Shown here piece by piece: positions 1-32,000 of a DNA stretch of 32,000 nt. Each line of letters starts with the position of its first letter. Within the stretch, counting starts at the first letter, position 1. This stretch comes from Candidatus Poseidoniaceae archaeon (lineage in GTDB: Archaea > Thermoplasmatota > Poseidoniia > Poseidoniales > Poseidoniaceae). The notes beneath the pieces were generated by a model that was not told the DNA's origin, made no database searches, and worked only from the letters and a program-made list of their open reading frames with translations. The position numbers and the translations under genes are program-made. The stretch lies in NCBI GenBank assembly GCA_943789275.1, contig CALSTM010000003.1, forward strand, positions 360,001 through 392,000. Direction: 5' to 3'.

Positions 1-97
1 CTTCACCTCCATAATCACGGCAATAGGCCGGCACATCCGTCCAACCACCTGCTAAATCAATTCGGACTGGGACGCGTACGGTGATTGTCTTGGCCAT
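1..97 (-). CDS. GHMP-kinase-family protein, N-terminal fragment (gene continues past the left edge)
   Basis: The reverse complement of 1..97 starts with ATG (95-97) and reads MAKTITVRVPVRIDLAGGWTDVPAYCRDYGGE. The RIDLAGGWTDVP..YGG stretch resembles the N-terminal motif of COG2605-type GHMP sugar kinases. Only 32 codons are visible. Confidence 0.45.
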   Translation of the reverse strand, partial: MAKTITVRVPVRIDLAGGWTDVPAYCRDYGGE

Positions 98-161
98 GAT
101 TACCCGATAATTTCCACCCACATGAAGAGTGGCATTCAAGTCAAATGGTTGATACGGAGGT

Positions 162-3011
162 TTGTCTCGCACGACGGTTGGTCTCAAAATGGACAATGAA
201 TACAGCCCCGTTGATGAAGTCTCTTGGCAGCAAAAATGGGATGAAGCTCGTATTTTTGAATGTGAAATCCGAGAAGAAAGGCCTAAATTTTACTGCCTTG
301 AAATGTATCCTTACCCTTCCGGAAAAATGCACATGGGCCACGTTCGAAACTACTCGATCGGTGACGCTATTGCACGTTACAAGCGAATGATGGGCTTTGA
401 TGTTCTTTATCCAATTGGTTTCGATTCGTTCGGAATGCCTGCTGAAAATGCAGCAATAGATGAAGGTGGCCATCCGTACAACATCACTGAACGGAACATG
501 GCATCGATTACTCAACAAATCAAACGCATGGGTTTTTCATACGATTGGAAACGTCAACTCAAGAGCCATGACCCGCGCTATTACAAGTGGAATCAATACT
601 TTTTCACCAAGTTTTTCGAACAAGGTCTCGCCTATCAAGAACACGCTCCGGTCAATTGGTGTCACCAATGTGAAACAGTTCTAGCCAACGAACAGGTCAA
701 GGCTGGAAGATGCTGGCGATGCAATGGGCCTGTTGTTCAAAAAGAAATGAAACAATGGTTCCTCAACATTAACCAGTATGCGCAAGAGCTCGTTGATGGA
801 CTGGATTCTATTGCGTTCCCAGAGAACGTCAAATCACTGCAAAGAGACTGGCTTGGACGCTCAGAAGGCGCACAAATCACATTTGAAGTTGAGGGCAAGG
901 GCATGAACATCGACGTGTTCACGACCCGTCCCGATACCCTGTTTGGTGTCACGTTTGTGACCCTTGCTCCGGAACATCCGATGGCCGAACAATTGGTCAA
1001 AGGAACGGAATATGAATCGGCATGGCAAGACCTCTACGATGAAGTCTCGGTGATGGCTGAATTTGATCGAATTCGCGACATGAAAAAGAAGAAGGGTGTG
1101 CCTTCGGGGTGCTTTGCCCTTCATCCATTAACCGGCCAGAGGCTCCCAATTTGGATTGGAAACTTTGTCATCGCCTCCTACGGAACTGGAGCAGTCATGG
1201 CAGTTCCAGGTCATGATGAGCGAGACTTTGATTTTGCGAAAGCATTCGATATACCGATTCGACGCGTCCTTGTCATGGAGGAAGGGGGCGATGCTGATGC
1301 ACCATTGAAATCTGCAGATACTGCCCACGGTTGGATGGTCAACTCTCCTCTCGAAGGTTTTGATGGATTGTACGGTGAAGAGGCCATGAAAGCCATTACC
1401 GACGCGCTTGAATCCAAAGGCTCAGGTAAGCAGACCATCAATTGGAAAATCCGCCCTTGGCTCATTTCACGACAACGGTACTGGGGAACTCCAATACCTA
1501 TGATTCACTGTGGAGATTGCGGTGTTGTTGCGGTTCCTGAACACGACTTACCGGTAGAATTGCCCACTGATGTAGCCTTTGGCCAAGGAAACCCTCTTGA
1601 AACATCTGAGGAATTCTTGAATGTTGACTGTCCAAAGTGCGGTAAACCAGCGCGTCGCGAAACCGATACAATGGACACCTTTGTTGATTCTTCATGGTAT
1701 TTCCTACGATTTACTGATGCTTTGAACGATGACAAGTGTTTCGATGCGGACGCAGCGAACCACTTCATGAATGTCGATTTCTATTGCGGTGGAATTGAGC
1801 ACGCTCAAATGCATTTGATTTATGCACGATTTTACACCAAGGCACTGCGGGATTTAGGCTTGCATTCCGTTGATGAGCCGTTCAATAAGTTGCTGTGCCA
1901 AGGGATGGTTAATTCACCAGCGCCATGGTGCGACTCCTGTCAACTCACACTTTCAGTGGCCCATTCTGGCTCTCCTTGTCCTCACTGTGGAGATGAACTT
2001 TCTGAACGCTCGGCAAAGATGAGTAAGTCGCTGGGTAATACGGTTTCTCCGGGCTTGATGATTGAACAGTACGGAGCAGATACTGTCCGTTTGTTCATCT
2101 TGTTTGCGGCAAACCCAACAGCAGGTATGGATTGGTCTGATTCTGGTATCGCCTCAAACCACCGAGTGATGATCCAAATGGCTTCGATGCCTGAGAAATT
2201 ACTCGGGTGGAGCCAATCGCCTTCGCCGATGGACACATGGATGCTCGCTCGACTCAAGCAACGCTGTGCTGAGTTCCAACACGCTATGGATACACTGGAT
2301 TTGCGACGAGCGGTGGAGATCTCCCATTACGATTTGATTAAGGATATCAATTGGTATACTCGTCGAGGTGGAGAGAATGCTGAACTTGGGCTCCAAATCC
2401 TCAAGTCTTGGACCCACCTTATTTCTGTTTCAACCCCGCACCTCGCTGAACAATGGTGGCAAGAACTGGGCATGGATGGGCTTGTCAGCGGCGTGGAGTT
2501 TGAGCACTTGACTGCGATGACTGAGGCCGAACAGTCTGCGCTTGATAACGAGACGGTGCTTCGCAGCGTTCTTGATTCTGCGCGTCGCATCAAGGATGTT
2601 GCAGAACGCCATCTTGACGGGCCTGCTCAGTCCGCAACAATCGTTGTCTCTCCAACCTGGAAACGGGTTATGGCGGTTGAAGCACTCAACTTCATTGAAC
2701 AAGGTGGCAGCGTCAAGAACTTCATTGCTCATCTTTCACAAATGGAAATTGCCCAAGGAGAACGTCAAGGTGAAATCATTGGATATTGGGGCAAGAAGAT
2801 GTTACCTCAAGTGTTCAAGTGGGACGATGCATCACGTGCTCTCCTTCACAGTTCTCTGGATGAAGTGGCGGCTCTTTCGAACGGTTCTGCCTTTATTGCT
2901 CAAGAACTTGGCTTACAATCGGTTCAAGTTGTCCTTGGAGAATCGGACGAAGACCAAACTGGTCGAGCAGGTGGTTCAATGCCTCTTTCTCCAGCGATTG
3001 TTTACGCTTGA
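162..3011 (+). CDS. leuS: Leucyl-tRNA synthetase, bacterial-type catalytic/editing core with extended C-terminal domain
   Basis: 949-codon ORF. It carries HIGH (PSGKMHMGHVRNY), KMSKS (AKMSKSLGN), the CP1 editing motif TTRPDTLFG, GTGAVMAVPGHDERD, SRQRYWGTPIPM and QRDWLGRSEG. The track start at 162 is TTG; the first ATG is at 189 (MDNEYSP...). Confidence 0.95.
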   Translation: MSRTTVGLKMDNEYSPVDEVSWQQKWDEARIFECEIREERPKFYCLEMYPYPSGKMHMGHVRNYSIGDAIARYKRMMGFDVLYPIGFDSFGMPAENAAIDEGGHPYNITERNMASITQQIKRMGFSYDWKRQLKSHDPRYYKWNQYFFTKFFEQGLAYQEHAPVNWCHQCETVLANEQVKAGRCWRCNGPVVQKEMKQWFLNINQYAQELVDGLDSIAFPENVKSLQRDWLGRSEGAQITFEVEGKGMNIDVFTTRPDTLFGVTFVTLAPEHPMAEQLVKGTEYESAWQDLYDEVSVMAEFDRIRDMKKKKGVPSGCFALHPLTGQRLPIWIGNFVIASYGTGAVMAVPGHDERDFDFAKAFDIPIRRVLVMEEGGDADAPLKSADTAHGWMVNSPLEGFDGLYGEEAMKAITDALESKGSGKQTINWKIRPWLISRQRYWGTPIPMIHCGDCGVVAVPEHDLPVELPTDVAFGQGNPLETSEEFLNVDCPKCGKPARRETDTMDTFVDSSWYFLRFTDALNDDKCFDADAANHFMNVDFYCGGIEHAQMHLIYARFYTKALRDLGLHSVDEPFNKLLCQGMVNSPAPWCDSCQLTLSVAHSGSPCPHCGDELSERSAKMSKSLGNTVSPGLMIEQYGADTVRLFILFAANPTAGMDWSDSGIASNHRVMIQMASMPEKLLGWSQSPSPMDTWMLARLKQRCAEFQHAMDTLDLRRAVEISHYDLIKDINWYTRRGGENAELGLQILKSWTHLISVSTPHLAEQWWQELGMDGLVSGVEFEHLTAMTEAEQSALDNETVLRSVLDSARRIKDVAERHLDGPAQSATIVVSPTWKRVMAVEALNFIEQGGSVKNFIAHLSQMEIAQGERQGEIIGYWGKKMLPQVFKWDDASRALLHSSLDEVAALSNGSAFIAQELGLQSVQVVLGESDEDQTGRAGGSMPLSPAIVYA

Positions 3012-5177
3012 TTAACTGCGCTTCCATTCGTTTCCAGTCCACCAGTAGCTCGAGCCATCGTCCATTTTACGCCAAGTATAACCTGCTTCATCGGTCCATT
3101 GTTGCAGGACGACAGGCTCTGCAGCGACCACCGGTTGTTGAGTCACGGGTTGTTGGTGCGTTTGCTGGACAGGTGTTACCTGCGGCTGGACAGGAAGAGA
3201 AGCGAACTGCTTCACTTCTTCATCCGTAGAATCATTTCCACGGCGCATAAAAAGAACAGCGCCAACAGCGCCAACGACCAGAACAACAACTCCAATGATG
3301 GTGAACATCTGCTTTTGAGCTGCTTTTTCTTCGGCAGCGAGATTTTCTGCAACCAGTTGTGCATTGTCACCGACTCCATCTCCATCGGTGTCGAGCGTTT
3401 CAGTAGCATCGTTCGGGAATGCATCGGCATTGTCGCCTGCACCGTCACCGTCTGAATCAGCAGATTCGCTGGCATCTGTAGGGAATACGTCAGCGTTGTT
3501 TCCAACACCGTCTCCGTCGTCGTCAAGCGTTTCGGTTGCATCGTTCGGTAATGCGTCAGCATTATCGCCAACGCCATCCATGTCACTGTCCAACGTTTCA
3601 GCAGCATCGGCTGGGAACGCATCAGCATTGTCGCCAACGCCGTCCATATCCGTATCAAGCGTTTCAGTGGCGTCATTCGGGAATGCGTCAGCGTTGTTTC
3701 CTACGCCGTCTCCGTCGTCATCAAGCGTTTCACTCGCGTCATTCGGGAATGCGTCAGCGTTGTCTCCTACGCCGTCGGTATCCGTATCGAGTGTTTCATT
3801 GGCGTCATCAGGAAATACATCTGCGTTGTCGCCAACCCCGTCACCATCCGTATCGACGGTTTCAGTTGCATCGTTGGGAAACTCATCTGCGTTATCACCA
3901 ACACCATCTTCATCCGAGTCGGTCGATTCAGTTGCATCGTTGGGAAACTCATCAGCATTATCGCCGACACCATCGCTGTCAGCGTCAGAAGATTCAGTCG
4001 CATCGTTCGGAAACACATCTGCGATATCGCCCACGCCATCGCCATCAAAATCACTTGACTCGTTGGCATCGTTTGGGAAGGCATCAGCATTATCCCCGAC
4101 ACCGTCTCCATCGGTATCGACGGTTTCAGTCGCATCGTTTGGGAAGGCATCAGCATTATCGCCGACACCGTCTCCATCCGTATCTGCTGATTCACTTGCA
4201 TCATTCGGAGCCCAATCGCCGTTGTCACCTACGCCGTCTCCATCGGTATCGACGGTTTCAGTCGCATCGTTCGGAAACACGTCAGCGTTGTCACCGACTC
4301 CATCGGAATCTGAATCTTGATGTTCATTTGGATCGTCCGGGAATGCATCACTTTGATCACCGTATCCATCGTTATCAGAATCATAATCGATAATTTCGAC
4401 CGAATTTGAGGAGGCTACTGCAGTCCCCAAATCCGTTCCATCGTTTGGAGTCACGGTCATTGTCCACATCTCACCTATCGAAGTGTACGATTGAGGAACA
4501 TTGATGAAATCGTTACGCTGTGAAACTGCACTGCCATCCTTGGTCCATCGAATCTGAGTGTTTGATTCAACATCGCCGTCATCATCCGTATAGTCGTAGT
4601 TGGCAAAAAGTTCCTGATCATGGTATGCTTGTGTGATTGAACTGGAGCCCTGAGTAAGACTCACAAATACATTCGAGGCCAAAGGTGGGGTATTTTGTGT
4701 GACGATTTCAGTGATTGAGACGCTGTTTGTGTCCCATGCATCGCCCGAATTTTGGCTGTTTCCATTTCCTTGAAGAACCGCAATGTTGACGCTTACAGTA
4801 CCGCTTCCACCAACAGGTGCTTGCCAGTCAAAGGTCCATCCGAGTTGACCAGAGCCGGTGTGTGTTGCACTGGTGCCGCTTTGGATTTGGACTCCGGTTC
4901 CAGCATTTTGAAGTGTGCCTTTGTTCACAACGACGTTAAATCCTCCAACAAAAGCTTGTGTTCCACCAGTATGACCGATGTTGATGTTGTATACCTGTCC
5001 TGCGTTGTAGGATGTTGGGAAGTCGTCGGTGGCCGTTATGCCACCAGCATTGTAGTGGCAAGTGCAACCTGTCGAGGCTTGGTTATGCTTACCCGAGGAA
5101 CTTCCCTGAATTGCAGGAACAGTTGCGAGTAGAAAGAACACTGCAAGACATAGGATAGTACGCTTATACGACTTCAT
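3012..5177 (-). CDS. Membrane-anchored surface protein with about 16 thrombospondin type-3-like Ca-binding repeats
   Basis: ORF 3012..5354 is trimmed to the Met at 5177 because MKSYKRTILCLAVFFLLATVPAIQG looks like a signal peptide. A beta-rich N-terminal domain is followed by tandem 22-aa units D-x-D-x-D-G-V-G-D-N-A-D-x-F-P-N-D-A-x-E-x-x. Then come a TM helix (FTIIGVVVLVVGAVGAVLF) and a P/Q-rich tail ending in a W-rich motif. Confidence 0.85.
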   Translation of the reverse strand: MKSYKRTILCLAVFFLLATVPAIQGSSSGKHNQASTGCTCHYNAGGITATDDFPTSYNAGQVYNINIGHTGGTQAFVGGFNVVVNKGTLQNAGTGVQIQSGTSATHTGSGQLGWTFDWQAPVGGSGTVSVNIAVLQGNGNSQNSGDAWDTNSVSITEIVTQNTPPLASNVFVSLTQGSSSITQAYHDQELFANYDYTDDDGDVESNTQIRWTKDGSAVSQRNDFINVPQSYTSIGEMWTMTVTPNDGTDLGTAVASSNSVEIIDYDSDNDGYGDQSDAFPDDPNEHQDSDSDGVGDNADVFPNDATETVDTDGDGVGDNGDWAPNDASESADTDGDGVGDNADAFPNDATETVDTDGDGVGDNADAFPNDANESSDFDGDGVGDIADVFPNDATESSDADSDGVGDNADEFPNDATESTDSDEDGVGDNADEFPNDATETVDTDGDGVGDNADVFPDDANETLDTDTDGVGDNADAFPNDASETLDDDGDGVGNNADAFPNDATETLDTDMDGVGDNADAFPADAAETLDSDMDGVGDNADALPNDATETLDDDGDGVGNNADVFPTDASESADSDGDGAGDNADAFPNDATETLDTDGDGVGDNAQLVAENLAAEEKAAQKQMFTIIGVVVLVVGAVGAVLFMRRGNDSTDEEVKQFASLPVQPQVTPVQQTHQQPVTQQPVVAAEPVVLQQWTDEAGYTWRKMDDGSSYWWTGNEWKRS
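3363..4388 (-). repeat. Tandem 66-nt (22-codon) coding repeat array, about 15.5 copies
   Basis: The period was measured directly: gcgtcagcgttgt recurs at 3685 and 3751, 66 nt apart. Protein units such as DTDGDGVGDNADAFPNDATETV recur nearly identically. Confidence 0.9.
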
Positions 5178-5223
5178 AAGAAACGCTTGGGCGTGTAGGT
5201 ATTGAATGTATTGGGTTGAAAAC

Positions 5224-7929
5224 TCATTCTTCCTGCAGGTATTCACTTCCAAGAGATGCTGCATTAGAGAGAGTATCTTCGACCGAATTTGAATATTTTT
5301 TGACCGTTTTTGAGGACTTTGGATTGTTGAAGAAGGTAACATATACCGCCCCAATCACACATGCCAATGCCAGAGCATACAATCCATTGGAGAGTGTAAA
5401 CTTGCTTTCAGAAGAGGCGTCGCCATCTGAGGAACCACCGATATCAACCTGGCAACCTGCAAGGTCGACAATGCGTCCTGAATCAGTGTTTTGACACAAA
5501 TCAATTGCATTTGGAATGCCGTCTAAATCGTCATCCAGTTGGTATTGACTGCAACCTGTGATTCCCACTTGTTGGCCTGCTACTGTACGCGAACACAAAT
5601 CATTGATGTCAAGCACTCCATCTTCATCGTCGTCGTCATCTTCGGCACTGTCAATGCATCCGTCCCCATCCACATCTTGTCCTTGAGCAGCGATACCTAA
5701 AATGCCGGTTGGACAATTATCAATTCGATCGTTCACTCCATCTCTGTCGTCGTCCTCATCTTCACTGATGTCCCGACAACCGTCACCATCGTGATCATCG
5801 ATGGAGGCGCTGTCACTCCACCGGACATCGCCTCTGGGGCACGAATCAAGTGCATCGAGAACACCATCCTCATCGTCGTCAAAATCAGTGATCGAATCGT
5901 GGCAACCGTCCTGATCGTGGTCATTGATTTGGGTTGAGGTCCAAACCGGCGAATCTCGAGGGCAATTGTCCGTTGAGTTTGCAATTTCATCACCGTCTTC
6001 GTCGATATCACAACCGTCCCCGATATTATCGCCGTCAAGGTCTGCTTGCATTGGATTGGATAAGAACGGGCAATTGTCCATTTGGTCGACCCAATCGTCT
6101 CCATCGGTATCGATGTCAGCACATCCGTCTCCTTCGGCGTCGACTTCCGGAGTTGATTTCCAACCCACAGGGCCCAAGGGGCATAAGTCGACATGATCGA
6201 AAACGTTGTCTTCGTCATCATCGAAATCTTCAGTTGCATCTTTGCACCCGTCGCCGTCGTGGTCCGTTGAACCTTCAGAAAACCAATTGATGTCACCAAA
6301 TGGACAATCGTCATTCGTATCGGAGATTCCATCGTTATCGTCGTCCTCATCGCATACATCGCCCTTGAGGTCCTCGTCAAAATTGGTTTGAGCCATGTTT
6401 GAAATCCTTGGACAATTGTCTTCTCCATCAAGCACCCCGTCGCTGTCTCGGTCGGTCTGGTAAAGCCACACTCCAATATCGAAGGACCCTAAGGAAGTAG
6501 CGTTGTACGGGCCTGTAGAGAAATCTCCGTTGAAAATATAGGAAAGTAACGGTGAACCGTCTTCAGCAACCTCAAGAGCAACCGCCTCGTCGTACCCGTC
6601 ACCTCCAGCAGAGATGGCCCATTCCCACGTGTTATTTTCGAGTAACTCGGCAAGGAAAATATCGTAGTGATTTTCGTCACTGAAACCATCGATATCCGTG
6701 AGAGTGTCTTGTCCGAGAGTGAGGCCAGCGGATGTCACTCCAGTCACGAATGTGGAACCCTGTTTATTGTGAACAATACCAGTAGCACGATCAATACCGT
6801 CTCCGCCACCGGTCACAATATCCACCCATCCACCCGATTGTGAAACTTCTGCCACAAACAAATCTGTTCCGTTGGATTGTCCAGTGTAGAGGGACCCAAA
6901 GGATGCGTTTCCACTGAATTCGCCGACAATCTCAACCCCTGAGGAAGATCTTCCGTCGCAATCCCAAACCCGGTCTTCACCAAGTCCTCCAGCTGTAAGA
7001 GCCCAATCCCATCCGAATTCTGAGTATCGAGCAACGGCTATACCCGAGGGACCATCGGAGAGGAGATTCGTTTCGTTGAAAATGAGTTCACCAGTGAAAG
7101 TAGCGGCGACATATGTGGCGCCTAAGCCATCGATGCAAAGCGACCCAGTAGGCTCAATCCCTCCGATGGTATCTGTTTTCACATGAGAGAGAGACTCGCC
7201 GTTTTCGTTGAAAGACGCAATTAAGAGTGATTGGTCTGTGGAAGCCTCCAGGATGGTGTTGTTCAGTTCGACATCTCCAGTGAATCCAACAGCTAAGTGG
7301 ATGTTGTTTTCGGGTGTGACGAGCATGTCGATGACAAAAAGTTCATTTTCGTTTCGAATTTGTGTTGCCCACACCCATTCTCTTGAGGCGTCCATTCTCG
7401 CAACAAAGGCATTCCCCTCATCGAAGTACGAGTCTTTTTCCAGAGGGGCTAAATCGCCCAGTTCCAGTTCGCATACGATGCCAATGCTGTTCATGCAGTA
7501 TGTCCCCGCAACGATCAAATCACCGTTTGGCATCAATGCTATCGCATCAACAGAATCCGTAGTAACCGAGCCTTCGCTCATGGCTGTAATCCAAGTGCCG
7601 TTCGGTTCTGTCCAGCCGAGGAAAAAGTCGACGTCCTCTGAGCCACCTTTGGCACCGACCGGATCGATCACGTCATCAAACTGAATGTTCCCTTGAAACC
7701 AACCCGAAGTGATGACACTGCCGTTCGGATACATGAGGCTGTTGGCAACATAATCCATCAACCCTCCACCAAAACTTGTGGTCCAACCGTATGAGGTGTT
7801 GTTGGCTTCTTCGACAGAAGATGGGTTTGCCTTTGAATCAAGTGCGGAGTCGCTTTGAAGAGGGACAGATGACAAACTTGCGGTAACGAGTACGCAGACC
7901 AAAAAAAATGGAATGAGACTCTTGCGCAT
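5224..7929 (-). CDS. Secreted, TM-anchored protein: beta-propeller-like (SBBP-type) N-terminal half plus Cys-containing thrombospondin type-3 repeats
   Basis: 901 codons with signal peptide MRKSLIPFFLVCVLVTASLSS. The N-terminal half has repeated G..D.a.aia...dG.i.v.G.f.G....g / DaFva blades. The C-terminal half has DxDxDGxxDxxDNCP units (e.g. DNCPFLSNPMQADLDGDNIGDGCD). The C-terminal TM is LYALALACVIGAVYVTFF. Confidence 0.85.
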   Translation of the reverse strand: MRKSLIPFFLVCVLVTASLSSVPLQSDSALDSKANPSSVEEANNTSYGWTTSFGGGLMDYVANSLMYPNGSVITSGWFQGNIQFDDVIDPVGAKGGSEDVDFFLGWTEPNGTWITAMSEGSVTTDSVDAIALMPNGDLIVAGTYCMNSIGIVCELELGDLAPLEKDSYFDEGNAFVARMDASREWVWATQIRNENELFVIDMLVTPENNIHLAVGFTGDVELNNTILEASTDQSLLIASFNENGESLSHVKTDTIGGIEPTGSLCIDGLGATYVAATFTGELIFNETNLLSDGPSGIAVARYSEFGWDWALTAGGLGEDRVWDCDGRSSSGVEIVGEFSGNASFGSLYTGQSNGTDLFVAEVSQSGGWVDIVTGGGDGIDRATGIVHNKQGSTFVTGVTSAGLTLGQDTLTDIDGFSDENHYDIFLAELLENNTWEWAISAGGDGYDEAVALEVAEDGSPLLSYIFNGDFSTGPYNATSLGSFDIGVWLYQTDRDSDGVLDGEDNCPRISNMAQTNFDEDLKGDVCDEDDDNDGISDTNDDCPFGDINWFSEGSTDHDGDGCKDATEDFDDDEDNVFDHVDLCPLGPVGWKSTPEVDAEGDGCADIDTDGDDWVDQMDNCPFLSNPMQADLDGDNIGDGCDIDEDGDEIANSTDNCPRDSPVWTSTQINDHDQDGCHDSITDFDDDEDGVLDALDSCPRGDVRWSDSASIDDHDGDGCRDISEDEDDDRDGVNDRIDNCPTGILGIAAQGQDVDGDGCIDSAEDDDDDEDGVLDINDLCSRTVAGQQVGITGCSQYQLDDDLDGIPNAIDLCQNTDSGRIVDLAGCQVDIGGSSDGDASSESKFTLSNGLYALALACVIGAVYVTFFNNPKSSKTVKKYSNSVEDTLSNAASLGSEYLQEE
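5440..6452 (-). repeat. Degenerate protein-level TSP3 repeat region (D-rich, Cys-containing)
   Basis: About 9-10 units of D.D.DG..D..D.CP are seen in translation. Nucleotide identity between units is much lower than in the 3363..4388 array. Boundaries are approximate. Confidence 0.6.
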
Positions 7930-7941
7930 GTTTTACGGACC

Positions 7942-8574
7942 ATGTTACAGCATTTGAAACCGTGTGTTTTTTGTCCCACAAGTTCATGTCGGGCCCACCA
8001 ATGGATTTCCATGGACGCCCCTCAAGGAGTATGGCGTCGTTCTCTTGAGCAAAAAGAATCAATCCAAGCAAGTTTGAATCTAGCAAACCTCGATTCATGG
8101 CCATCATGGAACACTTCTGCTCAACGCGTTCTTTCCGAATCGACGGGGAGTCTCCATGTTGGGCAGCGGTTTGACCTTCATCGCATCGAACGTCAGCGCC
8201 TGATCGAGGAGATGTGGGAAGTAAGTGCCATTCGGCAGGGTGACAAACCAAAGTTCATCGAAATGGAATTTGATTGGCTCGGGCAACAGCGCGAAGGGAA
8301 AGCAATTGGGACTTCATTGAAATCGTTGAAGATGAGTGTGACTGTACTTTGTGAATCCGAAGGCGGCATAGAAATAGCTGCGTGGTGGACTGTATCCAGG
8401 TGGTCAAGATTTTTCCGAGGGCGAGTGAATGCACAGGCGAGAGCATTCGCTGCACAGTGGTTGCATGATTTATCCGGTCCCGGTACAGAGTCAATTGGCG
8501 ATTCACAGCCCCTTGCCTTTGTCGAAATTGAAAGCGAGGATTCAAAGACGGTCGGCGACGACGATGTGCGATGA
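7942..8574 (+). CDS. Hypothetical protein (orphan), upstream partner of the TPD-motif nuclease
   Basis: This is the only long ORF in the region with protein-like composition. Its TGA (8572-8574) overlaps the next ATG (8571-8573) as ATGA. The true start is uncertain; Met at 8011 (MDAPQG...) is plausible. No recognisable motifs. Confidence 0.4.
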   Translation: MLQHLKPCVFCPTSSCRAHQWISMDAPQGVWRRSLEQKESIQASLNLANLDSWPSWNTSAQRVLSESTGSLHVGQRFDLHRIERQRLIEEMWEVSAIRQGDKPKFIEMEFDWLGQQREGKAIGTSLKSLKMSVTVLCESEGGIEIAAWWTVSRWSRFFRGRVNAQARAFAAQWLHDLSGPGTESIGDSQPLAFVEIESEDSKTVGDDDVR

Positions 8575-9650
8575 CCCGACAGAACCGAGACAATCAAGGT
8601 GGCTCATCTTCGCGTAATAAAAACCGCTCGAATAAGAACCGTGATGGCCGGCGAAACAATCGACAGCGCCGTTACGGAAGCACCCTGAAATCCACACTTG
8701 AGGAACGTAATGCCTCGGAGATTGCTCGGATGGAGGAGCAGGCCCGTTCACGGTTTGAACAGTCGCCACTGCCGTTGGGTTTTCCAGAGGATACTCCAGA
8801 GCCCAAGACATTCTCGTTTGATTGGGCCACTGTACCAGTGCCTCTCAAGGATGAGGAGGCTATGGCTGGCAAAGTTATGCGCAAAGGCGAATTTGGTTGG
8901 CTTGAAGATGAACGCGTTGACCAAATTGCAGTTATTGCTGAAGGTTACAAGATGACGCTTGAGCAAGCCCTCTCACTCCGCTCCGCCCTGCTCCAGCAAA
9001 AGACGGTGTACGGCCACGGCCGATTACGCTCCCAAGGCAAAAACATGCTCCGCCTTTACAAAGAAGGAGTCAGTGTCGTCGACCTTTCGACTCGGTTTGA
9101 TTTTCCTCCAATGAATATTTTCAGAATTATTCTCACCGAGATGCGCTGGTCGAAATCTAAAATCAAAGAAAGTTTGCGACAGCCAAGCAAACTCAGCAAG
9201 CGTGAACGAACTGAATTTGAGGCGGCAGAAGCGGCTGACCGCGTTTCGAACGTCGATCAAGGTGAATCACAGGAACGGGCTGATTTGTTTGAAGACATAT
9301 TGGCTGATTGGTTTGAAGACCAAGGCGTGCGACTCCGCAGACAACCGGAAATGGTGAAGGAGCAAAAACAAGACTTAGGGCGGCCGGTTCGAACTCCTGA
9401 CATTCTCTTCTTGGACCACGTCGAGATTAACGGCAAGCCAGTTGCTTGGATTGATGCCAAGCACTTCTACGGTGCTGATGTTGATTTCCAACGAAAGAAA
9501 ATGGCGAAACAGATGACTCGGTATATCGAGGAATGGGGCAGTGGAGCCGTAGTTTATCGGCATGGTTTTTCGGCAAATCTCTTCATGCCCGGATGTACGC
9601 TTTTGGATGCGAATGTTTTGGACTTGTCAAAACTCGGCCCCGGGGAATAA
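8571..9650 (+). CDS. PD-(D/E)xK nuclease-like protein with TPD motif (CDIN1/C15orf41-like), basic low-complexity N-terminus
   Basis: The C-terminal region reads GRPVRTPDILFLDHVEINGKPVAWIDAKHFYGADV...WGSGAVVYRHGF. This gives PD then D-x-K 18 residues later, the restriction-endonuclease-like core. The helical region LYKEGVSVVDLSTRFDFPPMNIFRIILTE precedes it. The N-terminal 40 aa are R/N-rich (RNKNRSNKNRDGRRNNRQRR). Confidence 0.6.
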   Translation: MTRQNRDNQGGSSSRNKNRSNKNRDGRRNNRQRRYGSTLKSTLEERNASEIARMEEQARSRFEQSPLPLGFPEDTPEPKTFSFDWATVPVPLKDEEAMAGKVMRKGEFGWLEDERVDQIAVIAEGYKMTLEQALSLRSALLQQKTVYGHGRLRSQGKNMLRLYKEGVSVVDLSTRFDFPPMNIFRIILTEMRWSKSKIKESLRQPSKLSKRERTEFEAAEAADRVSNVDQGESQERADLFEDILADWFEDQGVRLRRQPEMVKEQKQDLGRPVRTPDILFLDHVEINGKPVAWIDAKHFYGADVDFQRKKMAKQMTRYIEEWGSGAVVYRHGFSANLFMPGCTLLDANVLDLSKLGPGE

Positions 9651-10667
9651 TCAGTGTATTCGCGTCTCGATGACGCCAAGGCCAGCGTTGCTTAACGACT
9701 CAGCAATTCGATCCAGTTCCTCAGATGAGAGGGGGCTGTCGAGCCGCCGAGGTAAAACGCATGCTGAAACCCCGAGCATGCATAATCGAACATTGACCCG
9801 GGCTTGTAAATCAAGTTTGAGAATTTCACTGCGAACGGTAGAGAGTAATTTTTTGCGAGCAGGTTCATCGAGTAATCCGGAGTTTTCACCAAAATTTCGC
9901 GACTCGAGCATCAAATCCGGCCATCTTTCGAAGTTCCAATCCTTGAGCTTTAATCGAGATACTGATCGTTCACCGGCTTCCGAAATAGAACGCTTCCATC
10001 CTTCATCGTCGATGTATTTTGAGGTGTGGCGACTTTCATTGGTTTGCCATGTGAGGAGAATGGGTTGTACGCTGGTAAAACTCACAACCTTTCCACCAGA
10101 ACCAGGCGCACCGGGTTGCAATCGCAGTTCCACGCCGTTTTTGGACATGCCAAGTACATCACCGAGCCCAGAACCGTGTTTTCGTTCGATACGGTGTGCT
10201 ATGCGAAGATATTGTTCTTCAGTACCTTTGCCAGTGATGGAGTAAAACCCTCGAGCGACAGCGAGTAGACCTGCAGCAGACATTCCAAAGCCTTGGCTTG
10301 TTGGAAGTTCAAGTTGCACTCGTATTCTGTACGAATCTGCCGGTGTGAGCAGCCGGGAGCTCCGCAACTCATTGACCAGGTCAACGTAAAGGAGTGAAGA
10401 ATTTTCTACTTCAACACCCTCCATGTTCACGACTTCGATATGAATCGCACCGTTCTCAACCGGTCCTGCCGGAACATCCAGTTCTGAACCTGCCGAAACG
10501 AGTGCACCGACTTCGGGCAAGTTTGTTGAGACATATTCGACCGTCGCCTCTACTCCCGTAGCGACGTTAAATCCGGCACCTCGACTTCCCTGGGAACGCG
10601 CTAAATGTGCGTCTTTCCAAATCGAAAACAGGAGCGTAATGTGCCCCCCGCATCGTTCCACTGCCAT
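9651..10667 (-). CDS. Pantoate kinase (archaeal CoA pathway, GHMP superfamily, COG1829-type)
   Basis: Motifs are GGHITLLF...GSRGAGFNV, the GHMP motif PTSQGFGMSAAGLLAVA, and KHGSGLGDVLGMSKNGVELRLQPGAPGSG, collinear with characterised Thermococcus pantoate kinase as I recall it. The track start at 10685 is TTG; the first ATG at 10667 gives MAVERCGGHIT. Confidence 0.75.
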   Translation of the reverse strand: MAVERCGGHITLLFSIWKDAHLARSQGSRGAGFNVATGVEATVEYVSTNLPEVGALVSAGSELDVPAGPVENGAIHIEVVNMEGVEVENSSLLYVDLVNELRSSRLLTPADSYRIRVQLELPTSQGFGMSAAGLLAVARGFYSITGKGTEEQYLRIAHRIERKHGSGLGDVLGMSKNGVELRLQPGAPGSGGKVVSFTSVQPILLTWQTNESRHTSKYIDDEGWKRSISEAGERSVSRLKLKDWNFERWPDLMLESRNFGENSGLLDEPARKKLLSTVRSEILKLDLQARVNVRLCMLGVSACVLPRRLDSPLSSEELDRIAESLSNAGLGVIETRIH

Positions 10668-10709
10668 GCCGTTCGACCCTACCAATAGCGGTTGAGTGAT
10701 GAACTCTCG

Positions 10710-11414
10710 CTACGATTCAAGACGGCTCAGTTTATTTCTACGAATCTTGACGGCTTCATTTCTCATTTCCTCGCCGATAATATCGTATCTGTCGTAATCT
10801 TCGAAAGCAGAATACTGCAACTCTTCAATCATGCAAGCGAACTTGTGACACAACATTCGAATATCCATCGGAATCAATTTTTCATCATCAATGCCCCTCC
10901 CTCTTCTTTCAGGTCCGTTCAAGTCGTACCCTTCAATCCAAACATGGTCTGTTTGGTCGTGGGCCAAGAAGAGGTCGAGCATAGGGAGGCGCCTCGCCGT
11001 GCTCACATCGTCCCGTAAACCGAGGGCCATTGAAACCAATTGGTCGCAAAAAGGCAGTTTTCGGTGTTCATAACTCACATCCAAACACAGCGTGCACCAA
11101 AGCCGTTCATGATCGTGCCAAGACAGTTCTTGTTCATAGGACTCTCCAACATTCACTTTTCCACGAAGTGTAGGTTCAACGACGATTACGAATCGGTTCT
11201 TTTCGATGCTTATGCCCATTGTCAACTCATAGATGCGTTGTGATAAACTGTGAATCGTCATTTCAATCACGATAACAGCCCTCTTGCCTTCCACATCGGG
11301 ATGTTCGGAACTGTGTATCTTCACCCAATCTTGGTTTTTACATATTGATTCCAACCATCTCATTGCTTTGTACTCGCTTGGTAGGAGTAAACAATATTTT
11401 TCAAGAGGCGTCAT
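10710..11414 (-). CDS. Hypothetical protein, co-oriented 24 nt upstream of pantoate kinase
   Basis: 234-codon ORF with an ATG start, a TAG stop and protein-like composition. No motif recognised. A TATA-like TTGAAATA lies about 22 nt upstream of the ATG, so the mRNA may be leaderless. Confidence 0.6.
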   Translation of the reverse strand: MTPLEKYCLLLPSEYKAMRWLESICKNQDWVKIHSSEHPDVEGKRAVIVIEMTIHSLSQRIYELTMGISIEKNRFVIVVEPTLRGKVNVGESYEQELSWHDHERLWCTLCLDVSYEHRKLPFCDQLVSMALGLRDDVSTARRLPMLDLFLAHDQTDHVWIEGYDLNGPERRGRGIDDEKLIPMDIRMLCHKFACMIEELQYSAFEDYDRYDIIGEEMRNEAVKIRRNKLSRLES

Positions 11415-11492
11415 ACTTATTGTGCATTCTACAGTATTTCAATACAACAACTTCAGCGAAGGGGTTTTGAGCCCCCCTTCCTTCACCACTCC

Positions 11493-12032
11493 ATGGCCCT
11501 TGAGATTGGTGATGCTGCACCAGAGTTTAATTTGAAGAATGCAAATGCGTCTGTAGGCGAATCCCGATTGACACTCGAGCAATCTCGAAAGCAGAATGGT
11601 CTCATTGTCGTCTTTGAGTGCAACCATTGCCCGTATGTCATTGCCAGTATTTCACGCTTGGAGTCAATGGCTGCAGATGCTGAATCAATGGGAATTGGTT
11701 TTGTTGGCATCAATTCAAACGACCCCGAGGTCTATCCAAACGATTCCTTTGAACACATGGAGAAAAGGGCTGAAAACATGTCCTATGCTTATCTTCATGA
11801 TGAAACGCAAACCGTTGCGCATGCATATGAAGCAAAACGAACGCCAGAGTTCTTTCTCTTTGACCAACATCTCAAACTCGTTTACAAGGGTCGGATGGAT
11901 GACTCACCGCGTGACCCCGCGCAGGTTCAGACCAACGAATTGCGAGATGCTGTCGATGCAATGTTGCGAGGAGATGCGCCGGTTGTTGCAGAAACTGAAT
12001 CCATTGGATGTTCTGTCAAATGGAAAGCCTGA
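11493..12032 (+). CDS. Thioredoxin-fold thiol-disulfide oxidoreductase (AhpC/TSA-redoxin-like)
   Basis: Redox motif FECNHCPYV (CxxC). Family-typical regions include RTPEFFLFD...LVYKGRMDD and the C-terminal IGCSVKWK. Confidence 0.8.
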   Translation: MALEIGDAAPEFNLKNANASVGESRLTLEQSRKQNGLIVVFECNHCPYVIASISRLESMAADAESMGIGFVGINSNDPEVYPNDSFEHMEKRAENMSYAYLHDETQTVAHAYEAKRTPEFFLFDQHLKLVYKGRMDDSPRDPAQVQTNELRDAVDAMLRGDAPVVAETESIGCSVKWKA

Positions 12033-12036
12033 GGTG
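12031..12036 (+). promoter_or_regulatory. Shine-Dalgarno (GAGGTG) for the Cys4 mini-ORF
   Basis: GAGGTG overlaps the upstream TGA and lies 5 nt before the ATG at 12042. Confidence 0.45.
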
Positions 12037-12041
12037 TGACA

Positions 12042-12170
12042 ATGTCAGGTTGTCGGCGTCAATGCGATTGGGACAAAAACATGGTCTGTCGCAGCTGTGG
12101 AATCGATTACAGTCTTCCGGATGATCCGGCGAAAAAGGATGTTGCCGATCCACCCACGGAAGAGGAATAA
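12042..12170 (+). CDS. Small Cys4 protein (42 aa), possible zinc-ribbon or redox mini-protein; below the ORF-track size cutoff
   Basis: Hand translation gives MSGCRRQCDWDKNMVCRSCGIDYSLPDDPAKKDVADPPTEEE. The pattern is CxxxC-x7-CxxC, with a good SD at ideal spacing. The TAA abuts the stop of the convergent Lrp gene. Confidence 0.5.
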   Translation: MSGCRRQCDWDKNMVCRSCGIDYSLPDDPAKKDVADPPTEEE

Positions 12171-12593
12171 TCAGTATTGTTCAAGAACCAGTTCGGTTGT
12201 TGTCGAAGCAATTTCGTTGGGTGCAGCAAGCCACATTTTGTCGAGCAACTTCCGCAAAGCCATCGTATCGTCAACGTGAACAAGTGCTACGAGGTCAGCA
12301 CTTCCTGAGACTTCATAGATGATTTCAATGCCTTCCCATCCGGTCACTTCTGAAGCAAAGGAACCAATTTCAGCACCTGGGGAGACCTTGATTCGGACGA
12401 GTGCAGTTAAACCGACACCGCCTTCGCGTACGGTATAGCCTCGGATTGTTCCGTCTTCTTCCATCTTACGAACGTGGGTTCGAACGGTACGCTCAGAGGC
12501 ACCAACCTCTTTTGCCAACTCGACATAGGACATTCTTCCGTTTGTTCGAAGTTGGGCGAGAATCGCTCGGTCTATTTCTGCTACTCGTGGCAC
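12171..12593 (-). CDS. Lrp/AsnC-family transcriptional regulator
   Basis: N-terminal HTH IDRAILAQLRTNGRMSYVELAKEVGASERTVRTHVRKMEEDGTIRGYT plus a C-terminal RAM-like domain. GTG start, with GGAGG immediately upstream on the minus strand. Confidence 0.88.
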   Translation of the reverse strand: MPRVAEIDRAILAQLRTNGRMSYVELAKEVGASERTVRTHVRKMEEDGTIRGYTVREGGVGLTALVRIKVSPGAEIGSFASEVTGWEGIEIIYEVSGSADLVALVHVDDTMALRKLLDKMWLAAPNEIASTTTELVLEQY

Positions 12594-12768
12594 AGCCTCC
12601 CCTACGGTTTAGAGTATATCAAATGACCTTCATGCCCTTTTCCGGCATTGCAGGGTGGAAAATAGCCGAAATATGGAATGAAATGGGAAAAACCGCCTTT
12701 CCTCGAATAGTTCACACGCCCCGTATGATTCAAAACCCGTCGTCCACTGGAATGATTCGGGGAACACA

Positions 12769-14019
12769 ATGTCTGGTCACATTACCGGTCTCGATGCGCG
12801 AATGATTCTCGACAGCCGCGGAAATCCTACCGTCGAGGTGGATTGCTATGTTGATGGTAATTTACTGGGTAGAGCGGCTGTTCCATCCGGTGCATCTACG
12901 GGTGCCTACGAGTCACTCGAAATGAGGGATGGAGACGCTTCGCGCTACCTTGGGAAAGGTGTTTCTCGGGCCGTTGAGAACATCACAGAGAAAATCGAAG
13001 AAGTTTTGCTGGGTATGCCGGTTGATGAGCAACGCATTCTTGATGAACTGATGATTGAACTGGATGGGACGCCAAACAAAGCAAATCTCGGAGCGAACGC
13101 CATGCTCGGCGTATCGATGGCGTGCCTGCATGCCGGCGCTGCAGTTCATGAGTTGCCTCTTTGGAAATACATCGGTGGAGTTGCAGGTGGCTTAATGCCC
13201 GTCCCAATGCTCAATATTCTCAACGGTGGAGCACACGCAGCATCGAATGTAGATGTACAAGAATTCATGGTGATGCCTCACGGATTTGACACCTTCGAAG
13301 AAGGATTGCGAGCCGGTGTAGAGACGTATCACGCTCTGAAAAAGGAACTCAAGGCGGACGGATTACTCGGAGGAGTCGGTGATGAAGGAGGTTTTGCTCC
13401 AAACTTGCCAGCCAATGAGGAGGGCTTGAAATACATGGTTCGTGCTATCGAAGGTGCAGGTTATTCTGTTGAAGAAATGGGGATTGCCTTGGATGTGGCA
13501 GCAACAGAATTCCACACTGAGGAAGGCTATCACATGGACGGTAAAGTCCTCTCAAGTGATGAATTGGTTGATGTATATTCGGGCTGGTTAGATGACTATC
13601 CAATACTTTCCATCGAAGATGGGTTTGATGAAGACGATTGGCGAGGATGGGCTACGTTCACCAAGCGTGAAGGGCACCGAGTTCAGTCCGTTGGCGATGA
13701 TTTGTTCGTCACGCAGTCTGAACGCCTAGCGCAGGGTATTGAACTGGGAGCGGCCAACGCCATGCTTGTCAAACTCAATCAGGTTGGGACAGTTACGGAG
13801 ACGCTGGAAGCAATGGATTTAGCCACTTCAAACGGTTACAACAATGTCATTTCGCACCGCAGCGGAGAGACTGAAGACGTGACCATCGCAGATTTGGCGG
13901 TTGGTACCCGAGCAGGCCAAATCAAGACAGGGGCACCTGCCCGTTCGGATCGAGTTGCCAAATACAACCAACTCTTGCGAATTGCAGAAGATGTTGATGA
14001 ATACCGCTCTCCGTTCTAA
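12769..14019 (+). CDS. eno: Enolase (phosphopyruvate hydratase)
   Basis: Full-length match to enolase motifs: ILDSRGNPTVEV, SGASTGAYE, VGDDLFVT, LVKLNQVGTVTE, ISHRSGETED, KTGAPARSDRVAKYNQLLRI. Confidence 0.97.
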   Translation: MSGHITGLDARMILDSRGNPTVEVDCYVDGNLLGRAAVPSGASTGAYESLEMRDGDASRYLGKGVSRAVENITEKIEEVLLGMPVDEQRILDELMIELDGTPNKANLGANAMLGVSMACLHAGAAVHELPLWKYIGGVAGGLMPVPMLNILNGGAHAASNVDVQEFMVMPHGFDTFEEGLRAGVETYHALKKELKADGLLGGVGDEGGFAPNLPANEEGLKYMVRAIEGAGYSVEEMGIALDVAATEFHTEEGYHMDGKVLSSDELVDVYSGWLDDYPILSIEDGFDEDDWRGWATFTKREGHRVQSVGDDLFVTQSERLAQGIELGAANAMLVKLNQVGTVTETLEAMDLATSNGYNNVISHRSGETEDVTIADLAVGTRAGQIKTGAPARSDRVAKYNQLLRIAEDVDEYRSPF

Positions 14020-14027
14020 AGGAAGTA

Positions 14028-14034
14028 TTTTTTT
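14028..14034 (+). terminator. Oligo-T tract (T7) 9 nt after the eno stop; candidate archaeal terminator
   Basis: The tattttttta run is directly downstream of TAA 14017-14019. Archaeal RNAP terminates at oligo-T. Confidence 0.4.
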
Positions 14035-14041
14035 ACAGTCC

Positions 14042-14047
14042 TTTATA
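14042..14047 (+). promoter_or_regulatory. TATA box (TTTATA) for the fasciclin-cupredoxin gene; implies a leaderless mRNA
   Basis: TTTATAGG lies 25 nt upstream of ATG 14072, and there is no SD in between. Confidence 0.45.
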
Positions 14048-14071
14048 GGGGGGTTGTGCAAACTCGCCCAC

Positions 14072-16036
14072 ATGAAGCGAGCACTAGCATCCCTGATTTT
14101 AGCCAGCCTACTGATGACGACTCTACCGCTCAATGCAGCAGCAGACGAAACCGATGACATACCGACGAATGCCGCAGCAACCGGAGCACACGATTCCTTA
14201 GTCGCCGCATTAACCCATGCAGACCTTGTCGAAACACTGCAAGGCAATGGACCGTTCACGGTCTTCGCCCCAACCGATGCAGCATTTGCTGCTGCAGGAA
14301 TCGATCTCGCTGATTTCGATACGGATGAGGAAAACGCAACACTTTCTGACATCCTCCTCTACCACGTCTACTCCGGCTCCGTCGCAGCAGCAGATGTCAC
14401 CGATGGTCTCACCGTAGCAATGGTCAACGGTGACGATGCAACTTTTGCTGTCGCAGCTGACGGTACGGTATCTGTTGGTGGCGCAACGGTCACCACCGCT
14501 GATGTTCAAGCCAGCAACGGTATCATTCACGTTATTGACGCCGTATTGACTCCTCCAGCAGACGCACCTACTCTTGACATACCTGCAACTGCACAATCAA
14601 CCGGTGTGCATACCGCACTGGTGGCAGCACTTACACAGGCCAATCTTGTCGGCGCACTGCAAGCCGACGGCCCGTTCACGGTCTTCGCTCCAACGGACGA
14701 GGCATTTACAGCGGCCGGAATCGACTTGTCAACATTTGACACGCCAGAAGAAAACGCAACACTTGCTGACATTCTCACCTACCACGTTTACTCTGGTGCA
14801 GTTCCTGCCAGTGCAGTTACAGACGGGCTAGCAGTCAACATGCTCAACGGCGACAAAGCAACCTTTGCAGTCAGCACCGACGGTGTGGTCAGTGTCGGCG
14901 GAGCAACCGTGACAACAGCGGATGTTCAAACGACCAACGGTATTATCCACGTCATCGACAAGGTACTCCTTCCACCACCGGGTGACATCTGTTACAACGT
15001 GGTCTCCCACACCATCGTAGCTGGAGCGTCCAACATCGAATGCAACTCCTACATGTACGTTGAGAACTACACCATGGGTGGTCAAACCATCACCGGGTGT
15101 TACAACACAGTTACTCACGCCGTCTCTGAAGTTAGCGCAGCAATCTGTGGCGCATACATGTGGACACCAGCTGTGAGCATCGCCATGACTGCAGGCGCTA
15201 CAACAATCCACGCCTCATTGGTCGCAGCACTCCAAACCGCGGACCTCGTCGCAACACTGAGTGGTACCGACGAGTACACTGTTTTTGCACCGACCGATGC
15301 AGCATTCGCTGCTGCGGGCATCGACCTTGATGCATTTGACACACCTGAAGAAATTGCAGCACTGGCCGACATTCTGCTCTATCACGTCGTAGCAGGTACG
15401 ACCCTGTCTACCGATTTGGCAGAAGGCGAAACTACAGTTTCAGCAGCCAACGGTGACGACTTGTTGATTCATGTCACAGGCTCTTCGGTTACGGTCGGCA
15501 CTGAGATGGCGAACGTCACCTTAGCGGATGTCCCAGCCAGTAACGGTGTCATCCACGTGATTGACAAAGTTTTGACACCCCCAGTCTCACTCCCCGATTG
15601 TGATGTTACCGTGGGTATTGCCCCAAGTGGTCTCAAGTTTTCCCCAGCAACTGTCAACATCAATGTTGGCGATACAGTTTGCTGGCAATGGACCGATTCG
15701 AGCATGGCGCACAACGTGCGTCAAGTCGATGGTGATCAATCCTCAACCTATGAGGCAAACGGAGTGACTTCTGGAGACGCAGCCACGACCGTCGACTTCC
15801 GTCACACCTTTGACGTCGACAGCACCACGTTTTACTACGCATGTGAACCGCATCTTGCCTCGAACATGTTCGGAAAGGTCATCGTAGGTGATGGCGGTGT
15901 GGTTGAAACAATCGTACCAGTTGACGATTCGAACGATGACGATGAAAAAGAAGAATCCGTTCCTGGATTCCTTGCAGTATTCTCGACCATCGCTCTGGTT
16001 GGAGCGGCGTTTGTTGCATCTCGCAGGAACGAGTGA
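14072..16036 (+). CDS. Secreted fusion protein: 3 fasciclin (FAS1) domains + Cys-rich insert + type-1 copper cupredoxin + PGF-CTERM anchor signal
   Basis: ORF 13901..16036 is trimmed to Met 14072 (MKRALASLILASLLMTTLPLNAAA signal peptide), because the longer form overlaps eno. There are three FAS1 units (GPFTVFAPTD.AF...NGIIHVID.VL.PP). Cupredoxin ligands are AHNV ... YYACEPHLASNMFGKV (C-x2-H-x4-M). The C-terminus SVPGFLAVFSTIALVGAAFVASRRNE is a PGF-CTERM signal. Confidence 0.88.
   Translation: MKRALASLILASLLMTTLPLNAAADETDDIPTNAAATGAHDSLVAALTHADLVETLQGNGPFTVFAPTDAAFAAAGIDLADFDTDEENATLSDILLYHVYSGSVAAADVTDGLTVAMVNGDDATFAVAADGTVSVGGATVTTADVQASNGIIHVIDAVLTPPADAPTLDIPATAQSTGVHTALVAALTQANLVGALQADGPFTVFAPTDEAFTAAGIDLSTFDTPEENATLADILTYHVYSGAVPASAVTDGLAVNMLNGDKATFAVSTDGVVSVGGATVTTADVQTTNGIIHVIDKVLLPPPGDICYNVVSHTIVAGASNIECNSYMYVENYTMGGQTITGCYNTVTHAVSEVSAAICGAYMWTPAVSIAMTAGATTIHASLVAALQTADLVATLSGTDEYTVFAPTDAAFAAAGIDLDAFDTPEEIAALADILLYHVVAGTTLSTDLAEGETTVSAANGDDLLIHVTGSSVTVGTEMANVTLADVPASNGVIHVIDKVLTPPVSLPDCDVTVGIAPSGLKFSPATVNINVGDTVCWQWTDSSMAHNVRQVDGDQSSTYEANGVTSGDAATTVDFRHTFDVDSTTFYYACEPHLASNMFGKVIVGDGGVVETIVPVDDSNDDDEKEESVPGFLAVFSTIALVGAAFVASRRNE
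14180..14975 (+). repeat. Internal duplication: FAS1 domains 1 and 2 (period 420 nt)
   Basis: The 17-mer ccgttcacggtcttcgc occurs at 14252 and 14672. The flanks are visibly similar at both nucleotide and protein level. Confidence 0.8.
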
Positions 16037-16324
16037 AGTTCTCCTTTAATGAAGAACAGATGGCAAGCGTCTGACAATTTGTCGCACGCTACAGCCTCCA
16101 GCTTGTCGACAGTTCAGGTGGTATGCATGCCACATGCCTCTACCCACACCCCTCGAGCGGACACTTAGAAATGCTCTTTGTGTTCGTTCGAGGGACCTTT
16201 ACTCGACCGTTCACGTTTCTCAATGTTCGATCTCTTCACGGTTACTCGAGGGAATTGGCTTTCCGAATACATCGTGTAAGCCGGCACATCAAAGAACAAC
16301 CTCCGCGTATTAACGTTGAGCATC

Positions 16325-16738
16325 ATGTCCAAGAGCCCTGGAAAGAGTCGTGACTTAGACCACCTTATGGAGCAAAATTCAACGGAACTTGAATTTCTAT
16401 CAGCCTATGGGGGTTCGTCCTCCGAAGGCGACGGTGAAGCGATATTTTCGGCACTGCAACGCTTTCTCAAAGCGGGTGGAGTCGAGGCCAAGTTAAACAA
16501 GAAGAAAGACTCAATCAAGTTTTCATTTGGTAAAGCAAGCATTGGAGAACGGGGTTGTAAAATCACATTCAAAGGCACGGACTTGCCTTTAGTCGTGAGT
16601 GATTTACTACAGCCAGGGTTTACTCATGGCAAACTTGCCAAAGACCGCCGAACATGTTCTGCAAACATGGTGGAATGGGGTATCGAACAGCGACGCTTCA
16701 TCGAGCGTATGGTCGAGTATTTCACTCACGCCGAGTGA
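16325..16738 (+). CDS. Hypothetical protein
   Basis: The ORF runs from TTG 16316, with the first ATG at 16325. Composition is protein-like and no motif is recognised. The 3' end overlaps the convergent gene by 17 nt. Confidence 0.5.
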   Translation: MSKSPGKSRDLDHLMEQNSTELEFLSAYGGSSSEGDGEAIFSALQRFLKAGGVEAKLNKKKDSIKFSFGKASIGERGCKITFKGTDLPLVVSDLLQPGFTHGKLAKDRRTCSANMVEWGIEQRRFIERMVEYFTHAE

Positions 16739-17291
16739 AAGCAACGGCCAAGGAAACACTTGCAACTGCGAGGACAGCTCCGAACCCAGGAATTGTCTCA
16801 TCTGAATCTGTAGCACACGCTCCGTCTTTGTAATCAGTACCGCCCCATCCAGAGTCTTGCTGATAGTAGCATGATGACCATGTCTTGTACCAGTCTCCTT
16901 GTGGGTAATTCGTTGAAGAATCATCGTCATAAATGGCCTTGACTCTCCAATTCACATAGGTGTGGTCCGACGGAGGAGTGAGCGAAACAGAATAGACTCG
17001 TTCAGACACTTCAGCATCTTTGAGCACTGGGGGGTCGCAAACTCCGTCGTTGGTACAGATTTGTGTTGAGATTTGAAACGTCGTGCCGTTGTCATACGCA
17101 TTTTGATCCATTTCGATGGAAAGACTCCACACACTGCCATCAACGGAGGGGGATGTTCGTTCAGAAACGACAAATGGTACATCTTCGCTCGATGGATTAA
17201 CATCAGTTCCTGCGTTCACCTCGCTTGCCATAGCATGGAGTGGTATCAGTATAGATACCACGAATATTGTGAGTAAAGTATTGATTCGCAC
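16722..17291 (-). CDS. Small secreted protein with PGF-CTERM archaeosortase signal
   Basis: GTG start; signal peptide MRINTLLTIFVVSILIPLHAMA; four Cys. The C-terminus IPGFGAVLAVASVSLAVAFTRRE is PGF + TM + basic tail. CATAAATA lies about 21 nt upstream of the start, so the mRNA may be leaderless. Confidence 0.75.
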   Translation of the reverse strand: MRINTLLTIFVVSILIPLHAMASEVNAGTDVNPSSEDVPFVVSERTSPSVDGSVWSLSIEMDQNAYDNGTTFQISTQICTNDGVCDPPVLKDAEVSERVYSVSLTPPSDHTYVNWRVKAIYDDDSSTNYPQGDWYKTWSSCYYQQDSGWGGTDYKDGACATDSDETIPGFGAVLAVASVSLAVAFTRRE

Positions 17292-17342
17292 GGTACTCGT
17301 ACTGCGGTGTTGTATTTATGCTTAGGGTGAAATGTCCCTTCC

Positions 17343-17873
17343 TTAAAGTTCCATATCCCAAAGCTCATCTCCAACCCAGTGGAGTGTTTTGATGCCTTTA
17401 CCCTTCGAACCGTTTACAAGTTCCTCGGCGTTCATTGTAGCCCACCCAATGGCGAGAGGGCGTTTATGCTTCATGTCCCGGATCCACACCAAATCTCCTT
17501 CTTCAACGGTTGGATCTGCTCCGTGAACGCCAGCAATCATGCAGTCGGCACCTTTCATGAGAAACGGAATCGCACCGTGGTCGACTTCAACCCACTTGGC
17601 AGCATCATCATGTTCCATAAATCCACGAAGAGTCAAGAACACAAAGCGTTCCAAATCCTCGTTTTGAACTTCAATTGCTTTCGCCACTTTATCGACCAGA
17701 ACCATTGTCCATGGTCCAAATTCAGCCATCTCCAGGAATGCACCATCCACTTGTAAGTCAATGTTGAGCGCTTCCTCCAAATTCAAGAGCAGAGGAGCGA
17801 TTTTTTTCCTGCGAACAGGTCTTCTCTTTCGCATGCTCCAGTCACGGGTCATGAACAGCACAAGCGAATCCAC
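17343..17873 (-). CDS. PUA-domain RNA-binding protein (COG2016 / MCT-1-Tma20-like)
   Basis: The C-terminal PUA pattern is GADCMIAGV...GDLVWIRD...RPLAIGWATM...GKGIKTLHWVGDELW. The real start may be Met at 17834 (MRKRRPVRRKK). Confidence 0.75.
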   Translation of the reverse strand: MDSLVLFMTRDWSMRKRRPVRRKKIAPLLLNLEEALNIDLQVDGAFLEMAEFGPWTMVLVDKVAKAIEVQNEDLERFVFLTLRGFMEHDDAAKWVEVDHGAIPFLMKGADCMIAGVHGADPTVEEGDLVWIRDMKHKRPLAIGWATMNAEELVNGSKGKGIKTLHWVGDELWDMEL

Positions 17874-17896
17874 TTCTTGACGCTTGGCTTGACCCT

Positions 17897-18538
17897 GTGT
17901 TTGATGAAGGGGGAGCGATTGGTTCAGTCATGGCCCTTTGGTGCACCATTCGAACTTTCGCTCAACACGCTGCTGAATTGGGGAATGAACAACCTGCCAC
18001 CCCCGTGTTCTTTGTTAAACCAAACAATTGCATTCAACGTCATGGCTCCATTCCAGTTTCCCAACATCCGGGTGAAGTCCATCATGAAGTTGAATGCGTC
18101 ATCCGACTGAACCAACATGCCCAACCCGAAGCTATTGGCGTTGGATTGGACTTGACCGACCGTCTTACTCAAGGAGAATTACGTTCCGAGCAGTTGCCAT
18201 GGACGAAAGGGAAATGCTTCCGCGCAAGCGCCTATGTTGGCGGTTTTGTAGATTGGGATGGCTCGTTTGAATCACTGGTCCATACCGATACAGGTCTCAA
18301 ATTGAATCTCTGGGTGAACGAGGTTTTGGTTCAAAGCGCTTTATTGTCAGAAATGACGATTCCTCCCTCCGTACAGATGGAAGAACTGTTGACATGGGCG
18401 CCAATCAATGCGGGGGATTATCTGTTCACGGGCACTCCATCCGGGGTCGGTCAATTGCATCCGGGGGATACGGTCAAAGCCACGCTTGAATCACGAGAAA
18501 GGGGTGTTTTGTCTTCGATTCATGCACGGTGCGATTAG
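17897..18538 (+). CDS. Fumarylacetoacetate hydrolase (FAH) family protein
   Basis: PVFFVKPNNCI, HHEVECVIRL, KGKCFRASAYVG and FTGTPSGVGQLHPGDTV are typical of COG0179 hydratase/isomerase proteins. The track start is GTG 17897; the first ATG is 17930. Confidence 0.8.
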   Translation: MFDEGGAIGSVMALWCTIRTFAQHAAELGNEQPATPVFFVKPNNCIQRHGSIPVSQHPGEVHHEVECVIRLNQHAQPEAIGVGLDLTDRLTQGELRSEQLPWTKGKCFRASAYVGGFVDWDGSFESLVHTDTGLKLNLWVNEVLVQSALLSEMTIPPSVQMEELLTWAPINAGDYLFTGTPSGVGQLHPGDTVKATLESRERGVLSSIHARCD

Positions 18539-18544
18539 GGTTGA

Positions 18545-18555
18545 TTTCTTATATG
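18545..18555 (+). promoter_or_regulatory. TATA-like element (TTTCTTATATG) upstream of rps8e
   Basis: This is the only A/T-rich box in the 54-nt spacer, about 40 nt upstream of ATG 18593. Confidence 0.3.
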
Positions 18556-18580
18556 CCCTGTTGGTGGCTTTGGTCTGCAA

Positions 18581-18585
18581 GGTGG
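18581..18585 (+). promoter_or_regulatory. Shine-Dalgarno (GGTGG) for rps8e
   Basis: aaGGTGG lies 7 nt before ATG 18593. Confidence 0.45.
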
Positions 18586-18592
18586 CATCATT

Positions 18593-18973
18593 ATGGCTCA
18601 ATGGCACGGTATCTCTCGACGTAAACCAAGTGGCGGACGCAAAGTTCAGGCTCGCAGCAAGCGCTCTACAGAAATTTCTTCTGAGAAGCAAATGGCTCTC
18701 GTCGGAGAACCTAAGCGCAAGATTTACCGCCGAACCGGTGGAAACACACTCGTTCGAGTCATGGCTGAAAACCGTGTTTCGATTAACAACCCAAAGAAGG
18801 GCACAACTAAAGTTGGAAAAATTCACAACGTTATCGAGAACGAATCGGACCCGAACTACGTCCGACGTAATATTCTCGTGAAGGGAGCAGTTATCGAAAC
18901 CGACCAAGGCCGTGTTCGAATCACTTCTCGTCCTGGCAAGGATGGCGTCATCAACGGCGTCCTTCTCGATTGA
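18593..18973 (+). CDS. rps8e: 30S ribosomal protein eS8 (S8e)
   Basis: MAQWHGISRRKPSGGRK..., NYVRRNILVKGAVIETD and ITSRPGKDGVINGVLL are typical of archaeal S8e. Confidence 0.93.
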   Translation: MAQWHGISRRKPSGGRKVQARSKRSTEISSEKQMALVGEPKRKIYRRTGGNTLVRVMAENRVSINNPKKGTTKVGKIHNVIENESDPNYVRRNILVKGAVIETDQGRVRITSRPGKDGVINGVLLD

Positions 18974-19026
18974 ATACCTTCCGTAGGATTCAAGTCGTTC
19001 GCGCTCTACGGTGCAGATGGTGACTG

Positions 19027-19491
19027 ATGATGGACCACAACCCTGACCGCATTTGCGTATGGCCAGGTTATTTTGATACACGTCTTTCTCGGCGTAACGG
19101 CCGCCGTGTTCCAAAGGATTCCTCTGTCATCAAACCTGACTTGGATGGCTTATTTCTTGCAGCACGAAAATTGGGATTGAAGAAAATCAAGCGTGAAGAA
19201 GGCACATCTCACCCCTCCCGCCCACACATGAAAGAGGGTCGAATGTGGGTTTCTCGCGGCGGCTCTAAGCAATCTGTAGGTGCTCAATCAAAAGAGGAGT
19301 TGTTGCAACTCATTGGCGCTGAATGGCGGCAGATGCAGCGTGACCAAAAAGAAGCAACTGCCGACCGTATCGCCAAAGGCCCCCAGACCGGAGACCGACG
19401 AGCTCGCTCACAGCGCAAAGTTCGTTCCAGCGACTCAACAACTGAAAAGAAAACCAGTTTCAAGAAGCGTTCTGGCTTCAAGAAGCGTTGA
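19027..19491 (+). CDS. srp19: Signal recognition particle protein SRP19 with a long basic C-terminal tail
   Basis: The N-terminal ICVWPGYFDTRLSRRNGRRVPK...PDLDGLFLAARKLGL is the SRP19 signature. A K/R/S-rich tail of about 60 aa follows. GGTGA SD at 19019-19023. Confidence 0.85.
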   Translation: MMDHNPDRICVWPGYFDTRLSRRNGRRVPKDSSVIKPDLDGLFLAARKLGLKKIKREEGTSHPSRPHMKEGRMWVSRGGSKQSVGAQSKEELLQLIGAEWRQMQRDQKEATADRIAKGPQTGDRRARSQRKVRSSDSTTEKKTSFKKRSGFKKR

Positions 19492-20511
19492 TCATTGTGG
19501 TATTTCGTGCAACCAACCGAAGATATCTTCTTCAGTTTCATTTTGTATTCCGACCAAATGGCTGTACAACTGTTCGGTAATTGGGCCAGGCTTTCCGCCT
19601 CCATACACCGCCTTTTCTTCACCCTTGGTGATTGAGCCGATTGGTGATATGACCGCTGCAGTACCGCAGCAAAACGCCTCATCCGCAGCCATGGCAAATG
19701 CTGCAGAGACTTTGGTTTCGACGACTTCATATCCATTGTGGCGCGCTAATTCGATGATGGATTGGCGGGTAATTCCGGGCAGAATAGTTCCCGTTAATTC
19801 AGGGGTGTACAGAGTTTTGTCCTTGACACAGAAAAAGTTGGCAGCGCCGACTTCTTCGATGTAATTGTGGGTCTCAGCATCCAAGTAAATGACTTCAGCA
19901 AATCCTGCGGCTTTTGCTTTCTTGCTCGGCATCATTCCAGGAGCATAGTTTCCAATTGCTTTGACACCACCAGACCCACCAGGGGCGGCTCGGTGATAAT
20001 CTTCTGAAATCAGCAAATCAATCGCTGAAACTCCACCTTTGAAGTACGGGCCGACAGGAGTGACGTAGACCAAATAGGTATAGGACGGCGCAGGTGCAAC
20101 ACCAAGAATTGGGCCTGAGCCCATGAGCAGAGGGCGCACATACAGAGCACCTCGTCCCGAGGGTGGAACCCACTTGATGTTCGCTTGTACACACTGTTCG
20201 ACAGCGTCGATGAAGATTGATTCAGGTACGGGTGGCATTTTCAATCGGTCCGCCCCTCTTTGCATTCTTCGAGCATTTTCTTCAGGTCGGAAAAAGACAA
20301 CTCTGTCTTTCGAAGTGCGGAATGCTTTCATTCCTTCAAACAGGCCTTGGCCGTAATTCAACACACCAGCCGCAGGTGACATCGGAATCGCTCCATAGGG
20401 GCGCAAAGACCCAGGCATCCACGGCTCAGTAGCAGTGGTTTCTGTCAAATACATGGTGTCGGTCGGAGTGAGCGAAAACGTGAGGCTATCCCAATCAATT
20501 TCTTCAGCCAT
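19492..20511 (-). CDS. ilvE: Branched-chain amino acid aminotransferase (fold-type IV, long form)
   Basis: Motifs YGQGLFEGMKAF, LYVRPLLMGSGP.LGV, GGVKAIGNYAP and PGITRQSI. Trimmed to Met 20511 (MAEEIDWDSLTF), which matches the family N-terminus. The ORF extends to 20559. Confidence 0.9.
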   Translation of the reverse strand: MAEEIDWDSLTFSLTPTDTMYLTETTATEPWMPGSLRPYGAIPMSPAAGVLNYGQGLFEGMKAFRTSKDRVVFFRPEENARRMQRGADRLKMPPVPESIFIDAVEQCVQANIKWVPPSGRGALYVRPLLMGSGPILGVAPAPSYTYLVYVTPVGPYFKGGVSAIDLLISEDYHRAAPGGSGGVKAIGNYAPGMMPSKKAKAAGFAEVIYLDAETHNYIEEVGAANFFCVKDKTLYTPELTGTILPGITRQSIIELARHNGYEVVETKVSAAFAMAADEAFCCGTAAVISPIGSITKGEEKAVYGGGKPGPITEQLYSHLVGIQNETEEDIFGWLHEIPQ

Positions 20512-20673
20512 CCTTCGCACCCTGCCGCAGCGTTTCATCCAAGGTGCTCCGGCTTTCAATCATTCCTCTTTCATTTGATGAGGAAAACATGAGTTTTTGG
20601 ACTGTAGGCAACGGTTTGACGGCATGGCAGTGAAGGCAAGGCCCTTAGAGTGGTTCACTGTGCTTCATCACAA

Positions 20674-20680
20674 GGTGAGG
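20674..20680 (+). promoter_or_regulatory. Shine-Dalgarno (GGTGAGG) for polB
   Basis: aaGGTGAGGcgATG lies directly upstream of ATG 20683. Confidence 0.45.
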
Positions 20681-20682
20681 CG

Positions 20683-23367
20683 ATGACGTACAAGGATGAC
20701 ATCGGTATCATCAGTGGGCGCTACCATTCGGTTGAGGCGAACCCTGATGCTGGAACCAGTGAGTCCACAGTTTTGGAACTCTTTGGGCGCAGTAAATCTG
20801 GAGAATCCGTCTGCTTGCTCGTATCCGGTCTTCGCCCCTCGTTCGAAATCACACCGTTGAGTGCTTGGAGCGAAGAACTTGGTGTCAGCGACTTCATTCT
20901 TCAACGAATCAAAGAAGTTGAGGCGATGAAAGACGTTGTCAGCGTGTCAGGCCCCGTCATGAAATTGACCGACCTCGGCGTACGTCCAATCTGGTCGGTA
21001 ACCGTGCGCCAGCCGTTTTTGGTTCCGAATCTAAGAAAGACACTGTCCAAGCAATCGTGGCAAATCTATTCGGGAGACATTCCTTTTCTCAATCGATTAT
21101 TCCTCGATTACGACTTACGGATGCACATGTCAGTTGAAGGCACGGTAGTTGACCGACGCAATGAGCCGAATGAGAATCTTGAACGGACGCACGCCGTTGT
21201 TCAAGCAGGAGGTTCTGGCAGGTATTCAGTCGATGTCACCGTCGCATGCAATGTTTCGCAACTAAAGGATTGTGAACCGTTCCCGGTTCCTTTCAAAGTG
21301 TTCTCGTTCGACCTTGAAACCAGTATCGAGCATGAAACGATTCTCTGTGCTGCGGCTTGGGTTGAAGACATGGGGACGGGAACCCGTCAATCTTACTCGT
21401 TCAAAGGTGAAGAATCCAGCATCATGGAAAACCTCACCCTCATCGTTCGCAGCATGGACCCTGACATCATCACAGGCTACAACATCGATAACTTCGATCT
21501 ACCGCGAATGTACGACCGTATGCAAGCTCAAACCAAATCCAAACAGTGGCGGAAAAAAGCTCAGCTATTCGGGTGGGGCCGCGTTGAACAAAGCGAAAGC
21601 GAATCCAAACGAAACCGTTCCGGCCTCTTCCCTCGCCGTCAATCAACTCGCGCCTGGAACGTTGCAGGAAGAAGTGTTGTTGACGCCTGGTGGCAGGCTC
21701 GAATGGCTCTTCGCCCGCAAAGAGAAACGCTCTCGTTCATTAGCAATTTGTTGTTTCCAGAAGACGAAGAAAAACACAAGATGGATGTTGATGCCTCCAA
21801 GATGGATATGGAATGGGCCAATCGGCCCGAAGAGGTCATGGAATACTGTATCCGTGATGCAGCACTCCCCCTTGACATACTCAATGCACTGCAAGTGATT
21901 CGACGTAAAGAAGCGGTAGCGGCTGTCGCGAAAGTGACTTTTGACACCGCTGCTATTGGCAGCACAAGCCAACTTGTCGACTCACTTGTTATCCGTTTGG
22001 CAGACTCTGAAAGCGTCGCTGTACCTCTTACAGGCTCTGCTGAGGCCAAAGAAGGCCAAATCACTGGAGGCTATGTTCACGAAGTTGATGCAGGCCTGCA
22101 TCCATGGATTGCCGTTCTGGATTTCAAGAGCATGTACCCCTCGATTATGATTGGGCAAAACATCTGCTACACGACACGAATCGACCCAGCACAACCGGAT
22201 CAGCCTGCTGACGATGAACCGGTCTATACCGCTCCAACTGGCGCCAGATTCCGCCATCAATCGGTTCGTAAAGGGCTTGTCCCACGACTTCTTGAAGATT
22301 TGATGGCTCAACGCGATGTCCACAAAGCAGCGCTGAAAGCAGCGAAACAGGAAGGCAACGTTCAGCAGGAATCGTTCCATGACTCGATGCAATATGCGGT
22401 CAAAATCCTCATGAATACGTTCTACGGAGTCTTTGCGAGTGGCTTTTACCGATTCACACACCGTGATTTAGGCTCATCCATAACCGCTTGGGCTCGTCAC
22501 AACATCAAAGCCATCATCGCTCAATTGGAGGAAGAAGGCCATGGTGTCGTGTATTCAGATACAGATTCAATCTTTGTCCGCTCACCTGTTGATGATTCTG
22601 CCCCTTCTTCGCTTCGAGAAGAAGAAATCATAGCGGCTCAAAACGGCGAAAACGATGCGGTTGCCAAAATGAAACAATGGAACATTGCCAAACAATCCAT
22701 GATTGATTTCGGGCTTGAAATCGCAGAACGTTACAGTCGCGATTCGGCCATCTTGGAGTTTGAGAAGGGCCTATCTGTGTTTTTCAGCCACGGCGCCAAG
22801 AAACGATATGTTGGTCAAGTCGTGTGGCCGTCCGAGGAAATGTTGATTCGCGGTTACGAGACTCAAAGAACGGATTCCTTCAACTACCTCACTTCGACTA
22901 TGAAACGCATGTTTAGCCATGCTTTAGCTGACGAAGGTGATGAACTTGTCAAATACGCTTTAGCAAGAGTTCAAGCAGTGAAAAAGGCTGAAATCGATGC
23001 TTCTGAACTTATTCTTGCCAAGTCGTGTAAGGGTCGAGTTTCCTCAAATGGAGATATTGACTTCACCAAAGATTATGCGAACCCGGACAGCATGGCGCAG
23101 GTTCGAGTGGCTAAAGCCCGGATTGCTCTTGGCCTCGGTTTTACTTCTGGAATGAAAGTCTCCTACATTGTAACCGATGCTTCTCAGCGCCCAATGCGTG
23201 TCGAGCCATGGTTGGAAAACGAGGAAAACGGCGGCATTCGCGCCTATGATGGCCAATTCTATGCCGAACGTTTGGCTGCTGCACTGGGCCGTATCACCGA
23301 GGCTTTTGGTTGGACTGCCAAAGAATTGGTATCCGGCAACAAGCAAACTACGCTGTTTTCCTTCTAA
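20683..23367 (+). CDS. polB: Family-B DNA polymerase
   Basis: Exo I FSFDLET, Exo II YNIDNFDLP, Exo III YCIRDA, Pol A LDFKSMYPSIM, Pol B KILMNTFYGV, Pol C VYSDTDSIF. The motifs are contiguous, so there is no intein. The track start at 20650 is GTG; ATG 20683 has an SD. Confidence 0.96.
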   Translation: MTYKDDIGIISGRYHSVEANPDAGTSESTVLELFGRSKSGESVCLLVSGLRPSFEITPLSAWSEELGVSDFILQRIKEVEAMKDVVSVSGPVMKLTDLGVRPIWSVTVRQPFLVPNLRKTLSKQSWQIYSGDIPFLNRLFLDYDLRMHMSVEGTVVDRRNEPNENLERTHAVVQAGGSGRYSVDVTVACNVSQLKDCEPFPVPFKVFSFDLETSIEHETILCAAAWVEDMGTGTRQSYSFKGEESSIMENLTLIVRSMDPDIITGYNIDNFDLPRMYDRMQAQTKSKQWRKKAQLFGWGRVEQSESESKRNRSGLFPRRQSTRAWNVAGRSVVDAWWQARMALRPQRETLSFISNLLFPEDEEKHKMDVDASKMDMEWANRPEEVMEYCIRDAALPLDILNALQVIRRKEAVAAVAKVTFDTAAIGSTSQLVDSLVIRLADSESVAVPLTGSAEAKEGQITGGYVHEVDAGLHPWIAVLDFKSMYPSIMIGQNICYTTRIDPAQPDQPADDEPVYTAPTGARFRHQSVRKGLVPRLLEDLMAQRDVHKAALKAAKQEGNVQQESFHDSMQYAVKILMNTFYGVFASGFYRFTHRDLGSSITAWARHNIKAIIAQLEEEGHGVVYSDTDSIFVRSPVDDSAPSSLREEEIIAAQNGENDAVAKMKQWNIAKQSMIDFGLEIAERYSRDSAILEFEKGLSVFFSHGAKKRYVGQVVWPSEEMLIRGYETQRTDSFNYLTSTMKRMFSHALADEGDELVKYALARVQAVKKAEIDASELILAKSCKGRVSSNGDIDFTKDYANPDSMAQVRVAKARIALGLGFTSGMKVSYIVTDASQRPMRVEPWLENEENGGIRAYDGQFYAERLAAALGRITEAFGWTAKELVSGNKQTTLFSF

Positions 23368-23368
23368 G

Positions 23369-24613
23369 ATGATGAATAGAGAGAAAGGGCTTTTGATGAA
23401 GGCCGTTCACAGACCCTCCATGAAGTCGGCCTTTTTGCCAATACTCCTTTCCTCGGTGATGGTACTTTCCACGCTTGCAGGCTGTGTTTTTGAAGACACT
23501 TCGAGCAGTTCAGACGGTGAAGTTCTCGCGGTGTTTACTTTTTCTCCTTCCAAAAACATCCGTACGGGGGAAGTCGTCTCTTTTGACGCATCAAGTTCCA
23601 CACCAAGTAACGGCTTGACGTACCGGTGGGATTTCGACCAAGATGGTTCGATTGACGATACCGGCCGAACAGCTGAATGGAGTTTTGATTCCACTGGCGA
23701 GAAGACCATTGAACTCACTGTTTCCGACGGTTCAAAGACATCCATTCAGTCCAAAACACTCAATGTTGTGGAAGCCACTGCGCAACCACCGAACGCAGAA
23801 ATCACCCAATATTCCGACGATGAAGACTGTTCCAACGATGATTTGGATGAGAACACCCACATTGTACTGTGGATCTGTGAAATGGACAAATCGATGACGG
23901 ACCGAGATGTTTCAGCAACGACGACCGTTACCTTGGATGCATCCGACTCCACTGCGGGAGATTCCAGTCAATACATTTCGGAATGGCACTGGGACCTTGA
24001 TTCGGAAACGGATAACGATAACGATGGTGATTCTGAGAACGACGCAGATTTGACCGGCGAGTCGGTCGATTGGACGAATGTTGAGCCCGGTGAATACGAA
24101 GTCAATCTCAATGTATTGAACAGCGCAGGCATGACGGATTCTGACTCGATCAAGGTTTACGTCAGTTATGCAGGCCAGTGGTCTGACTTTGAAATGGGCG
24201 GCAACACCTCAGGAAACGCCCAAACTCTTGATTTTGATGTCAATATTGTTTACGACAAAGACAAAGGCAATACGATTCGCAAGGCAGTTGGTGAATTGAC
24301 CTACCCACAGCAAGACGGAGATTGTACAAACGTGCCCGGTTCTTCGAACTGCCGTGCGAAACTCGACATCTATGCCATCAACGAAGAAGATGAAGAAGCG
24401 ACCAACACTTCGGACACAGGTCTCGACCAGCGAACAGATGGCGATAATTGCGACGAGGACAACAACGACTGTATCCATCTTACTTTGAGTTCCTACATGT
24501 TTACCGATACCGAATCGACCTACGGTGATGGCGAATGGATTTTTCAAATTCGAAATGAGAAAATCAATGATTTAGAAGTCGAATCCTTTGTTATACGGCT
24601 GCATTATCGCTGA
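23369..24613 (+). CDS. Secreted lipoprotein with PKD domains and acidic D/N-rich segments
   Basis: Trimmed from ORF 23177 to the first Met after the polB stop. The lipobox is VLSTLAGC. PKD pattern FTFSP...VSFDASSS...YRWDFDQDGS...IELTVSDG. A second PKD-like unit is TLDASDS...WHWDLD...YEVNLNVLNSAG. Confidence 0.75.
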   Translation: MMNREKGLLMKAVHRPSMKSAFLPILLSSVMVLSTLAGCVFEDTSSSSDGEVLAVFTFSPSKNIRTGEVVSFDASSSTPSNGLTYRWDFDQDGSIDDTGRTAEWSFDSTGEKTIELTVSDGSKTSIQSKTLNVVEATAQPPNAEITQYSDDEDCSNDDLDENTHIVLWICEMDKSMTDRDVSATTTVTLDASDSTAGDSSQYISEWHWDLDSETDNDNDGDSENDADLTGESVDWTNVEPGEYEVNLNVLNSAGMTDSDSIKVYVSYAGQWSDFEMGGNTSGNAQTLDFDVNIVYDKDKGNTIRKAVGELTYPQQDGDCTNVPGSSNCRAKLDIYAINEEDEEATNTSDTGLDQRTDGDNCDEDNNDCIHLTLSSYMFTDTESTYGDGEWIFQIRNEKINDLEVESFVIRLHYR

Positions 24614-24638
24614 GTTCTCACTTGGTACCTACGGAGAT

Positions 24639-26099
24639 ATGAATCAAATGCGACGAACACGAATAGTGGCCACGATAGGACCTGCTTGCGATGACTCAGA
24701 AACGCTGCTTTCCCTGCTTCAGGCTGGCGTGAACGTCTGTCGTTTGAACTACTCTCATGGCGCACCTGATGATAAGACGTCGCTGTATGAACGAATCCGT
24801 TCGCTCGAGGACTCACTTGGTCGGCCGACATGTATTCTTGCAGATTTGCCAGGACCCAAACTCCGTCTTGGTCGGTTTTCAGATGTCGTGGTATTGGAAC
24901 GAGGCCAGTCCCTCAACCTTCATTGTGGCCAACCGTTCATGGAAGACGCAGATGCCAACAATATTCCAGTCGAATACGCCGGTTTGTCTGCAGAATTAAC
25001 CAACGGCGACCCCGTTCTCATCGCTGATGGACTGGTTCGTCTCAAGGTGCTTCATTCCCCTGGTCAACCAAACAGCGTGGTCGAATGTATTGTTGAAGAC
25101 GGCGGCATTTTGAGTGAGCGAAAAGGCGTCAATGTACCTGGAACAATGGTTGACTTACCCGCCATTGGACCGAACGATGAGGCAGCATTGGCTCACGCTC
25201 TCAAAGCTGGTGCCGACTATATTGCAGTCAGTTATGTCCGTACTGCGAAAGACCTCGAACCTGCTCAAAAAGCGGTACGAGACGCTGGTCTTCATGTCCC
25301 ACTGATTGCTAAGATTGAACATCCAGTCGCTCTTGAGCATCTTGAAGAAATTCTGGATTCAGCCGATGCAGTGATGGTCGCTCGTGGCGATTTGGGTGTG
25401 GAAATTCCGCTTGAAGACGTTCCTGAGGCGCAGCAGCGCATCATCGATGGCGCTCTAACAAGAGGGAAAATTGTCATTGTGGCTACACAGATGCTTGAAT
25501 CCATGACGCTTCAGCCTCGGCCAACACGTGCTGAAGTGAGCGATGTATCCGGTGCTATTCGACATGGGGCGACTGCAGTGATGCTTTCTGGAGAAACTGC
25601 CTTGGGTCAGTATCCTCTTGCAGCGGTCGAAACGATGGCAAAGATTGCAGTTGCAAGCGAGAAAGGATTGAATTCATCAGACCAGCGCCCAAGCGGTTTG
25701 GCTCGGTTTGTTTCCACTCGTTCAGTCGCTCACGCAGGTGTCGAGTTGGCGAAGATTTCGAAAGCCAAACGCATTGTTGTTGCGACCCAACACGGAAATG
25801 CCGCTCGTCTGGTCGCCGGATACTGCCCGGGAATTCCCGTCACTGCGGTCAGTAACCGCATTCGTGCCATGCGACGATTGCAACTCATACCTGGCGTGGA
25901 AGGGCTCATGGTCGAAGAGTACGACCGTGGTTCACAGACCATGCAATCCTCGCTTCACACCCTTATGGAATCGGGAACAATCGGTGTAGGGGATAGAATC
26001 GTGGCTATTTCGGGCAGTCCTAAAGCCATCTCTGGTGCGACCAGTACGATACGATTGTACAAAATTGCCGAGGACGGCTCTATTCACGGTGCAGAGTGA
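24639..26099 (+). CDS. pyk: Pyruvate kinase
   Basis: RRTRIVATIGPA, NVCRLNYSHG, MVARGDLGVEIP, VATQMLESM and MLSGETA. Trimmed to Met 24639, with GGAG just upstream. Confidence 0.95.
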   Translation: MNQMRRTRIVATIGPACDDSETLLSLLQAGVNVCRLNYSHGAPDDKTSLYERIRSLEDSLGRPTCILADLPGPKLRLGRFSDVVVLERGQSLNLHCGQPFMEDADANNIPVEYAGLSAELTNGDPVLIADGLVRLKVLHSPGQPNSVVECIVEDGGILSERKGVNVPGTMVDLPAIGPNDEAALAHALKAGADYIAVSYVRTAKDLEPAQKAVRDAGLHVPLIAKIEHPVALEHLEEILDSADAVMVARGDLGVEIPLEDVPEAQQRIIDGALTRGKIVIVATQMLESMTLQPRPTRAEVSDVSGAIRHGATAVMLSGETALGQYPLAAVETMAKIAVASEKGLNSSDQRPSGLARFVSTRSVAHAGVELAKISKAKRIVVATQHGNAARLVAGYCPGIPVTAVSNRIRAMRRLQLIPGVEGLMVEEYDRGSQTMQSSLHTLMESGTIGVGDRIVAISGSPKAISGATSTIRLYKIAEDGSIHGAE

Positions 26100-26198
26100 A
26101 ATGCTTACTGCTTTTCCGCAAAAATCACTGCCCAGTCTCTAAAAAGAGAGTACTGAGGCTTAATCAGTCCATTTCAGTCATGCAATGGCGCGTCGCGC

Positions 26199-26208
26199 TT
26201 TTCAAATA
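26199..26208 (+). promoter_or_regulatory. TATA-like element (TTTTCAAATA) upstream of tuf
   Basis: It lies about 40 nt upstream of ATG 26248, leaving a short leader that contains the SD. Confidence 0.3.
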
Positions 26209-26233
26209 GGGGTGGTTGTTCGGAGGGTTCGCT

Positions 26234-26239
26234 AAGGAG
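26234..26239 (+). promoter_or_regulatory. Shine-Dalgarno (AAGGAG) for tuf
   Basis: ctAAGGAGtaattaccATG, with an 8-nt spacer. Confidence 0.55.
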
Positions 26240-26247
26240 TAATTACC

Positions 26248-27537
26248 ATGGGAAGTCAATGGGAAGATAAGAGCAAGCCTCACCTAAATATCGTGTTCAT
26301 CGGACACGTCGATCACGGAAAGTCAACAACTGTCGGACGTCTACTACTGGACTCCGGTCACATTGAAGGTCACGTTATTGAAAAGAACGAAAAACTCGCT
26401 GCTGAGTCCGGTAAGGCTGGATTCGGTCTTGCTTACGTTATGGACGGACTCAAGGAAGAGCGCGAACGTGGTATCACCATCGACGTTGCTCACAAGGAAT
26501 TCTTTACCCCGAACTACTACTGGACTGTTATTGACGCTCCAGGTCACCGAGATTTCGTCAAGAACATGATTACTGGTGCTTCACAAGCTGACGCAGCAGT
26601 TCTTCTCTGTGCTGCTAACGACGGTGTTAACGCACAAACCAAGGAACACGCTTTCCTCGCAAAGGTACTTGGTGTTAAGCAACTGATTGTTCACGTCAAC
26701 AAGATGGATATTTCCGGTGTTGACTGGTCAGAAGACAAGTACAAGGCTGCCTGCACTGAAGTCGGTACCCTCCTCAAGATGGCTGGTTTCAAGCCGGATG
26801 ATATCCCAATGATTCCTGCTTCGTCCTTGAACGGCGACAACGTGTTCACCAAGTCCGACAAGTGCCCATGGTACAACGGTCCAACGCTTTTCGAAGCTAT
26901 CGACAAGATCACCATGCCAGATAAGCCAATCAACAAGCCACTTCGCTTGCCAATTCAGGATGTCTACAAGATTTCCGGTATCGGTACAGTGCCAGTCGGT
27001 AAGATTGAAACTGGAACTTTGAATGTTGGAAAGACTGTTATCTTCAACCCTTCACAGAAGTCCGCTGAAGTCAAGTCCATCGAGATGCACCACACCATGG
27101 TCCCTAAGGCAGAGCCTGGAGACAACGTTGGTTTCAACGTCCGTGGTCTTGCACAAGTCGACATCCGCCGTGGTGACGTTGCTGGATACGCTGACAGCGA
27201 ACCTATGTTCGTTCGTCACGACGAAACTTTCGTTGGTCAAATCCAATTGATGGACATTCCAAAGGCTGTCTCCGTCGGATACACACCAGTTTTCCACGCA
27301 CACACCGCTCAAGTCGCTGTTCGATTCCTCGAACTCCTTGAGAAGACCAACAAGTCCGGTAAGGAAGCTAACCCGTCTTTCCTCAAGACTGGTGACGCAT
27401 GCCTCATCCGTTTCCAACCAAACAAGCCAATGGCTATTGAGCAAATGGACACGTTCCCTGAACTCTCTCGCTTCGCTATCCGTGACATGGGTAAGACCGT
27501 CGCAGCTGGCGTTTGTTTGAAGATTGACAAGAAGTGA
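26248..27537 (+). CDS. tuf: Translation elongation factor aEF-1 alpha
   Basis: GHVDHGKSTT, DAPGHRDF and NKMD GTPase motifs. Full-length EF-1alpha architecture, with the conserved tuf-rps10 linkage. Confidence 0.97.
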   Translation: MGSQWEDKSKPHLNIVFIGHVDHGKSTTVGRLLLDSGHIEGHVIEKNEKLAAESGKAGFGLAYVMDGLKEERERGITIDVAHKEFFTPNYYWTVIDAPGHRDFVKNMITGASQADAAVLLCAANDGVNAQTKEHAFLAKVLGVKQLIVHVNKMDISGVDWSEDKYKAACTEVGTLLKMAGFKPDDIPMIPASSLNGDNVFTKSDKCPWYNGPTLFEAIDKITMPDKPINKPLRLPIQDVYKISGIGTVPVGKIETGTLNVGKTVIFNPSQKSAEVKSIEMHHTMVPKAEPGDNVGFNVRGLAQVDIRRGDVAGYADSEPMFVRHDETFVGQIQLMDIPKAVSVGYTPVFHAHTAQVAVRFLELLEKTNKSGKEANPSFLKTGDACLIRFQPNKPMAIEQMDTFPELSRFAIRDMGKTVAAGVCLKIDKK

Positions 27538-27553
27538 TTCATCACTTGAAGAA

Positions 27554-27576
27554 ATCGGAAGGAATCGGAAGGAATC
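27554..27576 (+). repeat. Tandem 10-nt repeat (ATCGGAAGGA x2 + ATC) in the tuf-rps10 spacer
   Basis: Read directly as aaATCGGAAGGAATCGGAAGGAATCactATG. GGAAGGAATC is a partial match to the SD consensus GGAGGTGATC. Confidence 0.7.
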
Positions 27577-27579
27577 ACT

Positions 27580-27909
27580 ATGGCAGCAGTCACGATTATC
27601 AAGCTCACCGGCCAAAACCATCGAGATATCGATAACGTTGCTAGCCAGATTAAGACCATCTGCGACACCGGTGGAATCTCCCTGCGAGGTCCTATCCCGT
27701 TGCCGACCCGTCACCTTGTTGTCCCCGTACGCAAAGCCCCTGATGGTGAAGGCGTCGAGACCTACGATCACTGGGAACTTCGGGTTCACAAGCGACTTCT
27801 TGAGATGGACATCACATCCGGAAAGGGCGAATCTGCTCTCCGCCAAGTGACCCGTATTCCTATCCCTGATACCGTGAGCATCGAACTTTCGATGCGCTCA
27901 GTCAACTGA
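27580..27909 (+). CDS. rps10: 30S ribosomal protein uS10
   Basis: IKLTG.NH..ID, ISLRGPIPLPT, WELRVHKRLLEM and IPDTVSIE. Positioned immediately after tuf. Confidence 0.95.
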   Translation: MAAVTIIKLTGQNHRDIDNVASQIKTICDTGGISLRGPIPLPTRHLVVPVRKAPDGEGVETYDHWELRVHKRLLEMDITSGKGESALRQVTRIPIPDTVSIELSMRSVN

Positions 27910-27997
27910 TTCGTTGTACGAATGTTATCTGCCGTTACATGTGAATGCCGTAAGGCTGTTTGACAAGTCTTTCGTCCGTAACCAGAACACGTCGTCA

Positions 27998-29017
27998 TCA
28001 AAGTGCAGCAGCTTCTGCTACACCGGATTCAATGAGCCACTCAGCAGTGTCAGCATCTACAAATTGTACATCGCCTTCTTCGAGCATAAGTTCCTCACCG
28101 CTCTTCGTAGCAATCGGTTCAGGGCTTGAAACTAAAACTCGGATACGATGCAAGTCCGTTTGTTCGGATTGTTGTTTTTCAACAACAACCGGTTCACTCA
28201 CAGGCGCAGCGTCCATATCAAACATCTCGATGGTGGACGATGTTTTCTTTGATGGGGCGAGCTCTAACGCCGCAGCGTGTTTCTTGTGCTCCATTGCCGG
28301 CGCAACGGTTTTCTGCTGTACGGTTTCTTTTGCTGCGGGTGCTTCAGCTAAATCTGCGTGAATGTATTCGTCAAGGTCTGGCCATTCTTCATCAACAAAC
28401 CGTTCTTCATCATCAGCGCTAAATTCCATGGCCTCTACAGGTGGTTCTTTGTCTTCAAATGCTAAATCCGGTGGTGCCGTACCTGTCAGGCTTGCATCAA
28501 CGTATGAATCGAGTTGCATTGTTCCTGGCGCATGCCTTGCCTGTTCAGGGCGAACCTCACCAGCAATACCGTTCTGCATGGAGTTCCAATCGACTTCCAT
28601 CTTGAACCGGTCAATTTGCACCTGCATCATGTGATAAATCGCTTTCTCGGCAGGATCGTGCCGTTGCCAATCCAACGCTGGTAAATCTTGCCCAGTTTGA
28701 GTTGATGTCCGCAAGGATTGTGAAGAAACGTGCTGCATCATGGCAACCAGCCTTTTCCGAGCTAATTCTGAAGCAATCAAGCGGATATTGGCTTGACGCT
28801 TCTGTAGATTTTGCAGCCTCATTCCCGTCATACCCTTCATGAGCATGCTCTGAATTTCATTGTCAAGGCTACCGAGGAGTTGGTGAACCATGCCCCAGAA
28901 ATCCTGCCGAGGCAGAGGGACTGGAACATGCCGGTTAATTTGCAAGCGATGCGTCGCAAACAACTGTTCTTCGACCTCGCGCGACTGAGCACTGTCAAGG
29001 TCGCCGAGGTTCGACAT
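27998..29017 (-). CDS. GINS51-like replication protein (A-domain ... long acidic insert ... B-domain)
   Basis: The N-terminal helical region has LPRQDFWGMVHQLLGSL, ...RQANIRLIASELARKRLVAM... and AEKAIYHMMQVQIDRF (GINS A-domain pattern with R..K.. helix). The C-terminal IRVLVSSPEPIATKSGEELMLEEGDVQFVDADTAEWLIESGVAE matches the Gins51 B-domain pattern. A GGAG SD lies 6 nt upstream. Motif-level call only. Confidence 0.55.
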   Translation of the reverse strand: MSNLGDLDSAQSREVEEQLFATHRLQINRHVPVPLPRQDFWGMVHQLLGSLDNEIQSMLMKGMTGMRLQNLQKRQANIRLIASELARKRLVAMMQHVSSQSLRTSTQTGQDLPALDWQRHDPAEKAIYHMMQVQIDRFKMEVDWNSMQNGIAGEVRPEQARHAPGTMQLDSYVDASLTGTAPPDLAFEDKEPPVEAMEFSADDEERFVDEEWPDLDEYIHADLAEAPAAKETVQQKTVAPAMEHKKHAAALELAPSKKTSSTIEMFDMDAAPVSEPVVVEKQQSEQTDLHRIRVLVSSPEPIATKSGEELMLEEGDVQFVDADTAEWLIESGVAEAAAL

Positions 29018-29101
29018 CGTTCACTCCTATGGCCGACATACTTTGAACCCTTCATTCCCGATTTATCAAACATCGAGCGCGCCCCTTCATATTCAATGGC
29101 T

Positions 29102-29120
29102 CACCTCGCAGAGCGAGGTG
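29102..29120 (+). promoter_or_regulatory. Perfect 8-bp / 3-nt-loop inverted repeat CACCTCGC-AGA-GCGAGGTG, pairing an SD (GAGGTG) with an anti-SD-like CACCTC
   Basis: Read directly. The 3' arm ends 7 nt before GTG 29128 and 16 nt before ATG 29137. The TATA-like ATTTATCAAA at 29061-29070 would place the hairpin in the 5' UTR. Confidence 0.5.
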
Positions 29121-29127
29121 TTGTTTA

Positions 29128-32000
29128 GTGTCCCAAATGAGTGGTTCTCTTTTGTCCCGGCGTAAGTCGGTAGGCACCGCTTTGCTCCTCATGTTCCTGA
29201 TGCTTGGCAGCACGTTCTCTGCAGCGAACGATACCGCATTTGGGACCTCTTTACTACCGGAGCCCGATTCAGATTCGACAGGCGAATTGTTTTTCCATCC
29301 AGCGCCAAACGAAACGAGCATCAATTCTAGTTTTTCTTCCCTGATTCAAGTTCCTTCAAATCATACTTTCTTGGACGGCTCTGTTGAAGTAGAGCCGTTG
29401 TGGAACCGCTCGACTTCCAATGGAACTCAATACGGAGTCGGTGCCTTAAACCAATGGAATGGGACTCATTTGAAGACCAATGGAATCGGGCATGGAGGGA
29501 AGTTAACGCTGGCAACGAACTCTTCACTTGGCACCATCACGAATTTCGAATCGACGGTTGTTGCCGCACCGCGATGGCTTGGTACCGGTGTCAATCATGA
29601 AGCGTGGTCGATTCAGCGGCCGAGTATTGTTCCGTTCACGTCTAATTCTGGTATGGCCGTGCCCACAAACGGTTCGAATTCCCTTGGTTTTCTTGCCACC
29701 CAAGCACAAGGAGATATTGGTCCAGACATGAACGGATGTCTTGTCTCTCCCACGGTTGACACACCTTTTCTCATCACCAACTATACGCTTCAATTTGAAC
29801 ATTGGACTGCTCTCTATGCTGATGATGCGGCTTGGATCGACATGCGGGACATGAATGGGAGTTGGTCCCTTCTTTCACCTGTTGGAGGTTACCCCTCCAC
29901 CTCCTCACTGAATGCTACCCCTGCGACCGTATGGAACGGTGAAGATTCAACATGGAACGCCGCCTCCTTCCAACTCGATTCATTGGTTGCTGAGTTCCAA
30001 TCATCGGTTCAATTCCGATTGTGTTTCCAAACGAGTTCGGCCGTTGGAGTACGCGGAGGATGGTTTGTTGATAATTTCGAGGTCCGAAACCAAGGCGATG
30101 AACGGGGGGCATGGTTTCACGGCAACCTGTCGGCAGATTATGCTCCGAACGCCGATGGAGATTTGGTACTGCCCGTTGATTTCTCGAACATGACCGGTCA
30201 AAACGTCGAACTTGAAATCTGGTCGAATTGGGACCTTCAGGGTGCGGCTTTCGATACCTTGACCGTGGATATATCGTACGACAATGGATCCTCATACTAT
30301 TCGCTTTCCACCTACCCTGGCGTTCCTTCGTCAGGTGCCATCTGCAACGGTCAGTGGTTTAATGGCGGTGACTCCTCAAACCAATGGTGTCCGTTCCGAT
30401 TTGTTTTGCCGTGGGGCACCAATGTCCCACTCAATGCAAACAATATCTATCTGCGATTCAATGTTCAAACGAACAATCAAATCAACTACGGAGGAGCGAC
30501 TTCATCTGGGTGGGAAGGTATCGCAATAGATGATTTGGGCGTATGGATAAATCGAGGGACAGCGAATCAAAACTATACGCGTTTCAAGAACTTCACATCC
30601 CAGCCAACCGGGGTGAACGGCTCAGCAGACGGCTGGCTTGAATCTCGATTGGCTCCCAACGAGTGGCAGTGGCTTACCTTTTTCGAACACAATTCAGTAA
30701 ATGCCGCAGTCTTCGACTTCGAATCCGGGAATGAGTTGCCAGCTGGCTGGTCACTTTGGTCTCAGACCAACCGACGCTGGGAAGTTGGAACCACCAGCAA
30801 TTCCTCTGGTTTTGGACCAGGTGTTTGGCATTCAGGTTTGAACGGAGCAGGGATCTATCTTGATGATGAATATCGCAACGATATGTGGACTGAGCTCTTT
30901 ACTCCAGAATACTTCATCCCTGAAAACTCAACATCACGATTGACGTTTAGGAGTTGGGTTTGTACCGAGGCGAATTGGGACGGTGGTGCCGTCTCAATCT
31001 CAACGGATGGCGGCGAGAATTGGTGGTTTATCCCTCCGACTTACAATGGGTTTCACGATCAACTCTCGACGACGAACATTTACTCGCCGTTGTACAATCA
31101 GGGCATATTCGATGGCTCGCGAGTCGTGGGGGGTTGTCATAACGTCCAAAGAGGATTTGATTTGAAAGAATACGACCTCTCCAACCTTACCGGTTCTTCA
31201 GTCCGTGCGAAATTCACTTTTTTCTCAGACCAATTGGTCGAACTCGATGGCTGGTATATCGACGATGCGGGTATTGAAATCGATGTCTATGAACCAAATG
31301 GCTCATGGACTTCTGAAGTTCTCACGCCCGACCCATTGTTTGGATGGGGGCAACTGGATGGATTTGTGGTCGAGCCTTCAAACACCAGTGTCCGATTCGA
31401 TGTTTTGGACGCAAACGGCACGCTGATTGACGGATATCAGAACAGAACTCTACCCATTGACTTGCCGTTTGATGCAGACAAACACCCAGAACTCTTCATC
31501 CGCGTTCACCTGTCGAGCCTTGACCGTTTAATCACGCCGAGTATCGAGCGTCTTTCGGTTGGAACTCTCACTTTTTTTGACGCTTACCATCTGTCCTACC
31601 CCGGAGATTTCACCGGCTCAAACCTTGAACAACTTGAGACGGGTGGAGATTATAATTTGAGGACCTCTCCTGCTGCCAGTTATGTGTCGTTGATGTGGGA
31701 AAGCAAGGCTTTTTGCCCATTCCAGATTGCTAAATACCAACTCATTGCTGGAAACCTAAGCGTTTCACACAGCGATTATTCCGTCGTTGCCTCCGATTGG
31801 GACCTCACCCCTTATCCGGTCTTGTCCCAGACCATAGAGCGTCAAGGAAGGCCGAAAATATCAACCGATTTGGCCCTCACATGGTCACCTGGACAATCAT
31901 CGAAAGGATTCCTTTTCGAACCGTTTTGTTCTGTGGCGCCTGAGGAAACTGAAGTCGAAATCGGCTCACCGCCTACTCCATTGTTCACATGGCCAGAATC
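29128..32000 (+). CDS. Large secreted glycoprotein-like surface protein with at least 3 MAM / choice-of-anchor-J-like beta-sandwich modules (3' end beyond the window)
   Basis: Hand translation shows one frame open from GTG 29128 / ATG 29137 to the window edge (more than 950 codons). It is absent from the ORF track because there is no stop. Signal peptide MSGSLLSRRKSVGTALLLMFLMLGSTFSAA. Many N-x-S/T sequons. Module-ending motifs are GGWFVDNFEV (about 30055), GWEGIAIDDLGVW (about 30508) and LDGWYIDDAGIEI (about 31243). Confidence 0.8.
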   Translation, partial: MSQMSGSLLSRRKSVGTALLLMFLMLGSTFSAANDTAFGTSLLPEPDSDSTGELFFHPAPNETSINSSFSSLIQVPSNHTFLDGSVEVEPLWNRSTSNGTQYGVGALNQWNGTHLKTNGIGHGGKLTLATNSSLGTITNFESTVVAAPRWLGTGVNHEAWSIQRPSIVPFTSNSGMAVPTNGSNSLGFLATQAQGDIGPDMNGCLVSPTVDTPFLITNYTLQFEHWTALYADDAAWIDMRDMNGSWSLLSPVGGYPSTSSLNATPATVWNGEDSTWNAASFQLDSLVAEFQSSVQFRLCFQTSSAVGVRGGWFVDNFEVRNQGDERGAWFHGNLSADYAPNADGDLVLPVDFSNMTGQNVELEIWSNWDLQGAAFDTLTVDISYDNGSSYYSLSTYPGVPSSGAICNGQWFNGGDSSNQWCPFRFVLPWGTNVPLNANNIYLRFNVQTNNQINYGGATSSGWEGIAIDDLGVWINRGTANQNYTRFKNFTSQPTGVNGSADGWLESRLAPNEWQWLTFFEHNSVNAAVFDFESGNELPAGWSLWSQTNRRWEVGTTSNSSGFGPGVWHSGLNGAGIYLDDEYRNDMWTELFTPEYFIPENSTSRLTFRSWVCTEANWDGGAVSISTDGGENWWFIPPTYNGFHDQLSTTNIYSPLYNQGIFDGSRVVGGCHNVQRGFDLKEYDLSNLTGSSVRAKFTFFSDQLVELDGWYIDDAGIEIDVYEPNGSWTSEVLTPDPLFGWGQLDGFVVEPSNTSVRFDVLDANGTLIDGYQNRTLPIDLPFDADKHPELFIRVHLSSLDRLITPSIERLSVGTLTFFDAYHLSYPGDFTGSNLEQLETGGDYNLRTSPAASYVSLMWESKAFCPFQIAKYQLIAGNLSVSHSDYSVVASDWDLTPYPVLSQTIERQGRPKISTDLALTWSPGQSSKGFLFEPFCSVAPEETEVEIGSPPTPLFTWPE

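Follow-up and report, generated by a model that had tools for sequence, protein, structure and literature searches.

The 32,000-nucleotide stretch of archaeal DNA analyzed here (the window) carries, on the plus strand at 8571..9650, a gene whose 359-residue product is a genuine, full-length member of the TPD/CDIN1 (C15orf41) family from Poseidoniales (Marine Group II). The best explanation of the locus as a whole, which we consider likely, is a Poseidoniales CDIN1-type nuclease with a putative activity on RNA 3' ends, accompanied by an accessory upstream gene and acquired laterally. The nuclease gene is strongly conserved at a fixed chromosomal position and is neither a mobile nor a defense element.

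Family membership and catalytic residues

We assigned the gene to the PD-(D/E)xK nucleases of the CDIN1/C15orf41 family (Pfam TPD) by its match to PF14811, a profile comparison with human CDIN1, an AF2 model and dN/dS. PF14811 (TPD) matches residues 213-338 of the product with an E-value of 1.9e-19 and 70.3 bits, against a gathering cut-off of 27, a match far beyond chance. The earlier note, made from the sequence alone, had read a CDIN1-type order of motifs around TPD in this product and had proposed a search with the Pfam TPD profile; the motifs it quoted are exactly present, and the search bears the reading out. Human CDIN1, represented in all our human comparisons by a sequence checked against 19 residue identities printed in papers, matches the product by BLASTP with an E-value of 4e-9 (pairwise identity 23%) and matches the family profile with an hhalign probability of 98.8% (E-value 6e-17) over about 207 columns, spanning human residues 34-257. 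Residues 79-359 of the archaeal nuclease are the counterpart of the whole 281-residue human protein. No NCBIfam model matched the nuclease, and no structure of CDIN1 turned up when the PDB sequences were searched with the single nuclease or with a profile of 36 sequences. The dN/dS of the nuclease gene is 0.013-0.034, below that of the neighboring kinase gene. Purifying selection of this strength in Marine Group II is suggestive of a housekeeping role in nucleic-acid processing.

The connecting helix and alpha/beta PD-(D/E)xK catalytic domain comprise residues 230-359 (9258..9647, plus strand), identified from invariant residues and the human alignment. T275-P276-D277 is encoded at 9393..9401 and followed, 18 residues past D277, by D295-A-K297 at 9453..9461 (D295 codon 9453-9455, K297 codon 9459-9461), after which comes the motif WGSGAVVYRHGF; E241 (codon 9291..9293) lies within the 'ERADLFEDILADWFEDQGV' helix. 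E241, D277, D295 and K297 align with human E166, D196, E214 and K216, with all four conserved, so that the PD-(D/E)xK catalytic set is complete, as had been proposed from the motifs. In an alignment of 36 family sequences reaching down to 26% identity, E241, T275, P276, D277, W293, K297, Q314 and Y318 show no variation, and position 295 is D or E.

Residues 79-229 (8805..9257, plus strand) form an all-helical N-domain, an HTH-like nucleic-acid-binding part recognized from the AF2 model and from aligned human contact residues. In it, Q142, H149, R185 and R203 are the aligned counterparts of Q49, H56, R101 and R126, which contact the substrate in the human protein, and T275, Q314 (codon 9510-9512) and Y318 (codon 9522-9524) of the catalytic domain map onto human T194, Q232 and Y236, making seven conserved substrate-contact residues; the roles of the human catalytic and substrate-contact residues are taken from PMC13463051.

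The AF2 model of the nuclease (pLDDT 89, pTM 0.85) places nine helices within residues 92-222 and, in the order described for human CDIN1 (PMC13463051), runs from a helical N-domain through a long helix to a mixed sheet with flanking helices. This two-domain layout agrees with the succession of helical part, E-rich helix, TPD and DxK that had been recognized from the sequence. In the model, helix 230-250 bears E241, D277 lies just ahead of strand 278-280, and strand 293-297 bears D295-x-K297, after which come helix 305-322 and strand 325-329; the alpha-beta-beta-beta-alpha-beta core arrangement of PD-(D/E)xK enzymes is present in this predicted structure. The evidence for the fold consists of the motif order, the secondary structure predicted for the protein and the weak match of a profile to T7 endonuclease I. 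A Foldseek search of the nuclease model against the PDB gave no significant match, and in a viral structure library the best matches were full-length and involved proteins named TPD or CDAN1-interacting nuclease.

The N-terminal extension (residues 1-78; 8571..8804, plus strand) is absent from human CDIN1 and was characterized by pI, pLDDT and in-frame conservation. It comprises a disordered tail rich in R, N, S and K (residues 1-40) and then helices at 40-63, with a pI of 11.8 for residues 1-45 and 11.0 for residues 1-78, and with low AF2 pLDDT for residues 1-30. The extension is translated and, across relatives, is kept in frame without indels and with a fixed RRYGST motif. The extra R/N-rich tail described in the earlier note therefore exists, but it is N-terminal (residues 1-45) and not C-terminal.

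The upstream gene and the locus

Directly upstream lies a real gene at 8011..8574 (plus strand), recognized from gene callers, conservation, AF2 and Foldseek. The 187-residue product is acidic, rich in Trp and predicted to adopt an SRPBCC/START/Bet v 1 helix-grip fold. The start of the gene is most likely 8011, which gene callers pick and at whose Met the alignment of relatives opens; on the same evidence we rejected a start at 7942, a position 13 nt from the start (7929) of the divergent gene. Its dN/dS (0.06-0.12), the confident fold prediction and its conservation rule out a non-coding artifact.

The ORF had been described as unrecognizable. Neither Pfam nor NCBIfam has a match for the window's upstream product; Polyketide_cyc2 appears in 3 of 25 relatives with E-values of at least 0.014, below threshold, and none of the 76 clusters that match the product carries a Pfam domain. 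Structure prediction does give it a START/Bet v 1 helix-grip fold: the AF2 model (pLDDT 85) has the topology beta-alpha-alpha-beta6-alpha, and Foldseek against the PDB found PR-10, PYL and ARO/CYC proteins with probability 1.0 and E-values of about 1e-5. There were 70 PDB matches at E <= 1e-3, and the 50 best are all of Bet v 1/START type (SRPBCC). The family was found only among Poseidoniales-type sequences.

The upstream and nuclease genes share an ATGA start/stop overlap at 8571..8574 (plus strand), which had been noted before and was confirmed in the sequence. On the other side, the ORF map places an 81-nt divergent intergenic region (7930..8010) between the upstream gene and a TSP_3 surface-protein gene that starts at 7929 on the minus strand; this region presumably holds the promoters of both genes. 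The upstream and nuclease genes are probably co-transcribed.

We surveyed the locus in the 80 best of 281 GTDB species genomes with a nuclease relative (species-level loci L011-L090). The upstream gene lies directly 5' of the nuclease gene on the same strand at 59 of the 80 loci, with 31-100% identity. At the other 21 it is absent, as judged at the syntenic site alone, and the nuclease gene is retained as the direct neighbor of the TSP_3 gene or of LeuRS, with a full-length ORF in the three of these loci that were read through. Overlaps of 1 or 4 nt are kept where the nuclease is at least 80% identical (the closest clade), and more distant relatives mostly have gaps of 11-50 nt between the two genes. 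The locus sits at a conserved syntenic position among the Poseidoniales loci examined, with LeuRS upstream in window-type loci and in L055 and, wherever a locus extends far enough, a convergent GHMP-kinase gene 3' of the nuclease gene. PADLOC found no matches for either product, and we dropped a defense reading of the locus on this ground.

Because the nuclease gene persists without it in about one quarter of related species, the upstream gene is an accessory, dispensable neighbor and not an obligate partner. The earlier note had taken the overlap as a sign of an obligate two-gene unit and had suggested a survey of the pair in related archaea; adjacency proved common, but the losses, and the restriction of the overlap to the closest clade, speak against the obligate unit.

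Activity, origin and rival readings

A 2026 report showed that human CDIN1 cuts RNA within dsRNA and RNA:DNA hybrids, working from the 3' end, and does not cut DNA (PMC13463051); two independent studies saw no cleavage of DNA, Holliday junctions, flaps or forks (PMC7261414, PMC13463051). By extension from the human enzyme at 23% identity, the likeliest activity of the archaeal nuclease would be Mg-dependent and directed at RNA 3' ends. In this mechanism the helical N-domain would bind nucleic acid, the long connecting helix would carry the first catalytic glutamate, and the PD-(D/E)xK domain would follow; Mg2+ would be bound by E241, D277 and D295, with K297 completing the active site. The outcome would be that RNA paired in a duplex (dsRNA or RNA:DNA hybrid) is trimmed at its 3' ends in a metal-dependent reaction. 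More speculatively, the archaeal-specific 78-residue basic arm may add a hold on the substrate like the one that the human enzyme receives from the basic coiled coil of Codanin-1. A bolder version, which we think improbable, holds that the Poseidoniales enzyme is a Codanin-free CDIN1 in which the basic arm replaces substrate feeding by Codanin-1 and the co-transcribed START-fold protein is a small-molecule-sensing regulator of the RNA nuclease in most lineages. If this were true, the cellular substrate that CDIN1 enzymes have in common (R-loop or primer RNA 3' ends, for instance) could be sought in a simple prokaryote.

C15orf41 was initially proposed to have a different activity, that of a structure-specific DNA nuclease resolving Holliday junctions in the manner of Hjc or T7 endonuclease I, and we consider it unlikely here. 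The PD-(D/E)xK core would suit such an enzyme, similarity to Hjc has been noted in the C15orf41 literature, the 36-sequence family profile weakly matches T7 endonuclease I (3cae, E-value 0.026) over the E-helix and TPD region, and the viral library gave weak matches named 'endodeoxyribonuclease I' (probability 0.92) and 'Holliday junction resolvase' (0.30). Against this stand the assays of human CDIN1 cited above, which showed RNA cleavage and none of DNA, and the size of the archaeal protein, about twice that of a resolvase and with an extra helical domain. There was also no significant match to Hjc or a resolvase by sequence or Foldseek, and no Hjc or Hje chain was among the PDB sequence, profile and Foldseek results for the nuclease. 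We also give little credence to an obligate pair, whether a nuclease with a regulatory or ligand-sensing subunit or a toxin-antitoxin or defense module, for which one could cite the ATGA overlap here, the overlaps of 1-4 nt in the closest clade, the same-strand adjacency at 59 of the 80 loci (where an ATG start is readable, mostly at a distance of up to 50 nt) and purifying selection on both genes. However, the whole neighborhood is syntenic at these distances, which makes adjacency weak evidence, and at the 21 loci without the upstream gene the nuclease gene stands beside the TSP_3 gene or LeuRS. The two families also differ in reach, the partner having turned up in Poseidoniales-type sequences alone and the nuclease in eukaryotes and giant viruses as well. 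A very low nuclease dN/dS and a fixed locus are unlike toxin-antitoxin or defense genes, and the lack of PADLOC matches counts against a defense role as well.

For the RNA-directed CDIN1-type nuclease that we prefer, the distribution of relatives points to a lateral origin. The best 80 of the 281 GTDB species genomes with a nuclease relative are all Poseidoniales, and when a 5.8-billion-protein set was searched by profile, all the proteins recovered were near-identical ones from Poseidoniales. Members of the nuclease family also occur in eukaryotes and giant viruses; a cluster look-up of 10 distant representatives yielded no organism names, and these two labels rest on context, domain fusions and viral collections. 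In a neighbor-joining tree of 218 columns, with an arbitrary midpoint root and 'eukaryote-like' sequences without taxonomy, the archaeal clade was monophyletic in 100 of 100 bootstraps and grouped with P0122, P0123 and P0134 in 75 of 100. These sequences and neighboring relatives have Stc1-type zinc fingers or lie beside an intron-split gene. The eukaryote-like sequences that group with the archaeal clade are 45-57% identical to it, compared with 23% for the human protein. The family was thus probably acquired a single time, by the ancestor of the Poseidoniales, through lateral transfer with marine eukaryotes or their giant viruses as the donors, the direction of transfer being tentative. We favor lateral transfer over vertical ancestry because one tight archaeal clade groups with eukaryote-like sequences, a pattern that fits transfer better than the earlier note's suggestion of a bearing on the origin of the eukaryotic nuclease.

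Vertical descent of eukaryotic CDIN1 from the archaeal gene is, in our judgment, very improbable. Poseidoniales do not lie on the lineage leading to eukaryotes in the established phylogeny, and the tight clade, its identity values and the single order among the best 80 matches all argue the other way. A 2020 paper reported C15orf41 orthologues in Euryarchaeota and roots older than Codanin-1's, which would accord with vertical descent, but found the family in no other archaeal phyla, which would not (PMC7092493). In the same paper C15orf41 occurs in taxa without Codanin-1, archaea included, and the Codanin-1 association is therefore not family-defining (PMC7092493). No Codanin-like gene stood out in the window.

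Archaeal CDIN1-family proteins are thus already known, both annotated and in print. The earlier note called the family one usually described as eukaryotic and knew of no characterized archaeal version with a dedicated partner, yet public databases contain identical or near-identical Poseidoniales proteins that NCBI names 'TPD domain-containing protein' or 'C15orf41 family protein', and with the Euryarchaeota orthologues of PMC7092493 the family is already widespread and annotated in archaea, which the note itself had named as grounds for refutation. Literature searches on PF14811, and on C15orf41 in connection with Marine Group II or with giant viruses, turned up no paper other than PMC7092493.

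Significance and relation to known systems

The direct impact is small, the protein being already annotated as TPD/C15orf41 and its presence in Euryarchaeota already published. Biochemical and structural work on the human disease nuclease could gain a tractable model in a compact archaeal CDIN1 that does without Codanin-1. One archaeal order, marine protists with Stc1 zinc-finger fusions and giant viruses make a clear candidate for cross-domain gene transfer in the surface ocean.

The 281-residue core (residues 79-359) aligns along most of the 281-residue human CDIN1/C15orf41 (PF14811), the CDA-I disease nuclease, and has its helical N-domain, connecting helix and PD-(D/E)xK alpha/beta domain. 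The archaeal protein differs in its 23% identity, its 78-residue basic N-terminal extension and its third acidic residue, D in place of E, and its gene stands in a prokaryotic operon-like arrangement behind an SRPBCC-fold gene. To our knowledge, no Codanin-1 partner is known outside eukaryotes, and none has been recognized in archaea.

The upstream product has the predicted helix-grip topology of SRPBCC/START/Bet v 1 proteins (PR-10, PYR/PYL receptors, polyketide cyclases), with a Foldseek probability of 1.0 against PR-10, PYL2 and TTHA0849. It differs from these structures in its low identity (7-15%), TM-scores of just 0.5-0.65, no Pfam model at threshold and a disordered acidic C-terminal tail.

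T7 endonuclease I and archaeal Hjc have in common with the TPD protein the motif order E ... PD ... (D/E)xK, and by profile the E-helix and TPD strand show a weak match to T7 endonuclease I. With its extra helical domain the TPD protein is far bigger; it has no significant sequence or Foldseek match to either, and the TPD family members assayed so far cut RNA, not DNA.

Giant-virus TPD proteins (Mimiviridae, GVMAGs) belong to the same Pfam family and match the archaeal model with TM 0.72/0.84 and an E-value of 4e-25, but they are core-only (about 260-300 residues), AT-rich and 23-34% identical. The nearest relatives are protist-like TPD proteins, Stc1-type zinc-finger fusions with 36-57% identity over the full core, in which N-terminal Cys-rich Stc1-like repeats replace the short basic tail of the archaeal protein.

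A CDIN1-family nuclease in Poseidoniales

The plus-strand ORF at 8571..9650 (359 codons) contains all of the motifs from which the earlier note had proposed a relative of the human nuclease CDIN1/C15orf41: R274-T275-P276-D277 (9390..9401), followed by W293-I-D295-A-K297, whose D-x-K lies 18 residues past the PD aspartate, then WGSGAVVYRHGF C-terminal to it, and E241 (9291..9293) within the helix ERADLFEDILADWFEDQGV. The described overlap of its start codon with the stop of the upstream ORF, ATGA at 8571..8574 on the same strand, is also present. A Pfam scan placed the product in PF14811 'TPD' with E 1.9e-19 and 70.3 bits, where the gathering score is 27; with the match this far above that score, the resemblance is statistically solid. 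In a family alignment reaching down to 26% identity, D223, E241, T275, P276, D277, W293, K297, Q314, Y318, G323, and G325 are invariant and position 295 is D or E. The extra R/N-rich tail described earlier exists but sits at the N-terminus (low-complexity residues 1-45, pI 11.8). The N-terminal extension of 78 residues (pI 11) shows in-frame conservation with an invariant RRYGST motif.

The family had been taken to be eukaryotic, with no known archaeal version. This premise fails, as archaeal members are both widespread and annotated: homologues from Poseidoniales and Poseidoniaceae (Marine Group II) carry the NCBI names 'TPD domain-containing protein' or 'C15orf41 family protein', and C15orf41 orthologues have been reported in Euryarchaeota, with a BLAST E-value of 1e-34 between the human and archaeal proteins (PMC7092493). 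Many marine metagenome contigs encode an identical or nearly identical protein, and when one genome per GTDB species was scanned, 281 genomes proved to encode a relative; the best 80 of these (61-97% identity) are all Poseidoniales and include the original MG-II assembly CM001443. The window nuclease is an already annotated archaeal member of a known family, whose archaeal members are experimentally uncharacterised.

Codon comparison of close relatives gave a dN/dS of 0.013-0.034 for the nuclease gene versus 0.06 for the adjoining GHMP-family kinase gene, indicating strong purifying selection. The kinase gene (9651..10685, minus strand) converges on the nuclease gene with 0 nt between them, the stops abutting at 9650/9651, and follows it in every locus of sufficient length; LeuRS lies upstream in window-type loci and in locus L055. 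PADLOC returned no match for the nuclease or the upstream-gene protein. The nuclease gene is of a conserved housekeeping type and not an island gene. The kinase product has weak matches to archaeal pantoate kinase that are far sub-threshold, at 69 bits where the cut-off is 380. A 234-aa ORF at 10710..11414 (minus strand) has no Pfam, NCBIfam, or PADLOC match; its slot is variable, being held by a DUF805 gene in two more distant relatives (L005, L007).

The upstream gene

The upstream ORF is a real gene, called on independent contigs and evolving at a dN/dS of 0.06-0.12, with conserved blocks WPSW, FDLHRIERQRLIEE, GQQREG, and EIAAWW across relatives. Its start is more probably at 8011 (8011..8574, plus strand, 187 aa) than at the previously given 7942: 8011 is the start picked by gene callers, and relatives align from that methionine onward. 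By sequence the protein is an orphan, matching only 76 clusters, all hypothetical, with the named ones from Poseidoniaceae; no Pfam domain was found in these clusters, and a Polyketide_cyc2 match to the family was sub-threshold in three of 25 members. Its structure is predicted confidently (pLDDT 85) as beta-alpha-alpha-beta6-alpha, and Foldseek matches the model to PR-10/Bet v 1, PYR/PYL receptors, aromatase/cyclases, and TTHA0849 (probability 1.0, E ~1e-5), so that the predicted fold is an SRPBCC/START helix-grip.

That the two genes form an obligate unit is not supported by their distribution. In 59 of the 80 species-level Poseidoniales loci, tblastn places the upstream gene immediately 5' of the nuclease gene; in the other 21 it detects no copy at the locus. 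In L055 the nuclease gene comes immediately after LeuRS; in L048 and in L078 (Poseidonia alphae) its start lies ~75-90 nt from the divergent TSP_3 gene. The overlap of 1-4 nt is retained where the nuclease is at least 80% identical; in relatives at greater distance, gaps of 11-50 nt predominate. Because the whole neighbourhood is syntenic at such phylogenetic distances, adjacency alone reveals little about function. The upstream gene is best described as accessory and known only from Poseidoniales-type sequences; in the source genome the two genes are probably co-transcribed and translationally coupled.

The stretch from LeuRS to the nuclease gene is variable; besides the upstream gene it contains two large tandem genes for thrombospondin type 3 repeat (TSP_3, Ca-binding) surface proteins (3012..5354 and 5224..7929, minus strand). 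TSP_3 genes are variably present among Poseidoniaceae. The second TSP_3 protein has a signal-peptide-like N-terminus if started at 7929 (gene callers start it at 7758) and a hydrophobic stretch near its C-terminus. Residues 166-187 of the upstream protein form an acidic disordered tail, ESEDSKTVGDDDVR, variable in length and absent in more distant relatives. As this tail is encoded right before the overlap with the highly basic nuclease N-terminus, an electrostatic tail-to-tail contact is conceivable.

Protist-like and giant-virus relatives

Searching 1.84 billion cluster representatives exhaustively with HMMER yielded 1122 family clusters at E <= 1e-3. The closest non-archaeal representatives (among P0122-P0146 and loci L113, L094, and L114) are 36-57% identical across the whole core, and most are long proteins with several N-terminal Cys-rich repeats, CxxC...FSxxQW...CxxC, which Pfam assigns to the eukaryotic Stc1 domain (above the gathering score for P0137, E 9e-7; sub-threshold for P0143). 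One relative adjoins an oxidoreductase gene in three pieces, split as expected for introns. A marine-protist CDIN1-like nuclease with fused Stc1 fingers seems undescribed, and would fit a role in RNA or chromatin.

A second large group consists of core-only, AT-rich proteins of 260-300 aa on giant-virus-like contigs, and 18 IMG/VR loci, mostly giant-virus MAGs, carry relatives at 23-34% identity. Full-length matches in a viral structure library were an unnamed protein (E 4e-25, TM 0.72/0.84), 'TPD domain-containing protein [Powai lake megavirus]' (E 4e-11), and 'CDAN1-interacting nuclease 1 [Acanthamoeba polyphaga mimivirus]' (E 1e-8). BFVD matches of the nuclease are A0A8F8SNR0, A0A167RJG3, and A0A2L2DJP4. 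The family is common in giant viruses, in Mimiviridae and many giant-virus MAGs (L091-L093, L095-L112).

In a neighbour-joining tree of 218 core columns, Poseidoniales were monophyletic in 100/100 bootstraps, with short internal branches, and grouped with P0122, P0123, and P0134 in 75/100. The family is reportedly missing from other archaeal phyla (PMC7092493). The Stc1-fused relatives, the giant-virus copies, the tight Poseidoniales clade, and this reported absence favour one lateral gain of the family by Poseidoniales, with marine eukaryotes or their giant viruses as the donor. They do not favour eukaryotic CDIN1 having arisen in archaea, and the suggested bearing on its origin is not supported. 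Given the crude tree method, the arbitrary root, and distant sequences without taxonomy, the direction of transfer is an inference.

Comparison with human CDIN1

C15orf41 was predicted to be an Hjc-like PD-(D/E)xK nuclease, with DNA and RNA activity not detected (PMC7261414). A later study (Nat Commun, July 2026; PMC13463051) reports that human CDIN1 cleaves dsRNA, and also the RNA strand in RNA:DNA hybrids, from the 3' end and does not cut DNA, that D196A/E214A abolishes digestion products and loses the active-site Mg2+ in simulations, and that the basic coiled coil of Codanin-1 delivers substrate to the active site and widens activity to ssRNA. Cryo-EM studies left CDIN1 unresolved (PMC13463051), and our PDB sequence and profile searches found no CDIN1 chain. 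For comparison we used a human sequence of length 281, checked at the 19 positions whose residues PMC13463051 and PMC10430152 name, with agreement at 19/19. The window protein matches it by BLASTP (E 4e-9, 23% identity over 182 residues), and a 36-sequence family profile aligns to residues 34-257 (hhalign, probability 98.8%, E 6e-17).

By alignment, the catalytic residues of the human enzyme (roles from PMC13463051) are all retained, with E241, D277, D295, and K297 corresponding to E166, D196, E214, and K216; the aligned substrate contacts are T275 (human T194), Q314 (Q232), Y318 (Y236), Q142 (Q49), H149 (H56), R185 (R101), and R203 (R126). AlphaFold2 predicts the structure confidently (mean pLDDT 89, pTM 0.85), with a disordered basic tail (residues 1-30), helices at 40-63, nine helices between 92 and 222, a long helix carrying E241 (230-250), and helix-flanked strands at 255-257, 278-280, 283-286, 293-297, 325-329, and 342-346.

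By analogy with the human enzyme, E241, D277, and D295 would hold Mg2+, with K297 completing the site, and RNA would be cleaved from a free 3' end lodged in the cleft that separates the helical domain from the catalytic one, with a preference for A-form duplexes (dsRNA and RNA:DNA hybrids). More speculatively, the START-fold neighbour might tune the nuclease upon binding a small hydrophobic ligand, and the basic N-terminal extension might stand in for the substrate-feeding coiled coil of Codanin-1. The residual interest is modest and lies in a Codanin-free model of CDIN1 and a likely cross-domain transfer. In the predicted structure, the domain layout is that described for human CDIN1 (PMC13463051), whose length of 281 equals that of window-protein residues 79-359.
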